Positions 1-64,000 of a stretch of DNA of 64,000 bases are shown here, piece by piece. The notes beneath the pieces were generated by a model. That model ran no database searches and was not told the origin of the DNA. It was given only the letters and a program-made list of their open reading frames with translations. Origin of the DNA: an uncultured Pirellulales bacterium (GTDB taxonomy: Bacteria > Planctomycetota > Phycisphaerae > Sedimentisphaerales > SM23-30). The stretch spans positions 262-64,261 of the forward strand of contig CAZICK010000008.1 of assembly GCA_964537505.1 (NCBI GenBank), given 5' to 3'. A program made the position numbers and the translations under genes. Positions within the stretch are counted from its first letter, which is position 1. Every line of letters begins with the position of its first letter.

Positions 1-284
1 TAAAGCGTCAAACTCCAAGGTTTTGCTTGCAAAACCTTGTAAAAAGCACCAACTTTATGGGAGTTGAACCACAAAAAAAGTATGATGAGGCGATTGAACA
101 TTATAACCGGGCAATTCAACTCGAACCGACTTTCGCCCGTGCTTACTATAACAAGGGGATGGCTTTGTCTGGGCAGAACAGACTCTCAGAGGCAATAGAA
201 GAATTCCGCACGTCTTTACGGTACGATCCCGATTTTCCCCGAGCCCGACGGCAATTAGAAGCCGCCTTGACGGAAAATAAGTGA
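1..284 (+). CDS. TPR-repeat protein, C-terminal fragment (5' end lies outside the window)
   Basis: The reading frame is open to the window edge. It contains two TPR-like 34-aa units (AIEHYNRAIQLEPTFARAYYNKGMAL and AIEEFRTSLRYDPDFPRARRQLEAAL). Confidence 0.6.
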   Translation, partial: KRQTPRFCLQNLVKSTNFMGVEPQKKYDEAIEHYNRAIQLEPTFARAYYNKGMALSGQNRLSEAIEEFRTSLRYDPDFPRARRQLEAALTENK

Positions 285-367
285 CAAATGGTTGGGTACT
301 ATTAAAATTCAGTTTGTTCGTTGAAGGATTTTATTGAAGTTGGAGAAAAAACAACTACAATCAATAC

Positions 368-1615
368 ATGCTTTCCAGCGTCAAAAACACGATATTTTCG
401 AGCGGCGGTGATTCCGCCAAGCCGTTGTACGTGGTGGCGTTCCTGATGTCGTTCGGCAACGGTGTTTTGTGGGTGTCGTGGCCGTTCGTAATCAAGGGGC
501 TGGACGGTACGGCCGCCGATGTGGGTAACTGCTTTGCCCTGCACATGGGGATCTACATGTGTACGTGTTTGGCTATCGGTTTTAGGCTTGGGCATTTGAA
601 CGCCAAGCGCGTTATCCAAAACGGCGTGGCAGTGGTGATCCTGGCGGTGGGAGGGATGTGCGGAGTTGTTATGCCAGCAAGTCAGCGGTGTTGCCAGTTC
701 GACCCTGTCTGGCTGATGATCGGTCTGGCTTTGCTGATCGGTGTGTCGATGGGTTTTTTCTGGCCGTATCTGATGGGCTGGCTCTCTGGAGGATATGAAG
801 GACGTGATCTCAACCGCCGATTGGGAATGTTCAATGTGGCGTGGGTAAGCGGCGGAATAATCAGCCCATGGATAGGCGGGATTTTGGTGGAAAGAAGTTC
901 ACTGCTGGCCCTGGCGGCGGCTGAGGTGGGGATGGTTCTGTGCTTTGTGGCCGTCAGCTTCACGCGAGGCGAGGACAGAGAATCGGCCGGGCAGAACAAC
1001 AATAATGCTATGCCTAACGATTTCAATGAAGCGTTACTACTGAAGTTTCGCTGGATTGCCCGCATTAGTCTGCTGTGTACGATGGTGTGCGTTGGATCGG
1101 TTCGCACTCAATTTGGACTGCTGCTGGTGGAACCTGTGTTGGGGTATTCCGAGTCGGATTTCGGGAAAGTGATGACGGTAGTGTCGTTGGCGTATTTTGC
1201 GGTGTTCGCAACAGCAGGGAAATGGCATTTCTGGCATTTCAGGATTGTGGTTCTGATCGGAGCCCAGATACTGATGGTATTGAGCATGGTGATTATCCTC
1301 CACAGCAGCAGGTTGTGGGAGTTTTTTGTGGCTGCTGCGGTTTTGGGTACCAGCGCCTCTTTTATTTATGCCTCACATCTTTATTATGGCGTTTCTGGAA
1401 GTAAAAGACGTTCGAGACGTATGGCTATCCATGAAACCACCCAGTCGCTGGGGATGGTCGTCGGCTCACTGGCGGGCGGTTATTTGTATGTGCATATCAG
1501 CGGCTATGCTCCGTATTGGTTTGGAATTGTGTTTTTTGGGGTCGGTTTTCTGGCCCAGATAATCGTCTGGTTCGCCCTGAAACCAACCGATCAAACAGAC
1601 AAACAATCCGTTTAA
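368..1615 (+). CDS. Polytopic membrane transporter, MFS-like
   Basis: The 415-aa product has about 12 hydrophobic spans in two halves separated by a polar loop (RGEDRESAGQNNNN). The class is called from topology only. Confidence 0.55.
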   Translation: MLSSVKNTIFSSGGDSAKPLYVVAFLMSFGNGVLWVSWPFVIKGLDGTAADVGNCFALHMGIYMCTCLAIGFRLGHLNAKRVIQNGVAVVILAVGGMCGVVMPASQRCCQFDPVWLMIGLALLIGVSMGFFWPYLMGWLSGGYEGRDLNRRLGMFNVAWVSGGIISPWIGGILVERSSLLALAAAEVGMVLCFVAVSFTRGEDRESAGQNNNNAMPNDFNEALLLKFRWIARISLLCTMVCVGSVRTQFGLLLVEPVLGYSESDFGKVMTVVSLAYFAVFATAGKWHFWHFRIVVLIGAQILMVLSMVIILHSSRLWEFFVAAAVLGTSASFIYASHLYYGVSGSKRRSRRMAIHETTQSLGMVVGSLAGGYLYVHISGYAPYWFGIVFFGVGFLAQIIVWFALKPTDQTDKQSV

Positions 1616-1674
1616 GCCTGACCGTCCCTACGTCCTTGCGATATAATACGAAAATGGAAAAACTGAGGTGAAAA

Positions 1675-2778
1675 ATGAAGATAACGAAGGTTGAATCTAT
1701 TCCTTTTGGTGTTCCGATCAGGCGATTTGCCGACGCTTACACCGGTTTTGGCAGTTCGAACGCGGTGCTGGTGAAGATTCATACCGACGACGGCTTGACA
1801 GGGTTCGGAGAAGCCTGTGCCTGGGAGCTGGAATTTTATGGCGAGACACTGGAATCGGTAAGTTCGACCATTCAAAAGTATGTGGTTCCACGTATCATCG
1901 GTGAAAACCCATTCAACATCAACCGCATCATGTCGATGATCGATTCGGCCGTGGCCCGGGTAACGTGCGTAAAAGAAGGGATCGATCTGGCGTTGCACGA
2001 TCTTGTCGGCAGGGCACTCAATGTCCCGGTCTATACATTACTGGGCGGCAGTTTTCGCGATGCAATTGCGGTTGCCTCGGAGATCGGTATCGACACCCCT
2101 GAAATTATGGCCCAAAGCGCACTGGATGTCCTGAAAATGGGCATAAAGGTCATCAAGATCAAAGGCTCCGACGATATGGACGAGGATATCAAACGTATCA
2201 GGACTGTACGGCAGGCGGTGGGCGATGATGTCGCTTTGAGGCTGGACCCTAATGCCGCATGGAATACGCATGGCGCCATAAAGACTATCAAGGCCCTTGA
2301 GGACTGTCACCTCCAGTTACTGGAACAGCCTGTGCCGGGCTGGGACCTCAAAGGTATGGCCCACATCCGCCGATCGATAGGTATTCCGCTGATGGCTGAT
2401 GAGAGTATATGGACCCCGCAGGACGTCATCAAGATAGCTGATTACGAAGCGGCCGACCTCATCAACATAAAGATATCCAAGACGTGCGGATTGTCATTGG
2501 CCAAGAAAGTTGAAGCGGTCGCGGAATCGCTTGGGCTTTCCTGCATAGTGGGTACTGAAATCGAACCGGGTTTTTCCATGATCGCCAAGCTGCACATGGC
2601 CGCTTCCATGAGCAATCATCCTTTAGCCAGCGAATTTACCGAGCTTTCACTTCTCAAGGACAACATTCTCAAGCAGAAGATAGTTTTGGAAGATGGCTGC
2701 GTCAAGGTCCCACAAGGACCGGGCCTGGGGGTCGAGCTGGACGAGCAGACTTTTGCCAAGTATATCATCGATCTATAA
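1675..2778 (+). CDS. Enolase-superfamily enzyme, muconate-lactonizing/dipeptide-epimerase subgroup
   Basis: A GAGG Shine-Dalgarno (SD) sequence precedes the ATG. The product has a KxK motif (VIKIKGS), metal-ligand contexts LRLDPN, LEQP and MADES, and a second lysine context NIKISK. Confidence 0.8.
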   Translation: MKITKVESIPFGVPIRRFADAYTGFGSSNAVLVKIHTDDGLTGFGEACAWELEFYGETLESVSSTIQKYVVPRIIGENPFNINRIMSMIDSAVARVTCVKEGIDLALHDLVGRALNVPVYTLLGGSFRDAIAVASEIGIDTPEIMAQSALDVLKMGIKVIKIKGSDDMDEDIKRIRTVRQAVGDDVALRLDPNAAWNTHGAIKTIKALEDCHLQLLEQPVPGWDLKGMAHIRRSIGIPLMADESIWTPQDVIKIADYEAADLINIKISKTCGLSLAKKVEAVAESLGLSCIVGTEIEPGFSMIAKLHMAASMSNHPLASEFTELSLLKDNILKQKIVLEDGCVKVPQGPGLGVELDEQTFAKYIIDL

Positions 2779-3113
2779 ACTCAAATCGACCGGTTTGAGC
2801 CTCTAAGTTTTTTCCAATTCGAGTCTTGCCATTCTTTATGCTCTTGGTTACTATAACAGCCGAAGAGTCATGGGCAAAAAACGATAGGGTGAGATTGGAA
2901 GATTTGTCGTTGCCGTCCTTGGCATTCTGTTCGTTAAGCATAATAGGCCTCCTTGCCATCTATGGTAATTTCTACCATAAAACATCGGCAAAAAGAGGCC
3001 AATATGCCCAATTTTAGCGTTTTTCTTTACCAATATCATGTGTGAGAACCAAAGTTCAGGGAATGTCCAATTCCGACTGAAGCATTACACCCGGTAGTTC
3101 TATATTTGATTTC

Positions 3114-3875
3114 TCAGCTTATTACCCCTTTTATGTATTCTTTTGTCATTTCTTCCTGAGGATTTTCAAAGACATCTACTGCCGGCCCGTGTTCGATTAA
3201 ATCGCCCAGATAAAGAAAAGCGACATGATCGGCGAGTCTTTTTGCCTGTCGCAAAATGTGAGTGACAATGATAATTGTATATTTTTCTTTTAATTTCAAA
3301 AAACTTTCCTCTATGCGTCGGCTTGATTTCGGATCAAGTGCCGATGTGGGTTCATCGGCAAGTATAATACCCGGTTCAACAGCCAGGCCTCTAGCCAGGC
3401 AAAGTCGCTGCTGCTGACCAACGGAAATTTTCGAGGCAGGGGTATGTAGCCTGTCTTTTACCTCTTCCCAGAGTCCTGATTCCTTTAGGTAATGCTCCAC
3501 GATACTGTTCAATTCCTTTTTGTTTTTCAGGCCGTGGATTCTTGGTCCATAGGCGACATTGTCATAGATCGACATGGGCAAAGGTGAAGGATTTTGGGAA
3601 AGCAGGCCCATTTTTTTTCTAATGTGAGTGACCTCCGCCTTGGGATCAAAGATGTTTTCCCCGTCAACTAAAACTTTACCTGAAACTTTAACCCCATCAA
3701 CCGAATCTATCAAACGGTTAAATGATTTTAGAAGCGTTGTTTTTCCGCAACCTGAAGGACCTATTATGACGATTATCTTTTTATCAGGAATGTCAAAAGT
3801 TATGTTTTTCAGGGCATGCTGCTTTCCGTAATAAACATTCAGATTTTGTACACTTATGTGTGTATTGCTTTGCAT
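3114..3875 (-). CDS. pstB: Phosphate ABC transporter ATP-binding protein PstB
   Basis: Walker A is GPSGCGKTT, the signature motif is VGQQQRLCLAR and Walker B is ILADEPTSALD. It is the last gene of a pstSCAB-ordered cluster. Confidence 0.9.
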   Translation of the reverse strand: MQSNTHISVQNLNVYYGKQHALKNITFDIPDKKIIVIIGPSGCGKTTLLKSFNRLIDSVDGVKVSGKVLVDGENIFDPKAEVTHIRKKMGLLSQNPSPLPMSIYDNVAYGPRIHGLKNKKELNSIVEHYLKESGLWEEVKDRLHTPASKISVGQQQRLCLARGLAVEPGIILADEPTSALDPKSSRRIEESFLKLKEKYTIIIVTHILRQAKRLADHVAFLYLGDLIEHGPAVDVFENPQEEMTKEYIKGVIS

Positions 3876-3884
3876 TATGAACTC

Positions 3885-4757
3885 CTATTTCACTATATGC
3901 CTGGTGAATCTTCTTGTTAGAATTCTGATGGTTATACTTATTGCCAAAATCATGATTGTAAGTATAAGAGCTGAAGCATAAGCACGGTCCTGTACCTCAG
4001 GAAAAGGGGTTCCCAACTGGAAGAAAATAGCCAACGGCAAAGTAGCCGCCGGTCTTAATAATGAATACGGAATAGAGTCACTAAAGCCCGCGGTAAATAT
4101 TACAGAGGCGGCGTCTCCGACCCCTCTACCGAAAGCAATCAGAATAGCGGTCAATATTCCCGGCAGTGCTTGTCTGACCACTACCTTCATGGCAGTTTCC
4201 AACCTGGTTGCACCTAACGAGTATGATGCTTCCAGCAACTTTTCTGGTATCATTTTTATTACTTCATCCATTGCCCTGATCATAATGGGCAGTATTAACA
4301 GCGAAACAGCGATAATCCCACCCAAAAGCGAGGCCCTCAGTCCGAAATAGAGCATGATCGTAAAACCAAAAGCTCCATAGACTATTGATGGAACCCCCCA
4401 TAAAACATCAAGAGCAAAACGTGTAAAAGAGGCCAGGCGCGACCCTTTTTTGACATATACGTTGAGATACAGAGCAACGGGCAGGCTAATAAAAATAGCC
4501 AAAATCGTTGCCCCACCCGCCAGATAAAGAGAACCCAAAATCGCATTCAATATCCCGCCTTCCTTGCCGAGATAGTATCCGCCTTTTGGAGTTTGAGTAA
4601 TCATGGCAAGGTCCAATGAAGGCAGCCCTTTTACGACGATAGCGGCCAATATAAGGACAAGGCACGAAAGGATCAAACAGGTCGAGGCGATCATTAATGC
4701 CTTAAAAATATTTTCTTCTATCTTTCTTTTGTCCACCTTATTGGATACTCCTTTCAA
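3885..4757 (-). CDS. pstA: Phosphate ABC transporter permease PstA
   Basis: The product is a six-span permease with an EAS-x-LGA-type motif (EASYSLGATRLE). The TTG start at 4757 overlaps the pstC end; an alternative GTG lies at 4736. Confidence 0.85.
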   Translation of the reverse strand: MKGVSNKVDKRKIEENIFKALMIASTCLILSCLVLILAAIVVKGLPSLDLAMITQTPKGGYYLGKEGGILNAILGSLYLAGGATILAIFISLPVALYLNVYVKKGSRLASFTRFALDVLWGVPSIVYGAFGFTIMLYFGLRASLLGGIIAVSLLILPIMIRAMDEVIKMIPEKLLEASYSLGATRLETAMKVVVRQALPGILTAILIAFGRGVGDAASVIFTAGFSDSIPYSLLRPAATLPLAIFFQLGTPFPEVQDRAYASALILTIMILAISITIRILTRRFTRHIVK

Positions 4758-5676
4758 CCTTGATCAGAACGACCCTGGCTAAAATATTAAACAGCAATAC
4801 AACCAGTAACAGAATCAGACAGGCAAGTAAAATTGCGGAGTCATAAAGTGGCACCGAAAGCATTTCGCCATAATTGTTGGCGATCAGTGCGGGCAGAGGA
4901 TAAGCAGGTTCGAGAGCCGATGATGGAACTTTGGCAACATTTCCAGCCACCATAAGCACGGCCATCGTCTCGCCAAAGGCACGCGACAATCCCAGTACAA
5001 TAGCTGCAATAACGCCGGGCATGGCTTTACGCATAACGACATACTTAATCGTTTGCCATTTTGTGGCGCCCAATGCCAGCGAGGCTTCTGTGATTCCATA
5101 AGGAACCGAGCGCAATACTTCCAGAGAAACATGAATAATTATAGGGAAAATCATTATTGCCAGAACAATCCCTCCGGCCAGCACACAATAACCTGTAGAA
5201 AAAGTACCGAAAAATGGAGCAATATGATCTTTTATCAACGGCACTATAACCAATACGCCCCAAACCCCATAGACCACCGATGGAATACCAGCCAACAAAT
5301 CTATAAGTGGTTTTGCCGACTCTCGAATGTATTTCGGTGCGTATTCAGAAAGATATATAGCAGCCAAAAGACAAAGAGGAATAGCAATAACAACCGCCAG
5401 AACCGTTACCCAGATCGACCCCATAATAAACGGGAAAAAGCCAAACTCACCCCGTAAAGGATGCCAGGAAGTCGAAAACAACAATTCCGATAACGGCTTG
5501 ATAGCCAGGATAGGTCTTGACCTTATATACAACCCGATGGCTATCAGGAATACAAGCAGCCCTGAGAAAATAGTTAAAAAAAACATGAACCTGCCGGCGA
5601 TTTTATCTTTTAACAGTCTTATATTTTGCATAATTTCGTCGATCTTCTTTACAATGATATATGCCCATGAAAACAC
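4738..5676 (-). CDS. pstC: Phosphate ABC transporter permease PstC
   Basis: The permease carries the motif EASLALGATKWQT. The start is uncertain: GTG at 5676 or the internal ATG at 5631. Confidence 0.85.
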   Translation of the reverse strand: MFSWAYIIVKKIDEIMQNIRLLKDKIAGRFMFFLTIFSGLLVFLIAIGLYIRSRPILAIKPLSELLFSTSWHPLRGEFGFFPFIMGSIWVTVLAVVIAIPLCLLAAIYLSEYAPKYIRESAKPLIDLLAGIPSVVYGVWGVLVIVPLIKDHIAPFFGTFSTGYCVLAGGIVLAIMIFPIIIHVSLEVLRSVPYGITEASLALGATKWQTIKYVVMRKAMPGVIAAIVLGLSRAFGETMAVLMVAGNVAKVPSSALEPAYPLPALIANNYGEMLSVPLYDSAILLACLILLLVVLLFNILARVVLIKVERSIQ

Positions 5677-5703
5677 GACTTTGCAAATACTTCCTTAGGA
5701 CGT

Positions 5704-6666
5704 TTACTTATTCGCAAGTTTCTTTATCTCTTCCTGGATTTTGTCTTTTGTAAGATTTATATATCCTGATTCGGGAACATATTTCTGGCCATCTGTAAGA
5801 ACCCAGTTTATAAACTCTCTGACGACTTTTCTTTTAGGGTTGCCCTGCGAAACAAGATGCAAAAGTCTGGCCGGTGGGGAAGGATATTGTCCAGTAGCTA
5901 TAGCTTTGACAATGTCATCGCGGCTGCTATAAAAATCCTCATCCTTATCTATCATGCCATTGCCATTTAAGTCAATTGGCAATACTCTTAAGCCGGCAAC
6001 CTGGTTTTTAGCCTTAGTGTCATATACGTAATTAATATTATTGAAACCGATCCCCAGAATATCTTTCCTTACTGCTTCTGCCAATCCCGGGTCTCCGTAA
6101 ACTCCAACTCCAAGAATATCCTCCTGGTTTCGCCCCAGATAATTAGCCCAGGTCTCAGCCGCTCCGCAGGCATCTGATCGAGTATAAACATTAATCTGGT
6201 GTGATCTGTCTGATCCTGCAACATCACCCCAGTTCTTGATCTCACCTGTAATCCAGATTTTAATAAAAGTTTCTTTGCAAACACCTTTGGTTATAAGTTC
6301 CGTTAGAGCAGGGTTATTCTCGTTAACCGTAGGCACTACCGCATCTTTGGTTACAGAGAACCAATAAGCCCCTTTCTCGATTTCAGCAGGGAAGATGTCT
6401 CTGGAAACCATGCCGAGATCCACTGCCTCAGCCAGGCAATCTGCCATCCCTTTGCCCGCACCTCCGGCCGCAATATCTATCTTTACCTTTGGATGTATCC
6501 TCTGAAACTCCTCAGCCCATTTGACTGCCATAGGATAAAGCGCCCAGGCCCCAGACATAGTTATTGTTCCATTTAGCTCACTTCCTTCAAATTGCTCCTC
6601 TGATTTTTTTTCACATCCGGCTACCAAAAGAACTGTTACCAATATACTACTCAAAATTATTTTCAT
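5704..6666 (-). CDS. pstS: PstS-family phosphate-binding lipoprotein with an embedded EF-hand/dockerin-like loop
   Basis: The signal peptide has the lipobox LVAGC. PBP-like motifs are present (AAGGAGKG, GEIKNWGDV). The loop DLNGNGMIDKDE is encoded at 5938-5973. Confidence 0.8.
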   Translation of the reverse strand: MKIILSSILVTVLLVAGCEKKSEEQFEGSELNGTITMSGAWALYPMAVKWAEEFQRIHPKVKIDIAAGGAGKGMADCLAEAVDLGMVSRDIFPAEIEKGAYWFSVTKDAVVPTVNENNPALTELITKGVCKETFIKIWITGEIKNWGDVAGSDRSHQINVYTRSDACGAAETWANYLGRNQEDILGVGVYGDPGLAEAVRKDILGIGFNNINYVYDTKAKNQVAGLRVLPIDLNGNGMIDKDEDFYSSRDDIVKAIATGQYPSPPARLLHLVSQGNPKRKVVREFINWVLTDGQKYVPESGYINLTKDKIQEEIKKLANK

Positions 6667-6750
6667 ATTTTTGCCGCCTTTCTGGCTGTAATTAAAAACA
6701 AGGCACAGGAATTTGTCTGCACTCCTTTATTATCGAAAAACATCCAGGGA

Positions 6751-7152
6751 TCATACCAAATCCGAAAGCTTCAGATTTTCCAGCCTGTTTGAAATATAAT
6801 CTCTGATTTCTTTGAATACTTTTGTGATTTTTTTCTCACCGGACAAAGGCGTGTCCGAGTGAAAATACTTGCTTACGGATTCCGTCGGTGCCAAAGCCCC
6901 GTCCATTAACCTTATGATCTCAGCTATACTGATTTGTGAAGGTGGCTTTGCCAGGGTATATCCTCCCGCCGATCCACGCCTGGTTTTGAGGTATCGATTC
7001 TGTTTAAGTATTAAGAAAAGCTGCTCCAAATACTTCTTGGGAATATCATGTTTCGAGCAAATATCTTCAATCTTCACGAAGATCGCCTCTTTCTGGCGGG
7101 CTATATAGATCAGACCCAAAATGGAGTATTCGCTTTTTGTGGTCAGTTTCAT
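6751..7152 (-). CDS. Rrf2-family transcriptional regulator (cysteine-less type)
   Basis: The N-terminus MKLTTKSEYSILGLIYIA plus the wing RRGSAGGYTLAKP are typical of Rrf2. No Cys triad is present. I trimmed the start to 7152 because the track start at 7215 lies inside the predicted promoter. Confidence 0.8.
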   Translation of the reverse strand: MKLTTKSEYSILGLIYIARQKEAIFVKIEDICSKHDIPKKYLEQLFLILKQNRYLKTRRGSAGGYTLAKPPSQISIAEIIRLMDGALAPTESVSKYFHSDTPLSGEKKITKVFKEIRDYISNRLENLKLSDLV

Positions 7153-7175
7153 TATTTTTTTCCCTTTCTCTAGTT

Positions 7176-7196
7176 TGTCTAGTAGCATTATAGACA
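7176..7196. promoter_or_regulatory. Inverted repeat TGTCTA-N9-TAGACA overlapping the -10 box; candidate Rrf2 operator
   Basis: Perfect 6-bp arms can be read directly in the sequence. The repeat overlaps the -10 element of the rrf2-pst promoter. Confidence 0.4.
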
Positions 7197-7215
7197 ATAT
7201 CGACCGACACGTCAA
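7187..7215 (-). promoter_or_regulatory. Sigma70-type promoter for the rrf2-pstSCAB transcript
   Basis: The minus strand reads TTGACG-N17-TATAAT, about 35 nt upstream of the ATG at 7152. Confidence 0.6.
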
Positions 7216-7401
7216 GGAAAATTTAAAATAATCTGAAAAAATGTCCCCGCTAATCCTGCTGGTAAAATTATGAATACGCGGGCGAATTGTCTATTTTGAC
7301 ATGCCGATGACAGTGATCAGCTTTGCTCAGGGGCAAATCCGATGGATTTATCCATGAGGACTCAATCGCTATTACTATAAACCGGTCAGTTTGAGTGATA
7401 T

Positions 7402-7575
7402 TCAAATGACTTTTCTGGCAAGTCGGGCTTCCTGGATGGTCTGGAATAATTCATCGCTCAACACGGCAGGGTCGATATCTCGCAACGACGGAAATACATT
7501 TCCAGGGTCATTTCCGTAACCGGCCCAGTCGGCCAACAGCCATTCAAACACCATCCCGCTTAATTCCGCCTCCAT
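7402..7575 (-). CDS. Unannotated 57-aa acidic protein, function unknown
   Basis: The ORF is below the track cutoff. Its product is MEAELSGMVFEWLLADWAGYGNDPGNVFPSLRDIDPAVLSDELFQTIQEARLARKVI. A GGAGG SD sits about 10 nt upstream of the ATG. Confidence 0.35.
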   Translation of the reverse strand: MEAELSGMVFEWLLADWAGYGNDPGNVFPSLRDIDPAVLSDELFQTIQEARLARKVI

Positions 7576-7623
7576 ACCTTCTTACCTCCGCCGCTCGGCG
7601 TAAATTGAATGGTTTTGCGGCAT

Positions 7624-7649
7624 AACGCCAAGCTGATCTCCCTTGTTCC
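7624..7649 (-). promoter_or_regulatory. ECF-sigma-like promoter motif GGAAC-N17-CGTT upstream of the 57-aa ORF
   Basis: The motif is read on the minus strand about 50 nt upstream of the ATG at 7575. It is a pattern match only. Confidence 0.25.
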
Positions 7650-7706
7650 AGTCCTACATAATCAAAAAACCATATAGAATAGTGCTTTCGTCCTGATCCT
7701 CTAAAC

Positions 7707-7739
7707 AAAAAAACCGACGCAAGCATCCCTGCCGTCGGT
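7707..7739 (-). terminator. Rho-independent terminator (minus strand)
   Basis: A 7-bp stem (ACCGACG/CGTCGGT) with a 13-nt loop is followed by a T7 run on the minus strand. Confidence 0.6.
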
Positions 7740-7764
7740 CTTAGATCACAATCCATTGTCTGAA
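7707..7764 (-). ncRNA. Candidate ~60-nt small RNA or attenuator leader, defined only by its promoter and terminator
   Basis: The promoter at 7771-7799 and the terminator at 7707-7739 bracket about 58 nt with no credible ORF. Confidence 0.3.
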
Positions 7765-7770
7765 AGGGGC

Positions 7771-7799
7771 ATGTTATCAGACGTTTGGAAGTTAGTCAA
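7771..7799 (-). promoter_or_regulatory. Sigma70-type promoter with an A/T-rich UP-like element
   Basis: The minus strand reads TTGACT-N17-TAACAT, preceded by TTTTTTTAAAAATTTTT. It is divergent from the tRNA-Pro promoter. Confidence 0.5.
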
Positions 7800-7897
7800 G
7801 AAAAATTTTTAAAAAAAGACGCTTGCGTCAATTTTTACCCGAAAAATCCCAAACGAAAATGATTTCACTTTTATTCCAACTATATATAAAAGGGTTG

Positions 7898-7926
7898 TTG
7901 ACAGTCCGCTCCAAGAAAGCTACTAT
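7898..7926 (+). promoter_or_regulatory. Sigma70-type promoter for tRNA-Pro
   Basis: TTGACA-N17-TACTAT ends 17 nt before the first tRNA nucleotide. Confidence 0.6.
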
Positions 7927-7943
7927 GGGGAAACGCCTATTTG

Positions 7944-8018
7944 CGGGGTGTAGCTCAGCTTGGCTAGAGCGCCTGCTTTGGGAGCAGGAAGTCGCAGGTT
8001 CAAATCCTGTCACCCCGA
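7944..8018 (+). tRNA. tRNA-Pro (anticodon UGG)
   Basis: I folded the cloverleaf by hand. The acceptor stem is CGGGGTG/CACCCCG, the anticodon stem CCTGC/GCAGG, the loop TTTGGGA and the T-loop TTCAAAT. The molecule is 75 nt and CCA is not encoded. Confidence 0.9.
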
Positions 8019-8254
8019 TTGCCGTAATCCTTTGTAAAGTAAGATAGTTACAAAGAGATGGTACCAGGAATCTTTCGCACTTTTTTTCTGGTAGTCTTCA
8101 TCTGGTCTTATCTTCCATTTGGTGCCTGCGATTTACCTCAACAATTCCCAACCACCAGGAATAATCGCTTACGCGTATCTGCCTTCTCGCCGCCCCCCCC
8201 CCCCGCCCCACCGATTCACAGACTTACCACCGATCTAACCACCTAAAAAAAAAG

Positions 8255-8276
8255 CCCCGAAGGGGCCCTCAAAGGC
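8255..8276 (-). terminator. Rho-independent terminator of the ECF sigma/anti-sigma operon
   Basis: The minus strand reads GCCCCTTCGGGGC followed by T9. It lies about 110 nt downstream of the stop at 8384. Confidence 0.7.
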
Positions 8277-8383
8277 TCTGTTCCGGACCTTTGAGGACCT
8301 CTCCTTCGTGGGTTTGAGGTAAAGATAAATCTAACTGTCTCGTATGCCGCTATCGGCAATTATCGCGTCGCACTTTTGACTTT

Positions 8384-9232
8384 TTATTTCTTCAGGCGAC
8401 GATCTATAACTTTTCCGCCTTTCGCTTCTATCTCGAACATACTTTCAGGTATTTCCTTGTCCGCTTCCAGCACCACAACATGACTCATCAGCTTGCCGGA
8501 GGTGCCGCTAAAGCGTTTGACTTCGTAGATCAACCGTTCTTTTTTGTCCAGAATATATTCAAAGCGATCACCATTCATGGTCGAGACGATCTTCAGGCAC
8601 GATTCTCCTTTATAGATCACCTCTTCGCATCTGAGCACTTCGCTCTTATTGGTAACATCGCCGGACAGCGTGTATGTCTCCGAGAAAAACAGACCTCCCA
8701 ATTCGCTCAGGATCGCCATTTCCGGCCCCGGTCCTTCCGCGTCGCTGATCACCAGGACATTGGTTTTATCGTTATAATTATAGCGTTTACGGCCATCACT
8801 GGTTTGAACAATACCGTCGATCTCCATGCGGAAACTATCAGGCCGTCGCCACCACATTTCGGCAGAGATACCTTTACCGCCGTTGGGCGTGGTCATAGTG
8901 AAATGTATGCTTTGTAATTGAGTAGTTTTTTCTATGGCTGTCGCCCACGCTGCCTGTGGGTCTTCGATGCCCGGGCTTAGCAAAGATATAGCCCCCAGGA
9001 AGATGGCAAAAACCGCCGCTGCCGCCAGAGCTGCCCTAATCGCAAAACGCAGCTTTACTCCAACAAATGACGCCTCTTTGCCCACGGACGCCTCCAGGGC
9101 CCATTGATCCGCCGGAAGCGACTCAAGAAGCTGACGGCGCAACTGCGTATGTCCCTGAGTAAATTCTTCGTAGCGACGCACTAGATTGTTATCGAAGGTA
9201 TCCATATTTTTTTCGTTTCTCTCATGTGCCAT
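8384..9232 (-). CDS. Putative anti-sigma factor: one TM span plus a LolA-like/outer-membrane-lipoprotein-sorting-like periplasmic domain
   Basis: The gene starts 7 nt after the ECF sigma stop. A cytoplasmic N-terminal segment is followed by a TM span (AALAAAAVFAIFLGAISLL) and a roughly 190-aa beta-rich domain. Confidence 0.55.
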   Translation of the reverse strand: MAHERNEKNMDTFDNNLVRRYEEFTQGHTQLRRQLLESLPADQWALEASVGKEASFVGVKLRFAIRAALAAAAVFAIFLGAISLLSPGIEDPQAAWATAIEKTTQLQSIHFTMTTPNGGKGISAEMWWRRPDSFRMEIDGIVQTSDGRKRYNYNDKTNVLVISDAEGPGPEMAILSELGGLFFSETYTLSGDVTNKSEVLRCEEVIYKGESCLKIVSTMNGDRFEYILDKKERLIYEVKRFSGTSGKLMSHVVVLEADKEIPESMFEIEAKGGKVIDRRLKK

Positions 9233-9239
9233 GTGATTC

Positions 9240-9773
9240 TCAACTCTCCGGGTTTCCTATGTATTTTTCGATTTTCTTCCTCGCTTTGGCCAGCAGACGA
9301 TAAAGTCCGCTACGTGACATTCCTAAAATCTTTTGAGCCTGCTCAGCGTCCTGCTCCTGTAAATAATAAACGTGCAAAGCCAGTCGCTCCTGCTCGTTCA
9401 GCTTGCTGATCGCTTCTTTCAAGTCCAGTAGTTGCTCATCTGAGTCGCTTTTCTGGGCCGTTATCGTTTCCGCCGGGTTCAAACCTGCCAGGACGTGCCT
9501 GTCTCTCAGTCGGCCTCGAATATATTCCCGGCAAACATTTCGTGCCATACCCACCAGCCACGGCCCGAATCGATCCGGATCAGCCAGCTTATTCAGTTTT
9601 ACATAGGCTCTTAAAAACACCTCCTGACCCAAATCCTGGGCCCCGGTCACATCTCTGGTAACATCATAACAAACAGCCCGAATCAATGCGGCATATCGGT
9701 CGTAAAGTTCTCCGAAAGCCGCCTTGTCACCTTCCAGCGTCTTAAGTACCAAAGTCGCATCCGAAACGCTCAA
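9240..9773 (-). CDS. ECF-type RNA polymerase sigma factor
   Basis: Region 2 reads FGELYDRYAALIRAVCYDVTRDVTGAQDLGQEVFLRAY and region 4 reads EQDAEQAQKILGMSRSGLYRLLAKARKK. It has a TTG start with a GGAGG SD. Confidence 0.85.
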   Translation of the reverse strand: MSVSDATLVLKTLEGDKAAFGELYDRYAALIRAVCYDVTRDVTGAQDLGQEVFLRAYVKLNKLADPDRFGPWLVGMARNVCREYIRGRLRDRHVLAGLNPAETITAQKSDSDEQLLDLKEAISKLNEQERLALHVYYLQEQDAEQAQKILGMSRSGLYRLLAKARKKIEKYIGNPES

Positions 9774-10105
9774 CCCGGCACCTCCTGTCCCAGCCAGACT
9801 ACATGCCAGCCGAAACAGACGCTCATTACTCGGCCTTTCATATTACTTAGTGGCCGAACGTCTGTGATTCGTCCCAAAAAAGTTGGTAAAAAAAACTCAT
9901 ATTTCATGGCAAAACACCACAACTCTTTTATTCGCAAAGAGTTATACAATTTAAGCGTATCGGAATTTGTATTTAACTTACGTTCTCTCGATAGGTTAAC
10001 ACAATACCATCGGTACTTTTCCGGCTTGATTTTCGTAATTCCTTTACTCGAAACGAATTATAGAAAATATGAAACAAAATCCTTATAGCGGTCAGGTATT
10101 AACTC

Positions 10106-10135
10106 TTGACATTACCATACCCTAAACTCTATACT
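10106..10135 (+). promoter_or_regulatory. Sigma70-type promoter upstream of hflX
   Basis: The sequence reads TTGACA-N18-TATACT. Confidence 0.4.
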
Positions 10136-10208
10136 CCATGAAGAGATATTCGTACAGTTATGTTCGGATTTTTACTTTATCGCTCTTGAGCGCTATTTGT
10201 TGTAACCA

Positions 10209-11528
10209 TTGGAAAATAAAAGAAATAACCTCAAAGTGGCCAGTGAGACCGCCCTACTGGTTCACGTGGAATTACCGGGCAGTTCGCTGGGCGCTGTCCA
10301 ATCGCTTGCCGAGTTGGAATCGCTCGCCGAAGCCGCTGGGGCTATAGTATTGGGGCGTGTCCGACAGAAGCGGAGCAGGGTCAGCCCCGCTCTGTACATC
10401 GGTAAAGGCAAGGCTGAGGAGATCGCTCAAAAAGTTGAGCAGGATGGTGTCGATGTCGTCATATTCGATAACGACCTTTCTCCAGCCCAGATCCGCGAAC
10501 TCGAAAAAATCATCCACTGCAAGGTTCTGGACCGCAGCGAGCTTATCCTTGATATTTTTGCTTCCCGAGCCCGCACGGCCGAGGCCAGGATGCAGGTGGA
10601 GTTGGCTCAACTGGAATACACCTACCCTCGTCTGGCCCACATGTGGTCGCATCTGGATACCGTCGTGGGCGGTGGTGGCGCCGGCGCGATTGCTGCGGTC
10701 GGCGGTATCGGCACCAGAGGTCCTGGCGAATCTCAGCTTGAGATCGACCGACGGCTGGTCAATAAACGTATCGCCGCCTTGCGCCGCCAAATCGAGCAGG
10801 TTGACGAACGCAAAAAACGCCAGGTTCAGTCTCGCAGTGAACATTTTACTGTCGGACTTGTCGGTTATACCAACGCCGGCAAAACCACGCTCATGAACAC
10901 CCTGACCGGCACCAACGCCTTTGTCGCCGATCAGCTTTTCGCCACCCTGGATACCAAGACCGCCCGCTGGAATCTGGGCGGTGATCTGTACGCTTTGCTC
11001 AGTGATACGGTAGGTTTTGTCCGCAATCTGCCTCATAAGCTGGTCGCTTCATTTCGGGCCACGCTGGAAGAAGCCATTCACGCTGATCTTTTGCTTCACG
11101 TTGTGGACATCTCTCACCCTCAAGCCGACTCGCAGATCGAAGCGGTGAACAGTGTACTGGCCGATCTGCACTGCGACGAAAAAGACATCCTACTGATCTT
11201 CAACAAGATTGACGTGCCCGGTCTTGCCAGTCGTTGTGATACCTTTACTACTCTTTATCCCGACGCGATTGCTCTTTCTGCCCGCACCGGCGTCGGAATC
11301 GATCAGCTTATTGAAACCGCCAGCACCTACGTCACCGGAGAAATATTGCATCTGCGGGTCATTTGCAGCCAGGCCAACGGTCGCATACGTGGCTATCTGC
11401 ACACCCACGGCACCATCATTGCCGAGGAATACACCGATTCCCAGATTATTTTCGAAGCCCGTCTCGGCCGACGGCAACTACCCGGTCTGAAAAATCTCAA
11501 GCCCCTGACCTGCGAAATTATCTTGTAG
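10209..11528 (+). CDS. hflX: GTPase HflX
   Basis: G1 is GYTNAGKTTLMN, G3 is DTVGF and G4 is NKID. The N-terminal HflX domain is present (GKGKAEEI). The start is uncertain (TTG at 10209 or GTG at 10236). Confidence 0.9.
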   Translation: MENKRNNLKVASETALLVHVELPGSSLGAVQSLAELESLAEAAGAIVLGRVRQKRSRVSPALYIGKGKAEEIAQKVEQDGVDVVIFDNDLSPAQIRELEKIIHCKVLDRSELILDIFASRARTAEARMQVELAQLEYTYPRLAHMWSHLDTVVGGGGAGAIAAVGGIGTRGPGESQLEIDRRLVNKRIAALRRQIEQVDERKKRQVQSRSEHFTVGLVGYTNAGKTTLMNTLTGTNAFVADQLFATLDTKTARWNLGGDLYALLSDTVGFVRNLPHKLVASFRATLEEAIHADLLLHVVDISHPQADSQIEAVNSVLADLHCDEKDILLIFNKIDVPGLASRCDTFTTLYPDAIALSARTGVGIDQLIETASTYVTGEILHLRVICSQANGRIRGYLHTHGTIIAEEYTDSQIIFEARLGRRQLPGLKNLKPLTCEIIL

Positions 11529-11530
11529 TC

Positions 11531-12637
11531 TCAGACGTATCCCTCAATCAATGTATCGCCATCGAATTGTTGGGTGTTAACATCTTCGAGTTTGTCTAAC
11601 TCGTCGGCAAAATCGATAGTCGGGACATCTTCGCCGCCGCCGATGACGACCGGGGCGATATAGACCATTACTTTATCGGCCAGTCGCTGCTGCCAGAACG
11701 CCTTTAATACCGTCGGACCACCTTCCACCAGTAAATCTGTCAGACCGCGCGAACCCAAATCGGTCAGCACCGCCACAAGATCGACCCGCCCGTGATGATC
11801 GCTTACCGGCGTCACCTGGCAGCCGAGGTCATTGAGCATTTTGACTTTTTCATGTTCTTTATCGACCGTCGCTTGCAGCGTATATATTATCACCGGCGTA
11901 TCGCCGGTCGTCTGTGCCAGTTTACTTTCAGGGGGCATCGCCAATTTGCTGTCGAGCACCACCCGTATCGGTTGGATGGTTTTCTTTTCTGCCAGGCGCA
12001 CCGTCAGCAGTGGATCGTCGGCCTTGACCGTTCCTATTCCCACCAGTATCGCTCCGCACCGGCTGCGCAACTGGTGTACGTGATGCCGTGACTTTTCGTT
12101 GGTGATCCATCGCTGCCGCGAGCCGCTCGGCCAGGCCAGTTTGCCGTCGGTGCTTTGTGCCCATTTCAATATTACCTGGGGTTGGCCGGTTTTGAGCAAT
12201 TTGAAAAAACCGGCGTTGAGCCGCCGGGCTTCCTTTTGGCAGCAGCCCACGGTCACGTCGATTCCGTGGTCACTGAGCCACTTTGCCCCATTGCCTGCCA
12301 CCTGCTCAAATTCATCCAGCGTGGCTATTTCTACGCGTGCAATCCCCGCCTGGGCTATCGCTTCGGTGCATGGGCCGGTCTTGCCGTGATGGCAGCATGG
12401 CTCTAATGTGACAAACATCACCGACCCGGCCGGATTGTTACCTTTGCTGTGGCAGTCACTTATCGCTTCGACCTCCGCGTGAGGCCCACCGTAGCGTCTG
12501 TGATAGCCCTGTCCAATCACCAGGTCGTCTTTGACAATCACCGCCGCCACCTGCGGGTTTGGCGCCACCTGCCCTGCCCCTTTTGTCGCCAAACGCAGTG
12601 CCTGGCGCATATATTTTTCCATCTGGCTCTGGTCCAT
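11531..12637 (-). CDS. ribD: Bifunctional riboflavin biosynthesis deaminase/reductase RibD
   Basis: The deaminase zinc motifs HAEVEAI and PCCHHGKTGPC are present, followed by a C-terminal reductase domain. Confidence 0.9.
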   Translation of the reverse strand: MDQSQMEKYMRQALRLATKGAGQVAPNPQVAAVIVKDDLVIGQGYHRRYGGPHAEVEAISDCHSKGNNPAGSVMFVTLEPCCHHGKTGPCTEAIAQAGIARVEIATLDEFEQVAGNGAKWLSDHGIDVTVGCCQKEARRLNAGFFKLLKTGQPQVILKWAQSTDGKLAWPSGSRQRWITNEKSRHHVHQLRSRCGAILVGIGTVKADDPLLTVRLAEKKTIQPIRVVLDSKLAMPPESKLAQTTGDTPVIIYTLQATVDKEHEKVKMLNDLGCQVTPVSDHHGRVDLVAVLTDLGSRGLTDLLVEGGPTVLKAFWQQRLADKVMVYIAPVVIGGGEDVPTIDFADELDKLEDVNTQQFDGDTLIEGYV

Positions 12638-12773
12638 ATTCCCATTATAACCTACTCAAGGCCCAATACCACCCTGCGGATAATCCGCTTTTTTGCCTTG
12701 TTATTCTCTGGTTTTCTTGCTAGAATCTCAGCAACATGGAGGGTTTTTTGTTTTATGTTGTTAGGAGAGTACC

Positions 12774-13004
12774 ATGCAGTTAACAGAGTCCATTTTGGCC
12801 GAGGCCACCACTGACACCACCAAACAGATAGGGGAAATTTATCGGCAGTTTAATCTGCTGCCGGATCGGGGTTTACAGATTATGTGGGTCTTGATAATAG
12901 TGATTTCCATGGCGGTCATTGCGATTTTCCTGCGCCAGAAAGAAATCGCCAAAAATCAGGTGAATTTGGCCAAGCTGATCGAGCGACTAGTCGATAAAGA
13001 GTAG
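12774..13004 (+). CDS. Small single-span membrane protein, unknown function
   Basis: The 76-aa product has a central TM span (IMWVLIIVISMAVIAIFL). I recognise no motif. Confidence 0.35.
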   Translation: MQLTESILAEATTDTTKQIGEIYRQFNLLPDRGLQIMWVLIIVISMAVIAIFLRQKEIAKNQVNLAKLIERLVDKE

Positions 13005-13128
13005 TGTTATAAAGGCTTAGCAGGCAACAATAAAACGTATAACCGAACGATGATCGCTGGTTTTGTGGGCGATGGTTTTGTGCGTTACAAAAACAGTGGG
13101 TTTTTGCAACGCAAAGGAGCAAAAAAAT

Positions 13129-15102
13129 ATGGAAAAAACAACAAATTTGGCAAAATTGTTACTGGTTTTGATTGTCTTTTGCCTATCATCCGGTTTGGTA
13201 TGGGCCGATAATTCGCCGGTAATTCTGCAAATCAGCAACAACGACGAGATCGCCGGGAATATCGCGATAGAGTTGTTTCCCGATGATGCTCCTGTCACTG
13301 TGGAAAATTTCCTGAAATATGTCAATGATGGTTTCTACGATGGTCTTGTCTTTCATCGGGTTATCAATGGCTTTATAATTCAGGCGGGTGCTTTTTATCC
13401 TGACCTGAGCTATAACACCCCTACGTATCCCAATATCATAAATGAAAGCGCTAATGGTCTGAGCAATTTACGCGGCACGCTTGCCATGGCACGCATTTAC
13501 GCGGCGGACTCGGCCAGTTCTCAGTTTTTCATCAATCAGGATGACAATATCGGTCTGGACCGCGCCTACGCCTACGACGGTGTTGGTTATTGTGTTTTAG
13601 GTAAGGTCATCGACGGTATGGACCTGGTTGACGCCATTGCCGAGACGCCCACTGATTTAGCCTGGTTTCCCTATTATAACAGTTTGATGAACTATGTTCC
13701 GCAAACGCCCGTGGTCATCGAGCAGGCTTATGTACGCATTTTCACTGCCGATAGTTGTGATCTGAGCGATGTTCCTTTTCTCTGTGCTAAGCCCGGTGAG
13801 GTTCGTACATATCGCGGCCAGGGAGGTTTGACCAGGCATGGCTATGTCCAAAGGGCTTCCTACCAGCAGATGCTGGGTGTCAACTGTCTGAGAATTGATG
13901 AAAGCTATAACCCGCGGATAAATGAGGAGAGTTTCTGTATTCTGGCGGCCCGGGACACTCGCGGTAACTGCTGGATATTTATGCTGGTCGAAAATGGCCA
14001 AGTCCAATTCAAGGCTCAATCACTTCAGCAGATTATACCTTTCAGCACCATGGACAATTCTTATTTTAGTTTGATGACCGAGAACTATGATCAGGATGAG
14101 CACGTTCTGCCGAACCTGAGCGCCGAGGCGGCTGAGAAGTTTGAAGATTTTGAAGGTGAAACCGTTTTAGTAATAGATGTTGACGATGACGATACTGAGA
14201 CCGGGCAGTCATATTATAACGAGACTATGGGGCTGGTTCTGAAGGTTTTGGATAGTACCGGCGATCTCGACGGCGATGGTTGGTTTCTCGACCAGCAGCC
14301 TACAGCGATAACCATTAGCAAGAGCAGTTTCAAGGCCGGTAAGACAGCGCAAAGCGATTCCTTCAGTGTCGCGGGAATTGTTGACGACCTGCCCACAGAT
14401 GAGCAAGCCGAACCAGCCGATTTTCTTTCCCTTCGAGTGGGGCCATATACCGTTGATATCGATCTGGAGGCTGATGGCTGGAAAGACAGCGATACCAGCC
14501 ACAGTTACAAAGGTTCGACCGATGGGACGGATCAGCTTACTTTTAATGTCAGTACGAAAAAGAATACCTTCTCCATCGCAGGCAAGAAAGTCGATCTTTT
14601 TGGTTTGAGTTATCCCATTGCGGTTGAGATTGCCATCGGCGATTATCACGCTATGGGGCTGGTTCCCGAGCAGGGCAAGGCTCTGCCTATAACGTTCTTA
14701 AGCGGCTATGGTGATTTTATGCGTGTTATGGCCAAAAATGTCAAACTCAAACTCGACAAAAAAGGGCGGGAAAACGCTGACTCACTTACCGTTCAAGGCG
14801 AACTTGCCCTTGAGGATGGCTTTGTGAATCTGAACGAACAGGAGGTGACCGTTTACTGGGGCGAGACTTACGGTGACTCCATCCCCATCGGCGGGTTGAT
14901 CCGAAAAGGCCCGGGCAATAAATACACATACAAAAAAGCAAAAGATTTCGGCGGTACCATCAGCAGTGCATTGTTTGATCTCGACAAAGGGATATTTAAA
15001 ATCGTTGTCAAAAATGCCTCACTCGGTCCCGAACCAGACGGTGCTGTTGAGTTTACTTTGCAAATTGGCGATTTCATGCAAATCGTGCCTGTGGAGTTAT
15101 GA
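13129..15102 (+). CDS. Secreted cyclophilin-type peptidyl-prolyl isomerase fused to a ~450-aa acidic C-terminal extension
   Basis: An AAGGAG SD sits 9 nt before the ATG at 13129. The signal peptide is LLLVLIVFCLSSGLVWA. Cyclophilin motifs are FHRVINGFIIQAG and GTLAMAR...SQFFIN. The C-terminus holds two ~115-aa repeated modules. Confidence 0.8.
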   Translation: MEKTTNLAKLLLVLIVFCLSSGLVWADNSPVILQISNNDEIAGNIAIELFPDDAPVTVENFLKYVNDGFYDGLVFHRVINGFIIQAGAFYPDLSYNTPTYPNIINESANGLSNLRGTLAMARIYAADSASSQFFINQDDNIGLDRAYAYDGVGYCVLGKVIDGMDLVDAIAETPTDLAWFPYYNSLMNYVPQTPVVIEQAYVRIFTADSCDLSDVPFLCAKPGEVRTYRGQGGLTRHGYVQRASYQQMLGVNCLRIDESYNPRINEESFCILAARDTRGNCWIFMLVENGQVQFKAQSLQQIIPFSTMDNSYFSLMTENYDQDEHVLPNLSAEAAEKFEDFEGETVLVIDVDDDDTETGQSYYNETMGLVLKVLDSTGDLDGDGWFLDQQPTAITISKSSFKAGKTAQSDSFSVAGIVDDLPTDEQAEPADFLSLRVGPYTVDIDLEADGWKDSDTSHSYKGSTDGTDQLTFNVSTKKNTFSIAGKKVDLFGLSYPIAVEIAIGDYHAMGLVPEQGKALPITFLSGYGDFMRVMAKNVKLKLDKKGRENADSLTVQGELALEDGFVNLNEQEVTVYWGETYGDSIPIGGLIRKGPGNKYTYKKAKDFGGTISSALFDLDKGIFKIVVKNASLGPEPDGAVEFTLQIGDFMQIVPVEL

Positions 15103-15201
15103 TCCGCAATTTTTCGGATTTGCCACAGCCAAACAAGATGAGACGGCCGTTTGTACGGTGTATTGTGGAGGGGGGCTGCGGTACGTTATTTTCGCAACAG
15201 T

Positions 15202-17988
15202 CTAATTAACGTCGATGTGATAATTAACGCGTTTGGTTCCTTTTGGGTCGTCCAGTCCTATTCTGATGATTTTCCCCCGCCATTTTCGTGCGTCTCTGAC
15301 CAGATATGCTTTTGTCACGGTTGCTCCCGGTTGTAGCTGTGGTATGGAGCGTTCCAGATGGCTCTGGTCGGGAAGGTCCACGAAACTGCGCAGACTCACT
15401 TCATTATCGGACTCGTTGGTGACCACCTGCTGTATGAGAAGATCGCTTTGGCCGATTCGCCTGGTAAAAAGATTAACGTCAATTCCAAGCAGGCTGATTT
15501 CAAATGGAATCCGGGTTTGTATATTATAACTTCGATTAGCATCGATACTAAAGAGTATCTTCAGGTCTTTTTTCCCACCCAATTCGTTGCTTGGAAACTT
15601 CACGGTAACCTGTTGTTCGAATACCTGGTTAGGCTGCAGTACGAAGTCCAACGTGCTCGGATCGACCCTCCAGTTTCTATAACAAGGTTCGTTCAGCATA
15701 AAGCGAAGTCGCCCGGAAACAGGCGTATTAAACGGATTGACAAATTTTAATTGCAGACGTTGTCGCGAGATGCTCGCGTCGAGTACCGACGGGGTCAGTT
15801 CCAGGCTCGAACGCAGCATAGCGATTCGGCTGTCAATCTTGCTTATCAGAACCGGCCACTGGGTCAAACGAAACCTGGTTATTCTGTTTTGCTCTGACAA
15901 TTCCGTACGATTTCCAAACAGATCAACCATTTCCGGCGATTCGCCCAGGTAGAATTGCAACTCAGGTGGTTCATCTGGGCTTTGCGGATCGTAATTTTCG
16001 TTCCAGGTAAAAAGACATCCTTGACCGTCTCCGTCAAAGACGAGAGCCGGAATCCCCGGCTGAATCTCAAACTCACCTACATAACGCATCGATCCCAACT
16101 GATCGGCCAGTGTCCGAAACACCAAAAACAGTTCCGTCGGTTCGGTTACCGTACGTGCGTTACTTTGCCTTTGCTCCCAGGGGTGATCTATAAAAATTGC
16201 CTCGGCATGTCCTTTTTTCGCGTATGCGATTCGCTTGGCAAAGTCGATCAGCACCTCCCGGCGATGGTAGTCTTTCAAACTAAGCGGTTCGATGGTTGCC
16301 CATATATCATTCAATCCTCTTCCCTGGCTGCTCTGCAAATATGCCGGAATTTCTTTCGGCGATATCGCCGATGATATTTTCATCGCCACATACGAGGTTC
16401 CGAGTTGTCCGGCGTTTATCTCTAACATACCGTCCAAAGATGCCGCTATGACCGTATTGCGTACTATATCATCAAACTCTTTGCGTATTGTATCAATCAC
16501 CGGCCGTATCCGCGGATCCCATTTGCCCCAGCCCCTGTCGAAATCGCCTCCTATCTGCCAGAACGGTATCTGGCGTGCATATTGCGCCAGGACAAACGCT
16601 ACCGGTAAACGCCACAACTCAACATCCTGACTAAGCACATTCAGCAAATCGCGTTGTTTGATATCCATCTTCATCGCCAGGCTGTCAGGCACTTCTGAAA
16701 ACACCGCTACAACCTGAATGTTCTGCCGTTGCAGATCGATTAGTCTTAAATCGAAATCTTTCTCCAAAAAACCTTCTTCGTCATGGCGGCGCCATACGGG
16801 CAGTTTCAACAGTTTCGCGTTTGCCATTTTCGTAAGGTTTATCTGGGTATTCCAGTCTCCCTCGTTTTTTTCCATTTTTATTATTCCAAATCCCTTGCCG
16901 CTCCATGCATCCCCTCCGCTGAATTTCGCCAGTTTGGCAAATGTCAGCCTTCGCGTAGCCACTAACGTATCGGCAGTAAGAATCTCCAATTGCCCGTTGT
17001 ATAGACCTGCCGGAATATTTTCCAGCCGAATTGTCCGAACATTACTTTGACCTTCCACTCCTGTGAGCATCCATTTGTCGTTCCATATCAACCGCCCATC
17101 GGACGCCCGGACGGTCAAACGTATGTAATAGTCCAGAATACCCACTCCTTCTACTTCTACCTCCAACAGGGCAGTCTCATCTCCGTCAAAAACATTGCTG
17201 TCACGATCTGTTCGCAAAATTACCCTGGGCAACTGATAGATCGCAATATCATCAAACCAGGCCAAGGCTTTGACGTTGTTCTGGAATATCTGTGATACCG
17301 CAATGTCTTCACTGTTCCATTGCTCTTCCTGCAGCACCCACAGTCCCACGGTGATGTAGCGAGCATCGGGAAATTGTCCCGGTACATACACCTCCAGCCG
17401 AGCCCAGCCGTCCTGGGCCTGATCATCCTGCCCGATCAGTTGGGAAACATGTGGACTGCCGGGTATTATTCGCCCTAACCGGTCAACCAGTGCACAACTT
17501 ATCTGCGCCCGACAGTTCTTACCGTATTCAAAGTGAACGTATCCGGTAACTTGAAAATCACTGCCAGACTTGGCCCGGATCTGCCGCCTGTCATAGGCGA
17601 AAGCCACACTGGCTCCGTCCGGGACAAGCTCGAAACTGTATTGGCCACTGCGATGATGTTCGCTATCCAACTGACCCGTCGAGTAGTGCGGAAAACCTTC
17701 CGCCGTCATAGAGTATTGCTGAAAATCTTCTTCCAGCACCATCTTAGACCAGTGCATCGGTTGCGGCAGAAAGTGTATCCCACGTTCCTCAAAGTCGAAG
17801 ATTTGCATCATCCGCTGGCCGGTCAGTTTGGCCCTGCTGGTGTCCGGCTGATGTGACGCATCCTCTGACCCAGGCTGCTCCTGAGCGAGGAGAACCGGCC
17901 CATCAACTGCCATTGGCAGCACTAACCACAGTAATAACAACCATTTATGCAAAATACGCATTTTCTGCTTTGCCTCTGGTCCTTCCAA
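15202..17988 (-). CDS. Large secreted protein of unknown function (928 aa)
   Basis: The signal peptide is MRILHKWLLLLWLVLPMAV. The ATG at 17961 is the more likely start. No catalytic motif is recognisable. Confidence 0.6.
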   Translation of the reverse strand: MEGPEAKQKMRILHKWLLLLWLVLPMAVDGPVLLAQEQPGSEDASHQPDTSRAKLTGQRMMQIFDFEERGIHFLPQPMHWSKMVLEEDFQQYSMTAEGFPHYSTGQLDSEHHRSGQYSFELVPDGASVAFAYDRRQIRAKSGSDFQVTGYVHFEYGKNCRAQISCALVDRLGRIIPGSPHVSQLIGQDDQAQDGWARLEVYVPGQFPDARYITVGLWVLQEEQWNSEDIAVSQIFQNNVKALAWFDDIAIYQLPRVILRTDRDSNVFDGDETALLEVEVEGVGILDYYIRLTVRASDGRLIWNDKWMLTGVEGQSNVRTIRLENIPAGLYNGQLEILTADTLVATRRLTFAKLAKFSGGDAWSGKGFGIIKMEKNEGDWNTQINLTKMANAKLLKLPVWRRHDEEGFLEKDFDLRLIDLQRQNIQVVAVFSEVPDSLAMKMDIKQRDLLNVLSQDVELWRLPVAFVLAQYARQIPFWQIGGDFDRGWGKWDPRIRPVIDTIRKEFDDIVRNTVIAASLDGMLEINAGQLGTSYVAMKISSAISPKEIPAYLQSSQGRGLNDIWATIEPLSLKDYHRREVLIDFAKRIAYAKKGHAEAIFIDHPWEQRQSNARTVTEPTELFLVFRTLADQLGSMRYVGEFEIQPGIPALVFDGDGQGCLFTWNENYDPQSPDEPPELQFYLGESPEMVDLFGNRTELSEQNRITRFRLTQWPVLISKIDSRIAMLRSSLELTPSVLDASISRQRLQLKFVNPFNTPVSGRLRFMLNEPCYRNWRVDPSTLDFVLQPNQVFEQQVTVKFPSNELGGKKDLKILFSIDANRSYNIQTRIPFEISLLGIDVNLFTRRIGQSDLLIQQVVTNESDNEVSLRSFVDLPDQSHLERSIPQLQPGATVTKAYLVRDARKWRGKIIRIGLDDPKGTKRVNYHIDVN

Positions 17989-18117
17989 ATGTTTTACCTT
18001 CTGGCCGATACCATTATGCCATAATTTTCCAAGTTCAATAATCCATATCTTCGATCCTGGCGTTAAAGGCCAACTTCAAGAGATTATTATGGGACTCTCA
18101 AGGGTTTATCGACCAAA

Positions 18118-18321
18118 CTATACCCGACCTCTGAATTTCATCCAATTTTCTTTGCCGGGGCAAACACCTGAAAAAGCCATTCGACGGGTCAGCACGTCAG
18201 GATGTCGTCCGACGGTCGGTGGATCGGCTATACGCGTCACACCGTGCCCGCTGTACCAGCGATAATGATGGGCCGGACTGAAGCCGGTTGGCTTCGTGTG
18301 TCCTTCTATGAAGCAAAGCAT
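18118..18321 (-). CDS. Possible 67-aa basic protein translationally coupled to aor
   Basis: The ATG begins 1 nt after the aor stop codon. I recognise no motif, and it could be a chance ORF. Confidence 0.25.
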   Translation of the reverse strand: MLCFIEGHTKPTGFSPAHHYRWYSGHGVTRIADPPTVGRHPDVLTRRMAFSGVCPGKENWMKFRGRV

Positions 18322-18322
18322 G

Positions 18323-20203
18323 TCAGGCTAAGCCCAGTTCTTTTAGTTTTTGTGGAGTGGGTTCGCCGGTTTGGTTGTCCCATCCTCTTTCCTGGTAGTA
18401 TTCGGCGAGCATGGTGGAGTAGTCTTTTATGCTGCTTTCGGGGATGTCGGCGTATTTGCCGAACTCCGGAACATTGAGCACCCTTTGTGGAAGCTGGTCA
18501 TCTTTGGTGGTAAAGCCCTCTCTGATGTTGAATAGTCTTTGGATGTTCATGGCGCGTTCGCCGATCTTGAGCAATTCTTCCGGTGATATGTCCCATCCGG
18601 TCAGTGCGGAGACCATTTCGGCGAACGGTCTGGGGCCCAGTCCGACGTAGATGTAAAATTTGCAGCAGACGAGGATGTCAGGCAGTATGCCGTTGTCCTG
18701 TAGTTTTTTTGTGATGGCGCCTTTTCCTTTTTCGTCCCATCGATCAACGTCGTTGGGGTCGGGCAGTCCCAGCAGTGAGCCCATTCCGAAATCCTTTTTT
18801 CCACAGTCGAATCCCATGGCTTCGACAGGATGGATGTGGCACATGCCGCGGTTGCCGGTTCCATAGGATACGGCCAGGGCTTTGCCCGATCGTCCGTCGT
18901 GGGCGGGGCCTTCGAGGCCCTTTACGTGTATGGCGAATTGCTCGGCGCCTTTTCCGATCTTCCGGGCGGCATATCTGGTACCGCCGCTGAGGAGTTCTCC
19001 GATTCCCGGTTCTTTCAGTGCGATTTTCTTTACCAGTTCGATGAATACATCTGGATCGCCCCATTTGATTTTCAGGCCGTCGGTATCTTCGGTGGTGATT
19101 AGTCCGTTGTCGAAACAGTCCATGGCAAAGGCGATTATGCCGCCCATACTTATGGTGTCGATGCCGTATTCATTGCACAGATAAGAAGCATGAACGGCGG
19201 CATCGACGTCTTCGTTAAGGATGAAGGCGGTGAAGGCGCAGATGGTTTCGTATTCGCTGCCTTCGTGTTCGGGGGTCTGCCATTCCCCTGATTTGACGTG
19301 AGTTACTCTTCCGCAGGGCATAAGGCAGCCGGTGAAGCAGGCCCGGTTGGTTACCAGGTTATGCTCGGCAAAATGGCGGTACAATTCATCGCCTTTGCCC
19401 CATGAGTTGCTTCGCCAGTTTTTGGTGGGGAAGTCGCCGATTTCGTCACAACTGGGTATGTCGCCGGTGGTGCCGTTTTCCATGAAACCTTTGCTGCCCG
19501 GGTTGTCGCGGACGATTTTTTGGGATTTTTTGACTGCTTCGGCAAACTCCCGCGGTTTGGCGATGGGGATTTCGCCGGTTCCCTTGACGGTGATGGCAAG
19601 AAGGTTTTTAGAACCCATCACGGCACCGGCGCCGACTCTTCCGGCGGCTCGCTGGCCTATGACGACGCCGGCAAAGGGTATCAGTTTTTCTCCGGAAGGA
19701 CCGATCACGGCGATCTGGACTTTTTTGTCGTTGAGCCGGTCGGAGATAAGTTTGATTTTTTCGCTGGTGGTTTTGCCACAAAGGTGTTGGGCGGATTTGA
19801 TTTTTATGTCATCGTCGTTGATTGAGATGGATACTGGTTTGTTTGATTTTCCTTCGATGATAAGGAGGTCGTAGCCGGCTTTTTTGAGCATCGCCGCCAA
19901 GTCTCCGCCGCAGCTCGACTCGCCCCAGCCGCCGGTAAGCGGTGATTTGAAACACAATTCGACGCGACCGGCCCCTGGCGCCCTGGTCGCGTTGAGCGGT
20001 CCGGTGGCGAATATGAGTTTGTTTTCAGGGCCAAGCGGGTCGATGCCTTTTTCCAGCTCCTGATACAGGACTTTGGCAGCGTATCCAACACCGCCGAGCA
20101 TGAGCTTTAAGTCGTCGGGGTTAACCGGTTCGGTGGAAACGCTATTGTCCGTCAGGTTGATTCTCAATATTTTACCTGCATATCCGAATAGTTCTGTACT
20201 CAT
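18323..20203 (-). CDS. aor: Aldehyde:ferredoxin oxidoreductase (tungstopterin AOR family)
   Basis: The N-terminus GYAGKILRINLTD is typical of AOR. The 626-aa length fits, as do Cys-containing cluster contexts (for example CFTGCLMPCGR). Confidence 0.85.
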   Translation of the reverse strand: MSTELFGYAGKILRINLTDNSVSTEPVNPDDLKLMLGGVGYAAKVLYQELEKGIDPLGPENKLIFATGPLNATRAPGAGRVELCFKSPLTGGWGESSCGGDLAAMLKKAGYDLLIIEGKSNKPVSISINDDDIKIKSAQHLCGKTTSEKIKLISDRLNDKKVQIAVIGPSGEKLIPFAGVVIGQRAAGRVGAGAVMGSKNLLAITVKGTGEIPIAKPREFAEAVKKSQKIVRDNPGSKGFMENGTTGDIPSCDEIGDFPTKNWRSNSWGKGDELYRHFAEHNLVTNRACFTGCLMPCGRVTHVKSGEWQTPEHEGSEYETICAFTAFILNEDVDAAVHASYLCNEYGIDTISMGGIIAFAMDCFDNGLITTEDTDGLKIKWGDPDVFIELVKKIALKEPGIGELLSGGTRYAARKIGKGAEQFAIHVKGLEGPAHDGRSGKALAVSYGTGNRGMCHIHPVEAMGFDCGKKDFGMGSLLGLPDPNDVDRWDEKGKGAITKKLQDNGILPDILVCCKFYIYVGLGPRPFAEMVSALTGWDISPEELLKIGERAMNIQRLFNIREGFTTKDDQLPQRVLNVPEFGKYADIPESSIKDYSTMLAEYYQERGWDNQTGEPTPQKLKELGLA

Positions 20204-20440
20204 CTGATAACATCCTTAAAAAAACGGTAAATATTTAGTCATCTGCCCTACAACCGCTACACAGCCCGCCTGAGTGAGTATGCTGATAGCTTCCAGATTA
20301 TTTCCCAGGATGATACATAAATCGAACAGCTAAGTCTAACTGTTTTTCCGCGAATTTATTTGACAAACGCCTCTGCCACAGCTTAAGATGTGTTCGGTTA
20401 GCAGTCAATGTTATTTCCAACTTTTTCGGCAATTTTTTGC

Positions 20441-21220
20441 ATGGCAATAGAGTTGACATTTTTAGGTACGGGTACGAGCCACGGTGTGCCGATTATCGGT
20501 TGTGATTGCGAAGTTTGTCGCAGTACCGATCGACGCGATAAGCGTATGCGGACCAGCGCCGTGGTGAGTCTGGACGGTCATAATGTGCTTATTGACGCTA
20601 CGCCTGAGCTGCGTATGCAGTGTTTACAAAACGATATTCGCAGGATGGAGGCCTGTTTGATTACACATACCCATGCCGATCACATTTTCGGTATGGATGA
20701 TTTGCGCCGATTTAATCAGATTCAGGGCAATTCTATCGATCTGTATGCGTCGGCGGAACATCTGGTAACGTTGAATAAGGTGTTTGGTTACGCCCTGGCC
20801 GAGCGGGCAGGCGATAATCCCGATGTGCCGCATTTGATTTTTAATACGATTGTTCCGGGCGATTCGTTTTCGTTGTTCGGCTATGAAGTAAAACCTCTTC
20901 TCCTGCCACATGGTCATGAGAACGTAACTGGGTATCGTATCGGCCGATTGGCTTATTGTACTGATATAAGTGGTATGCCGGAAGCGGCGGAGGGGGAGTT
21001 AGCCGACTTAAATGTTTTGGTGCTGGGAGCGCTGCGGCCCAAACCGCATCCCAAACACCTGTCAATCGATCAGGCAATCGAGATAGCTGAACGTATCGGA
21101 GCCAAGCGGACTTATTTTGTTCACGTAACCCATCAGGTGAGTCATCGTAAATGGGAGAAGTATCTGCCGAACGATATAGAACTTGCTTACGATACTCTGC
21201 GGATTGTTGTGAGTGAGTGA
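20441..21220 (+). CDS. MBL-fold metallo-hydrolase (PhnP-like)
   Basis: The N-terminus LTFLGTGTSHGVP and the motif HTHADH are present. I trimmed the start to 20441. Confidence 0.75.
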   Translation: MAIELTFLGTGTSHGVPIIGCDCEVCRSTDRRDKRMRTSAVVSLDGHNVLIDATPELRMQCLQNDIRRMEACLITHTHADHIFGMDDLRRFNQIQGNSIDLYASAEHLVTLNKVFGYALAERAGDNPDVPHLIFNTIVPGDSFSLFGYEVKPLLLPHGHENVTGYRIGRLAYCTDISGMPEAAEGELADLNVLVLGALRPKPHPKHLSIDQAIEIAERIGAKRTYFVHVTHQVSHRKWEKYLPNDIELAYDTLRIVVSE

Positions 21221-21264
21221 ATGAGTAAATGGGCAGATGAGTAGATTGTGATGGTTTTTGCATT

Positions 21265-22359
21265 GTGAAGATACGAGTTTTGATGTTGATTACGGATCTT
21301 GAGGTGGGCGGCGCTCCGCTGTTTGTCAGGGATTTGGCTTGCGGGCTTGACGCATCGCGTTTTGAAGTGCGAGTCGCGTGTCTGGCAGGCGTTGGGCCGG
21401 TAGCCCAAGAGTTGCGTGCCAGGTCGATTCGTACGTATTGCCTGGGGGCTGAAGGCTGGTGGGATGTTCGCGTTTTTTGTCGGTTGGCCAGGCTGATCGG
21501 TTCTTATCGTCCGCATATTGTGCACTGCTCATTGGTGCACGCCAATGTGGTCGGCCGGGTTGTCGCTCTGGCGGGTAATGCCGGTCATGTCATTGCCACC
21601 GTTCATACGGCCGGGCAGGCGAAAAGCTGGCACGTGATCGCTGAGAACCTTACGTGCCGTTTGAGTGAGACTACCGTGTGTGTTTCTCAGTCGGTTTGTC
21701 GGCATGTGCACAGGTTCAGCCGGGTTCCCAATCAGCGGCTTCGCGTGATCGTAAACGGTATCGATTGCGAGCGGTTTAGCGGGGTGCAAGGTTTTTCCAC
21801 AGACGAAGCCGGTATCGGGTCCGGCAAGGTCACACTTGTTTTTGTCGGCAGACTGGACCCGGTAAAAAATATCGACATCCTTCTGCATGCTGTGGCAAAG
21901 CTTCGCGGCAAAGACGATCCGCAGCTAGTGATTATCGGCGATGGGCCGTTACGAGCGAGTCTCGAACAGCAAACGGCTCAGTTGGGGCTGACAGATCGTG
22001 TTTGGTTTATGGGCTGCAGACGCGATGTGGAGCGGTGGCTGAAGACGGCTGATATATTTGTTCAGCCGAGCCGATGGGAAGGTATGAGTCTGTCTGTTCT
22101 GGAGGCGATGGCCGGCGGGATTCCGATAGTTGCCGGGAGGTGTCCCGGTCTGATCGATATGATCGAAGATGGGCGAACCGGGCTGCTGGTGGCGCCCGGT
22201 GATATACAGGCGTTGTCCGTCGCTATTGACAGGCTGATTAGTGATCCTGAGTATGCCGACGGTCTTGCCCGTGCGGCCGAAGGGCATGTCCGGCGTCATT
22301 TTTCACTGTCGGCCATGATCGATGCCTATACCCGTTTGTACGAGGATGTTGTGCGTTAA
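21265..22359 (+). CDS. Glycosyltransferase, GT4-like (GT-B fold)
   Basis: The N-terminus contains GGAPLFVRDLA. The C-terminal EX7E-type region reads PSRWEGMSLSVLEAMAGGIPIV. It has a GTG start. Confidence 0.8.
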   Translation: MKIRVLMLITDLEVGGAPLFVRDLACGLDASRFEVRVACLAGVGPVAQELRARSIRTYCLGAEGWWDVRVFCRLARLIGSYRPHIVHCSLVHANVVGRVVALAGNAGHVIATVHTAGQAKSWHVIAENLTCRLSETTVCVSQSVCRHVHRFSRVPNQRLRVIVNGIDCERFSGVQGFSTDEAGIGSGKVTLVFVGRLDPVKNIDILLHAVAKLRGKDDPQLVIIGDGPLRASLEQQTAQLGLTDRVWFMGCRRDVERWLKTADIFVQPSRWEGMSLSVLEAMAGGIPIVAGRCPGLIDMIEDGRTGLLVAPGDIQALSVAIDRLISDPEYADGLARAAEGHVRRHFSLSAMIDAYTRLYEDVVR

Positions 22360-22445
22360 GCAACACCATAGCCGGCAAGTTACCAGCTTCCGCTGGACCG
22401 GATCGACGGGAAAGTTTTTTTTGGTCGGGTGACATGCTACTTCTC

Positions 22446-24035
22446 CTATTTGTTACGGATGGCGCCAATATCACGGATAGTAATCGGAATTTGGGGTTCC
22501 AGGTAAAGACCAAATTCGCTCAACGTCGGACAAAGGCGGGATTGCAAAATTCTTATACGAACCTTTTGCGTAGTCACCTCTGAAAAACGTAAAAGCCTTT
22601 TGTATCCAATCACCGTGGATTGAGCGATTTCCTGCCATTGTTGTCCGTTCCAGATTTCGAGTGTAAATTGTTCGACCCGCTGGCCAACCTTGATATTTTC
22701 CATCAGCATCGCCCGATTGAATGTTTTGGCCGAGGGCAGGTCAAACTCGATGGTGGCGGCCTCGGTTGCCACCTCCGCAAGCCAATACGTATCAGTTTTT
22801 CCATCAACAATGTTTTGCGGGGCATATTGAGGATCATTGCCGCGGACCTGCGAGGCTGTAACTCTGGCGTCCTTGACTAAATTTCTCCTGAATGTTTCCC
22901 GCAGGATATCACCCAGCTCTTTCAAACGGGCCACATCATTTTCATGGATCAAACCCCGGGCATCGGGCGGTATATTCAGAAGGAACTGCCCATTACCACC
23001 GAGGCTGGTGTAATAAATATCTAGGAGATGTTTCAATGACTTAACTTGATTATCCTGATTGGCATGGTAAAACCAGCCCGGTCGAATAGATGTATTTACC
23101 TGGGCTGGAAACCAGATTAGTTCCTGGGCATTTCTAAGTTTTTCTCTACTGCCCAGATCTTTCTTATGTCCATCTACCAGAAGCCGACCAAAAGCCGGAT
23201 CGCCTTTGAAATTTTCCGGAATTTTTCGCGCCGGCAGAACGCTCCATTCACTTTTACGGGTATTGCCGGCTTCGTTTCCGCACCATCGCACATCGGGACC
23301 TACGATAGAAATAACCGCTCCGGGTTGCAAATGCCGAATCAATTTATAATAACTGCCCCAATCATATATCTGCCGCTTTCCATTGGGCCCTTCTCCGCAG
23401 GCTCCGTCAAACCACACCTCCGATATTTCACCGTAATTGGTCAAAAGCTCCGTCAATTGGTTTCGGAAATATTCGTTATAGCGTGGCGAATCGCCGTAAA
23501 TGGGTTCATGCCTGTCCCACGGAGAAAGGTACACGCCGAAACTCAGACCACCACGCCGACAGGCTTCGGACAATTCTCGCATCACATCTCCCCTGCCGTT
23601 TTTCCAGGGACTGTTTTTAACGGAATGTTCTGTGTATTTACTGGGCCACAGGCAAAAACCGTCATGATGTTTGGCCGTCAGGATCACCCCTTTCATGCTC
23701 GCGGCCTTGAAGGCCGACACCCACTGGTCGGCGTTGAACTCGACGGGGTTAAACAGTTTCGGATCTTCTTTGCCGCTGCCCCATTCCTGATCGGTGAAAG
23801 TGTTCATTCCAAAATGAATAAAGGCCTGAAATTCCAACTTTTGCCAGGCCAATTGTCTGGCTGATGGAACCACATGAGCCGCTTTGGAAATTATATCCTG
23901 GAATGTATCGTCAGCAGATACAGATATGGTGTTGCCCGGTTGGTAATCTGCCGGAGATGAACCGGCTTTTGCTGTTAGAAGGCATCCCGCGATCAATATC
24001 ACCAAGATGTTGCATTTGACATTGCACTTTTTCAT
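22446..24035 (-). CDS. Alpha-L-fucosidase (GH29) with a C-terminal F5/8 type C domain
   Basis: The product has a signal peptide, then FIHFGMNTFTDQEWG, TAKHHDGFCLWPS and SPWDR. The C-terminal discoidin-like region contains NIVDGKTDTYW. Confidence 0.8.
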   Translation of the reverse strand: MKKCNVKCNILVILIAGCLLTAKAGSSPADYQPGNTISVSADDTFQDIISKAAHVVPSARQLAWQKLEFQAFIHFGMNTFTDQEWGSGKEDPKLFNPVEFNADQWVSAFKAASMKGVILTAKHHDGFCLWPSKYTEHSVKNSPWKNGRGDVMRELSEACRRGGLSFGVYLSPWDRHEPIYGDSPRYNEYFRNQLTELLTNYGEISEVWFDGACGEGPNGKRQIYDWGSYYKLIRHLQPGAVISIVGPDVRWCGNEAGNTRKSEWSVLPARKIPENFKGDPAFGRLLVDGHKKDLGSREKLRNAQELIWFPAQVNTSIRPGWFYHANQDNQVKSLKHLLDIYYTSLGGNGQFLLNIPPDARGLIHENDVARLKELGDILRETFRRNLVKDARVTASQVRGNDPQYAPQNIVDGKTDTYWLAEVATEAATIEFDLPSAKTFNRAMLMENIKVGQRVEQFTLEIWNGQQWQEIAQSTVIGYKRLLRFSEVTTQKVRIRILQSRLCPTLSEFGLYLEPQIPITIRDIGAIRNK

Positions 24036-24412
24036 ATTTTCTCCTTGTCCGGTCGGTTACTGATATATTCCTATGCTCCAGACCGACAGAGGCCGAAACC
24101 AAACAGTGGAGCCCGGGGTTTTTCATAAATCTATCTGTTTCCACAGGTCGGCAGGTTATTTTATCTGTTTTAGGTAGAATTTGAAAGAGATTTTTCGGCA
24201 ACATGTATGAAGACTTTATATGCATAACTGTTCGAGTTTGTATTGAATTTCGTGATTCGAAAGCATCTTAACTATCTGTCCGGTAAGGTGGTATGTGTGG
24301 AGCCGGCAGTGGCAAAGTGGGGTGCCCAAAAAAGTACGACCGGCATAATCGGCAAAATCGTATTATTTTGAAGCTGACAGAGTTAATATCAACGCAATTC
24401 CCGACAAATCGC

Positions 24413-24441
24413 TTGCTAATTACGGTCTAAGATGTTAGAAT
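24413..24441 (+). promoter_or_regulatory. Sigma70-type promoter for the small ORF at 24487
   Basis: The sequence reads TTGCTA-N17-TAGAAT. Confidence 0.45.
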
Positions 24442-24486
24442 ATTGATGAGGGCCTTTGCCAGGGAGGGCCCGAAACTAAGGTAGCT

Positions 24487-24729
24487 ATGAGAAGAGGAAT
24501 ACAGGGAACAATTTTACGAATGTTGCTGGCGTTTTTCGCCGGGGCGATAGCCATGCTGTTTTTGCTGGTTCCAGGCAAGGTTCGTCTGGAAGATATGCTC
24601 GACAGCAAGAAACGCTGTGAGATGGCTGATTTTGACTATGCGGCCGGCAGGGTCGAAAAAGCCAACGAGTTGGCCATTTTCTATGCTTCTAAAGCCAAGC
24701 GCTACGTGGAAGACAAGATTGCAAGATAG
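24487..24729 (+). CDS. Small membrane-anchored protein, unknown function
   Basis: The 80-aa product has an N-terminal TM span (LLAFFAGAIAMLFLLV) and a helical tail. It has its own promoter. Confidence 0.4.
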   Translation: MRRGIQGTILRMLLAFFAGAIAMLFLLVPGKVRLEDMLDSKKRCEMADFDYAAGRVEKANELAIFYASKAKRYVEDKIAR

Positions 24730-24853
24730 CAGCAGCGCAATAATCCACAATCCACGTTGACTGAAGGGGGATAAAATCACGTCCGACGATCGTTAGATTC
24801 AGCGTCCAGGTATTATTTTGTGTTGAGTTGGTTGGGTCGAGTTTTTCACGGTC

Positions 24854-24882
24854 TTGACAAATTCCATTTAGCGTATTAGACT
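24854..24882 (+). promoter_or_regulatory. Sigma70-type promoter for the TetR gene
   Basis: The sequence reads TTGACA-N17-TAGACT. Confidence 0.45.
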
Positions 24883-24916
24883 GGCGGGCTGACTGTTTAA
24901 TTGGGAGGTCAAAGTC

Positions 24917-25504
24917 ATGGCCCAAGATGCCAGAGGCAAACAGACACGCGGCGATATTTTGCAGACGGCGGCTCGGCTGTTTTCCATTCATGGTTATTTT
25001 CACACCAGTACCAGCGATATTATCGGGGCGGTCTCGGTCAGTAAGGGTGCTTTTTATCATCACTTCAAGAGTAAGGAAGATTTGGCTCTGGCGATTATAG
25101 AGCAGTTGCGCAGCGATTATCAGCAGTTGGTAATCGAGCCGGTAAGTAGTGCCGGGCCGGGTGAGCGTCCGAAGGAGATGCTCAGGCGAATTGTCGCGTT
25201 GAACGAATCGGGTCAATGGTGTAACTGTCTGCTGCTGGTGCGTTTGGCGGGAGAGGTGGCCCAGCAGGAAGGCGATCTGTCGGAGCGTATCAGGGAGATC
25301 GTTAATTGGCTGCTCGAGTTCTGGGAGGAGATCATCAGCGATGCCCAAAAGGCCGGCGCCGTAAGTGAAAGATTTGACGCCCGGAGATTAGCGGAACTGA
25401 TCTTTTCTACTCTGGCCGGCGCTATATCCTACCGTGAACTGGATGAGGAGGTTGGCAAGCTTTCGGAAATTGCTGAATATCTGCAGGCCATGATAACAGA
25501 ATAG
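24917..25504 (+). CDS. TetR/AcrR-family transcriptional regulator
   Basis: The helix-turn-helix reads ILQTAARLFSIHGYFHTSTSDIIGAVSVSKGAFYHHFKSKEDL. Confidence 0.85.
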   Translation: MAQDARGKQTRGDILQTAARLFSIHGYFHTSTSDIIGAVSVSKGAFYHHFKSKEDLALAIIEQLRSDYQQLVIEPVSSAGPGERPKEMLRRIVALNESGQWCNCLLLVRLAGEVAQQEGDLSERIREIVNWLLEFWEEIISDAQKAGAVSERFDARRLAELIFSTLAGAISYRELDEEVGKLSEIAEYLQAMITE

Positions 25505-25661
25505 CTCACAACTGGGTATAATTGGTGTTGTTTGTCGCGGTGTCGATAAAAAGGAAGGCAGGGGCAAATAAAGGAATAATGCCCCTGCCAAGATGTTTTC
25601 TCCCTTCCGGGCCACGCACCGCCACGACAGATAATAAACAGTCGGTTGTTATCGTTTTATT

Positions 25662-26582
25662 TTATTGTTCCAGCGACAGCAGGATTTCGGAGTTTGTGGC
25701 CTCGATCTCAACGATGCCCATAATTTCACCGATTTTGTCGGGAGTGAGGTTGAGTTCTTCCCGGACGTGCTGGTCGTAGGTTGGGTTGGGATTGCCGCTG
25801 TCACCGAGGTTCTGGCTGTGGCAGATGTAATCGGCCATGTGGACCAGTTTGACCAGGGGCTGGATATTTTCGTCAGGGCACAATAGAGGCTCATGGTGCC
25901 AACGGACGACGGCCTGGATTTCCGCGCCGAGTTTCCATTTGTCTGCCAGCCAGGCGCCGGCTTCGTCGTGTCCCATGCCGATGATACGAGCTTCCTCTTT
26001 GATAATGGGGATATCCTCGGTTTGGGCACTTTTGATGGCGTGGTGGAATTCGGGGTTGGCGTAACGTTCGAAGAGGATTTTACCAATGTCGTGCACAATG
26101 CCGGCAAGATGGGCAACATCGCGGGTAATGTGCTGACTGATATTGTTGATGCGGTAGTCGCGCAGTACTGTGGTGACGATACCAACACAGACGCTGTGTC
26201 GCCAGAAATCGTGCCGGTCGAATACGGGTTTCCGCACGCGTGAAAAGGCTTTGAATACACTGGTGCTCAGTGCGATATTGGTTACGGTGACGAATCCCAA
26301 TCGAGCGATGGCGGACTGAAGTTCGGTGATTTCCTCACCCCTGGCAGGTGCGTAAAAGACCGAATTGACCATTCTGAGGACCTTCGAAGCGATGGCCGGG
26401 TCGTCCTCAATAAGGCGAGCGACGTCCGCGGCACTACTGTCCGGGTCGTTGACCACTTCCTGAAGTCGCACGGCAATCTCCGGCAAAGTTGGCAGATCCT
26501 CAGCCGATTCGAAAATCTGTAGCAGTTCGTGAGTATTTCGTTGAACGATGGTTTCCATATTGTCAGATGATATTTGCGTCAT
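25662..26582 (-). CDS. HDOD-domain signalling protein
   Basis: The N-terminus contains LPTLPEIAVRLQEVVNDPDSSAADVARLIEDDPAIASKVL. HD-like residues are present (IVHDIGK). Confidence 0.8.
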   Translation of the reverse strand: MTQISSDNMETIVQRNTHELLQIFESAEDLPTLPEIAVRLQEVVNDPDSSAADVARLIEDDPAIASKVLRMVNSVFYAPARGEEITELQSAIARLGFVTVTNIALSTSVFKAFSRVRKPVFDRHDFWRHSVCVGIVTTVLRDYRINNISQHITRDVAHLAGIVHDIGKILFERYANPEFHHAIKSAQTEDIPIIKEEARIIGMGHDEAGAWLADKWKLGAEIQAVVRWHHEPLLCPDENIQPLVKLVHMADYICHSQNLGDSGNPNPTYDQHVREELNLTPDKIGEIMGIVEIEATNSEILLSLEQ

Positions 26583-26889
26583 GGTTCAATCCTTTCCGCA
26601 TTTTTGAATATTCGCCAAATATCGAGGTCTTGGCAAAGCGAGTTTGTATGTAAAGCAATGCCGTTTTTTGTATCGGCTTGTAAATGGTATTTGTCAAGCG
26701 GTAATGGCGTGAAATATTTGGTTAATGGCCGGGAATCGGCTTCGCAGGGTTGTCAGGGGCGATAAGCGGGTTTGTTGTTGATTTGGTTTATTATTTTGGC
26801 GGTTTGTGGAGATTATTATTGGACTGGGCTGTTTTGCCGTCAATGGGTATGGTATCCCAGTGGTGATCAAAATTATTGTTTTATGAGCT

Positions 26890-26917
26890 TTGAAACCCGG
26901 TGTGTTCGTGATATAGT
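26890..26917 (+). promoter_or_regulatory. Sigma70-type promoter giving a ~205-nt pepA leader
   Basis: The sequence reads TTGAAA-N16-TATAGT. Confidence 0.45.
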
Positions 26918-27130
26918 ATGCAGGAAGGAAAGACGAGGATCGACCGTGAGGCCGTAATGGGCCGGGGTCGTAAGGATAGAAAAAGGATTTTTCCGGGTCA
27001 AGTTTTAACACAGGAGGTGGCATGGCCACTTTTTATGTTCCAGATGAGTAGCAAAGAGCCGCTCCCGTTGGTCGCTCGCTGAAATGGTAAAATTACGAAA
27101 TTAGAAGAGTTTTCATAGGAGTATCGCAAG

Positions 27131-28666
27131 ATGGCAAAAAAGGCAAAACGAACGATAGTTACAGTCTCTCAGGTTCGGCTGGATAAATATAAGGGCGATA
27201 TGCTGGCGGTGGGGTTGTTTGAGGGTGCCAAGCGTCTGCCCGCGGAGTTGGTACAGTTGGACAAGACGGCTGATGGGGCACTGAAAAATGTGCTGAAACT
27301 GGGTGATTTTACCGGTAAAGCTAATGAGACAGCGGTGTTATATACGTCAGGCAAGGTCGGCTGCAAACGAATTATGCTGGTGGGATTGGGTCAGAAGGAC
27401 AAATTCAAGCTGGATGGATTGCGTCAGTCGGCCGGTACCGCAGCCAGGACGGCCGAGAAACTGGCCGTGGCGCGGCTGGGTTTGGCAGTGCATGGGACGG
27501 GGGGGGTGAAGTTGTCCGCTGAGCAGGCGGGTCAGGCGGTCACCGAAGGTGCGATTGTTGGCAGATACGATTATCAGGAATATCTTTCAGAGGCGAAAGA
27601 TAACAGTCAAAAGGATACCACAATGCGGGTGACGATTGTGGAGCCGAAAGCGTCCGCAGTGACAGGACTCAATCGGGGGCGTAGAGTTGGGGTGGTTCTT
27701 GGTGAGGGGCAAAACTACGCTCGAACAATAGCCAATAAGCCGGGAAATGAGATTAATCCGCCAAGTCTGGCGCGGGAGGCGCAGAAACTGGCGAGGGAGG
27801 TTGGTTTGAAATGTAAGATATTTGATGAACGGAAGTTATCTGATATGGGGATGAATGGTATTTTGGCGGTGGGTAGCGGTTCGGCGAGCAAGCCGAGATT
27901 GATTATGCTGGAACATAAAGGCCGACGAACCGGCAATCAGAAGACAGGGCCTGATGTGGTGGTAGTCGGCAAGGCGATGACGTTTGACAGCGGAGGGATC
28001 AGTATCAAACCGTCGGCGAACATGGAAGAGATGAAGTTTGATAAGACCGGAGGATGTGCGGTGCTGGGGATTATGAAAGCGGTGGCCGCGATGAAACTGC
28101 CGTTACATGTCGTGGGACTGATACCTTCGGCAGAGAATCTTCCCAGCCATACCAGCTATCGGCCGGGCGATATAGTGCGAACCTACAGCGGCAAGACGGT
28201 AGAAGTGCAAAATACCGATGCGGAAGGACGGATGATTCTGTGCGATGCGCTGGCGTACGCAGCAAAAATGAAACCAAAAGCAATTGTAGATATGGCGACG
28301 CTGACGGGAGCATGTGTGGTGGCGCTTGGGGTTCATTATGCGGGGCTGTTCGGCAATAATGCGGCCCTGAAGAGTAAGCTGGAGAATGCGGCTCAGGTCA
28401 GCGGCGATTTGGTGTGGGCTATGCCCTCGGATGAGGGGTATTTCGCGGAAATGAAGAGCAAGATAGCGGATCTGAAGAACATAAGTAATCGTAAAGGAGG
28501 CGCCTGTACCGCAGCGGCGTTTTTGGGTGATTTCGTGGGAGATGTGCCGTGGGCGCATATCGACATCGCGGCTGTGGCTGATACCGATGCGGAAAAACCG
28601 TATCGCGGCGTGGGTGCTACGGGTTTTGCAGTGCGTTTGGTGATGGAATATTTGAGAAGTAAATGA
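27131..28666 (+). CDS. pepA: Leucyl aminopeptidase (M17)
   Basis: The M17 signature NTDAEGRM is present. The metal-ligand contexts [11 protein letters not shown] and LTGA are also present. Confidence 0.9.
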
Positions 28667-29259
28667 ATGGATTAGCAGGTGGACAAATGCAAGATAAGAA
28701 TTCTATTGATATCGAGCGGATCGAAAAAGCAGTGCGGGACATCCTGGAGGCGATAGGTGAAGATCCGAACCGGGATGGTCTCAAAGGCACGCCAAATCGG
28801 GTAGCGCGGATGTATATGGAACTTTTTTCGGGGCTGAAAAATGACCCTCGTAAACACGTACAAAACGTTTTTACAGAGAACTACGATGAAATCGTGCTGC
28901 TCAAAGACATACCGTTTTATAGTATGTGTGAGCATCATCTGCTTCCATTTATGGGCAAGGCGCATGTGGGATATATGCCGCGGGGTAAGGTGATCGGGGT
29001 GAGTAAGCTGGCGAGGATTGTGACTGATTTTGCCCGGCGTCCGCAGATGCAGGAGCGTATGACGACCGACATCGCGGAATTCTTGATGAATGAGATGAAC
29101 GCTCAGGGGGTGGCGGTGGTGCTGGAGGCGGCGCATACCTGTATGTCAATCCGAGGCGTCAAAAAACCCGGTAGCGTAATGGTAACCTCGGCGATGCTGG
29201 GCCGATTCCGTACCGATGCCCGCAGCCGGGCTGAGGTGATGAGCCTGATTAAAAGTTAG
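28663..29259 (+). CDS. folE: GTP cyclohydrolase I
   Basis: The motif [21 protein letters not shown] is present. The start overlaps the pepA stop in an ATGA. Confidence 0.9.
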
Positions 29260-29328
29260 CAGACCGCAAATGTACCTTATGAACTGAAGGCTGTCCTTGT
29301 GCAAATAAGATTTCAGAGGTGTTAAGCC

Positions 29329-29694
29329 ATGGAAAAGATTTTTACCGGTGAGGATTCGATGGAGGCTCATTTTGTACGTAATCTTCTGGAAGCTCAGGGC
29401 ATTCGGGCGCAGGTGCTGGGAGAGATCTTGGGGGCGGCGCGCGGCGAATTGCCGTTGACCGAGGAGACACGGCCTGGGGTGTGGGTTAATTCCGAGGACG
29501 TCGAACGGGCGATGGTGGTTGTGGATGAGTTTGCCAGGCGAGATCGCGATGACGAAAAGCCTGACGATTTGTCTGAGAGCGAAACATGGACGTGTTCCGG
29601 TTGCGGAGAGGTTGTCGAGGAGCAGTTTTCGGCGTGCTGGAAATGTCAAAAGCCACGAAATGAGCAGGGCGAGAGCGAGACAACGGGTGATTAA
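29329..29694 (+). CDS. DUF2007-like (PII-fold) domain protein with a C-terminal zinc ribbon
   Basis: The N-terminus EAHFVRNLLEAQGIRAQV is DUF2007-like. The C-terminus reads WTCSGCGEVVEEQFSACWKC (a CxxC...CxxC pattern). Confidence 0.55.
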   Translation: MEKIFTGEDSMEAHFVRNLLEAQGIRAQVLGEILGAARGELPLTEETRPGVWVNSEDVERAMVVVDEFARRDRDDEKPDDLSESETWTCSGCGEVVEEQFSACWKCQKPRNEQGESETTGD

Positions 29695-29724
29695 CCAGGT
29701 TCGATGCCTGCAGGGAGATGAGCT

Positions 29725-30450
29725 ATGACCAGGGCCGGATCAATTGCGTATCGTTTGCGTTGGGTGATTTTGGTTGTCGGATCGCTTTGTTTTGCAGCGG
29801 GGGTTGGGTGGATTTTTATGATACCGCCGCTTGATAGAGAAGCTGGTTTGGTCGGTACGCCTATGTGGCTGTTCGGTGATTTTGACAACAGTGATCTTAA
29901 CCGAGGGTTGATTGTTGCAAATGCTGCTTTGTACCTGGGCGTGTTTTTGCTTACCCAGTGGATGTTTCTGCGTCCCGGGCGAGGCTGGCAGATCAAGCTG
30001 ACGCCCTCCGGTCGGCCGATGCGGTCTGCAGTGGTAGCAGCGGGGTTTGCAGCTATGCTGCTGACGGTCGGTATGGTCTTGGCACTGCTTGAAATAGCCC
30101 AAGAGAGTGCTTTTATGGACAAAATCGGGTTTATTGGTTGTTGGATTGGGATGGCTGTTGTATGGGGGGGATGGATAGTTGCTTTTGCTGTCTATTGGAG
30201 GCAGGCAGATCGCTATACGCAGTTGGGCAAGGTTGTTCGGGGGCTGGTGGCGGGCAGTTTTCTGGAGCTTTTTGTGGCGACGGGGGTTTACGCCTGGAAT
30301 CCGCACAACAAAGATTGTTACTGTGCACGCGGGTCATATACAGGTTTGATATTTGGCGGTACGGTTTTGTTGTGGGCCTTCGGGCCGGGGGTGGTGCTGC
30401 TGTTTATGCGCGAGAAGCACCGTCAGCAGAAACTGCTGGCTCAGGAATGA
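29725..30450 (+). CDS. Integral membrane protein, unknown function
   Basis: The 241-aa product has about 6 hydrophobic spans. It lies 30 nt downstream of the preceding gene on the same strand. Confidence 0.5.
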   Translation: MTRAGSIAYRLRWVILVVGSLCFAAGVGWIFMIPPLDREAGLVGTPMWLFGDFDNSDLNRGLIVANAALYLGVFLLTQWMFLRPGRGWQIKLTPSGRPMRSAVVAAGFAAMLLTVGMVLALLEIAQESAFMDKIGFIGCWIGMAVVWGGWIVAFAVYWRQADRYTQLGKVVRGLVAGSFLELFVATGVYAWNPHNKDCYCARGSYTGLIFGGTVLLWAFGPGVVLLFMREKHRQQKLLAQE

Positions 30451-30486
30451 TGATCGCTCTTAGTAGCCGGGATTATCGTGTTATTT

Positions 30487-31866
30487 CTAAAGTTGCCGGA
30501 ATCGTTGGCAAATGCTGTCGAGTTTGTCCAGTCTCAGCCAGAGTTCCAGGAAGAGATTTTCGGCTGCGGTTTTGTAGTCAAGGGAACTCGGCTGATTGGC
30601 ATATTGGAAATTGCCCGCCTGACTGAGGAACGTGTCAACTATGCGGGCAGGGAAATTCATCGTTTCCAGCGAGTCATGGTTCAACATTCCGTTGCGGGTC
30701 GGCAGTCCTGCACCTATTTGTGCCAGCGTTTGCTGGGTGCTGGTGCTCAGCAGTGTTCTGAGCAGGTCTTCTATGGGTTGGAGGTTTTCGGGAACCGCCA
30801 TAACCAGCGCGACCAGGCCGGAAGTGATACTGCCACCGATGGTTTCGCCAGGTAAAACGGTTACGGCCAAGTCGTCGCCTAGAGTTTGATGGTAATGGCC
30901 AAACATGTCAAAGCCGTCCACGGCCATAGCACAGCGGCGCTGGGCAAAAAGGTTGATCTGGTCGGCTTTAGTCCGTACGGGTGATACGGGTGATATTTTA
31001 TTGACGTACAACAGATTATGTATGAAACGAAGGGTATCTTCGAAAACCGGGCTGGCAACGGCGATCCTGCCGTCGTTTTGGTAAAGTTCGCATCCGCGAT
31101 GTGACATCAGGTCCGCCATGTGGCTGAAGGTCGGCCGAAATTGGAAGCCGTATATTCCTTCACCGGCAAAGCGTTGCGCGAACTGCATAAGTTGGTCCCA
31201 TTGCCATGCACCATAGGGCATTCTCATTTTGTGGTCACGGAACACAGCTTTATTGTAGTAGAGCAGCATGGGAGAAGCACTCAACGGAATGGCGATGTAC
31301 TGACCATTTTCGGCGAAACTTTTCAGCAAAGTCTCCTTTAGTTCCGCTTCTGCCGGCACGTTTTTGGACAGTGGGTAAAACAGGTCCGGTTGGTTGCGCA
31401 GGCAACGGACATACTCCTGTTCGCAAATAAGGATATCCGCACCGCAGACCGGTTGTGTCAGGATTTGTCCGATGACGCCACTCTGCTGGAGATCGAGCAG
31501 TTGGAGTTGGCAGCGTGGCGGCAGAATCTGCATTTCGCTCAGGCGACGGAATATATTGACAATCCGACCGCTGCTACAGGCAATGCGCAGATGGGGCGTA
31601 ATGTCTCTTCTGATAGCTATCACAGCACTGCGCCGGTCGCGGCGGGTAATCAGGCCGGACTGTTCCAAATGCTGCAATGCGGTTCGGACCGTAGCACGTG
31701 ACGCGCCAAACTGATGAGCGATATATCGCTCGGAGGGTAGTTTTTGCCCCGGTTTCAGTTGTCCGTTGGTAACCTGCCCGGTGAGGCTCTCGGCGATGCG
31801 GCGATGTAGTGCCGTGGGTGCGGCGTTTGTCAAGATTCGCTGATTTTCATTGGTTTTTCCGTTCAT
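30487..31866 (-). CDS. One-component regulator: GntR-type HTH fused to an ABC solute-binding-protein-like domain
   Basis: The N-terminus KLPSERYIAHQFGASRATVRTALQHLEQSGLI is GntR-type. The remaining ~370 aa resemble family-1 sugar-binding proteins (IAIPLSASPMLLYYNKAVF). No signal peptide is present. Confidence 0.65.
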   Translation of the reverse strand: MNGKTNENQRILTNAAPTALHRRIAESLTGQVTNGQLKPGQKLPSERYIAHQFGASRATVRTALQHLEQSGLITRRDRRSAVIAIRRDITPHLRIACSSGRIVNIFRRLSEMQILPPRCQLQLLDLQQSGVIGQILTQPVCGADILICEQEYVRCLRNQPDLFYPLSKNVPAEAELKETLLKSFAENGQYIAIPLSASPMLLYYNKAVFRDHKMRMPYGAWQWDQLMQFAQRFAGEGIYGFQFRPTFSHMADLMSHRGCELYQNDGRIAVASPVFEDTLRFIHNLLYVNKISPVSPVRTKADQINLFAQRRCAMAVDGFDMFGHYHQTLGDDLAVTVLPGETIGGSITSGLVALVMAVPENLQPIEDLLRTLLSTSTQQTLAQIGAGLPTRNGMLNHDSLETMNFPARIVDTFLSQAGNFQYANQPSSLDYKTAAENLFLELWLRLDKLDSICQRFRQL

Positions 31867-32389
31867 GACAATCTCCTGTATGGTGCTAAAAGTCAGAATA
31901 TGCTTACAACTAGACGTTCAATCCGGCGTTCGTAACAATCACACTTTTTCCTAAGACCACCATATTATAATACTGAACGCACAAACTGACAAAGCATTTT
32001 AACACCGGCAAACGTAATAATCAATAGAAACGAAATAAAAAATATCGAAATATAACGTCAAAATGAAATATGGCGATTAATTTCCTATTTTTTCGATTCC
32101 TTCGTAGGCCTTTGCCGTCGAGGGGGTGTTTTACGCAATTTGTGTTTGGTTTGACTGGCAGGGTTTGCTCGACATAAGTGCTTGTGCCGAATATAGTTAA
32201 GAGGGGATTTCAGGTTGCCGCTTAGGCTTTGGACCTGATTTGGGCTATACTTCTGGTTGCGGGGGGCCATATCACGTTTATTCTTGCTCTTTGAGCTTTT
32301 CTACGCTAGGATGTATCTTGTGCGTATTTTGGGCCTTGACCAGAGAAATAACACGGGGATCCGGCCCTTTCGTTCAGTACGGGTACAAA

Positions 32390-33841
32390 ATGGACCCTAG
32401 ATCAACCAATTATATTGTTTTGCGGGTATGGGCTGTTATCTTGGCGGTCTTTCTGCTGGCGGGCTGCTCCAGTGAATCCGACCAGTCCCCAACCCCCGAA
32501 CACATCCCTCAGGCCAAGCAGACCCCACCTATTATTCTCATTACCGTCGATGCCCTAAGGGCCGACCACCTAAGATGCTACGGCTACTCCAAAAACACCT
32601 CTCCAAATATCGATCAATTTGCTCAGGACTCACTTCTGTTTGAGAATTGTTTTGCCCATGCCCCGGAAACTCGCCCCAGTTTTGCTTCTATGCTGAGCGG
32701 ATTCCTGCCACACGAAACCAAAATCACCGAAAGCGTTCAGTTACCACCGGCCGTAGAAACGCTCGCCGAAATGCTCCAAAAGCAGGGATACAAAACCACT
32801 GCCGTAATCGGCAATTATCTTTTGAGAAAAGGAGAAGGTTTTGAACAGGGCTTTATGATATACGACGACACCATGGACCAGCGAGAACTCATCCGAAATT
32901 GGCCGGAACGAATCGCCCAACACACCACCGACCGGGCTATTGAGTTGATCGAACAGTTTCACAAGGATCGACTGTTTATGTGGATCCACTATCAGGATCC
33001 GCATGGACCTTACACTCCACCGAAACCCTTTGCCGACCAGTTCCAAAATCCCGACCAGAAACCGCGAAATCTCAAAGTAAACTCTTCATCAAAGGGCAGC
33101 AGCTTGTTAGCCTTTGGCGGTCGCGGCGGTATCCCCAGCTACCAGCAATTGGGCGACCACAGAGACTTTTACTACTATCTTTCCCAATATGACGCCGAGA
33201 TACGCTATCAGGACGAACACTTCAAACGCCTCACTGACGCATTAAAAAAGTTTGGCTTGTATGACAGCGCCCTGATCATATTCTCATCCGATCACGGTGA
33301 GGGCATGGGCGAACACAATTACTTCTTCGCTCATGGTGAATACCTCTACCGCAATCAGGTCCACGTGCCGCTTATCATAAAATACGGCAGCGAACTGACC
33401 GGCCGAAGAACGGATTTTGTCCAGCATCTCGACATTCTACCCACCATCTTCAACGTCCTGGGCCTCAATTTTGACCCGCGATTTCGCGGTCGAGACCTCC
33501 GCCGAGACACCGGAACAAAAAGGGAAATCTTTGCTGAAATGAAGTCGCTCATGATCAGGGACAAAATCCTGTTCCCACGGTTTTCCATAGTGCTCGATGG
33601 TCTCAAGTTGATCTATACCCCTTTGGACAAGAAATTCGAATTATTTGACATCACGACCGACCCTGACGAAATACATAACTTGCTTAACGACACCAAATAC
33701 TGGGCACAGGCCAATGACTTGAGAACCAGACTGATCCGTATTCACAATGAAGACCTCCTCGGTCTCGACTCGGTGGCCGGGCCGCGGGGGCGTACTCCAG
33801 AAGAGATCAAGGCGATCGAATCTCTTGGCTACACCAGATAA
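32390..33841 (+). CDS. Sulfatase-family (alkaline-phosphatase superfamily) lipoprotein with Thr in place of the formylglycine Cys/Ser
   Basis: The lipobox is LLAGC. The metal site reads ITVDALRADHL. The motif position reads APETRPSFASMLSG instead of C/S-x-P-x-R. I trimmed the start to 32390. Confidence 0.7.
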   Translation: MDPRSTNYIVLRVWAVILAVFLLAGCSSESDQSPTPEHIPQAKQTPPIILITVDALRADHLRCYGYSKNTSPNIDQFAQDSLLFENCFAHAPETRPSFASMLSGFLPHETKITESVQLPPAVETLAEMLQKQGYKTTAVIGNYLLRKGEGFEQGFMIYDDTMDQRELIRNWPERIAQHTTDRAIELIEQFHKDRLFMWIHYQDPHGPYTPPKPFADQFQNPDQKPRNLKVNSSSKGSSLLAFGGRGGIPSYQQLGDHRDFYYYLSQYDAEIRYQDEHFKRLTDALKKFGLYDSALIIFSSDHGEGMGEHNYFFAHGEYLYRNQVHVPLIIKYGSELTGRRTDFVQHLDILPTIFNVLGLNFDPRFRGRDLRRDTGTKREIFAEMKSLMIRDKILFPRFSIVLDGLKLIYTPLDKKFELFDITTDPDEIHNLLNDTKYWAQANDLRTRLIRIHNEDLLGLDSVAGPRGRTPEEIKAIESLGYTR

Positions 33842-34130
33842 CGCACAACGCCACATTCCCACGGATAAATCCCACAAAAAAAACAGGCTGCCCCGGCCAA
33901 ATTGCTCGCGAACTCCACCACATACCCCCAAAAAAAAGGCATTATCAGATCGATGGCGACACACGACGTCATCTGTCAGACAATGCCCAAAAAAGAAGCT
34001 GTTAGCACCGGGTTTATCGGCACTCTGACAGACCATCTTTAACCCCAAAATACAAAAAGGGATGAGATCAGGGGAATCCCCCCGAAACGCTGGTGGATTG
34101 TTGTTGTTTTAGGGCCGCCCAAAAAATGGC

Positions 34131-34158
34131 TTGCGTGGCCTGCTAATCCCCTTATAAT
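34131..34158 (+). promoter_or_regulatory. Sigma70-type promoter for the nfnAB-like operon
   Basis: The sequence reads TTGCGT-N16-TATAAT, leaving a leader of about 115 nt. Confidence 0.4.
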
Positions 34159-34278
34159 GCACGTATTACAGCATGCATGTTCTTTGCTAAGATGTAAGAA
34201 GGCGGAAGAAAAACGCAGTTTAACTAATACTACATCGAGATTTCATAATTAACCACGTTATGCTGGGGTGAATCGCTA

Positions 34279-35127
34279 ATGTATAAAATTATCGACAAAC
34301 AAACGCTGGGGCCTAATTTGACCCTGTATGAAATTGAAGCTCCCCGCATTGCCAAAACACGAAAATGTGGGCAATTTGCCATAGTACGGTCTTTCAAGCA
34401 TTCTGAACGAATTCCACTTACGGTGGCTGATGTAAATTATGAGAAAGGGACCATTACTTTGATTGTCCAAACCGTGGGCAAGAGCACTTTAGAGATGACG
34501 CAATTGCAAAAAGGCGACTCCTTTCAGGATGTGGCAGGACCGCTGGGCAAACCGAGTCATATTGAAAAATACGGGACCGTAGTTGTTATCGGTGGTGGCT
34601 TAGGAACAGCGGTGGTCTATCCCCAGGTGATCGCATTGCGAGAATTTGGCAATCGAATCATCAGCATTATCGGTGCCCGGACCAAAGAATTGCTCATCTT
34701 GCAGGATATGCTTGAAGCGGTGAGTGATCGGTTGATCCTAACCACGGATGACGGTTCCATAGGCAAAAAGGGATTGGTAACCGATGCTCTGAAGGAACTT
34801 ATCGATGATCCTGACACCAGTGTAGATGCGATCTATTGTGCCGGGCCGGTTATAATGATGAAAGCGGTCTCAAACCTGACCAAGCCTTTTAATATCCCTA
34901 CTATCGTAAGCCTCAATCCCATAATGGTTGATGGTACCGGCATGTGTGGAGGCTGTCGGGTCACAATCAACGGCCAGAGAAAATTCGCCTGTGTTGACGG
35001 ACCGGAGTTTGACGGACATCAGGTTGACTACGATGAACTAATGGACCGGTTGACTACATATAAAAATTATGAAGAAAAGACGCTGAACCAATATAAAGGT
35101 GAGCACAAATGTAAATGCGATTCTTAG
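34279..35127 (+). CDS. nfnA: Ferredoxin-NADP reductase-like FAD/2Fe-2S subunit (NfnA / sulfide dehydrogenase gamma-like)
   Basis: The product has an FNR-like fold and a C-terminal cluster motif GMCGGCRV...ACVDGPEF. It is adjacent to the gltD-like subunit. Confidence 0.75.
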   Translation: MYKIIDKQTLGPNLTLYEIEAPRIAKTRKCGQFAIVRSFKHSERIPLTVADVNYEKGTITLIVQTVGKSTLEMTQLQKGDSFQDVAGPLGKPSHIEKYGTVVVIGGGLGTAVVYPQVIALREFGNRIISIIGARTKELLILQDMLEAVSDRLILTTDDGSIGKKGLVTDALKELIDDPDTSVDAIYCAGPVIMMKAVSNLTKPFNIPTIVSLNPIMVDGTGMCGGCRVTINGQRKFACVDGPEFDGHQVDYDELMDRLTTYKNYEEKTLNQYKGEHKCKCDS

Positions 35128-35159
35128 TAATAGTGACATAAGGACAAAGGATAATTTGC

Positions 35160-36608
35160 ATGGCCGATAATAAAAGCTCACACTCAAACGAACAACAAGG
35201 CAAAACTTTAACGGCAAAACAGCGAATGGCAATTTTACGACAGCAGATGCCACAACGCAGTGGTAGTGAACGGATCAAGGATTTCATGGAAGTCAATCTG
35301 GGATTGACCGAACAGATTGCTATTTTGGAAGCACAGCGATGCCTGCAATGCAAAAAACCAAAGTGTATGGAAGGCTGTCCGGTAGAAGTCGATATACCCG
35401 GGTTTATCAAGTTGATAACTCAAGGGGATTTCCTTGGAGCAGCCGCTTTGGTTCGACGAGATAACAACCTTCCGGCGGTTACCGGCAGGGTTTGCCCACA
35501 GGAAACACAATGCGAAATCAAGTGTGTTCGTTGCAGGAGCGATGCTCCAGTGGCAATTGGCTGGCTCGAACGTTTTGTCGCAGACTATGAAATGAAGCAT
35601 CGCAACAGTCAGCCGAGCCTACTTGTAGAGAAAACGGGCAGGAAAGCGGCTGTGGTGGGGTCCGGACCGGCAGGTATTACCTGTGCTGGTGAATTGGCCA
35701 AGATGGGGCATGATGTAACTATTTTTGAGGCCTTTCACAAACCCGGCGGCGTACTGGTATATGGCATTCCAGAGTTCCGTATGCCCAATCATATCGTCGA
35801 AGATGAAATTGAAATTCTAAAGGCGCTGGGTGTCAAAATCGAAACCAACGTCATCATCGGGAGTACACTGACCATTGATCAATTAATGAACGAAGAAGGT
35901 TACGAGGTTGTTTTTATTGCTAATGGTGCGGGACTACCGAGTTTTATGAACATCCCGGGCGAAAATCTTAAAGGAGTTTATTCGGCCAACGAATATCTCA
36001 CTCGCTCCAATTTAATGGAAGCGTATATCACCCAATCGGATACGCCTGTTATACGAGGTAAACGAGTTTGTGTTATCGGTGGTGGTAATGTAGCGATGGA
36101 TGCGGTCAGAACCAGCAAACGCATGGGGGCCGAGGAAAGCATTATCGTGTATCGTCGTGCACGTGAACAGATGCCGGCCCGGGCTGAAGAGGTGCTGCAT
36201 GCGGAAGAGGAAGACATCAAATTCGAGTTCCTTACCGCACCCATTGAAATGTCGGGTAACGAAAACGGATGGGTCAAAAGTCTCAAGTGTATAAGAATGC
36301 AACTTGGTGAGCCAGACGAGTCGGGACGACAGCGGCCGATACCCATCAAAAATTCGGAATTTTTCATAGATTGTGATCTGGTAATTATGGCTATCGGTGT
36401 AAACGCCAACCCTCTTCTCACCCGGAATACGCCGGGGCTGAAGTTGAATAAAAGGGGCTATATCGAAACAGATGATAATCTTATGACCAGTATTCACGGT
36501 GTGTTTGCCGGTGGTGATATAACTCGCGGATCAGCAACCGTTATCTTAGCGATGGGTGACGGTAAAAAAGCGGCTCGAAATATGGATAAGTATTTAGCGG
36601 AAAAATGA
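35160..36608 (+). CDS. nfnB: NADPH-dependent glutamate-synthase small-subunit-like oxidoreductase (NfnB-like)
   Basis: The Fe-S motif CLQCKKPKCMEGCPV is present. The dinucleotide folds VVGSGPAGITCA and VIGGGNVAMD are present. Confidence 0.8.
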   Translation: MADNKSSHSNEQQGKTLTAKQRMAILRQQMPQRSGSERIKDFMEVNLGLTEQIAILEAQRCLQCKKPKCMEGCPVEVDIPGFIKLITQGDFLGAAALVRRDNNLPAVTGRVCPQETQCEIKCVRCRSDAPVAIGWLERFVADYEMKHRNSQPSLLVEKTGRKAAVVGSGPAGITCAGELAKMGHDVTIFEAFHKPGGVLVYGIPEFRMPNHIVEDEIEILKALGVKIETNVIIGSTLTIDQLMNEEGYEVVFIANGAGLPSFMNIPGENLKGVYSANEYLTRSNLMEAYITQSDTPVIRGKRVCVIGGGNVAMDAVRTSKRMGAEESIIVYRRAREQMPARAEEVLHAEEEDIKFEFLTAPIEMSGNENGWVKSLKCIRMQLGEPDESGRQRPIPIKNSEFFIDCDLVIMAIGVNANPLLTRNTPGLKLNKRGYIETDDNLMTSIHGVFAGGDITRGSATVILAMGDGKKAARNMDKYLAEK

Positions 36609-36621
36609 TTGGTCTCTAAAA

Positions 36622-37335
36622 ATGCCCGACATAACCAGACTTTCGGTTGTTATGCCTGTCTTCAATGAAAAAGACACCCTCGCACAGTGCGTGCGCCGAG
36701 TACTGGCGGTGCAATTGCCGCTGGCCAAGGAACTGATCCTGATCGACGATGCCAGCGACGACGGCAGCGATAAGGTAATCGAGGATATTTGCCGCCAGCA
36801 CGTTTCGATGCCAATCAAGGTACTCACCCATAAACGCAACCAGGGCAAAGGAGCGTCTCTGCGAGACGGGTTCGCGGTTGTTACCGGCGATATAATAATC
36901 GTTCAGGACGCGGATTTGGAATACAATCCTGACGATTATCCGGCATTATTGAAACCTATTCTGGACGGCCGGGCGGACGTCGTATATGGCTCCAGGTTCG
37001 TCGGCAGTCAAGAAAAACGAGTACTGTATTTCTGGCACTACATAGGAAACAAGGTAGTAACTACCATGAGCAATATATTTACCAACCTGAACCTGACCGA
37101 CATGGAAACGTGCTATAAATTATTTCGACGGGAGGTAATCGAGCGAATACAGATCAAGAGCGAGCGGTTCGGCGTCGAGCCGGAGATAACCGCCAAGATA
37201 GCCAAGGCACACTGGCGAATCTACGAGGTGGGTATATCATATAGTGGACGCACTTATGAGGAAGGTAAAAAAATCACATGGAAAGATGGTCTCAAGGCAC
37301 TGCTGACCATTATCCGTTTTCGCTTTTTTGATTGA
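36622..37335 (+). CDS. GT2 glycosyltransferase, polyprenyl/dolichyl-phosphate sugar synthase-like
   Basis: The N-terminus reads LSVVMPVFNE. The motifs IDDASDDGS and QDADLEY are present. It is a short, soluble DPM1/Ppm1-like form of 237 aa. Confidence 0.75.
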   Translation: MPDITRLSVVMPVFNEKDTLAQCVRRVLAVQLPLAKELILIDDASDDGSDKVIEDICRQHVSMPIKVLTHKRNQGKGASLRDGFAVVTGDIIIVQDADLEYNPDDYPALLKPILDGRADVVYGSRFVGSQEKRVLYFWHYIGNKVVTTMSNIFTNLNLTDMETCYKLFRREVIERIQIKSERFGVEPEITAKIAKAHWRIYEVGISYSGRTYEEGKKITWKDGLKALLTIIRFRFFD

Positions 37336-37403
37336 GTGCTTCTAAAACACAATAACCAGGGTTATACAAAAAAATAGTCTATAAGTATGCAGGAGACATG
37401 TTG

Positions 37404-38942
37404 CTATTGAACAGTAAGTCTCAGAATTCTCCGCGTTGCGGATGTAACCTTGAGACCCTCAGCAATCCTCAGCCCCATCACCCAGGCAATGCCCTGCTCA
37501 TCGCAGACCAATGACACCCGGTCTCGTGTTTCAAGAGGCGTCTTGAGGTCGGTGAAAAAATCGCCTAGCTTTTTCTGAGCCGGCGCCCCCAAAGGCCAAA
37601 ACTTATCACCCTGCCTGCGCCTTCGCAGCAGTAAGGGAAACTCAATCTGATCCATATCAAACATTTCTTCCCGGTCAGTCTTTTCCAACTGAAATGTCTT
37701 CAGCAGTTCCTGACCGCCCGAGAGAATTTCAGCTTGCAAACTCCGGGCGCATCTGCAACTTTGGTCACGCGGATCGATCCGGAAACAGCCCCGACCCAAA
37801 TCAGTAACACCTGGAATCCGCAGTGGAAGTTTATCAATCCTCGCCGTGGAATCGCTGTCGTGTTCGGATGCCGTTGTGTAAATACGTAATTCGGACTCCG
37901 TACGCCCCACTTTCAGACCATAAGGCAGTTGGATAACATTCCTCCGCTGATCGTCCCCCTCGGCCAAGGCGAGAATAGCGGTAATCTGTTTGAACCCGAT
38001 ACGCTGCTGCGGTACCTGCAAAGTCTCCATAGCCTGATAGACAATCTCCGCCTGTTGAATCCGCGATCGCCCCGCAAATGCCGCAGCATCGATAACCAGA
38101 CAATCATCTTCCTGTTTCAGCGTCAGCTTTTCCAGATCGGCCCGTCCCTCTCGGCTCAGTATCGCACTGAAATCCCCGGCTATCTGCCCCAATTGACCAA
38201 TCGCTTCACGAATTTTGGGATTGTACTTGTCCTCAATCACAGGCAGTAGTTCATGACGAATGCGATTGCGGGTATGAGCATAAGAAAGATTACTGCGGTC
38301 AAACCGATATTCGATGTTATGTCGCTGCAGAAATTCTTCGATCTCACCTCGCCGTAGCGACAACAGCGGGCGAACCAGCTTCAAATCCGATTGACCTCTG
38401 CCGGAAGATTTGCCGGCACACAACCCCGCTTCACTTAATTGCCGCACTGCCGGCATTCCTGCCAAACCTCTTATACCAGTGCCGCGAATAATACGATGCA
38501 AAATTGTTTCGACGTTATCATCAGCGTTATGGGCCAGGGCTATTTTGCTGCAACCGCGGGTATGGGCCGTCTCGCATAAAAAACGATAACGCTCCCGGCG
38601 AGCCGTCAGTTCAATTGATTGGCCCTTTTCCTTTGCGACCCCGCCAATATCTATCGAACCGATAGTTGCCTCCAGGCCGAGCTTTTGTGCTTGTCGGCGA
38701 ACAAATTCCCCGTCCTCATCACTTTCAGAGCCACGCAACTGATGGTCCAGATGTCCCACGTGCAGCGAGGAAAACTTCAGCACACCGCTTTCCCGCAGCA
38801 TTACCAACCCGCCCAACATAGCCATACTGTCGCAGCCGCCCGATACCGCCAGCAGCCAGCCTTCGTCCGGGACAAACATCTGCCAACGTTCTATCTGCCG
38901 GAGAAGCTCCTGTAAAAAATTGTCGCAGTCAATATCGCTCAT
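37404..38942 (-). CDS. tilS: tRNA(Ile)-lysidine synthetase
   Basis: The PP-loop SGGCDSMAM is present. The 512-aa product has C-terminal substrate-binding domains. Confidence 0.85.
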   Translation of the reverse strand: MSDIDCDNFLQELLRQIERWQMFVPDEGWLLAVSGGCDSMAMLGGLVMLRESGVLKFSSLHVGHLDHQLRGSESDEDGEFVRRQAQKLGLEATIGSIDIGGVAKEKGQSIELTARRERYRFLCETAHTRGCSKIALAHNADDNVETILHRIIRGTGIRGLAGMPAVRQLSEAGLCAGKSSGRGQSDLKLVRPLLSLRRGEIEEFLQRHNIEYRFDRSNLSYAHTRNRIRHELLPVIEDKYNPKIREAIGQLGQIAGDFSAILSREGRADLEKLTLKQEDDCLVIDAAAFAGRSRIQQAEIVYQAMETLQVPQQRIGFKQITAILALAEGDDQRRNVIQLPYGLKVGRTESELRIYTTASEHDSDSTARIDKLPLRIPGVTDLGRGCFRIDPRDQSCRCARSLQAEILSGGQELLKTFQLEKTDREEMFDMDQIEFPLLLRRRRQGDKFWPLGAPAQKKLGDFFTDLKTPLETRDRVSLVCDEQGIAWVMGLRIAEGLKVTSATRRILRLTVQ

Positions 38943-39853
38943 TTTTGGTTCTGGCAGTCTAGTTTTGTCAACTCACTATACAACCGCTGCATTTCCGGCA
39001 AGTCCAGGCCCAGCACCTGACCACGCCGCAACGGTTCGCCGATAATCGATTCGATCTCCATGGGCCGACGTTGGTGCCGATCCAACTGCATTGAGGTATA
39101 ATACGGTTTCATCTTGGCCGAATAGTCCATCATTTTCACTAAACTCTCATCTTCGATAATCAAACCATGAGCTTGGGCCGCGGCCTGTACCTCCTTCATC
39201 AGACGTTCGACCCAGACGCACAGCTTGTCGTCAGCCATAATACAATCGACCGTTTTATCCAGCAGTGCAGAAAGACCGTTAAAAGGCACATTCCAGACAA
39301 GTTTTTTCCACTGCGCCAGGGCCAGATTATCGACCACTTCGCATTTCACATAACTTTGTCGGAGCATTTCTCTAAAACGCTGCAGTTTTTCATCAGGCCC
39401 GCGACCAAAGTTACCGATATGAATATGGCCGTAGTCCAGATGATTTATCACTCCCGGCTCCAAACGGTTCGAGCACAAAAACGCCAGCCCACCTGCCACC
39501 CTTTCCGGCCCAAACAACTCTGCCAAACGCTCGTCATTACCCAACCCATTCTGTGCCGTCAAAACTCGCGTCTCGGCACCCATCAGGAGCGCCAAAAGCT
39601 GCTGATAGCAATCATTAGCCGTGGTCTTCAAACCGACAAAAACCAGATCAACCGGCGGAATATCTTCTACCCGGCGGTAGCAGTTGACCTTGGGCAGGTA
39701 AAAATCACCGTTGCAACTATGGACCATAAGACCCTTTTGCCTGACCACTTTGTAATCTCGCCGCATAAGAAAATGCACATCGAACCCCGCCCGAACCAAA
39801 AGTGCTCCGTAATATCCACCCAGCGCTCCCGCTCCAACAACAGCTATACGCAT
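38939..39853 (-). CDS. panE: 2-dehydropantoate 2-reductase
   Basis: The Rossmann motif is MRIAVVGAGALGGYYG. The product has ApbA/PanE length and C-terminal domain. It overlaps tilS by 4 nt. Confidence 0.8.
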   Translation of the reverse strand: MRIAVVGAGALGGYYGALLVRAGFDVHFLMRRDYKVVRQKGLMVHSCNGDFYLPKVNCYRRVEDIPPVDLVFVGLKTTANDCYQQLLALLMGAETRVLTAQNGLGNDERLAELFGPERVAGGLAFLCSNRLEPGVINHLDYGHIHIGNFGRGPDEKLQRFREMLRQSYVKCEVVDNLALAQWKKLVWNVPFNGLSALLDKTVDCIMADDKLCVWVERLMKEVQAAAQAHGLIIEDESLVKMMDYSAKMKPYYTSMQLDRHQRRPMEIESIIGEPLRRGQVLGLDLPEMQRLYSELTKLDCQNQK

Positions 39854-39906
39854 AGACTATTGCCTCCACAAAAACACGCTTCGCAACACTAACGCCACGC
39901 CATTAC

Positions 39907-41283
39907 TCAATGTGCTACCGGCTCGCCCAGCAGCATTTTCAATTCTTCGAGTTTTTCTTCGAGCATCTCTGCGTTTTGCGCCTCCACGTTCAGCCGCAGT
40001 AGCGGTTCGGTATTACTGCCCCGACAATTGAACCACCAGTTCTCGTATTGAATTGTTACGCCGTCAAGATAATCGATCTTGGCATCAGCATATTTTCGCG
40101 ACAACTCCGCCATCATCGCTTTTTTGTCTTCCACCTCGAAATTCATCTCACCGCTGCCATGATAGCGATGCAATGGACTGATCAGTTCACTCAGGGGCTT
40201 ATCATCGGCCGAGAGTATATTGAGTATATGAACCAACGTGATTATGCCGCTATCGGCAAAAAAATTGTCGCGATAGTAAAAGTGGCCGCTCAGTTCCCCG
40301 CCGAAAACACCCTTAGTGTCTCTTAACGCCTTCTTCATGAATACATGCCCCACTCTCTCACGTCGAGGCACACCCCCGTGCAGTTCGATCTCTTCTTTGA
40401 GCGATCGACTTGAGCGTAAATCGTAAACAATCGTCGAACCGGGATTCTTCTGCAGAAAATAACCCGCCAGCAGGGCCGTAATAATGTCACAGCCAACCGT
40501 CGCCCCAGTCTCATCCAACACCATCAAGCGGTCACCATCTCCATCGAAACACAACCCCATATCCGCTTTTTTATCGATAACTGCTTGTTTCAACTCGGCC
40601 AGATTACCTTCGACCAATGGGTTCGGATCGTGCTTGAACGTACCGTCATGCTCGAAATTGAGCGCTGTTATATCCAGATCGAGATCGCCCATAATTTCCG
40701 GCACTATTTTCCCCGCCATGCCGTTGGAAGCGTCGATCACAATCTTAAGCTTCTTCAAATTACTACCCAGAAACCGCAGCACATGACGCCGATATGCTTC
40801 AGTCAGGTCTTCCTGACGAACATGGCCGCCACCGACTCCCGCCGTATGACGCAATGCCGTAGCGATGTGCTTGATCTCCAGCAGCCCGGTATCGCTGCCG
40901 ACAGGCCGGGCCTTCTGGCCGCTTATCTTGAATCCATTATACTGGGCCGGATTATGGCTGGCCGTTACCTGTATGCCGCCGCACGTACCCAAATGATTTA
41001 TCGCAAAGTATATCTGCGGGGTATCGATCATACCGATATCGATTACATCCGCTCCCGAAGCAGTCATCCCTTTAATCGCCGCCTCAGCCAGCGACGGACT
41101 GTGCCTGCGCATATCACGTCCCACAATCACCGATTGGGCGCTAGCCATGCCGCGATCATATCCATGCAGCAGCGAACGCAAAAACTGTGCTGTAGCGTGA
41201 CCGATCTTCCAGGCAGCATCCTCATCAACCTGCTGAGGATATAAACCACGAATATCATACGCCTTGAATATAGATTCATCCAT
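39907..41283 (-). CDS. Phosphomannomutase/phosphoglucomutase
   Basis: The active-site loop is TASHNPAQYNGFK and the metal loop is FDGDGDR. Confidence 0.9.
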   Translation of the reverse strand: MDESIFKAYDIRGLYPQQVDEDAAWKIGHATAQFLRSLLHGYDRGMASAQSVIVGRDMRRHSPSLAEAAIKGMTASGADVIDIGMIDTPQIYFAINHLGTCGGIQVTASHNPAQYNGFKISGQKARPVGSDTGLLEIKHIATALRHTAGVGGGHVRQEDLTEAYRRHVLRFLGSNLKKLKIVIDASNGMAGKIVPEIMGDLDLDITALNFEHDGTFKHDPNPLVEGNLAELKQAVIDKKADMGLCFDGDGDRLMVLDETGATVGCDIITALLAGYFLQKNPGSTIVYDLRSSRSLKEEIELHGGVPRRERVGHVFMKKALRDTKGVFGGELSGHFYYRDNFFADSGIITLVHILNILSADDKPLSELISPLHRYHGSGEMNFEVEDKKAMMAELSRKYADAKIDYLDGVTIQYENWWFNCRGSNTEPLLRLNVEAQNAEMLEEKLEELKMLLGEPVAH

Positions 41284-41655
41284 TTTTGTCTTCCACTTTC
41301 TTTAATTTAATGTATCACTGATCTTGGCGTCATTACCGTTCAAAATTCCAATCCTGTTTATTTTAGCGTATCATCATCGGACGTTATGTTATGCGAACCA
41401 GCCCGACAAATCAACCCACAGAATCGCCCAAACCAAAAATTATCCCCCTGGCTCATGCCCCGTGCCTCATGCCTTCTTCCCCACAATTGGCCCTGCCGGA
41501 AATTATCATAAACCAGTCAAATGCCGGTTTTACCACCATTTAGTCTCTTACAAGTGGATTTGTGCGAAAAATGGTCACAAAATACTTACCTCACTACAAA
41601 TTGTCACATAACCCTATCTGGTTCCGGCCCTTGCCGGTTTCGTGGCATTATGGAT

Positions 41656-41683
41656 AAAAAAAAGGCAGGCTGTTAAGCCTGCC
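41656..41683 (-). terminator. Rho-independent terminator of flgM
   Basis: On the minus strand an 8-bp stem (GGCAGGCT/AGCCTGCC) with a 4-nt loop is followed by T8. It lies 36 nt after the flgM stop. Confidence 0.75.
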
Positions 41684-41719
41684 TTTCCCGTAAGAAAAAA
41701 ACTGTTTCCCAATCCTATA

Positions 41720-42004
41720 CTATAGTGCGTGCTCATCCAGTAAGAGGTCTAGTGCTTGTGATAGCTTCCCTTCCACATCGTACGTTCCGTCAGCCAGCGC
41801 CATCCTTATAGCTTCTACCTTCTGGGCTCTGATCTCCGGCATCGCCGCGATCTTGCCCAGATAGGTACCCACATCCGAAATTTGCACTTCATCCTCATTT
41901 TTACCCGCTGAGGACACCGTTCTGTTCTTTTCAACCCCCCCAGACGATTGCTGCCCAACTGCTGGCAACTGTCCGTAAGTGTTGATTCGTTGAATGTTGT
42001 TCAT
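41720..42004 (-). CDS. flgM: Anti-sigma-28 factor FlgM
   Basis: The 94-aa product has the C-terminal motif EIRAQKVEAIRMALADGTYDVEGKLSQALDLLL, typical of FlgM. Confidence 0.75.
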   Translation of the reverse strand: MNNIQRINTYGQLPAVGQQSSGGVEKNRTVSSAGKNEDEVQISDVGTYLGKIAAMPEIRAQKVEAIRMALADGTYDVEGKLSQALDLLLDEHAL

Positions 42005-42567
42005 AAAAATGCTCCATTTTTGTTTATTCTGCTTGCGTGTATCTACTGCCGCTTCTCTCTGTCCATCCCAGTCAGGCTTGTCTTACCCACCGTGGCAAAC
42101 CCATAAACCACAATATGTTGTGATCGCTTTCTCCAACGTGGCCAACGTTTTCTACTTTCCTTATCGACGCTGGGCCACAAAAAACTTGAAAAAAAACCCC
42201 TATCGGCAATCTTACGGCAAACACGCTTATTAACATGGTTATCGGCATCAACCTTCCGTTATAGGTCCTTAATTTGCAGGTAGTTAGCCTAAATTAACAC
42301 CCTCCAGATTAGCTATCTTAACCAGCATTACCATCCTTCCTAATCGGCAAAGACCCATAACCTCAACTACAATATATAGTTATCCCTCCCCCAAAAAAAT
42401 TTTTGTTTTTATATCCCGATATTCCATTAAATTCATACCAAAATATGAAAATCGCCGGATTGCACACTGGACTGGATACGTCTTCCCCCGCTGGGCCGCC
42501 CCAAACCAATGCGACAGGAAATATTCAAATCTTCGCACAAAACACCCATAAATTTGAGAACCGCTTC

Positions 42568-42596
42568 TTGACGAGGAAACGTAAATACAATAGAAT
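42568..42596 (+). promoter_or_regulatory. Sigma70-type promoter of the discoidin/GT-C/apbE operon
   Basis: The sequence reads TTGACG-N17-TAGAAT. It leaves a leader of about 100 nt with an AAGGAAAG ribosome-binding site. Confidence 0.6.
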
Positions 42597-42700
42597 GTTG
42601 AGGTTGAGTAGTTGTGCATCGTCGGTGTAGGCGGTGTTGCCGAATGTTGGTTGTTCCGGAAAATGGAACATTGATCGCATTTTGAAAAGGAAAGTAAGAT

Positions 42701-43495
42701 ATGCAAAGCAATTTCGCCAAATCAAGTGTAGGAATGTCAATTGTGTTATTGCTGACAGTTATCCTGTTTGCCCCATCCTGTAAAAAATCTGAATCGGCAT
42801 CTAAGCCGGGAGGAAACAGGGTTGCCGTCAGCCCAGACAAGCCCGGCGATAACAACACCGGTAAAACGCCTGGGACGGACGCAACCCCAACTACCGCCGG
42901 ACTTGTGCCGCTGCCGATCAAGCTGCCCACGCCAATGTTCAAAGGTACGCCGACACCTACCGTAGTACCCAACCTTGAGACACCACTGGGCCGAGATCGC
43001 GACCCGTTCCTGGCCCCGGTTGGAGCAAAAAATGTCGCATTAAACAAACTGGTAAGCAGCAGTGACGATGCGCCAATCATCGGCCAGATCGAATGGATCA
43101 CCGACAGCGACCGGGAAGCGTCTGACGGCTCCTATGTTGAGTTAGGTCCAGGTCCGCAACACGTAACCATCGACCTCGGAGCAAAACATGAAATATATGC
43201 CGTTCTTTTCTGGCACTATCACGGTCAAGCCTGCGTCTATTTTGACGTAGTAGTACAGATTGCCGACGACCCCGATTTTATTACGAATGTCACAACCATC
43301 TTCAACAACGATCACGACAACACTTCCGGTTTTGGCAGTGGTCCTGATAAAAACTACGTCGAAACGAATGAAGGCAAACTTGTCGATGCCAAACGTGCTC
43401 AGGGCCGTTATGTGCGACTTTACAGCGACGGCAACAACCTCTCCGAATTGAACCGTTACATCGAGGTCGAAGTTTACGGCAAACCCGTACAATGA
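42701..43495 (+). CDS. Secreted (possible lipo)protein: Pro/Thr-rich linker plus discoidin (F5/8 type C-like) domain, paralog 1
   Basis: The signal peptide ends at Cys (ILFAPSCKK). The linker reads TPGTDATPTTAGLVPLPIKLPTPMFKGTPTPTVVP. The domain contains HVTIDLGAKHEIYAV...GRYVRLYSDGN...YIEVEVYG. Confidence 0.7.
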   Translation: MQSNFAKSSVGMSIVLLLTVILFAPSCKKSESASKPGGNRVAVSPDKPGDNNTGKTPGTDATPTTAGLVPLPIKLPTPMFKGTPTPTVVPNLETPLGRDRDPFLAPVGAKNVALNKLVSSSDDAPIIGQIEWITDSDREASDGSYVELGPGPQHVTIDLGAKHEIYAVLFWHYHGQACVYFDVVVQIADDPDFITNVTTIFNNDHDNTSGFGSGPDKNYVETNEGKLVDAKRAQGRYVRLYSDGNNLSELNRYIEVEVYGKPVQ

Positions 43496-43538
43496 AAATA
43501 CCCTCTTGCTATAGCTTCTTGCCACGAGGAAATAAAAC

Positions 43539-44330
43539 ATGCAAAGTAAAGACGCTGGTCTGAATACAAGAATACTTGTTATTTTGCTGACAGTTATCTT
43601 GTTTGCCCCATCCTGCAAAAAATCTGAACCGGCATCTGAACCGGGAGGAAACAAGGTTGCTGCCAACCCGGAAAAGTCCGGTGATAACGAAACCGGCAAA
43701 ACCTCCGAGCCAAGCAAAACCCCAACTACCGCCGGACTTGTGCCGCTGCCGATCAAGCTGCCTAAGCCAACGACCAGAGTTACGCCGACGCCTGCCACAG
43801 TACCCAACCTGGAGACACCTCTGGGCCGAGATCGCGACCCGTTCCTGGCCCCGGTTGGAGCAAAAAATGTTGCCTTGGGCAAACCGGTAAGCAGTAGCGA
43901 CGATGCGCCCATCGTCGGCGAGAACGAATTGATCACTGACGGCGACCGGGAAACGTCTGACGGCTCCTATGTTGAGTTAGGCCCAGGTCTGCAACACGTA
44001 ACCATCGACCTCGGAGCAAAATATGAAATATATGCCGTTCTTTTCTGGCACTATCACGGTAGCGACTGCGTCTATTTTGACGTAGTAGTACAGATTGCCG
44101 ACGATTCTGATTTTATTACGAATGTCACAACCATTTTCAACAACGATTACGACAACAGTTGCGGTTTTGGCAGTGGTCCCGATAAAAACTACGTCGAAAC
44201 GAATGAAGGCAAACTTGTCGATGCCAAACGTGCCCAGGGCCGTTACGTGCGACTTTACAGCGACGGTAACAACCTCTCCGAAATGAACCGGTACATCGAG
44301 GTCGAAGTTTACGGCAAACCCGTACAATGA
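43539..44330 (+). CDS. Secreted (possible lipo)protein: Pro/Thr-rich linker plus discoidin domain, paralog 2
   Basis: By eye it is about 80-85% identical to paralog 1. It starts 43 bp after paralog 1. Confidence 0.7.
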   Translation: MQSKDAGLNTRILVILLTVILFAPSCKKSEPASEPGGNKVAANPEKSGDNETGKTSEPSKTPTTAGLVPLPIKLPKPTTRVTPTPATVPNLETPLGRDRDPFLAPVGAKNVALGKPVSSSDDAPIVGENELITDGDRETSDGSYVELGPGLQHVTIDLGAKYEIYAVLFWHYHGSDCVYFDVVVQIADDSDFITNVTTIFNNDYDNSCGFGSGPDKNYVETNEGKLVDAKRAQGRYVRLYSDGNNLSEMNRYIEVEVYGKPVQ

Positions 44331-45949
44331 AATACCTTCTAAAATGTTGCCTCCTGATCCTGGCTGCGACAATTGTTGCCTTGGCGATGCGCCTCCCGCA
44401 GTTGGCCCGGCGGCCCATGCACTGCGACGAGGCGGTTCATGCCTGTATATTCCGCGATCTGCTCGAACAGGGCGACTACCGCTATAGCCCAAACGAATAC
44501 CATGGCCCGACGCTTAGCTATCTCACCCTCATTCCTGCATGGCTTGGCGGCAGCGAAAAACTAATCCAAATAAACGAATGTACATTGCGGGGAGTGTCTG
44601 TCTTTTTTGGGGTGCTGCTCGTATTGCTGACCGTATTGCTGTTCAGGGGCCTCACTCCACCTGTAGCTATTATCGCCGCCTTGCTGACCGCCGTTTGTCC
44701 GGCCATGGTTTACTACAGTCGTTACTATCTGCACGAGATGCTCCTGGTCTGCTTTACTTTTGGTGCGATCATTTCCGGCTACCGCTATACGCAAAACCGA
44801 AATATCATCTGGGCCTTACTGACCGGATTATGCCTCGGACTGATGCACGCGACCAAAGAAACCTGCATAATCGCCTTCGGGGCCATGACGATATCTCTTA
44901 CACTTGTGCTGATAATGCGCCGGTGGCAGAATAACGATTCTTTGACAAATACTTTCAAGACAATAAAACCCGCACATTGGGCAGCGGCAATCGCCGTTGC
45001 CTGCCTGGTTTCAGTTTCGTTTTATTCATCCTTTTTCACCAATCCTCACGGAATACCCGATTCCTTACACAGCTTCATCATCGCCTTTAATCGCGCCAGC
45101 CGAGACCATTCACATCCCCATCCGTGGAACTACTTCCTAAAAATAATGATTTATTGGCAGTCCGACGCGGGTCCGGCATGGAGCGATGCCGTTATTATCC
45201 TTTTAGCCGCGATAGGTTTTATAGTCGCGATGGTGCGAAAGGGCATTGTCGGCGTGGACTTTCATCTGCTGCGGTTCATCGCCTTTTACACTGCCATTAT
45301 GACGATCTCCTATTCGGCCATTCCCTACAAAACCCCATGGTGTATGCTCGGGTTCCTCCATGGTATGATACTGTTGGCAGCGGTCGGTGCGGTCGCGACA
45401 ATAAAATTAACGACAAACCTTCCATCTAAGATACTTTTAGGACTGCTGCTGCTGGCGGCAGGTGTGAATTTCGGCTGGATGGCATATCTGGCAAGCTACA
45501 GATACGCCGCCGACACGGTCAATCCCTACGCTTATGTCCACACCTCACCGGATGTGTACGAAATGGTACAACGCATAGAAGAAATCGCGGCGGTCCATCC
45601 ACGCGGGCACGACATGACTATCCACATCGTTTCCAGCGAACATAAATATTGGCCGCTTCCCTGGTACCTGCGATCTTTCAACAATGTCGGCTACTACGAC
45701 AAGGTATCGGACAACATAACGGATGCCGAGGTCATCATCGCTTCTCCCGACCGTCAGATGGACCTCCGGGAAAAGTTATACAATATCCCGCCCACAGGCC
45801 AAATAAATCTTTATGTCCCCATTTTCGATCGATACCTGGAGCTGCGACCGCAAATCGAATTGCGCGGCTATGCCACAAAAGACCTGTGGGACCGCTTCCA
45901 GGAGCACCAGGGACAATCCCCACCTCCAACCACGCAAACCGACGGGTGA
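44327..45949 (+). CDS. GT-C fold membrane glycosyltransferase, PMT/ArnT-like (resembles the TIGR03663/Agl23-like family)
   Basis: The 540-aa product has many TM spans. HCDEAVH follows TM1, matching the Asp-Glu loop-1 motif. The start overlaps the paralog 2 stop in an ATGA. Confidence 0.65.
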   Translation: MKYLLKCCLLILAATIVALAMRLPQLARRPMHCDEAVHACIFRDLLEQGDYRYSPNEYHGPTLSYLTLIPAWLGGSEKLIQINECTLRGVSVFFGVLLVLLTVLLFRGLTPPVAIIAALLTAVCPAMVYYSRYYLHEMLLVCFTFGAIISGYRYTQNRNIIWALLTGLCLGLMHATKETCIIAFGAMTISLTLVLIMRRWQNNDSLTNTFKTIKPAHWAAAIAVACLVSVSFYSSFFTNPHGIPDSLHSFIIAFNRASRDHSHPHPWNYFLKIMIYWQSDAGPAWSDAVIILLAAIGFIVAMVRKGIVGVDFHLLRFIAFYTAIMTISYSAIPYKTPWCMLGFLHGMILLAAVGAVATIKLTTNLPSKILLGLLLLAAGVNFGWMAYLASYRYAADTVNPYAYVHTSPDVYEMVQRIEEIAAVHPRGHDMTIHIVSSEHKYWPLPWYLRSFNNVGYYDKVSDNITDAEVIIASPDRQMDLREKLYNIPPTGQINLYVPIFDRYLELRPQIELRGYATKDLWDRFQEHQGQSPPPTTQTDG

Positions 45950-45953
45950 AAAA

Positions 45954-46979
45954 ATGACTCAGTCGCAGCCCGACCATTCAATAGTAAATAATTGCCGATC
46001 TCTCTCGGGAATACGCCGGTTTTCACATGAAGCCATGGCCACCACTTATGAAATACTTGTTCTCCACGAGAACATGAAGTACGCCGGGCAAGCCGCCCGG
46101 GCCGCCTTCAATGAGCTTGACCGCATCGAGCAGATGTTCAGTCGCTTTATCGAAAACAGTGATATTTCCCGGATCAATTTCCGTGCCGCCGACCAGCTCG
46201 TGTATGTGGGACCGGAGACCTTCGAATGTCTGCAGATTGCCGTCCAAATGTATGACCAAACCAACGGGGCTTTCGATATTACCATTGGCCCTTTACTGAA
46301 TTGCTGGCATGACAGAAACACATATATGCCTTCGCAGGAAGAGTTGGATTTCGCCGCCGCCCGTACCGGCATGCACCTCTTGCAACTGGACGAAACCGAG
46401 CAGGCGGTGCGACTGCTGACCCAGGGTCCACAGATCGACCTGGGCGGCATCGGCAAAGGATACGCTGTCAACCGAATGGCCATGCTTTTGCGAGAATGGA
46501 GTATTGACGCCGCACTGATTCATGGAGGCTATAGTTCTGTTCTGGCTCTCGACGGCCCGGCCGATACCAAAGGCTGGCCCGTTACACTGAGCAATCCGCG
46601 CAATCACCATGACATCCTGGCTTACCTCCACTTAAAGAACCAAACGCTCGGCAGTTCGGGGCTGCAAAAGGGATTGCACATCATCGATCCGCGAACGGCC
46701 CGCCCGGTCAGCGGAAAAATCGCCGCATGGTCACTGCCCCCCGCCACAGAACTCGCCCCAACTGATGGGGCACAGGCCGATGCCCTTTCAACCGCTTTTA
46801 TGGTAATGTCACTGGACGAAATCGACCGATATTGTTCGTCTGATTTTGGACAGGGATTGCGGGCTATCGTCATACTGGATGAGCAAGACACGCAGACACA
46901 TAGCAATAAGGTCTTGCGATTCGGCACCTGGCCCGAAAGCGACCTGAAACCTCACAACAATAAAAATCACAAAGAATAA
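45954..46979 (+). CDS. apbE: FAD:protein FMN transferase ApbE, with no evident signal peptide
   Basis: The motifs HEAMATTYEI, DLGGIGKGYAV and DALSTAFMV are present. I trimmed the start to the ATG at 45954, 4 nt after the GT-C stop. Confidence 0.8.
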   Translation: MTQSQPDHSIVNNCRSLSGIRRFSHEAMATTYEILVLHENMKYAGQAARAAFNELDRIEQMFSRFIENSDISRINFRAADQLVYVGPETFECLQIAVQMYDQTNGAFDITIGPLLNCWHDRNTYMPSQEELDFAAARTGMHLLQLDETEQAVRLLTQGPQIDLGGIGKGYAVNRMAMLLREWSIDAALIHGGYSSVLALDGPADTKGWPVTLSNPRNHHDILAYLHLKNQTLGSSGLQKGLHIIDPRTARPVSGKIAAWSLPPATELAPTDGAQADALSTAFMVMSLDEIDRYCSSDFGQGLRAIVILDEQDTQTHSNKVLRFGTWPESDLKPHNNKNHKE

Positions 46980-47053
46980 CTGCCCACCCCCTACCGGTTA
47001 CTCTGCCAGCCCACCCAAAACCCGGCCTTCTTAAACCCCGCCAAAAACAACCC

Positions 47054-47082
47054 TTGAGCCGCCCGGCCCTAACCACTATAAT
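47054..47082 (+). promoter_or_regulatory. Sigma70-type promoter upstream of the STAS/kinase pair
   Basis: The sequence reads TTGAGC-N17-TATAAT, leaving a leader of about 145 nt. Confidence 0.5.
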
Positions 47083-47234
47083 GCCGATAACAATGCTGAC
47101 GGAAATTGCGGCCGTTCGCAATATACCCTAATGATAAAATGGGTAGAATTTCGATAAACCTGTATGAAAGACGCCGTTTTGGGCGGTATATTTGAAAAAA
47201 TACGTATCAGAAGGTAGAAAAAGGTAAAAAAACG

Positions 47235-47594
47235 ATGAATTACGGACCAAGAGTTGAGATCAGCCATGAAGGCCGGATTGTCGTGGCTGAACTGCAGGAT
47301 GACGAAATACTGGAAGAAGCGATCATCAACGAAGTAGCAGATTCCCTGTTTTCGGTGGTCGCCGATACCCCACAGATAAAGTTGTTGTTGAGTTTCGAAA
47401 AAGTCAAGTACCTCAGCTCCAGTGCGCTGGGTATGCTCATCAGGTTGAACAAACGCGTAGAAGAGAACGGTGGAACACTAAAGCTCTGTCAGTTGCGAAA
47501 ATCCCTGTATGAGATATTTGCAATAACCAAGCTCGATCGGCTATTTGAAAGCTACGACGAGAAAAACACAGCGATAAGCAGCTTTGGGACCTGA
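47235..47594 (+). CDS. STAS-domain anti-sigma-factor antagonist (SpoIIAA/RsbV-like)
   Basis: The 119-aa product has the phosphorylatable-Ser context YLSSSALGMLI. Confidence 0.8.
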   Translation: MNYGPRVEISHEGRIVVAELQDDEILEEAIINEVADSLFSVVADTPQIKLLLSFEKVKYLSSSALGMLIRLNKRVEENGGTLKLCQLRKSLYEIFAITKLDRLFESYDEKNTAISSFGT

Positions 47595-47627
47595 CCTGTA
47601 AACTGTGAAAAATTTAATCTAAGTTCC

Positions 47628-48059
47628 ATGCCAACCAAAATATACCAGGAAATCGAATTCCCCAGCACTTGCTGGCAAGCCAAAATTGCTGAGGATCGCA
47701 TCATCGAAGCAACCAGAGCTTGCAAATACTCCGAGGAAGATATTTTTGCCCTGCGGTTGAGCATGGAAGAAGCACTGCTCAACGCCATTCGACACGGAAA
47801 TACCAAAGACCAACAAAAAAAAATAACCTTACGCTACTGCGTAAACGAGCAGCAAATAGACATTTACGTAGCAGACGAAGGTTCGGGTTTTGATCCCATG
47901 AAAATTGCGGATCCGACGCTTCCAGAAAATCTGGAACGCCCAAATGGGCGAGGTATAATGTTAATGCGAGCCTACATGAATCTGGTTGAGTATAATGACG
48001 TCGGGAATGTGGTTCACCTGGTCAAGTTGAACTCACAAGCCCCAAAACACACCGGCTGA
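47628..48059 (+). CDS. Anti-sigma regulatory Ser kinase (SpoIIAB/RsbW-like HATPase)
   Basis: The N-box is EEALLNAIRHGN, G1 is DEGSGFD and G2 is GRGIMLM. Confidence 0.8.
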   Translation: MPTKIYQEIEFPSTCWQAKIAEDRIIEATRACKYSEEDIFALRLSMEEALLNAIRHGNTKDQQKKITLRYCVNEQQIDIYVADEGSGFDPMKIADPTLPENLERPNGRGIMLMRAYMNLVEYNDVGNVVHLVKLNSQAPKHTG

Positions 48060-48112
48060 CTCATCGGCAGCCGTTAGCCCAGAGACCAACCTGGGAAGAA
48101 AAGAGAAAGAGT

Positions 48113-48814
48113 ATGCAACGAAAACTCGTCAGAAACGCCACCGGCAGCCTGTGTTTTTCTCTCACGACAATGGCAATGTCGATCCTTATCTTGTCAGGCT
48201 GTCAATCCGGTTTCAACAGCAATCTTCCTCCATCGCAGGTGAGACCCGTCCAGTGGCCAGGCGTAACCGTACCAAAATATACTCCCCATTCTGCTCAGCC
48301 GGATTTCACGCCGAACAGTCAATTCCCCTACCAATGGCTCCCGATGCGCAACTACGAGGATTTTAATCGTTGGAAAGGAATCATAATTCATCATTCAGCC
48401 GGCGATTTCGGGGACGCGGCGACATTTGACCGGGAGCACAAAGAGAAGGGCTGGGACGGCTTGGGATACCATTTCGTCATCAACAACGGCAAAAACACAC
48501 GTCGCATAGGAGATGGTGTGGTACAAGTCGGCCAGCGATGGCAACAGCAAACCAAAGGCGCTCACTGCCGGGTCGATCCTTCCGACAATAACTACTGGAA
48601 CGAACATACCATCGGTATATGTCTGGTTGGCAATTTTGAAAATCACCGGCCCAGCGAGGCCCAGTGGCAATCGCTGGTAAAACTGGTCCGCTTTCTTCTG
48701 CAGCGATATCACATACCTGTTGACAAAATTAAATGTCACCGAGACATAAAACCAACCAAATGCCCCGGAAAAAACTTCTCACTGAACGAACTAAAACAGC
48801 GAATGCTATATTGA
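48113..48814 (+). CDS. N-acetylmuramoyl-L-alanine amidase (Amidase_2/AmpD-PGRP fold) lipoprotein
   Basis: The lipobox is ILSGC. The motifs IIIHHSAG, GYHFVI and the C-terminal KCPG are present. Confidence 0.75.
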   Translation: MQRKLVRNATGSLCFSLTTMAMSILILSGCQSGFNSNLPPSQVRPVQWPGVTVPKYTPHSAQPDFTPNSQFPYQWLPMRNYEDFNRWKGIIIHHSAGDFGDAATFDREHKEKGWDGLGYHFVINNGKNTRRIGDGVVQVGQRWQQQTKGAHCRVDPSDNNYWNEHTIGICLVGNFENHRPSEAQWQSLVKLVRFLLQRYHIPVDKIKCHRDIKPTKCPGKNFSLNELKQRMLY

Positions 48815-48815
48815 T

Positions 48816-50867
48816 TCAGTCGGATAAGCCCTCGCTTTTTATCTTTATATTCCGATACCACACCGCCTGACCATGATCCTGAAATCCGATATACCCCATC
48901 CGCGGCAGATCCTTATAGGCAATACCAAACTTATTTGGCGTACCGTCCGGATTTTTATGCGGCTCGGTCCACCTGTCCAGGTCCATATCGACGACCTCCC
49001 GGCCGTTCATCACCACGCTGACATGGCTACCTTGGGCCGATATCGTCATGCGGTTCCATTGCCCCGGCTCGTTCACCGTGTTCTCGCTAGGAGCCAAAAT
49101 ATCGAATATCCCGCCGCAATCGTGTTTGTCCGGCTGGGACTTACCGTAAGAGTCCAGCACCTGCACCTCGATCCACGGCAGCCACTCCCTGTCGCCGGTG
49201 CGGATGAAAATCCCGCTGTTGGTGTCCTTGGCAACCTTAAATCCCACATCTAAAATAAAATCGCCGTATTTGCCTTTCGTCCAGATGTCACCTCCACCGT
49301 TACGGGTCAACACACCTTCAGCAAACGTCCAGCTACCCGCCTTATACACACCGTTCGACAGGTCCTCGGCAAACAGATTCCGCCAGCCACTGGGCTTTAG
49401 CTTGCCTGCTGTCTCGCTGAAGTACACTACGCTTTTTCTTATTTCGGGAACCGAATTTTCCCAGTTATGTTCGTACTCAACCGAAAACACGCCCATAAAC
49501 TTTTGTCGGTGCAATTCCTCCAGTAGCGACTTTACGTTCGCCTTGCCCGTGCCCCAAACCACATCGTGTGTCCCCTCACTGCCGAAATCGTTCAGGTCCT
49601 TAAAGTGCAAACTGACTATACGCCCTTCGAGCTTCCTTAATGCTTCCAGCGGATCCACATCTGAACGCATCCAATGACCGGTATCGGCGCATACGCCAAT
49701 CCATTTGCTCCGCCCCTTGCAAACCTCCAGCACTTTATCCGGATTCCAGTACTGCGACGGCTTGGGATGGTTATGTATCGCCACCTTGATCTTGTATTCA
49801 TTGCATAGCTTGTCAACCAGGTCGAACGCATCCTCCGGCGGTTCCGATACAATCGTTTCAATGCCCATATCCTGGGCAAAATCAAAAACCTTGCGGCATT
49901 CAACCTCATTGTTCGGCAGTCCTACCACACCGTAATTGACCAATTTTACCCCGGCATTGCTGAGCTTGTGCTTGACCTGTTGGCGAAGCTCGGCCGGCAT
50001 ATTATGATCGAATCTTACGCCAGGGATTTCTTTGCTCAACTGCTGACCCGGATACCCTTCGATCCAGTTTAACCCCAGCGAGGCGGTCTTATCGACCGCT
50101 TCATAAAATGTGAACAAATGAAACGAATACGCCTGCGCCCCCAGCCGCCAGCCGTCATAAGCATCCGTCAGCGGATGACAATTTCGCACCTCCGGGAAAA
50201 TCTCGTGCACGAAAATATTGCGAAAGCGGGCAGCGTTGTTGTCATAGCCCTCACCACCAGGGTGAACTTGTAAAGACAATCTCCCTTCCGCCGGTATTCC
50301 CTTTGTAGTCTCGGCCGTGTGCTGAAAATCGGTAACGAGCGCATCGTTGATCCAGACACGAATATGGGCGGGCTCACCCTGACAGATAATTCTCATCCGG
50401 TTCCACTGATCCTTCCGGAAATGTTTAACGCCGTCTGGACAATGCTGAACAAAACCACGCGTCCACGGACAATAAATTCCGCCAACCTCGCCGCCGGATC
50501 GATAATCCAGGGTTACCTGATGGCTCTTGCCGTCCGGACCGGTACGAAGAAAAACACCACTATCGAAAGGCCAATCGATTTTTGTCTCCAGCGTAAGCTC
50601 AAAATCCCGGAAATTACGTAGCGTGCTGAGAAAACCGCCCTTACCGGGCGGGTCTTGAACTCCAACAATCGCTCCATCTTCCACGGTCCACTTGCCCGCC
50701 AGGCCATGGCCAGGCAGATTATCATGCCTTGCCCAACCGCTAAGGTCCACGCCGTTGAACAACGGCTCGAAACCCGCAGGCGTCTGACCTTCACAAATTA
50801 AGCAGAAGCTGAAGAACACAACCGTCAACACTAATAACGTAATCGGCACGAATTCTCGTCGATTCAT
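48816..50867 (-). CDS. Secreted triple-domain protein: DUF1080 / xylose-isomerase-like TIM barrel / DUF1080
   Basis: A GGGAGG SD sits 6 nt before the ATG at 50867, followed by a signal peptide. DUF1080 hallmarks are FNGVDLSGW...FRNIFV and GWRNLFAEDLS...WYRNIKIK. The central region reads VAIHNHP...LHFKD...EYEH. Confidence 0.75.
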   Translation of the reverse strand: MNRREFVPITLLVLTVVFFSFCLICEGQTPAGFEPLFNGVDLSGWARHDNLPGHGLAGKWTVEDGAIVGVQDPPGKGGFLSTLRNFRDFELTLETKIDWPFDSGVFLRTGPDGKSHQVTLDYRSGGEVGGIYCPWTRGFVQHCPDGVKHFRKDQWNRMRIICQGEPAHIRVWINDALVTDFQHTAETTKGIPAEGRLSLQVHPGGEGYDNNAARFRNIFVHEIFPEVRNCHPLTDAYDGWRLGAQAYSFHLFTFYEAVDKTASLGLNWIEGYPGQQLSKEIPGVRFDHNMPAELRQQVKHKLSNAGVKLVNYGVVGLPNNEVECRKVFDFAQDMGIETIVSEPPEDAFDLVDKLCNEYKIKVAIHNHPKPSQYWNPDKVLEVCKGRSKWIGVCADTGHWMRSDVDPLEALRKLEGRIVSLHFKDLNDFGSEGTHDVVWGTGKANVKSLLEELHRQKFMGVFSVEYEHNWENSVPEIRKSVVYFSETAGKLKPSGWRNLFAEDLSNGVYKAGSWTFAEGVLTRNGGGDIWTKGKYGDFILDVGFKVAKDTNSGIFIRTGDREWLPWIEVQVLDSYGKSQPDKHDCGGIFDILAPSENTVNEPGQWNRMTISAQGSHVSVVMNGREVVDMDLDRWTEPHKNPDGTPNKFGIAYKDLPRMGYIGFQDHGQAVWYRNIKIKSEGLSD

Positions 50868-50899
50868 CTTATACCTCCCGGGTAAGCGGCAAACGAAAA

Positions 50900-52273
50900 C
50901 TACAGGGACCATCCCTGACGATATTGATCGCGAACGTATTGATTCGCTTCATCCACATTGGTAACCTTCATGTTCAGACCATCCCAATCGAGCTTCTTAC
51001 CCTTGCAGCGGATGGCAAGATTGCCCATTACAACTGTCTCGGTCAAAGGACCGGAATAATCAAAACTGGAACTGGGCTGCCTGCCTTCTTTGCAGCACCT
51101 GATCCAATCCCGTTCATGACCGCCCTCAGAGCCATCGACTCTGGCGATCGTTTTCTCCGGTCGCTGATATTCCTGCATCTTCGTCTCAGGTATCAGCCGC
51201 GGACCACTGCCGTAACAGCCACACACCAATTTACCCTTATCGCCCACAAAAAGTACGCCACCATCATTATCACCCATGCGCCGGTTCGGTTCGAGTTCTT
51301 CCGGCCGGGCAGGCATCATGCCACCATCGTACCAGGTCAGCTTAACCGGCGGCATATCACCCCGCTCGGGAAACTCATATCGCACTATCGACGCCACGGG
51401 CGCGGATTCGGAGTTGACCTTGGTGGCACAAGCCTCCACACCACTCGGATAACCGAGCTTAAGGGCCCAGAACGCCGGATCGATTATATGGCACGCCATA
51501 TCACCAAGTGCCCCAGTACCGAAATCCCACCAGCCACGCCAATTAAATGGCAAATACACCGTATTATATGGCCGTTCCGGTGCTGGTCCAAGCCACAAAT
51601 CCCAATCCAGGGTATCCGGCACCGCCGGCGTATCCTCAGGACGATCCATTCCCTGCGGCCAGATCGGACGATTGGTCCAGGCATGAACTTCACGTACCGC
51701 ACCGATCGCACCATCCCATATCCACTCACATACCAGGCGAATCCCCTCGCCGGAATGCCCCTGATTGCCCATTTGGGTAACGACCCCGGCTTTGCGGGCC
51801 GCCTCGGTCAACATACGAGCCTCATAAACGCAATGCGTCAAAGGTTTTTGACAATATACGCTTTTGCCGCTCTTGATCGCCGCCATAGAAATAACAGCAT
51901 GAGTATGATCGGGCGTAGCCACGATAACCGCGTCGATATCTTTCTGCTGATCGAGCATTTTGCGGTAATCGCGGTATGTCTTAGCCTTGGGATATCGCTT
52001 AAATGTTCCAGCCGCGTAATTGTCGTCCACATCACACAGGGCGACAATATTCTCACCGCTGGCGGCATTGACGTTATTCCCGCCCATACCACCGACACCG
52101 ATACCGGCTATATTGAGCTTTTCGCTTGGTGGAGTATCACCATTACGTCCCAGCACATAGCTGGGAACTATGGTAAACGCGGCCACCGCCGCAGCCGAGC
52201 CACCAACAAAATCACGCCGCGAAATCTTCACATCCCGGCTGGACAATATCCTGTTTTTCCTGTGATCCGCCAT
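50900..52273 (-). CDS. Gfo/Idh/MocA-family oxidoreductase with a twin-arginine signal
   Basis: An AAGGAG SD precedes the ATG at 52273. The TAT motif is SRRDFVGGSAAAVAAF and the Rossmann motif is IAGIGVGGMGG. Confidence 0.8.
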   Translation of the reverse strand: MADHRKNRILSSRDVKISRRDFVGGSAAAVAAFTIVPSYVLGRNGDTPPSEKLNIAGIGVGGMGGNNVNAASGENIVALCDVDDNYAAGTFKRYPKAKTYRDYRKMLDQQKDIDAVIVATPDHTHAVISMAAIKSGKSVYCQKPLTHCVYEARMLTEAARKAGVVTQMGNQGHSGEGIRLVCEWIWDGAIGAVREVHAWTNRPIWPQGMDRPEDTPAVPDTLDWDLWLGPAPERPYNTVYLPFNWRGWWDFGTGALGDMACHIIDPAFWALKLGYPSGVEACATKVNSESAPVASIVRYEFPERGDMPPVKLTWYDGGMMPARPEELEPNRRMGDNDGGVLFVGDKGKLVCGCYGSGPRLIPETKMQEYQRPEKTIARVDGSEGGHERDWIRCCKEGRQPSSSFDYSGPLTETVVMGNLAIRCKGKKLDWDGLNMKVTNVDEANQYVRDQYRQGWSL

Positions 52274-52479
52274 CTTTAAACACTCCTTATGTACCAATCG
52301 CCTGTGAATTTGCAATGCTGGTTTTTCGTAAATCCCTTAATTCCAAGGTAATATAAAGATCGCTACCTTGATTTTCTACACCCGTCTGGTATAAACAAGG
52401 ACATCTACGAAAAAACACACCAGCATCATAGTATTAACAAATATTGCGAATACGTCAAGCCTGCCACCGATCATTTCTT

Positions 52480-53919
52480 TTAGACCTTCAACTCGGCATC
52501 AGCCAGGTCGGCATATTTGCGGAACCTGCGTTTTATGGGGGTAACAATCTCACGGAGAAATTGGTCAACCTGTTGAGGTGCTCGGCCGATGTATTTTTCG
52601 GCCTTGAGGGTATCCTCGAAATTGACACGTGCGAAAAGAGGATCACCACGTAAACGTTCTATGAGATCGTTAGGTCGGCCAAACTGTTTGACCTGTGCGG
52701 CAGCGGCAAGGCTGTGCTGACGAATGGCTTCGTGCAACTGCTGACGGTCGCCGCCGAGTTTGACGGCGGCCATGATGATATTTTCGCTGGCCATAAAAGG
52801 CAGTTCCGCATCGATAGCGGCGGCGATTACCCTGGGATAAACCACTAAGCCGTCAACTACGTTGGCCACAATACATAAAATGGCGTCAACGGCCAGAAAC
52901 GCTTCGGCAACGACCAATCGCTTGTTAGCGGAATCGTCGAGCGTCCTTTCGAACCACTGTTCGGCCGCGGTCATGGCCGGTGAAGAAGACAGACTGATAA
53001 CGTAACGTGCTAGGGAAGCAATGCGTTCGCTGCGCATCGGATTGCGTTTGTAGGCCATGGCTGAGGAGCCGATTTGCTTCTTCTCAAACGGTTCTTCCAT
53101 CTGTTTAAGGTGGGCCAGCAGACGCAGATCGTTGCTGATCTTGTGGGCCGACTGGGCAACGCCGGACAAAGTTGAAAGCACATTGGCATCGATCTTACGG
53201 TTGTAGGTCTGGCCGCTAACCGGGGCTATTTTCTCGAAACCCATCTTGTCAGCAACTAGTTTTTCCAGCTTGAGCACTTTGTTATGATTGCCGCCGAACA
53301 GTTCCAAAAACGAAGCCTGAGTGCCGGTGGTGCCTTTTACCGAAAGAAAACACATCGTTTCGATCCGGTGCTGCGTTTCCTCAAGGTCGAGAATGAAATC
53401 ATAGCACCATAAGGTGGCACGTTTTCCAACAGTGGTAAGCTGAGCCGGTTGGAAATGCGTATAGCCCAACGTCGGTAGTTTTCGATGGCCCCGGGCGAAG
53501 CGGGCCAGCAGGTCTATCACACGCAGCAATCGGGATCGAACCAGTTCCAGTGCCTGGCGAATCTGAATCAAATCGGTATTGTCACCGACAAAAGCGCTGG
53601 TGGCGCCCAGGTGGATAATGGGCCGGGCCAGGGGTGCGGCATCGGCAAATGTGTGCACGTGAGCCATGACATCGTGACGAAACTTTTTTTCGTAACGGGC
53701 AGCGCGGGCAAAGTCGATATCGTCAAGGTGTCGGCTCATCTGGCTCAACTGGCGGGAGGTTATCGGCAGTCCCAATTCGGCCTGACTCTGGGCCAGGGTC
53801 AGCCACAGACGCCGCCAGGTACTAAACTTGAACTGGGCCGAAAAAATGGACAACATCTCGTCCGAACTGTAACGGCTGATCAGTGGATTCTCATATTTCT
53901 GGTTGGTTTTGTTCTTCAT
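52480..53919 (-). CDS. purB: Adenylosuccinate lyase
   Basis: The N-terminus contains [10 protein letters not shown]. The fumarate-lyase signature [15 protein letters not shown] is present. I trimmed the start to 53919. Confidence 0.9.
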
Positions 53920-54130
53920 AGCGGCAGTGTAACCAACAGCAGCACCGCAGTCAATAATGAGTCTGACAAATTGGATCATATATAGGTGCAGGATCGCCCG
54001 AGGCTTTGACATGGACAAAAAGACCGATAATTCACAATTGGGCGTGCCAATCAGCACTTGACATTTGCAAATAAATATGGAAGAATAGCGGCTGTAATGT
54101 CATCGCCAAAAGTCCTATAAGGTATTTTGT

Positions 54131-54796
54131 ATGAAAAACCCGAAAAACTCTTATTCCGATGGAACCAGCCGGTACGCCGAACGTCAAACAGATAGAGTCT
54201 CTCAGAACATCTGCGATGGCGGCAGCGAAGACGATGTGATTATAAAACGATGCCGGACAGGCAATATGGTTGCCTTCGAACAATTGGTACTGAAGTATCA
54301 GGATCGTTTGTTCAACGCGGTTTTTCGGATGGTGGGCGACTATGATGACGCTATGGAGCTGACTCAGGAAACCTTTTATCGGGCTATGAAAGGGCTGAAA
54401 AAGTTTCGTGGAAACGCTGGCTTCTACACATGGCTGTTCCGAATAGGGATGAATTTGTGCATCAATCATCACCGGCGCCATCAGAGAGTACGCATCATAT
54501 CTCTGGCCGGTGATGATCAGTTAGGGCATCAGGCTGACGCTCTGACGGTAATGGCAAAGGCAAATGATAGTTCGCCCGTGTATCAAGCTCAGGTTAGGGA
54601 AAGCCATGGGCGGGTATTGGCGGCCCTGGAAGAGTTGGAAGCCTCGGCCAGGGTGGTAGTGGTTTTGCGAGACATCGAAGAATTAGATTATGCTCAAATC
54701 GCCAATATCCTGCAGGTACCTACAGGTACTGTCAAAAGTCGTTTGTCGCGGGCACGTGCTGCGTTGCGAAGGCAACTGCTGAAAGGCCAATGTTGA
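54131..54796 (+). CDS. ECF-type RNA polymerase sigma factor
   Basis: Region 2 reads FEQLVLKYQDRLFNAVFRMVGDYDDAMELTQETFYRA. Region 4 reads ELDYAQIANILQVPTGTVKSRLSRAR. Confidence 0.85.
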   Translation: MKNPKNSYSDGTSRYAERQTDRVSQNICDGGSEDDVIIKRCRTGNMVAFEQLVLKYQDRLFNAVFRMVGDYDDAMELTQETFYRAMKGLKKFRGNAGFYTWLFRIGMNLCINHHRRHQRVRIISLAGDDQLGHQADALTVMAKANDSSPVYQAQVRESHGRVLAALEELEASARVVVVLRDIEELDYAQIANILQVPTGTVKSRLSRARAALRRQLLKGQC

Positions 54797-54909
54797 ATAA
54801 GGCGACAGGCACGAGGTGGTAGTAGTAATAGTAGTAGTAAGCAGTACGGTCAATTTGAGAAACTTGATTAAGTCTAAAATAATGCGATTATTAACCTGAT
54901 TGGAAGGCT

Positions 54910-56178
54910 ATGGCTGAAAAAGACATACATCCCGACAAAGAGCTTATCGCGGTTCTTAGCGCGTACCTGGACGGCGAACTGAGTCCGGGTCAGGCGGAAA
55001 AAATCGAGCGACGACTCGCTGAAGATCCCAGCATGCGACAATTACTGAACGAATTGGGACAGGTATCGCAAATGGTGCGTCAACTTGAGCGAACTAAAGC
55101 ACCGGACGGGCTGGCGGATGAGGTGACGCAACGGCTGGAACGCGATCTGCTGCTGGACAGAAGCGACGTCCTGGCGGAACTGGCTGGGGAGAAACATCTG
55201 CGGCTGCGACGGTTCGCCACGGCTGCGGCGATGGTTATGCTCATCGGAGCCATCGGAACCATTATCTATCACGTTTTGAGCAAACCCTACATCCCCCGAC
55301 CGGAAGGGGTAACAGATAAGTTTGTAGCCGTTGCTCCGGAAAAGCCACGAACAGTGGAAACACCGAAAATGACAGTAGCCGATGACGCAGCAGAGAAAGT
55401 CACAGGACCGGTTGAAACAGCGGTCGAAAAAGAGATTGAATCGATAATCGATAAAATATCCGAAATCAAATACAGCAACCTGAGATTAGTAGTTGCAGGT
55501 CCGGATATATTAACGGAAACCGGTCGATTGGAAAAACTGTTTGCCGATCAAAATATCAGGAAAGTAATCCGTAGTCAGATAAGCGAAAACTACTATCAAT
55601 ATGCCTTTGTATGTCCGACCGACCAGTTTCAACGCATTTTCGGCGGTATCAGGCATAAAGATAACCAAATCGACCTTGTCGTCAGCGACGATCAGGGCCA
55701 ATGTGTGGTTGTGCTACCGCGGGCAACGCAACAGCAGGCTATGAAACTGGCTGGCGAGGCAAATCCGACGGTGCAACTGACCCATGCGATGCAATTTGCC
55801 CTGGCGGATAATACTACACCTGGCCAGAATGACATCCATGCGGAATGGCTTCAATGGATTGCCAAAGAGCAACCATCGCTTGACGATCTGCGGGTACTCG
55901 CAAGACCGTCGGAAAAGGGCAACGAAGAAAAAATTGGAAAAATTTACAGGCCGGCATCGGAGGCATTAATGGCCTCTACCGAAGAGCCTGCCCAGTCTGA
56001 ACCGGCGCAATTGGTGGCTGTCGTAGTGGTTGTGCAATCCGCTGAAAAACCCGATGAAGATTCGAGTCCATCGCAGGATACCGGTCGATCTTCAATTAAA
56101 AGTAACATCGATACGCCTTCCATCGGGAATGATACCGGCGCCAATCTCGACCCCAATACGCCAAATAGCAATTTTTAG
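54910..56178 (+). CDS. Anti-sigma factor with one TM span and a long extracytoplasmic region
   Basis: The N-terminus LSAYLDGELSPGQAEKIERRLAEDP matches the anti-sigma N-terminal motif. The TM span is AAAMVMLIGAIGTIIY. It follows the ECF sigma gene. Confidence 0.7.
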   Translation: MAEKDIHPDKELIAVLSAYLDGELSPGQAEKIERRLAEDPSMRQLLNELGQVSQMVRQLERTKAPDGLADEVTQRLERDLLLDRSDVLAELAGEKHLRLRRFATAAAMVMLIGAIGTIIYHVLSKPYIPRPEGVTDKFVAVAPEKPRTVETPKMTVADDAAEKVTGPVETAVEKEIESIIDKISEIKYSNLRLVVAGPDILTETGRLEKLFADQNIRKVIRSQISENYYQYAFVCPTDQFQRIFGGIRHKDNQIDLVVSDDQGQCVVVLPRATQQQAMKLAGEANPTVQLTHAMQFALADNTTPGQNDIHAEWLQWIAKEQPSLDDLRVLARPSEKGNEEKIGKIYRPASEALMASTEEPAQSEPAQLVAVVVVVQSAEKPDEDSSPSQDTGRSSIKSNIDTPSIGNDTGANLDPNTPNSNF

Positions 56179-56444
56179 AGATCAACTTAATCCGGACATT
56201 TCACCCGCCAAAGCGAAAAACTCGTAAAAAAATACTCCCGGCATATAGTTTTTTCATTGCCGGCCTTGTATTGTTCCGGATTTTAGAGTAAACTAACGAG
56301 GTTCCTGGATCGATCAGGTTCGATCGGACGACATCCAGAGAACTTGACGGTATGCCCAGTTGGGCATAAAAGTTTTGTTTGTAATTTTTACAATTTGTTG
56401 TTTCGCAAAGGGTTACGAAAATCGTAACAAGAATTGCTACAGGA

Positions 56445-56527
56445 GGGTCGGTGCCCGAGTGGTTAAAGGGAGCGGGCTGTAAACCCGCTGGCGTAAGCCT
56501 ACGTTGGTTCGAACCCAACCCGGCCCA
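56445..56527 (+). tRNA. tRNA-Tyr (anticodon GUA), class II with a long variable arm
   Basis: In my hand fold the acceptor stem is GGGTCGG/CCGGCCC and the anticodon stem GCGGG/CCCGC. The loop is CTGTAAA, the variable arm TGGCGTAAGCCTAC and the T-arm GTTGG-TTCGAAC-CCAAC. The molecule is 83 nt. Confidence 0.85.
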
Positions 56528-56594
56528 TTTTCTATCGCCGAGGAGACAGAACCTCTCAGCGAAGGCGATATGACTGACTATCAGGTAAAAAATA

Positions 56595-57086
56595 ATGAAA
56601 ATAGGCATAATTGCCGACACGCATGACCACCATCGGAACATACTTGCCGCGGTGGAAATTTTCAACGAACAGAAAGTTGACTATGTTTTGCACGCCGGCG
56701 ATATTGTCTCGCCGTTTGCGGCCAAGGCATTTGGTAAGCTGGACCGGGCTAAATTCATCGCGGTTTTCGGCAATAACGAAGGTGAAAAACTGTTCTTGCA
56801 ATCGACGATAGCCGGGTTCGGAGGTGAAATTTATGGGCATTGCTATAAAAACACTATCGCCGGCAAACATATATACATGACCCACCTTCACGACGATGTG
56901 GACGAAATTGCCAATAGCCAGATGTATGACTTGGTCATCTACGGCCACACCCACAAGCAGGATATTCGCCTGACAGGCAAGACCCTGATAGTTAACCCGG
57001 GCGAGACAACCGACTGGATTACCGGCTCGGCTCAGATAGTCATCCTCGAACTTGACGATATGAGCTACGAGGTAGTAGTGTTATAA
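56595..57086 (+). CDS. YfcE/MJ0936-family metallophosphoesterase
   Basis: The motifs [18 protein letters not shown] and GHTH are present. Confidence 0.8.
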
Positions 57087-57112
57087 TAAAGGGAGCCTCT
57101 AAAGTCGTTCTT

Positions 57113-57790
57113 ATGGAGTTTTTTGCTATGGTGATGAGATGTTTTCTAATATGTGTGATTCTAAGCTGTTTCGGCGGATGCGAACCGGCTGAAACGCCCC
57201 CAAAACCCCAAACTCCCAAGGAGCAGCCTGATATGACAAAAAAATCAGAGCCACGTAAGGAGCAAGCTGATATGGCAAAAGAATCAGGGCCACGTGTTAC
57301 CCTGAAAACTACCAAGGGAGATATTATTATCGAACTCGATTCTGAAAAGGCGCCCGTTACCGTTGGAAACTTTCTGCGTTATGTGGATGAGGGTTTTTAC
57401 AACGGTATCATATTCCACCGGGTGATTTCCAACTTTATGATACAGGGCGGCGGGTTTACCGCTGACAAAAACCAGAAGGCCACGCACGGGCCGATAACCA
57501 ACGAAGCTTCCAACGGCTTGAAAAACAACCGCGGTACCATCGCCATGGCCAGAACGTCCAATCCTGACAGCGCCACCTGCCAGTTTTTTATCAATGTTGT
57601 AGATAATGGTGCCCTTAATTATGCCGGACCTGCCAACCCCGGGTACGCCGTTTTTGGCAAGGTAGTAGAGGGTATGGACGCGGTTGACGCCATTCGTAAT
57701 GTAAAAACCGCCAATCAGGGCGGAGCATTCGCCAATGCCCCGGTCGAGCCGGTAATAATTGAGACGGCATCACGCCTCGGAACACCATAG
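57113..57790 (+). CDS. Cyclophilin-type peptidyl-prolyl cis-trans isomerase with an N-terminal signal/lipoprotein anchor
   Basis: The anchor reads ILSCFGGC. The motifs [14 protein letters not shown] and GTIAMAR...CQFFIN are present. Confidence 0.85.
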
Positions 57791-58108
57791 TAATCCGCGT
57801 TGGACAAAGTTAACGCAAACATCAATGTTCCATCGGGCAAGCTGGCTCCAGAAAAGTCTATCTTACCCGGCTACCCTATTTTACCGGATTTAACCCGGAT
57901 CGGACGGGATTGGGTAATTCACAATCGCGGGCCAAGACCGGCGATATCTTACGTAACCAACTCTTTTAGCGTAACTTACGTTGACTCTTGGCACAGTCAG
58001 GTCGGACCACTGTCTTAAACGACAAATTGCAAGTGCAATCCCTACAACCTCTACAATACAATCTAACCCTATTAAGAATAATACATTACAAACAAGACAG
58101 GATTTAAG

Positions 58109-58137
58109 TTGACAAAACCGTGAGACGATAGTTAAAT
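58109..58137 (+). promoter_or_regulatory. Sigma70-type promoter of the signalling cassette
   Basis: The sequence reads TTGACA-N17-TTAAAT. The leader contains a 7-bp hairpin (ATAGGTA/TACCTAT) at 58146-58173. Confidence 0.45.
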
Positions 58138-58247
58138 TGGGAAACATAGGTAAGCTGAGAGGGGCATACCTATTGGGTTCCTGTGTTGTGTCGAAGCTGT
58201 ATTAGTTTTAGGTCTGAATTAGTTGGTCCATGTGGAGATGTAAAATC

Positions 58248-58811
58248 ATGAAGAACGTATATTCCACAGGTGAGGCTGCGGCAATTTGCAAGATAAGCCA
58301 GCAAACAGTCATTCGCTGCTTTGATTCCGGACGTCTGCAGGGATTTCGTGTACCTGGTTCACGTTTCCGTCGGATACCACGCGAAAGCATTGTTAAGTTC
58401 ATGAAGGAAAATGAGATACCCATGAACAATCTGGATTCGGACCGCAGTAAAATATTGGTGGTTGACGATGATCCGGAAATTGTCGAGTTGATGGTGGATG
58501 TTCTGGAACGGGACGGCCGATTTGAGGTCAAAACCGCCACCAGCGGGTATGACGCCGGGGTGATGACGCAGGAATTTCAGCCGAATCTGATGATTTTGGA
58601 TTATATGCTGCCCGACGTCAACGGTAACGTTGTTTGCAAGACAATACGGCAGAATCCGGTTTTCGAGCAGATGAAAATTATTATCGTCAGCGGCGTAGTC
58701 AATAGGGATGAGATCGATCACCTTCTGGGGGTCGGCGCCGATACATTTCTCCAAAAACCTTTCAGTATCGACGAGTTGATCGAGAAGATTACGGTACTTC
58801 TTAAGATATAA
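58248..58811 (+). CDS. Response regulator with an N-terminal excisionase/MerR-type HTH and a C-terminal receiver domain
   Basis: The HTH reads YSTGEAAAICKISQQTVIRCFDSGRLQGFRVPGSRFRRI. The receiver contains KILVVDDD, the acceptor context LMILDYMLPD and QKPF. A GGAG SD precedes the ATG at 58248. Confidence 0.8.
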   Translation: MKNVYSTGEAAAICKISQQTVIRCFDSGRLQGFRVPGSRFRRIPRESIVKFMKENEIPMNNLDSDRSKILVVDDDPEIVELMVDVLERDGRFEVKTATSGYDAGVMTQEFQPNLMILDYMLPDVNGNVVCKTIRQNPVFEQMKIIIVSGVVNRDEIDHLLGVGADTFLQKPFSIDELIEKITVLLKI

Positions 58812-58891
58812 CTAATCTGCGCCAGCATCTATACCAAATGAGTATAACAATCACTGCTTGGACAAAACGGGAAAAACGGGTAACCTGATAT

Positions 58892-61189
58892 ATGAATACA
58901 CCCCAGCAAACAGACCAGTCAAAGGGCAGGAAAATTGAGCTGGTAATCCAGCAACTCGACAGTCTGCCTACCCTGCCGGCGGTGGCGGCCCGATTGCTGG
59001 AGATTACAGTCAAAAGCGACACGCAGGCTCAGGAGGTAGTGCGGCTGATCGAATCTGATCCGTCGTTGGCCAGCAGGATTATCGCAATGTCAGTCCGGGC
59101 AAGCATGGAAGTGGATCGGAGAACCACCTCTTCACTCAACAAAGCTGTAGTATTATTAGGCTTTGACGCGGTCCGCAATGCTGTACTGAGCATTAAGGTG
59201 TTCGAGACCCTCAACAAAAACGAGGGAAGTAACGACAGCACCATCTTTGACAGGGTCAGTTTCTGGAAACACAGTCTGGCGGTGGCTTGCGGCGCTAAAA
59301 TGCTCATCAGGCACATCGATACAAAGGTTGATCCGGACGAAGCTTTTGTCTGCGGATTGCTGCACGACATCGGAAAAGTGGCTCTGGATAGCTGCCTTCC
59401 GAAAAGTTTTGCACGTGTAGTTCAACTGACAGAATCATCGATGACCAATATCGCCGAGGTGGAAAAAAGAATAATCGGCATGGATCACTGTGCGGTTGGC
59501 CGACGGCTCGCGGAAAAATGGCGTTTGCCCGAGGCCATAATAGAAACCGTCTGGCTCCATCATCAGTGGATTCACGGCCTGCCGGATGCAGTCAAAAATG
59601 CCAGTATAGTTCAAACGGTACATTTGGCCGACGTCTTGGCCAGGCAATATCGAATGGGCTATTCAGGAAACCATTATTTGCCGGATTCGGCGGAGACAAT
59701 AGGTCAGGAATTAGGATGTCCGGGCTCCGTGATCGAACATATAGCCAGGCAACTGCCCGATGAAATCAGCGAACGTGCCTCTCTGATGGGCCTGGACGAT
59801 ATCGAACCGAAAGACATTTATCACGAGGCCCTGAAAGAAGCAAACTGCCAACTGGGCAAACTAAATACCATACTACAACATCAAAATCAAACGCTGCAGA
59901 TGCGCAGCCGTTATTTCGATTCTTTGGAACAGTTAGGTTCGTCGGTACAACCGGGCCAGTCGGTGGTGGACGTATGCAGCCTGATTGCCAGGATATGGCA
60001 GGCACACACCGGTTGTGATCGTTGCGGAGTGTATGCTACAACCGAAGATGAATTGATTATCGAAGGAGCGGTCAGGACAAATCTCAAAAGTGATCCGACC
60101 ATATTCATGGTGGACCGCACGGACGATCCGGCTGCCATTGGCACCCGTGGCGGGTCTATGGAGTTTCCCACAAACTTTGCCATTTCGCCGGCACAGGAAT
60201 CTCACGACTGGTTTTTTGAGCAGGTGGATCCTATGTTCGAAGCCAGGTCCACGCTGGTAATGCCTTTGCGACTTGGCGATGAACTGGCCGGAGGGGTGCT
60301 GTGGCAATCCGATAAGGATCAAGGTTATTACAAACAGCAAATCAAAGAAATGCAGTCCTTTGCTGCCAGCGCAGCACTGATGGTTTGCCAGGCCCGGAAA
60401 CAGGAAAAACAATCGATCTTCTGTGATCAGTTAGCTCAAAATAATATGCAACTTCAGAAAATACAACAGGAATTATCGCATAAACGCAGCTTAGCCGCTG
60501 TGGGAGAAATGGCTTGTGGGGCCGCTCATGAGATCAACAATCCTTTGGCGGTGGTGGTGGGACGCTCGCAGTTGCTGGCTTCCGGCGAAACAGACTCCGA
60601 GAAAAAAAAGATACTGGAGACCATTGCGAGCAACGGCCAGGAAATCTCCAAGATCATTACAGAATTATTAGAATTTGCAAAACCAGCCTTGCCGAAACCT
60701 TCAACGGTAAGCGCCGAGGCCCTGATAACCAAGGCAACCAGTGCGTGCGCGGAAGCGGCTCAGGCCGGCAATGTGGTAATTGATACTCTCATCGACGAAT
60801 ATCTTCCCGATGTGTTTGTAGATTTCGAACAAACAAGTTCGGCTTTGTCGGAAGTACTCGCCAACGCCATCGAATCTTATCAAAACCGGGAAGAAGGTAC
60901 GGTAACGATTACAGCCGGATATGACGAACTGGATGAAAAAGTTTTTGTCGAAATTAAAGATCACGGCTGCGGTATGGACAAAGATACATTGCACAAGGCG
61001 ACCAGCCCGTTCTTTTCGGGTAAACAGGCTGGACGCAAACGAGGTCTGGGTCTCAGCCGCAGTGTCAGAAATATTGAAAGCAATCGAGGAACTTTGCATC
61101 TGCAAAGTGAACCGGGCAAAGGATCTCGTGCCAGAATAGCACTGCCGATTCTACGGACACCGGTCGCTGATGAAGCGGCCGTGATTTAA
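58892..61189 (+). CDS. Cytoplasmic sensor histidine kinase: HDOD + GAF-like + HisKA/HATPase
   Basis: The HDOD domain contains LPTLPAVAARLLEI...LIESDPSLASRI and LLHDIGK. The H-box is AHEINNPLAVV, G1 is DHGCGMD and G2 is GLGLSRS. Confidence 0.85.
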   Translation: MNTPQQTDQSKGRKIELVIQQLDSLPTLPAVAARLLEITVKSDTQAQEVVRLIESDPSLASRIIAMSVRASMEVDRRTTSSLNKAVVLLGFDAVRNAVLSIKVFETLNKNEGSNDSTIFDRVSFWKHSLAVACGAKMLIRHIDTKVDPDEAFVCGLLHDIGKVALDSCLPKSFARVVQLTESSMTNIAEVEKRIIGMDHCAVGRRLAEKWRLPEAIIETVWLHHQWIHGLPDAVKNASIVQTVHLADVLARQYRMGYSGNHYLPDSAETIGQELGCPGSVIEHIARQLPDEISERASLMGLDDIEPKDIYHEALKEANCQLGKLNTILQHQNQTLQMRSRYFDSLEQLGSSVQPGQSVVDVCSLIARIWQAHTGCDRCGVYATTEDELIIEGAVRTNLKSDPTIFMVDRTDDPAAIGTRGGSMEFPTNFAISPAQESHDWFFEQVDPMFEARSTLVMPLRLGDELAGGVLWQSDKDQGYYKQQIKEMQSFAASAALMVCQARKQEKQSIFCDQLAQNNMQLQKIQQELSHKRSLAAVGEMACGAAHEINNPLAVVVGRSQLLASGETDSEKKKILETIASNGQEISKIITELLEFAKPALPKPSTVSAEALITKATSACAEAAQAGNVVIDTLIDEYLPDVFVDFEQTSSALSEVLANAIESYQNREEGTVTITAGYDELDEKVFVEIKDHGCGMDKDTLHKATSPFFSGKQAGRKRGLGLSRSVRNIESNRGTLHLQSEPGKGSRARIALPILRTPVADEAAVI

Positions 61190-61269
61190 TCGCATAGAAA
61201 ATTTGTATTTAACCTGCGTTTTTCCGTTGAGTTGGCATAATACTGTCTTGCTTAACGCAAGTCAGTCCG

Positions 61270-62433
61270 GTGAAAGCTGGTAATTCGACCGACAGCAAAG
61301 GATTCCGGCAAAACCTGGTTTTTCGGAAGGGAGAGAAGTTGAGGAGAATAGAGGATTCTAATCGTATAAATATACTATCGTTGCTGAACGGCGATATGGA
61401 GGATCGTCTGCGCCGGCAGATAGAAGGGAATAATAATCTTTGTTATCGAAAAGCTGAATTGCCTGCGGACTGTTCGCTGCCCGAGGCGATAATCGACAGC
61501 TCTTTCTGGTCGCTGTTGCCTGCGGAGAATGTCGATGTGGTGCTGCTGGCGGTAACCGGCCCGGATATGCAACGTTTGAACCGGAAGGTCGAGGAAAAAA
61601 CTTCCAGCAGGAATCTGACGGGACAATTCTGGAAAGAAACGTCCATAGCGGTAGTTGCGGTTCTGGTGGAAGACTCAGTACATGATGCCGTACAGGCGGC
61701 AAAGCTGGATTTCGACGGCATTATTGCCGAACCGTTTCTGGCCCGGCAGTTGCCGGGTATTTTTCAGCAGGCGATAGAACGCAGCCGGGGCAGACATTAC
61801 ATTACCAGCCGCTATCGCAGGATGCGGCATCTGTTTCGAAACGTTAATCGCAATCGCCGGCAGTTGCGAAACAAAATGGACCTGCTTTGCCGTGATCTGG
61901 TCCAGTCCAACGCCAATTTGACCAATACCCTGCACGATCTGCGCCGAATTTATAATTTTCAAAGCGATCTGACCGGTGAATTTGATTTGTGTTATATGTT
62001 GCACAAGGCGCTGCGACAGATCAAAGAGCAGATACCTGAATCGAGTGCTGTTGTTTATCTTTGCAGCAGTGACAAGATCGAAGCTCACATCTCAGGTCCA
62101 TGGTACGATAACCGGCGAGACCTCAATGAGATTGAAAAGCTGCTGAAGGAAACCGTCATCAGCGAACTAATTACCTCGGGGCGTCTGATATTGACCGGGG
62201 ATGCGGGCGCTTGCCAGAAAATACCACCAAAACAACGCAAGGAACTGGCGGGACTGTCGCTTATGGCACTGCCGTTGTTTTTGGACAATGAGCTGCTGGG
62301 CGGATTGGTCGTATATCGTAATTGGAGCAGCCCTTTGACCGTTTCCGAAAGCAACTTCGTAAAACCATATCTGCCGCCGCTGGCTCGCGCCATTGAGGCA
62401 ATACAAAAACTCAATTCCTTGATAGTCCGATAA
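61270..62433 (+). CDS. Signalling protein with a degenerate receiver-like N-terminus, a coiled coil and a GAF-like C-terminus
   Basis: The receiver-like strands are VDVVLLAV and VVAVLVEDS...GIIAEPF, with the acceptor Asp and conserved Lys apparently replaced. The C-terminus reads LMALPLFLDNELLGGLVVY. The start is uncertain. Confidence 0.45.
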   Translation: MKAGNSTDSKGFRQNLVFRKGEKLRRIEDSNRINILSLLNGDMEDRLRRQIEGNNNLCYRKAELPADCSLPEAIIDSSFWSLLPAENVDVVLLAVTGPDMQRLNRKVEEKTSSRNLTGQFWKETSIAVVAVLVEDSVHDAVQAAKLDFDGIIAEPFLARQLPGIFQQAIERSRGRHYITSRYRRMRHLFRNVNRNRRQLRNKMDLLCRDLVQSNANLTNTLHDLRRIYNFQSDLTGEFDLCYMLHKALRQIKEQIPESSAVVYLCSSDKIEAHISGPWYDNRRDLNEIEKLLKETVISELITSGRLILTGDAGACQKIPPKQRKELAGLSLMALPLFLDNELLGGLVVYRNWSSPLTVSESNFVKPYLPPLARAIEAIQKLNSLIVR

Positions 62434-62609
62434 AACGCCTCCACAAAAAAAACCACCCTCTCAACTCCGAAAGTTCACACAACAGACTTTCGCTCAGTAG
62501 CGGCCTCGCTTGCCAATCGACCGATATCGCCGCAAGCCCCGCAAAACTCATCAACGATAAATTCTGCAAAAACAACCAGTTAGAGTGAGCTTGAACTGCC
62601 CTGCCAGGA

Positions 62610-62783
62610 TTACTCCATTTCCAAGGCCCCTTCGGGGCACTCGTCCACACAAACTCCGCAATCGACGCATTCATCGCTGTCAACCACAACTTTTTCGTCC
62701 ACGAGCTTTAACGCTTCGCTTGGACAGGCGTCCACACAAGCTCCACATCCGCTACACTTTTCCAAATCTATTTTTACGCTCAT
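62610..62783 (-). CDS. 2x[4Fe-4S] ferredoxin (57 aa), absent from the ORF track
   Basis: The hand translation is MSVKIDLEKCSGCGACVDACPSEALKLVDEKVVVDSDECVDCGVCVDECPEGALEME. It contains two CxxCxxCxxxCP motifs. A GGAG SD sits 7 nt before the ATG. Confidence 0.85.
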   Translation of the reverse strand: MSVKIDLEKCSGCGACVDACPSEALKLVDEKVVVDSDECVDCGVCVDECPEGALEME

Positions 62784-63108
62784 GAAAATCTCCTGTTCTT
62801 TACAAAAAGTTCCGCATAATCACAGATAATTTTCACCCCTATAATAGAAACCTTGATGGATTTCAATAAATAATTCAAAAAAACTTGGGGCGATTCGAGA
62901 AAACCGGTGCAATATCGACGCCGGCGACAAAAAGATTGTGAAACGTCGATTCTGATACCAAAGCAACGCTTCAGGCGTGAATATCAACTTCTGACGCCAA
63001 CTATATTACGCCTTTATTTAGAGAACGGCTGAATTGGACACAACGTAACTCCTTGCTAAACATACAGTTATATTCTACTTGGCGTCAAATAACCGGCAAT
63101 AAAAGTTT

Positions 63109-63136
63109 TTGCGATATCTCTGAGAAAGGCTATAAT
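63109..63136 (+). promoter_or_regulatory. Sigma70-type promoter upstream of hisF
   Basis: The sequence reads TTGCGA-N16-TATAAT. Confidence 0.45.
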
Positions 63137-63205
63137 TCTGGAGTGGTTTTTTAGTTGGCTGGATTCAGCCAGAGTGATTGTTGTGTGCCAAACGGAGAAG
63201 TAAGA

Positions 63206-63967
63206 ATGGACAAACAAGTTAGTATTATGCCTTGTCTGGATATGCAAAATGGGCGAGTGGTTAAAGGTGTTCATTTTGTCGATATTCGCGATGCCGGCGA
63301 CCCGGTAGAATGTGCCCTGGCGTATTGTCAGGCTGGGGCTGATGAGCTGGCTCTGCTGGACATAACGGCTACAGTCGAGAATCGACCTACTATGCTGGAT
63401 GTGGTTAAACGAGTGGCCAAGGCCGCGACGGTTCCATTTACGGTCGGTGGTGGTATTTGCGATGTCGCCTCGGCGGCGGCGGTACTGGAGGCCGGCGCAG
63501 ACAAAATATCGACCAGCAGTGCGGCTTTCCGAAAGCCGAATGTGATCCGCGAGATGGTGGCCCAGTTCGGTCCGGAGAAGGTTACCGTCGCTATAGATGT
63601 GGACGTAAACGATTCACTGCCTTGTGGTTATGAAGTTTATATTGACGGCGGTCGCACGGCCACCGGGGCCGACGCACTCGAATGGGCCAGGAAGGTTGAC
63701 GGTTTTGGCGTTGAGGTGATTCTGCCGACCAGTAAGGCCGGCGACGGCGCCAAAACGGGATATGATCTGCCGGTTATCAGGGCCATGGCTGGTGCGTGCT
63801 CAGCTTCGATAGTGGCATCCGGAGGCGCCGGCAAGATGGAGCATTTCTATGAGGCGGTGGAGGCCGGCGCGACAATTCTGCTGGCTGCGTCGGTATTCCA
63901 TTTTCACATCATCGATATACCAGAATTGAAAGAATATCTGCGAAGTCGGGGTTTGAAGACGAAATAG
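63206..63967 (+). CDS. hisF: Imidazole glycerol phosphate synthase cyclase subunit
   Basis: The N-terminus contains IMPCLDMQNGRVVKGV. The motifs FTVGGGI and ASGGAG are present. I trimmed the start to 63206, which has a GGAGAAG SD. Confidence 0.9.
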   Translation: MDKQVSIMPCLDMQNGRVVKGVHFVDIRDAGDPVECALAYCQAGADELALLDITATVENRPTMLDVVKRVAKAATVPFTVGGGICDVASAAAVLEAGADKISTSSAAFRKPNVIREMVAQFGPEKVTVAIDVDVNDSLPCGYEVYIDGGRTATGADALEWARKVDGFGVEVILPTSKAGDGAKTGYDLPVIRAMAGACSASIVASGGAGKMEHFYEAVEAGATILLAASVFHFHIIDIPELKEYLRSRGLKTK

Positions 63968-64000
63968 TAGCATTACCAGGCCGGGGCTGGAGCACATTCA

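Follow-up and report, generated by a model that had tools for sequence, protein, structure and literature searches.

What do four head-to-tail genes for two lipoproteins, a GT-C fold membrane protein, and an ApbE-family flavin transferase do together? We addressed this question for a locus in a 64,000-nt stretch of DNA from an uncultured Pirellulales bacterium (the window), in which a sequence-only reading had proposed an O-mannosylation system. The genes all lie on the plus strand and encode lipoprotein A (42701-43495; 264 aa), lipoprotein B (43539-44330; 263 aa), a GT-C fold membrane protein of the TIGR03663/Agl23 family (44327-45949; 540 aa), and an ApbE-family FAD:protein FMN transferase (45954-46979; 341 aa). 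Re-locating the ORFs verified both the four co-directional genes and their junctions of +43 bp (A/B), -4 bp (B/GT-C), and +4 bp (GT-C/ApbE). The stop codon of lipoprotein B overlaps the GT-C start in an ATGA at 44327-44330, and the GT-C/ApbE junction reads TGA-aaaa-ATG. The true ApbE start is the ATG at 45954; the longest ORF opens at 45813, within the GT-C gene. A promoter-like site described earlier as strong (TTGACG-N17-TAGAAT, 42568-42596, plus strand, 105 nt 5′ of the lipoprotein A gene) is present and scores highest in the region with a 10/12 match, but such sites are not enriched there (8 found vs 8.3 expected from shuffles), and we treat it as a putative promoter. Conservation of the promoter spacer was uninformative because the nearest relative is 98% identical there.

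Whether GT-C homologues systematically adjoin such lipoprotein genes, a test suggested by the sequence-only reading, was clear from 80 related loci of Planctomycetota, KSB1, and Calditrichota. A lipoprotein gene lay directly upstream of the GT-C gene on the same strand in all testable loci (78/78), mostly coupled to it (junction of -4 or +1 in 57/75), and ApbE lay directly downstream, again on the same strand, in 78/78, with a junction of -4 in 39/73. This arrangement is far beyond chance, and the lipoprotein, GT-C, and ApbE almost certainly form a functional unit. The window holds a local copy of this strictly conserved trio in which the lipoprotein gene is duplicated. The A and B genes are tandem paralogues whose proteins are 82% identical; the same duplication is found in a sister contig (L087), and most other loci have one copy. 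The notion that unrelated genes share an operon and that their adjacency is meaningless draws on nothing beyond the absence of a known joint function. It is effectively refuted by the order and orientation kept across phyla and by the recurrence of independent gene fusions, with stop/start overlaps being the norm, and we give it a negligible probability.

The GT-C protein and its ApbE partner

The GT-C protein scored 205 bits against the TIGR03663 model (cutoff, 126) and also exceeded the Pfam PMT cutoff, with 48.8 bits. It has 11 predicted TM helices, and the HCDEAVH motif (residues 32-38, nt 44420-44440) lies in loop 1 directly after TM1, with H32, D34, and E35 invariant across 39 GT-C homologues. 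All family-invariant residues on the catalytic side (DE, HGP, R132, K177, HxH, and K335) are retained, as are the TIGR03663 invariants (DE, HGP, and two Arg); an HxHPW motif is located in EL4, and a periplasmic location is predicted for the C-terminal alpha/beta domain (residues ~396-540, nt 45512-45946). Foldseek confirmed the GT-C fold, with STT3, PglB, and ArnT as top matches and Pmt1/2 ranking lower; the AF2 models behind the GT-C and lipoprotein folds have modest confidence, with pLDDT values of 66 and 63. Sequence similarity to ArnT was not detectable, and neither the GT-C protein nor its C-domain showed a signature of haem or flavin binding. The earlier description as a PMT/ArnT-like GT-C protein with a loop-1 Asp-Glu motif thus agrees with the profile matches, the fold, and the invariant HxDE, whereas the assignment to the GT39 Pmt enzymes is rejected, since TIGR03663/Agl23 is the best family. 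The protein probably handles a polyprenyl-phosphate sugar.

The window ApbE has intact motifs at the catalytic and FAD sites (AFD, GGIGKG, HIIDP, and DALST), which are kept in 55-70 of 72 cassette ApbEs, and is matched by PDB ApbEs at an E value of 8e-25. It has no signal peptide, and the 56 free ApbEs with well-defined starts all lacked a signal peptide, a TM helix, and a conserved twin-arginine (56/56). Among the best 150 GT-C representatives (50% identity), 12 are fusion-sized (795-889 aa), and each of the 6 tested among these 12 contained a complete PF02424 domain. In-frame GT-C::ApbE fusions, with ApbE at the GT-C C terminus, were found in L039, P0048, P0070, and P0108 with three distinct junction sequences, and one fusion locus still has the lipoprotein upstream. 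The fused protein gains no additional membrane helix, which places ApbE beside the predicted periplasmic C-terminal domain of the GT-C. A divergent trio (L083) has a duplicated [C-domain+ApbE] unit, and its active ApbE carries a putative lipoprotein signal. ApbE is the tightest-bound partner of the GT-C, not a passenger.

Lipoproteins and neighbouring genes

Lipoprotein A consists of a signal peptide, a lipobox Cys27, a disordered tether, an N-segment, and a beta-sandwich. The Pro/Thr linker that had been put at 60-70 aa is in part real: a low-complexity, P/T/S-rich tether of ~40 aa begins after Cys27, but residues 68-107 (nt 42902-43021), about half of that linker, are a strongly conserved 40-aa N-segment (consensus, LVPIxIKLPKPMFVGTPQxTxVPNLEKPLGKPRPPFLAP), which two-module paralogues repeat along with the beta-sandwich and which would serve in structure or recognition. 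Among cassette lipoproteins, the lipobox Cys is conserved, and the tether spans 30-83 aa with 37% P+T+S. Thr83, conserved at 90% or more, sits in a low-pLDDT loop, KLPKPMFVGTP, that is probably exposed in the model. The CBM32/discoidin-like beta-sandwich (residues 108-264) falls short of the Pfam discoidin cutoff (20-21 bits vs 27.8), but the best Foldseek matches of its AF2 model are CBM32 modules (E value of 2.6e-7), and the modelled fold supports the earlier discoidin assignment in this CBM32-like form. Across phyla, the folded module is 62-70% identical vs 46-59% for the enzymes, a higher conservation that would be expected of a functional partner no less than of a passive substrate.

The window also contains a GT2 gene resembling polyprenyl-phosphate-sugar synthases (36622-37335) and a PMM/PGM-family gene (39907-41283, minus strand), which had been grouped with the GT-C as lying within 10 kb. 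Both are present, but neither is a conserved cassette neighbour. PMM adjoined the cassette in 0/80 loci. A small DPM1/PpgS/AglJ-like GT2, convergent, follows ApbE in 55/80 loci, which supports the proposed linkage to a GT2 resembling polyprenyl-phosphate-sugar synthases, but the window GT2 is a different paralogue (62 bits vs 380-470), and a radical-SAM gene occupies its place in the closest relative.

The trio usually closes an operon that also encodes Gfo/Idh/MocA oxidoreductases, cytochromes (a b type and a multihaem c), and a permease, and an NCS1 or MFS permease lies directly upstream in most loci. Cytochromes are missing beside the trio in the window and several other loci, suggesting the trio is self-sufficient. 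A convergent two-gene unit in the window (48816-52315, minus strand) encodes a 698-aa AP_endonuc_2 plus DUF1080 protein, the latter being a 3-keto-disaccharide-hydrolase domain, and a Tat-signal Gfo/Idh/MocA oxidoreductase. Elsewhere, orthologues of these genes head a long operon ending in the trio; in the window, a tie between the two is likely, though a loose one.

Candidate roles of the lipoprotein

The best reading, with a probability of roughly 35%, is that GT-C and ApbE have one client in common, the co-encoded lipoprotein, and that both modify it. The small DPM1-like GT2, next to the module in most genomes, would make a polyprenyl-phosphate-hexose from which GT-C would take the hexose, and GT-C and ApbE would act as a single protein-modifying unit on the outside of the cytoplasmic membrane. 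The classes to which the two enzymes belong derivatise Ser/Thr hydroxyls on exported proteins, and the shared client would be the lipoprotein encoded immediately 5′. Its disordered tether and/or the conserved loop KLPKPMFVGTP (Thr83) would be O-glycosylated, and FMN would be attached covalently at a site that differs from the canonical one. This would yield a glycan-binding flavoprotein tethered to the membrane, which would serve a periplasmic sugar-oxidising/cytochrome chain (Tat-Gfo/Idh/MocA, DUF1080, multihaem cytochrome c, and cytochrome b). The module is usually co-transcribed with that chain. Both enzymes retain the catalytic residues of their families. They are often fused, which makes the lipoprotein a candidate for glycosylation plus a flavin tag and not for simple O-mannosylation. 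Taken separately, it is a tentative candidate as a glycosyl acceptor and a slightly weaker one as a flavinylation target. Against joint modification, the D-x-x-[S/T]-G-A-[S/T] flavinylation motif is absent from all proteins of the window and the 80 loci, paralogous lipoproteins occur without GT-C or ApbE (L081, L084, and L085), and access to a periplasmic client is a puzzle for a free ApbE that lacks an export signal.

The main rival, possible but uncertain, makes the lipoprotein a CBM32-like accessory subunit and not a substrate. It would present a glycan acceptor (for example, LPS, a polysaccharide of the cell envelope, or a different glycoprotein) to the GT-C or, in a variant, work with an Agl23-like polyprenyl-phosphate-sugar flippase, and the complex-anchored ApbE would flavinylate a cytochrome/oxidoreductase component or a target encoded elsewhere. 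The conserved folded module and the 1:1 coupling of the lipoprotein and GT-C genes suit such a complex subunit and count against joint modification, as does Agl23, the sole studied TIGR03663 member, described as a flippase and not a transferase (PMC11182771). The glycan-binding modules among the best fold matches, the N-segment as part of a repeated module and not a linker, and the operon with cytochromes and Gfo/Idh/MocA in most loci also fit. However, this model leaves the fusion of ApbE to GT-C, and not to a redox partner, unexplained; the cytochromes and other neighbours lack the flavinylation motif, and the window and several other loci have the trio without cytochromes.

In actinobacteria, the O-mannosylation system of Pmt (GT39), Ppm1, and ManB acts on Ser/Thr within Pro/Thr-rich regions of secreted proteins and of lipoproteins; to our knowledge, the Pmt gene does not lie beside its substrate genes. 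The trio has in common with this system a GT-C with a loop-1 Asp-Glu, the Pmt donor being a GT2-made polyprenyl-phosphate sugar. The sequence-only reading transferred the system to the window, with the GT-C as a Pmt-like enzyme, the GT2 at 36622-37335 as Ppm1-like, the PMM at 39907-41283, the lipoproteins as dedicated acceptors, and the co-transcribed ApbE without a role. The PMT score, the invariant DE, the tether composition, and the resemblance of the window GT2 to donor synthases speak for it, but we consider it very improbable given the better TIGR03663 match, the low Foldseek rank of Pmt1/2, the unconserved PMM linkage, the window GT2 that is not the cassette-linked one, and ApbE, which is linked everywhere, often fused, and without a counterpart in the Pmt system. 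Nothing points to mannose as the sugar.

The Listeria FmnB/PplA EET locus brings together a transporter, a lipoprotein, and a membrane protein with ApbE. Its likeness to the trio, shared by known flavinylation clusters (PMC8238504), brings up an electron transfer by flavin alone, in which either the lipoprotein or the C-terminal GT-C domain would be a new non-canonical ApbE substrate exchanging electrons with cytochromes; the GT-C-like protein would have ceased to transfer sugar and would be a membrane anchor and export vehicle for ApbE or a translocator, for example of flavin or a lipid-linked intermediate. The upstream permease in most loci fits, and [C-domain+ApbE] evolves as one unit in L083, like ApbE-DUF2271 enzyme-substrate fusions. 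Yet this is unlikely, with the catalytic-side residues of the GT-C retained, a synthase-like GT2 linked in most loci, and no haem/flavin-binding signature in the GT-C or its C-domain. In known ApbE clusters, the flavin transferase lies with its lipidated substrate and with a membrane component, and some of the enzymes are fused to their substrates; the survey of these clusters left out ApbEs without a signal peptide (Meheust et al. 2021, PMC8238504). This layout also speaks for joint modification. The trio likewise sets ApbE beside lipidated extracytosolic and polytopic membrane proteins, with fusions and frequent cytochrome/oxidoreductase links, but its loci lack the [S/T]GA[S/T] motif, its ApbE lacks a signal peptide, and its membrane partner is a glycosyltransferase-fold protein instead of an electron-transfer protein.

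Other glycosylation systems compare with the trio in part. ArnT/ArnC (GT83) shares the GT-C fold, ArnT being among the top Foldseek matches, and the pairing of GT2 and GT-C; an HxH motif lies in a long periplasmic loop of the ArnT structure. However, the ArnT acceptor is lipid A, and ArnT/ArnC has neither a lipoprotein partner nor ApbE. In PilA-TfpO/PilO pilin cassettes, a glycosyltransferase gene adjoins the gene of its highly conserved substrate, an arrangement like that of the trio, where the substrate role is only a candidate one; the pilin enzyme is Wzy_C/O-antigen-ligase-like vs a PMT-like GT-C, and those cassettes have no second modifying enzyme. Haloarcula hispanica Agl22 is a Dol-P-hexose synthase paired with Agl23 (Lu et al. 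2020, via PMC11182771), which is described as a hexose-P-dolichol or LLO flippase for N- and O-glycosylation. The window GT-C passes the TIGR03663/Agl23 model with its DE, HGP, and Arg invariants and, as with Agl22/Agl23, is paired in most related loci with a small DPM1-like GT2. Unlike Agl23, which is not known to have a flavin link, the trio GT-C is bacterial; its coupling to ApbE is obligatory and often takes the form of a fusion, and a CBM32-like lipoprotein precedes it. We found no description of the lipoprotein/GT-C/ApbE trio in the literature, and it is apparently an undescribed bacterial gene module.

Organisation and conservation of the cassette

An ORF listing with translation bore out the four co-directional plus-strand genes and junctions of the sequence-only reading: lipoprotein A (42701-43495, 264 aa), lipoprotein B (43539-44330, 263 aa), a polytopic GT-C protein (44327-45949, 540 aa), and ApbE (45954-46979, its real start being the ATG at 45954), with junctions of +43, -4 (ATGA) and +4 bp. 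The two lipoproteins are tandem paralogues, 82% identical. The ApbE frame is open for a further 47 codons before the ATG (45813-45953), overlapping the 3' end of the GT-C gene, but this extension is probably meaningless, since it carries no hydrophobic segment and has nothing similar in the homologues. The site that had been claimed as a strong promoter for the operon, TTGACG-N17-TAGAAT at 42568-42596, does exist, but such sites were no commoner than in shuffled sequences (8 versus 8.3 expected), and a conservation check was uninformative, as the spacer is 98% identical in the sole close relative. An Rfam search found no FMN or other riboswitch upstream, the only matches in the window being two tRNAs. 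Directly 3' of ApbE (47235-48814) are genes for a STAS anti-sigma-antagonist, an RsbW-like HATPase_c_2 kinase, and an Amidase_2 lipoprotein, an arrangement kept in the window's closest relative (L087) and not in the 80 loci described next.

A scan of species-representative genomes yielded 80 loci with GT-C homologues (48-59% identical to the window protein), spanning Planctomycetota (Phycisphaerae, Sedimentisphaerales, and 'Pirellulales' MAGs), KSB1, Caldithrix, and others, and their neighbouring genes were assigned by tblastn with the window proteins. The lipoprotein gene was found directly upstream of the GT-C gene on the same strand in 78 loci, so that the central prediction of the sequence-only reading, a systematic adjacency of the two, held; ApbE was directly downstream of the GT-C gene, likewise in 78. 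In each case, the other two loci were cut by contig ends. One locus, L068, had looked like a natural locus without the lipoprotein and was rejected, as a masked run of N lies inside the gene. The lipoprotein to GT-C junction was -4 or +1 in 57 of 75 loci, and the GT-C to ApbE junction was -4 in 39 of 73. Identity to the window was higher in the folded part of the lipoprotein (62-70%) than in the GT-C protein (48-59%) or ApbE (46-58%).

The membrane protein and the lipoproteins

The GT-C protein matched the NCBIfam model TIGR03663, named 'flippase activity-associated protein Agl23', over its full length and above the curated cutoff (205.1 bits against 126.25; residues 10-453 on model positions 3-432 of 435). 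It also matched Pfam PMT (PF02366; 48.8 bits, gathering score 22.7) and PMT_2 (36.8 bits), the PMT match covering only model positions 73-238 and leaving the loop-1 region outside. The loop-1 Asp-Glu motif follows TM1 as HCDEAVH (residues 32-38). Residues invariant in 39 GT-C homologues included R22, R29, H32, D34, E35, H59-G60-P61, R132, K177, H263, H265, and K335, and among them R22, R29, D34, E35, and H59 to P61 correspond to the N-terminal hallmarks of TIGR03663 as TIGRFAMs describes the family: the dipeptide DE, the tripeptide HGP, and a pair of arginines. An AlphaFold2 model (pLDDT only 66) had 11 TM helices and a C-terminal alpha/beta domain; a Foldseek search with it placed STT3, PglB, ArnT, AftA, and ALG9 on top (E 5e-6 to 4e-3), with Pmt1/Pmt2 lower (E 0.3-1.2). 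Hydropathy and the positive-inside rule predicted the canonical GT-C topology, with the N-terminus inside and loop 1 and the C-domain outside. A profile of the whole sequence had no match in the PDB, and one of the C-terminal domain found nothing in the PDB or Pfam.

The TIGR03663 match, fold ranking, invariant residues, and predicted topology together argue for a PMT/ArnT-like GT-C of the TIGR03663/Agl23 family and not a GT39 Pmt. The earlier proposal of a Pmt-like enzyme is thus retained as far as the PMT and PMT_2 matches, the loop-1 motif, and the presence of ArnT among the top structural matches go, whereas GT39 was rejected as the best family or fold, TIGR03663 being far ahead in score and Pmt1/Pmt2 falling below the other GT-C structures. 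Haloarcula Agl23, the sole studied TIGR03663 member, is described as a hexose-P-dolichol flippase, and the purified protein is reported to flip M5GN2-PP-Dol (PMC11182771).

Alignments of 76 cassette-linked lipoproteins and 49 database homologues revealed, in order, a signal peptide with a conserved Cys followed by KK, a variable tether, a conserved 40-aa segment, and a beta-sandwich. The window lipobox reads LFAPSC/KK; conservation of its Cys27 is 90% or more, and the three positions before it (-3 to -1) are V/I, P/A, and S/A/G in the homologues. The tether has a median length of 51 aa (30-83) and a composition of 37% P+T+S and 17% D+E. The 40-aa segment has the consensus KLPKPMFVGTPQDTRVPNLEKP, in which Thr83 is at least 90% conserved; it reads KLPTPMFKGTPTPTVVPNLETP in copy A (42902-43021) and KLPKPTTRVTPTPATVPNLETP in copy B (43737-43856). 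Both window segments are unusually enriched in Thr and Pro compared with the consensus, and that of copy B lacks the conserved Met-Phe and Gly. The example peptide cited earlier for a Pro/Thr linker covers the tether end plus this segment. The tether is indeed rich in these residues, but the segment is repeated together with the sandwich in two-module lipoprotein paralogues and is therefore part of the module rather than of a linker.

The sandwich scored 18-21 bits against Pfam PF00754 and PF22633, under the cutoffs of 27.8 and 28.2, and some homologues exceed the discoidin Pfam cutoffs in precomputed annotation. An AlphaFold2 model (pLDDT 63 overall, >85 in the core strands) found CBM32 modules as its best Foldseek matches (4zy9, E 2.6e-7, TM-score on target 0.70), and the fold is thus modelled as a galactose-binding-domain-like beta-sandwich. 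The two-module paralogues occur apart from any GT-C or ApbE gene (L081 6418-9362, L082, and L085 3692-6695), directly after genes for an ECF sigma factor and a protein of ~510 aa for which Pfam matches are weak or absent, possibly an anti-sigma or sensor pairing.

ApbE and its coupling to the GT-C protein

The window ApbE contains a full-length domain (PF02424, 190 bits, model positions 1-257 of 266) and matches solved ApbEs in the PDB at E 8e-25. Its motifs, AFD, GGIGKG, HIIDP, and DALST, were widely kept among 72 cassette ApbEs (AFD in 70, GGxxKG in 60, HxxDP in 55, and DALST in 64). A 7-aa insertion, LPPATEL (46707-46727, residues ~252-258), is missing from most of them. A typical periplasmic ApbE carries an export signal, either that of a lipoprotein or a Sec/Tat signal peptide. 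A signal peptide or hydrophobic N-terminus was absent from all 56 free cassette ApbEs whose starts are well defined, and RR was not conserved. Tat export of the free enzyme was considered on account of the window's RRF and rejected: homologues have KR, HR, QR, HH, or KK at this position, and the next residues form the first ApbE beta-strand.

In-frame GT-C::ApbE fusions were found in L039, P0048, P0070, and P0108, with differing junction sequences and no extra TM helix. A representative library contained 4,212 GT-C matches at E<=1e-3, of which 1,236 reached E<=1e-30; among the best 150 representatives (50% identity), 12 were 795-889 aa long, and all six of those tested contained a complete ApbE domain. 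At one fusion locus (L086), the lipoprotein gene is still upstream. A divergent trio (L083, 7377-10789) encodes a 693-aa GT-C protein ending in the C-domain plus a degenerate, inactive half-ApbE, and its next gene encodes a 444-aa protein with a putative lipoprotein signal, a second copy of the GT-C C-domain, and an intact ApbE. This locus carries a duplicated [C-domain+ApbE] unit. The putative lipobox, LLAGGC, is without a basic n-region. A metagenome scan with this type of ApbE returned only the locus's own sequence and one distant fragment. The fusions and the duplication argue that ApbE function sits on the side of the GT-C C-domain, predicted to be periplasmic, where the ApbE itself would be located only when fused to the GT-C protein or, in L083, through the putative lipobox. 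Representatives of ~640 aa were considered as carriers of ApbE remnants and rejected, the 693-aa protein being the only such case. A programmed frameshift fusing the two genes everywhere was likewise dismissed, as the ApbE frame is -1 in ATGA loci and +1 in the window.

Neighbourhood and possible function

In most of the loci L001-L080, L083, and L086 (e.g., L086 1-11550 and L002 1495-10603), the trio closes, at the 3' side, a long run of co-directional genes that encodes an AP_endonuc_2/DUF1080 protein, a Tat-signal Gfo/Idh/MocA oxidoreductase, a membrane-anchored multihaem cytochrome c with 7 CxxCH, cytochrome b561, a second Gfo/Idh/MocA protein, and an NCS1 or MFS permease before the lipoprotein, GT-C, and ApbE. 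This array resembles a system for sugar oxidation and electron transfer in the periplasm. The window contains no homologues of the multihaem cytochrome, cytochrome b, cytoplasmic Gfo/Idh/MocA, or NCS1 permease. Convergent with the cassette and downstream of it on the minus strand (48816-52315) are genes for a 698-aa AP_endonuc_2/DUF1080 protein, with a xylose-isomerase-like TIM barrel and two DUF1080 domains, and a Gfo/Idh/MocA oxidoreductase with the Tat signal SRRDFVGGS. Because their orthologues precede the trio in other genomes, the two window genes look like what a rearrangement has left of the long locus.

An Agl22-like GT2, a polyprenyl/dolichyl-phosphate hexose synthase, would be the expected partner of a TIGR03663/Agl23 protein. 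A convergent gene for a DPM1/PpgS/AglJ-like GT2 follows the trio in 55 of the 80 loci. Between ApbE and this GT2, a GH141-like beta-helix protein is encoded in some loci, and a Zn-dependent phospholipase-C-like gene (PF00882, minus strand) follows the GT2 in ~20 (L013, L016, and L018, among others). The cassette-type GT2 does not adjoin the window trio; the GT2 at 36622-37335, which had been offered as a cassette partner, is a paralogue 7 kb away that scores 62 bits against the cassette-linked enzymes, compared with 380-470. It is missing from the same place in the sister contig L087 (94-1401), where a B12-binding radical-SAM gene stands instead of the DPM1/ArnC-like GT2 and the intergenic DNA is 98% identical. 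The other supposed partner, the phosphomannomutase (39907-41283), had a counterpart near the cassette in none of the 80 loci. The simple O-mannosylation scheme thus leans on non-conserved neighbours and omits ApbE, the most tightly linked partner.

Our preferred reading, to which we give a probability of about 0.35, is that the GT-C protein and ApbE would act as one modifying unit on the outer face of the membrane, with the co-encoded lipoprotein as the client. It would receive a glycan, with a polyprenyl-phosphate hexose as the donor, and also covalent flavin at a non-canonical site, the product being a tethered glycan-binding flavoprotein that would serve the associated sugar-oxidation and cytochrome chain. 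The flavinylation motif D-x-x-[S/T]-G-A-[S/T] was not found in the window or the 80 loci; single substitutions in this motif are tolerated (PMC12052999). In the main rival explanation, which we regard as only slightly less probable, the CBM32-like lipoprotein is a glycan-binding subunit, with other molecules as the acceptor and as the target of flavinylation.

The free ApbE has no export signal, whereas the fused ApbE is necessarily periplasmic. A substrate common to both forms would, by inference, have to be accessible on either face of the membrane, which leaves a Sec pre-protein that offers a linear site, or a lipid-linked molecule that can be flipped. It would be bolder, and in our view unlikely, that the trio is an extracytoplasmic modification machine of a new kind, in which the GT-fold membrane protein and the flavin transferase work as one enzyme. 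Possibly, such a machine puts both a glycan and covalent FMN on the CBM32-like lipoprotein, which, if true, would define a motif-less new class of ApbE substrate and a glycan-binding redox lipoprotein for periplasmic sugar oxidation. Another possible form would act on a lipid-linked intermediate that can be flipped, namely a polyprenyl sugar carrying a flavin or phospho modification, and this would explain how ApbE can work either as a free cytoplasmic enzyme or, when fused, on the periplasmic side.

To our knowledge, ApbE has been described only as a stand-alone enzyme whose recognition site is an [S/T]GA[S/T] motif in redox proteins. An ApbE that is obligatorily coupled, and often fused, to a GT-C protein and has no canonical target in its vicinity suggests that a class of substrate, or a chemistry, has so far gone unrecognised. 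A large survey of flavinylation clusters left out ApbEs without signal peptides (PMC8238504), and our search of full-text literature found nothing linking ApbE with GT-C or PMT_2 or treating TIGR03663 in bacteria; the module therefore appears to be undescribed and to join two known kinds of system. It offers a bacterial handle on the TIGR03663/Agl23 family and its flippase-versus-transferase question, with a built-in candidate acceptor or partner, and, with three or four genes, it is small enough to be amenable to co-expression. The module is common among sediment Planctomycetota, KSB1, and Calditrichota, and because it stands at the end of periplasmic sugar-oxidation and cytochrome operons, it may be a missing piece that couples glycan oxidation to electron transport in these anaerobes.

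What the first reader, a model, noticed from the sequence alone, without database searches (positions are those of the whole stretch)
48816..52273. TAT-exported Gfo/Idh/MocA oxidoreductase plus a DUF1080 / TIM barrel / DUF1080 fusion: possible periplasmic oxidative glycoside-cleavage module
Seen in sequence:
- Two co-directional genes are separated by 32 bp, and the second has a strong GGGAGG SD.
- Gene 1 carries a twin-arginine signal (SRRDFVGGSAAAVAAF) and a Rossmann GxGxxG motif.
- Gene 2 (683 aa, with a signal peptide) fuses two DUF1080 jelly-roll domains around a xylose-isomerase-like TIM barrel (HNHP...HFKD...EYEH).

Established knowledge: Pfam names DUF1080 a 3-keto-disaccharide hydrolase domain. 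As I recall, 3-keto (oxidative) glycoside-cleavage routes combine a sugar C3-oxidising dehydrogenase with TIM-barrel lyase/isomerase-like enzymes.

Inference: this pair puts all three activities of such a route into two exported polypeptides. I do not recognise the triple fusion as a characterised enzyme.
Basis: partly seen in the sequence, partly recalled or inferred. Interest (0 to 1): 0.55.

Follow-up and report, generated by a model that had tools for sequence, protein, structure and literature searches.

The report
Two-gene periplasmic 3-keto glycoside-cleavage module
Two adjacent exported proteins, a sugar C3-dehydrogenase and a three-domain fusion of lyase/hydratase-type domains, form a compact, uncharacterised variant of the recently described bacterial pathway that cuts glycosidic bonds by oxidation and elimination rather than ordinary hydrolysis.

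Summary
On the minus strand, gene 1 (52273-50900, 457 aa) is a TAT-signal Gfo/Idh/MocA enzyme. Gene 2 (50867-48816, 683 aa) follows after 32 bp and a GGGAGG Shine-Dalgarno, and reads signal peptide, DUF1080, xylose-isomerase-like TIM barrel, DUF1080.

- Gene 1 is a close homologue of the glycoside 3-dehydrogenases AL3/BT2158 (PDB 8tdf, E 2e-142) and keeps all six published active-site residues.
- The TIM domain keeps the H-x-H / Asp / His / Glu set of the 3-keto-glycoside beta-eliminases.
- The C-terminal DUF1080 keeps the NSG, E-x-Q, NK and Q-x-H motifs of the AL2/BT2 lyase-hydratases.

The pair is co-conserved: 50 of 64 informative related loci have a gene-1 homologue directly upstream of the TIM-DUF1080 gene.

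The TIM-DUF1080 fusion is common, mainly in Planctomycetota, and I found no paper describing it. The exact DUF1080-TIM-DUF1080 order occurs only here and in one 94 % relative. Its N-terminal domain is elsewhere mostly a standalone protein or part of other fusions.

Verdict: a new variant of a known kind, of moderate interest. Substrate and division of labour are inferred.

The parts
50900..52273 (-). Gene 1: TAT-exported Gfo/Idh/MocA oxidoreductase, predicted glycoside 3-dehydrogenase (457 aa)
   Evidence: NCBIfam NF058561 BT_2158_fam, 643.5 bits, E 2e-193 (cut-off 750). PDB 8tdf E 1.9e-142 and 8tdh E 1.8e-139. The AL3 active-site residues are conserved as Q171, R202, W205, D258, H262 and Y354.
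52142..52228 (-). Twin-arginine signal peptide of gene 1 (residues 16-44, ISRRDFVGGSAAAVAAFTIVPSYVLG)
   Evidence: TIGR01409 scores 20.6 bits against a cut-off of 16.7. Pfam TAT_signal scores 19.2, below its cut-off. The same motif occurs in 122 homologues from related loci.
51767..52114 (-). NAD-binding Rossmann domain of gene 1, with GIGVGG at residue 57
   Evidence: PF01408, residues 54-169, E 1e-18.
52283..52288 (-). AAGGAG Shine-Dalgarno of gene 1, 9 nt before the ATG
   Evidence: Read from the sequence.
50868..50899 (-). 32-nt intergenic spacer containing the GGGAGG Shine-Dalgarno of gene 2 (50874-50879)
   Evidence: Read from the sequence. A weak hairpin plus T-run overlaps the stop codon of gene 1 (50917-50903).
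48816..50867 (-). Gene 2: exported tri-domain fusion DUF1080(A')-TIM-DUF1080(C), 683 aa
   Evidence: Pfam; PDB sequence hits per domain; AF2 model with pLDDT 83.8; Foldseek.
50787..50867 (-). Signal peptide of gene 2 (MNRREFVPITLLVLTVVFFSFCLICEG). It looks Sec-type, but it contains an RREFV twin-arginine-like motif.
   Evidence: Helix at residues 6-22 followed by a low-confidence linker in the model; sequence. Homologues mostly lack the RR.
50172..50780 (-). N-terminal DUF1080 domain (residues 30-232). It belongs to the A' subfamily, which has the invariant signatures SHQVTLD, QDPPGKGG, TDFQHT and LQVHPG.
   Evidence: PDB 4jqt domain 1, E 5e-17. Its best homologues (55-79 % identity) are almost all standalone proteins of about 200-260 aa. 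Alignment A6.
49398..50165 (-). Xylose-isomerase-like TIM barrel (residues 235-490), predicted metal-dependent 3-keto-glycoside beta-eliminase. Key residues are H365, H367, D395, H398/W399, H421 and E464/E466.
   Evidence: PF01261. PDB 3p6l E 8e-79 and TM 0.92. Profile hits to AtOGE 8bvk at 1.2e-5 and to 8tcd/8tcs at about 2e-3. hhalign to P2B11-Iso2 gives probability 93.8 % with the motifs aligned. The residues are invariant in 28 and 58 sequences.
48819..49397 (-). C-terminal DUF1080 domain (residues 491-683), predicted 3-keto-glycoside lyase / 2-hydroxy-3-keto-glycal hydratase. Key residues are N550, E567, Q569, K646, Q663 and H665.
   Evidence: PDB 3s5q E 3.5e-42, 3imm E 1.1e-38 and AL2 8v31 E 1.5e-13, with the motifs aligned. 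Invariant columns in A3 and A5.

Best explanation
The two genes form a small operon that encodes a periplasmic glycoside-cleaving system working through a 3-keto intermediate, not through Koshland-type hydrolysis.

1. Gene 1 folds around NAD in the cytoplasm and is exported by the TAT pathway. This is inferred from its TAT signal and from the behaviour of AL3/BT3.
2. In the periplasm it oxidises the C3-OH of a gluco-configured glycoside to the 3-keto-glycoside.
3. The exported fusion protein processes that intermediate. Its metal-dependent TIM barrel removes the C2 proton and expels the aglycone (1,2-beta-elimination), giving a 2-hydroxy-3-keto-glycal.
4. A DUF1080 domain hydrates the glycal to the 3-keto sugar. 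It may also eliminate the anomer that the TIM domain does not accept.
5. The 3-keto sugar is reduced back to the free sugar by the NADH still bound to gene 1, which resets the enzyme. The net reaction is hydrolysis with no external cofactor.

**Shown here:** homology of gene 1 with a fully conserved active site; domain content and conserved catalytic-type residues of gene 2; gene adjacency and co-conservation.

**Inferred:** which domain performs which step, the role of the extra N-terminal DUF1080, the natural substrate, the metals, and the closed redox cycle.

Fusing the domains plausibly keeps the unstable 3-keto intermediates close to the next active site.
For: **Gene 1**
- NF058561 'glycoside 3-dehydrogenase', E 2e-193.
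- PDB 8tdf, E 1.9e-142. The chain index plus 29 reproduces the published AL3 numbering for Gln161, Arg192, Trp195, Asp248, His252 and Tyr349. All six are identical in gene 1.
- TAT signal.

**TIM domain**
- H365-N-H367, D395, H421 and E464/E466 are invariant.
- The same H-x-H / Asp / His / Glu set is the Mn2+/Co2+ site plus catalytic His or Glu of AtOGE (His132, His134, Asp163, His189, Glu233) and of AL1/BT1 (His178/180, Asp211, His237, Glu272).
- The D-to-H spacing is 26 in AL1, AtOGE and here.
- Profile hit to AtOGE 8bvk, E 1.2e-5, with profile positions 126-218 against chain 127-222.
- hhalign to the thioglucuronide-cluster enzyme P2B11-Iso2 gives 93.8 %, with HNH, DT(G)HW and H.KD aligned.

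**C-terminal DUF1080**
- Explicit alignment to AL2 (8v31): NSG=NSG, IEVQVLD=PEYQVLD, PNKF=PEKW, GFQDHG=GFQDHG.
- These correspond to the Asn134, Glu164/Gln166, Lys245 and Gln273/His275 set of BT2.

**Linkage**
- 50 of 64 related loci with enough upstream DNA have a gene-1 homologue (at least 45 % identity) directly upstream on the same strand, with gaps of about 110-330 bp.
- The arrangement is syntenic in a 94 % relative.
- The TIM domain is found fused to three DUF1080 types in several orders.
- A standalone homologue of the N-terminal domain lies inside one such cluster.

**Biochemistry of the characterised homologues:**
Against: - No activity data exist for these proteins or for any TIM-DUF1080 fusion.
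- Gene 1 scores below NCBI's equivalog cut-off (643.5 against 750 bits).
- The closest relatives of the TIM domain are structural-genomics proteins of unknown function (3p6l, 4kw2, 3lmz). Its profile similarity to the likely AL1/BT1-type entries is weak (E about 2e-3) and no better than to IolE or IolI.
- Both DUF1080 domains are in subfamilies different from AL2/BT2.
- The residue aligned with the conserved Tyr in AL2 (taken to be BT2 Tyr190) is Phe588 here.
- BT2 Glu103 could not be mapped.
- The N-terminal domain replaces the E-x-Q strand motif with H-Q-V-T.
- The window has no second Gfo enzyme, sugar transporter or regulator nearby.
Confidence: 0.7

Rival explanations
1. The chemistry is the same but the substrate class is different. 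The pair would act on free cyclitols, anhydrosugars or C-glycosides rather than O-glycosides. Examples are periplasmic inositol oxidation and dehydration (IolG/IolE-like), levoglucosan breakdown (LGDH plus TIM-barrel eliminase), and C-glycoside deglycosylation (DgpA/DgpBC-like).
For: - Weak NCBIfam hits of gene 1 to levoglucosan dehydrogenase (1e-20) and IolG (3e-19).
- Weak NCBIfam hit of gene 2 to IolE (4e-7).
- The TIM profile hits IolE and IolI (5e-6) as well as or better than the likely AL1/BT1 entries.
- DgpA and C-glycoside deglycosidase entries appear among the distant hits.
Against: - Gene 1 is far closer to BT2158/AL3 (E 2e-193 and 2e-142) than to any of these enzymes.
- Gene 1 keeps the AL3 residues that contact O5/OH-6, OH-3 and OH-2 of a bound glucoside.
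- The first metal ligand is His, as in the O-glycoside eliminases AtOGE and AL1, not Glu as in the C-glycoside enzymes.
- DUF1080 domains are not part of the inositol, levoglucosan or C-glycoside systems described in the papers read.
Confidence: 0.12
2. One or both DUF1080 domains are non-catalytic carbohydrate-binding modules (CBM66-like lectin folds). They would tether the TIM-barrel enzyme to a glycan, and only the TIM domain would be catalytic.
For: - DUF1080 and CBM66 models overlap on planctomycete proteins.
- The N-terminal domain lacks the E-x-Q motif.
- Tyr is replaced by Phe in the C-terminal domain.
- A TIM barrel (AtHYD) can serve as the hydratase in Agrobacterium, so a DUF1080 is not strictly needed.
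Against: - The C-terminal domain keeps the polar residues that line the metal and sugar site of BT2.
- The N-terminal subfamily shows invariant His, Gln, Asp and Thr signatures across homologues with 54-78 % identity. That pattern fits an active site better than a lectin surface.
- AL2 and BT2 are proven enzymes.
Confidence: 0.13
3. The dehydrogenase is not recycled by reducing the 3-keto sugar. Instead it passes electrons to the respiratory chain, so the module is an energy-yielding periplasmic sugar oxidase and the 3-keto products are imported.
For: - In most related loci the TIM-DUF1080 gene is followed by a second TAT Gfo enzyme, a multihaem cytochrome c (41 of 80 loci) and a cytochrome b561-like subunit (25 of 80).
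- Nasseri et al. mention cytochromes as a possible re-oxidant.
Against: - None of these genes is in the 64-kb window.
- The near-identical relative has the same bare two-gene arrangement.
- AL3/BT3 complete the cycle in vitro with a 3-keto sugar as the oxidant.
Confidence: 0.1

Closest known systems
Bacteroides thetaiotaomicron BT2156-BT2159 and Alistipes AL1-AL4 glycoside-cleavage clusters (Liu 2021, PMC8121099; Nasseri 2024, bioRxiv 10.1101/2024.03.25.586180)
   Same: - A TAT-exported Gfo/Idh/MocA 3-dehydrogenase; gene 1 is a close homologue with an identical active site.
- A PF01261 TIM-barrel lyase and a PF06439/DUF1080 lyase-hydratase.
- All components are periplasmic.
- A closed oxidation-elimination-hydration-reduction cycle is proposed.
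   Different: - Here the TIM and DUF1080 units are one polypeptide with a second DUF1080.
- The TIM domain is 3p6l-like and the DUF1080 domains are 3s5q/3imm-like and 4jqt-like, which are distinct subfamilies.
- There is no second cytosolic Gfo enzyme (BT2159/AL4) and no SusR-type regulator nearby.
- The host is probably a planctomycete rather than a gut Bacteroidota.
Agrobacterium tumefaciens GlycDH / AtOGE / AtHYD pathway (Bitter 2023, PMC10628242; PDB 8bvk)
   Same: - A metal-dependent TIM-barrel beta-eliminase with a His-x-His / Asp / His / Glu site.
- The residue numbering almost coincides with the TIM domain here: H131, H133, D161, H187 and E230/E232 against His132, His134, Asp163, His189 and Glu233.
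   Different: - The Agrobacterium oxidase is a flavoenzyme, not a Gfo/Idh/MocA enzyme.
- Its hydratase is another TIM barrel.
- It has no DUF1080 and no fusion.
- Sequence similarity is detectable only by profile (E 1.2e-5).
JCSG structures of unknown function from Parabacteroides distasonis and B. thetaiotaomicron: 3p6l (BDI_1903), 4kw2, 3lmz, 3s5q, 3imm, 4jqt (BT3469)
   Same: These are the nearest solved relatives of each of the three domains: 46 % identity and TM 0.92 for 3p6l; 37-38 % identity and TM 0.83-0.86 for 3s5q and 3imm.
   Different: They are separate single-family proteins; 4jqt has two DUF1080 domains. None has an assigned function.
C-glycoside deglycosidase systems DgpA / DgpBC and CGD (Mori 2021, PMC8563793)
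   Same: A Gfo/Idh/MocA 3-oxidase is followed by a metal-dependent TIM-barrel eliminase. The paper cites 3p6l as a structural neighbour of the CGD alpha subunit.
   Different: - CGDs are cytoplasmic heterodimers.
- Their first metal ligand is Glu.
- They have additional residues for aromatic enolisation.
- They have no DUF1080.

Membership tests
BT2158/AL3-type periplasmic glycoside 3-dehydrogenase (NCBIfam NF058561; Gfo/Idh/MocA) | Gfo/Idh/MocA Rossmann and C-terminal domains | tested here: met
   PF01408 E 1e-18 and PF19051 E 1.6e-19.
BT2158/AL3-type periplasmic glycoside 3-dehydrogenase (NCBIfam NF058561; Gfo/Idh/MocA) | Twin-arginine export signal | tested here: met
   TIGR01409 scores 20.6 bits against a cut-off of 16.7, and the SRRDFV motif is present. 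The Pfam model is just under its cut-off.
BT2158/AL3-type periplasmic glycoside 3-dehydrogenase (NCBIfam NF058561; Gfo/Idh/MocA) | Score at or above the curated equivalog cut-off (750 bits) | tested here: not met
   643.5 bits, E 2e-193, covering profile positions 1-437 of 487. The adjacent homologue in L001 also falls short, at 593.8 bits.
BT2158/AL3-type periplasmic glycoside 3-dehydrogenase (NCBIfam NF058561; Gfo/Idh/MocA) | AL3 cofactor and substrate residues Gln161, Arg192, Trp195, Asp248, His252 and Tyr349 | tested here: met
   They are Q171, R202, W205, D258, H262 and Y354, with a constant offset in the 8tdf alignment. Q, D and H are invariant or nearly so in 123 family members.
BT2158/AL3-type periplasmic glycoside 3-dehydrogenase (NCBIfam NF058561; Gfo/Idh/MocA) | Tightly bound NAD and C3 oxidation of glycosides | not testable with these tools
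   Needs purified protein.
3-keto-glycoside beta-eliminase TIM barrels (AL1/BT1, AtOGE, P2B11-Iso) within PF01261 | Xylose-isomerase-like TIM-barrel fold | tested here: met
   PF01261 E 1.7e-20. The model has pLDDT above 90 in this domain and TM 0.92 to 3p6l.
3-keto-glycoside beta-eliminase TIM barrels (AL1/BT1, AtOGE, P2B11-Iso) within PF01261 | Metal site His/Asp/His(/Glu) with an H-x-H second His (catalytic base in AtOGE, substrate ligand in AL1) | tested here: met
   H365, H367, D395, H421 and E464/E466 are invariant. They align explicitly to P2B11-Iso2. Their positions fit AtOGE from the hit coordinates and published numbering, and fit AL1 by spacing. The three-dimensional geometry was not inspected.
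3-keto-glycoside beta-eliminase TIM barrels (AL1/BT1, AtOGE, P2B11-Iso) within PF01261 | Clear sequence relationship to a characterised eliminase, closer than to other PF01261 enzymes | tested here: inconclusive
   Profile E-values are 1.2e-5 (8bvk), 1.6e-3 (8tcd) and 1.8e-3 (8tcs), against 5e-6 for IolE and IolI. hhalign to Iso2 gives probability 93.8 %.
DUF1080 3-keto-glycoside lyase / 2-hydroxy-3-keto-glucal hydratase (AL2/BT2; PF06439) | PF06439 jelly-roll domain | tested here: met
   Two stretches, E 1.2e-72. Foldseek to AL2, BT2 and 8rr2 gives E about 1e-13 and TM 0.57-0.61.
DUF1080 3-keto-glycoside lyase / 2-hydroxy-3-keto-glucal hydratase (AL2/BT2; PF06439) | Conserved channel residues of BT2 (Glu103, Asn134, Glu164, Gln166, Tyr190, Lys245, Gln273, His275), C-terminal domain | tested here: inconclusive
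   N550, E567, Q569, K646, Q663 and H665 align with the matching AL2 motifs. The Tyr position is Phe588 here, though it is Tyr in most TIM-DUF1080 relatives. Glu103 was not mapped.
DUF1080 3-keto-glycoside lyase / 2-hydroxy-3-keto-glucal hydratase (AL2/BT2; PF06439) | The same residues in the N-terminal domain | tested here: not met
   Q200-x-H202 is present, but the strand motif is H116-Q-V-T119 instead of E-x-Q. This is an invariant signature of a separate subfamily.
GH16 glycoside hydrolases (the name some database records give to relatives) | Catalytic motif E-[ILV]-D-[IVAF]-[VILMF](0,1)-E | tested here: not met
   No match in gene 2. The motif is also absent from BT2.
Complete BT2156-2160 / AL1-5 type operon | A second (cytosolic) Gfo/Idh/MocA enzyme and a dedicated regulator next to the genes | tested here: not met
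   There is no second Gfo homologue anywhere in the window. The flanking genes are purB, an amidase, ApbE and other housekeeping genes.

The most novel reading that the evidence does not exclude
The fusion is a self-sufficient three-active-site 'processing arm'. Together with a single dehydrogenase it would make a complete broad-specificity, cofactor-neutral exo-glycosidase from only two polypeptides. In this reading the N-terminal domain is a member of a widespread planctomycete DUF1080 subfamily of unknown function (invariant SHQVTLD / TDFQHT / LQVHPG). It would contribute a third, so far undescribed step, such as elimination on another anomer or sugar, or handling of the 3-keto-sugar isomers. 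The fusion would then serve as a Rosetta stone that assigns this subfamily and the 3p6l-type TIM barrels to the 3-keto pathway.
Probability: 0.3. Interest if true: 0.6.

Novelty: new variant of a known kind. Interest (0 to 1): 0.45.

Why it matters
The 3-keto route to glycoside cleavage was dissected only recently, and mainly in gut Bacteroidota. It cuts alpha, beta, thio- and pseudo-glycosides that ordinary glycosidases cannot. This locus adds three points.

- **Spread and form.** The route appears widespread in Planctomycetota and other environmental phyla, where the lyase and hydratase units are covalently fused.
- **Functional context.** Natural fusions and strict gene adjacency place three groups without assigned function in this pathway: 3p6l-type TIM barrels, 3s5q/3imm-type DUF1080 domains and a 4jqt-like DUF1080 subfamily. 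Several have had solved structures since 2009-2013.
- **A simple test system.** This is a minimal two-protein system that is easy to reconstitute. It can be compared with relatives that add a multihaem cytochrome. That comparison makes testable how the tightly bound NADH is re-oxidised in the periplasm, a question Nasseri et al. left open.

The finding does not overturn anything. It extends a known mechanism.

Tried and rejected
- **N-terminal domain as a degenerate binding module.** I first read it this way, because the [Q/E]-x-[Q/E/D] strand motif is Q-V-T only in the window. I rejected that when close homologues showed SHQVTLD is invariant in a whole subfamily.
- **Triple fusion from neighbouring genes.** I expected a merger of two adjacent genes, because P0125 and P0026 seemed to share a 76-kb contig. 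In that genome the standalone homologue is not next to the TIM gene. Only one of four homologues examined lies in such a cluster.
- **Residue-level alignments to AL1/BT1, BT2 and AtOGE.** The supplements held as text contain only the P2B11 sequences and not AtOGE. I used P2B11-Iso2, the AL2 alignment printed by the PDB search and the hit coordinates instead.
- **Literature.** Searches for a description of the fusion found none.
- **RNA elements.** Rfam found nothing credible around the genes. ROSE_3 at E 0.37 is treated as chance.
- **Promoters and terminators.** The scan gave only consensus-level matches, not clearly above shuffled expectation.
- **Apparent very large fusions.** The tblastn matches of about 2.8 kb in some loci turned out to be two adjacent genes, not one protein.
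- **GH16 naming.** The label 'family 16 glycoside hydrolase' used for relatives is rejected, because the motif is absent.

Full report
**1. Observation**

Both genes lie on the minus strand.
- Gene 1 runs from ATG 52273 to TAG 50900 (457 aa). An AAGGAG Shine-Dalgarno sits 9 nt upstream of the start.
- Gene 2 starts at ATG 50867, after a 32-nt spacer that contains GGGAGG 6 nt before the start. It ends at 48816 (683 aa).

Pfam results:
- Gene 1: the Gfo/Idh/MocA Rossmann domain (PF01408, E 1e-18) and C-terminal domains.
- Gene 2: two stretches of PF06439 (3keto-disac_hyd/DUF1080, E 1.2e-72) flanking PF01261 (xylose-isomerase-like TIM barrel, residues 258-472, E 1.7e-20).

The twin-arginine signal of gene 1 passes the NCBIfam TAT model (20.6 bits, cut-off 16.7).

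An AlphaFold2 model built on 58 homologues has mean pLDDT 83.8 and pTM 0.73. It shows a signal-peptide helix, a beta domain, an alpha/beta barrel and a second beta domain. The barrel and C-terminal domain have pLDDT above 90. The N-terminal domain has 50-80 because few sequences cover it.

**2. Gene 1**

- The best NCBIfam model is NF058561, 'BT_2158_fam glycoside 3-dehydrogenase' (643.5 bits, E 2e-193). This is below the strict equivalog cut-off of 750.
- The best solved structures are 8tdf and 8tdh (E 1.9e-142 and 1.8e-139).
- Nasseri et al. list the AL3 pocket as Gln161 (NAD), Arg192, Trp195, Asp248, His252 (OH-3) and Tyr349 (OH-2). In the printed alignment, the 8tdf chain index plus 29 reproduces all six numbers with the right residue types. 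Gene 1 has the identical residues at Q171, R202, W205, D258, H262 and Y354.
- Among 123 family members from related loci, Q, D and H are invariant or nearly so. The substrate-contact positions vary: R/K/H, W/S and Y/H.

Gene 1 is therefore a bona fide AL3/BT2158-type enzyme with the AL3-like pocket.

**3. Gene 2, domain by domain**

*TIM domain (residues 235-490)*
- It is 46 % identical to 3p6l (BDI_1903; sequence E 8e-79, Foldseek TM 0.92). It is also related to 4kw2 and 3lmz. All three are structural-genomics entries with no assigned function.
- A profile of 28 family members reaches the characterised O-glycoside beta-eliminase AtOGE (8bvk) at E 1.2e-5.
- It reaches entries 8tcd/8tcr, 8tcs and 8tct at E 1.6e-3 to 1.3e-2. 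These are probably the TIM-barrel enzymes deposited with the Nasseri study, judged only from the accession series and names.
- The relationship to known eliminases is therefore distant, and no closer than to IolE or IolI.
- The catalytic set is nevertheless there and invariant: H365-N-H367, D395(-T-G-H398-W399), H421(-F-K-D) and E464-Y-E466.
- In AtOGE the Mn2+ ligands are His132, Asp163, His189 and, weakly, Glu233; His134 is the base. In domain numbering the window residues are H131, H133, D161, H187 and E230/E232, and the profile hit pairs positions 126-218 with chain 127-222.
- AL1 has His178, His180, Asp211, Trp214, His237 and Glu272, with similar spacings; the Asp-to-His spacing is 26 in both.
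- hhalign against P2B11-Iso2, whose sequence I took from the paper's supplement, aligns HNH, DT(G)HW and H.KD explicitly (probability 93.8 %, E 1.7e-7).

*C-terminal DUF1080 (residues 491-683)*
- It is closest to 3s5q and 3imm (E 3.5e-42 and 1.1e-38).
- It aligns to AL2 (8v31, '3-keto-2-hydroxy-glucal hydratase') at E 1.5e-13.
- The alignment pairs NSG with NSG, IEVQVLD with PEYQVLD, PNKF with PEKW and GFQDHG with GFQDHG. These are the motifs I take to hold the conserved Asn134, Glu164/Gln166, Lys245 and Gln273/His275 of BT2.
- The position I take to be the conserved Tyr190 is Phe588 here, though it is Tyr in most relatives.
- Glu103 could not be mapped.

*N-terminal DUF1080 (residues 30-232)*
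- It resembles domain 1 of 4jqt (E 5e-17).
- It has 55-79 % identical homologues, and almost all of the best 120 are standalone proteins of about 200-260 aa. Some have a Cys-containing, lipoprotein-like signal. They occur in Planctomycetota and, less often, other phyla (317 clusters at E 1e-5 or better). A few other fusions carrying this domain also exist.
- This subfamily has its own invariant signature: QDPPGKGG, SHQVTLD, TDFQHT and LQVHPG.
- The junction in gene 2 (…FRNIFVHEI-FPEVRNC-HPLTDAYDGW…) joins the end of that domain to the point where mature TIM-DUF1080 proteins begin.
- The triple protein therefore looks like a standalone DUF1080 gene fused in front of a TIM-DUF1080 gene.

**4. 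Distribution and co-conservation**

- Among 5.8 billion protein clusters, all of the best 120 hits combine PF01261 with PF06439. Nearly all are TIM-DUF1080 proteins of about 450-520 aa with 61-74 % identity. Sources label them 'sugar phosphate isomerase/epimerase', 'family 16 glycoside hydrolase' or 'DUF1080 domain-containing protein'.
They come mostly from Planctomycetota MAGs (Phycisphaerae, Sedimentisphaerales and bins labelled Pirellulales). KSB1, Calditrichota, Bacteroidota, Fidelibacterota and Victivallales are also represented.
- I classified 83 TIM-bearing ORFs. In this tally the letter A pools two only distantly related DUF1080 types (27 % identity): the window's N-terminal domain and the first domain of the L031 protein.

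| Architecture | ORFs |
|---|---|
| TIM-C | 57 |
| TIM-A-B | 14 |
| TIM alone | 7 |
| TIM-A (cut or incomplete) | 2 |
| C-TIM-C | 1 |
| A-TIM-C (the window and its 94 % relative L081) | 2 |

- TIM-TIM-DUF1080 and TIM-DUF1080-DUF1080 forms also exist.
- An exhaustive HMMER search of 1.84 billion cluster representatives found no other full-length match to the triple order.
- In 50 of 64 loci with at least 1.7 kb of upstream sequence, a gene-1 homologue (at least 45 % identity) lies directly upstream on the same strand, with gaps of about 110-330 bp. It is often a tandem array of two to seven paralogues.
- L081 is syntenic with the window across purB, both genes, the convergent amidase gene and beyond.
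- One standalone homologue of the N-terminal domain lies inside such a cluster (L088/L089). Three others do not.
- The second refutation criterion, lack of co-conservation, is not met either.

**5. Context in the window**

- The neighbours are unrelated housekeeping genes. They include adenylosuccinate lyase upstream on the same strand and a convergent Amidase_2 gene whose stop is 1 bp from the stop of gene 2. Further out are ApbE, a PMT-like glycosyltransferase, phosphoglucomutase, TilS and PanE.
- There is no second Gfo gene, sugar transporter or dedicated regulator nearby.
- The pair therefore stands alone as a two-gene unit.

**6. Mechanism**

The characterised system works as follows.
1. 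AL3/BT3, with tightly bound NAD, oxidises C3 of the glycoside.
2. AL1/BT1 (TIM, Co2+) eliminates the aglycone from 3-keto-beta-glycosides.
3. AL2/BT2 (DUF1080) eliminates from 3-keto-alpha-glycosides and hydrates the 2-hydroxy-3-keto-glucal.
4. The 3-keto-glucose re-oxidises the enzyme-bound NADH.

Given the conserved pocket of gene 1, the conserved eliminase-type site of the TIM domain, the conserved AL2-type motifs of the C-terminal domain and the tight genetic coupling, the same cycle is the best explanation here (confidence about 0.7).

The assignment of steps to domains, the role of the N-terminal domain, the metals and the substrate are inferences. In Agrobacterium the hydratase is itself a TIM barrel, so the roles could be distributed differently.

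Rivals:
- A different substrate class (about 0.12).
- DUF1080 domains as binding modules (about 0.13; not exclusive of the main reading).
- Respiratory re-oxidation (about 0.1).

**7. Comparison and novelty**

- The system works like BT2156-2159 / AL1-4.
- Gene 1 can be filed as a member of the AL3/BT2158 family, with the caveat of the sub-threshold equivalog score.
- The TIM and DUF1080 domains should be filed only as members of PF01261 and PF06439 with eliminase- and hydratase-type residues. They are not AL1/BT1 or AL2/BT2 orthologues.
- I found no paper describing the fusion.
- This is a new variant of a known kind. The interest is moderate: a specialist would not be surprised by the chemistry. 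The fusions do give functional context to several structure-known, function-unknown families, and they provide a minimal system for experiments.

**8. Source organism**

The source is probably a planctomycete of the Phycisphaerae/Sedimentisphaerales type. This is judged only from the taxonomic labels of the closest relatives and is an inference.

Noticed in passing
Related loci, e.g. L001:8469-16794, L031:8558-16466, L088:1723-12681: Most relatives carry a larger conserved operon. It holds one to seven BT2158-like TAT Gfo genes, then TIM-DUF1080, then often a DUF1080-DUF1080 protein. A second, distant TAT Gfo enzyme follows (about 50 loci), then a multihaem cytochrome c (41 of 80 loci). After that come a cytochrome b561/FdnI-like membrane subunit (25 of 80) and sometimes an NCS1 or MFS permease. 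This could couple periplasmic glycoside 3-oxidation to the respiratory chain, which bears on how the bound NADH is re-oxidised. None of these genes is in the window.
   Followed up: partly
L070:3-9857, L072, L064, L060, L031 (upstream of the TIM gene): These loci have tandem arrays of five to seven paralogous BT2158-like dehydrogenase genes in front of a single TIM-DUF1080 gene. Across 123 paralogues the catalytic Gln, Asp, His and Lys are invariant or nearly so, but the AL3 substrate-contact positions vary (R/K/H, W/S, Y/H). This suggests many substrate specificities feeding one lyase/hydratase.
   Followed up: partly
window 50172-50780 and proteins P0121-P0240: The N-terminal domain of gene 2 belongs to a large family found mostly in Planctomycetota. 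The closest members are almost all standalone DUF1080 proteins of about 200-260 aa, some with a lipoprotein-like signal. The family has the invariant motifs QDPPGKGG, SHQVTLD, TDFQHT and LQVHPG and no known function. The same domain also occurs at the C-terminus of proteins of about 900-1050 aa.
   Followed up: partly
window 50868-50912: An alternative in-frame ATG at 50912 would extend gene 2 to 698 aa and overlap gene 1 by 13 nt. A gene caller used that start for the 94 % relative. With that start the NRREFV motif sits behind a 16-residue n-region and resembles a TAT signal. Most family members have no RR, so the export route of gene 2 is uncertain.
   Followed up: partly
window 48814-48816: The convergent Amidase_2 gene (48113-48814, plus strand) and gene 2 end 1 bp apart, which leaves no room for separate terminators. 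The same arrangement is kept in L081.
   Followed up: no
window 50903-50917: A short hairpin followed by a T-rich run overlaps the stop codon of gene 1 (CAGGGATGGTCCCTG TAGTTTTCGT). The same stretch gave a sub-threshold ROSE_3 match (E 0.37). It is probably chance, but it could modulate read-through into gene 2.
   Followed up: no
window 47235-48059 and 54131-56178: A STAS-domain protein and an HATPase-type anti-sigma kinase pair lie downstream of gene 2 on the plus strand (domain names taken from the syntenic genes in L081). An ECF-type sigma factor and a putative anti-sigma protein (422 aa) lie just beyond purB. No link to the glycoside genes was tested.
   Followed up: no
window 43539-44330 and 61270-62433: Two sizeable ORFs (263 and 387 aa) have no Pfam match at E 1e-4 or better. 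The first has a signal-anchor-like N-terminus and its stop overlaps the start of the PMT-like glycosyltransferase gene.
   Followed up: no
L001:4291-8403: This ORF encodes a 1370-aa protein that combines ThuA (trehalose utilisation), HEAT repeats and a C-terminal DUF1080. It lies directly upstream of the Gfo / TIM-DUF1080 genes. It is another fusion that links DUF1080 to 3-keto-disaccharide metabolism.
   Followed up: no
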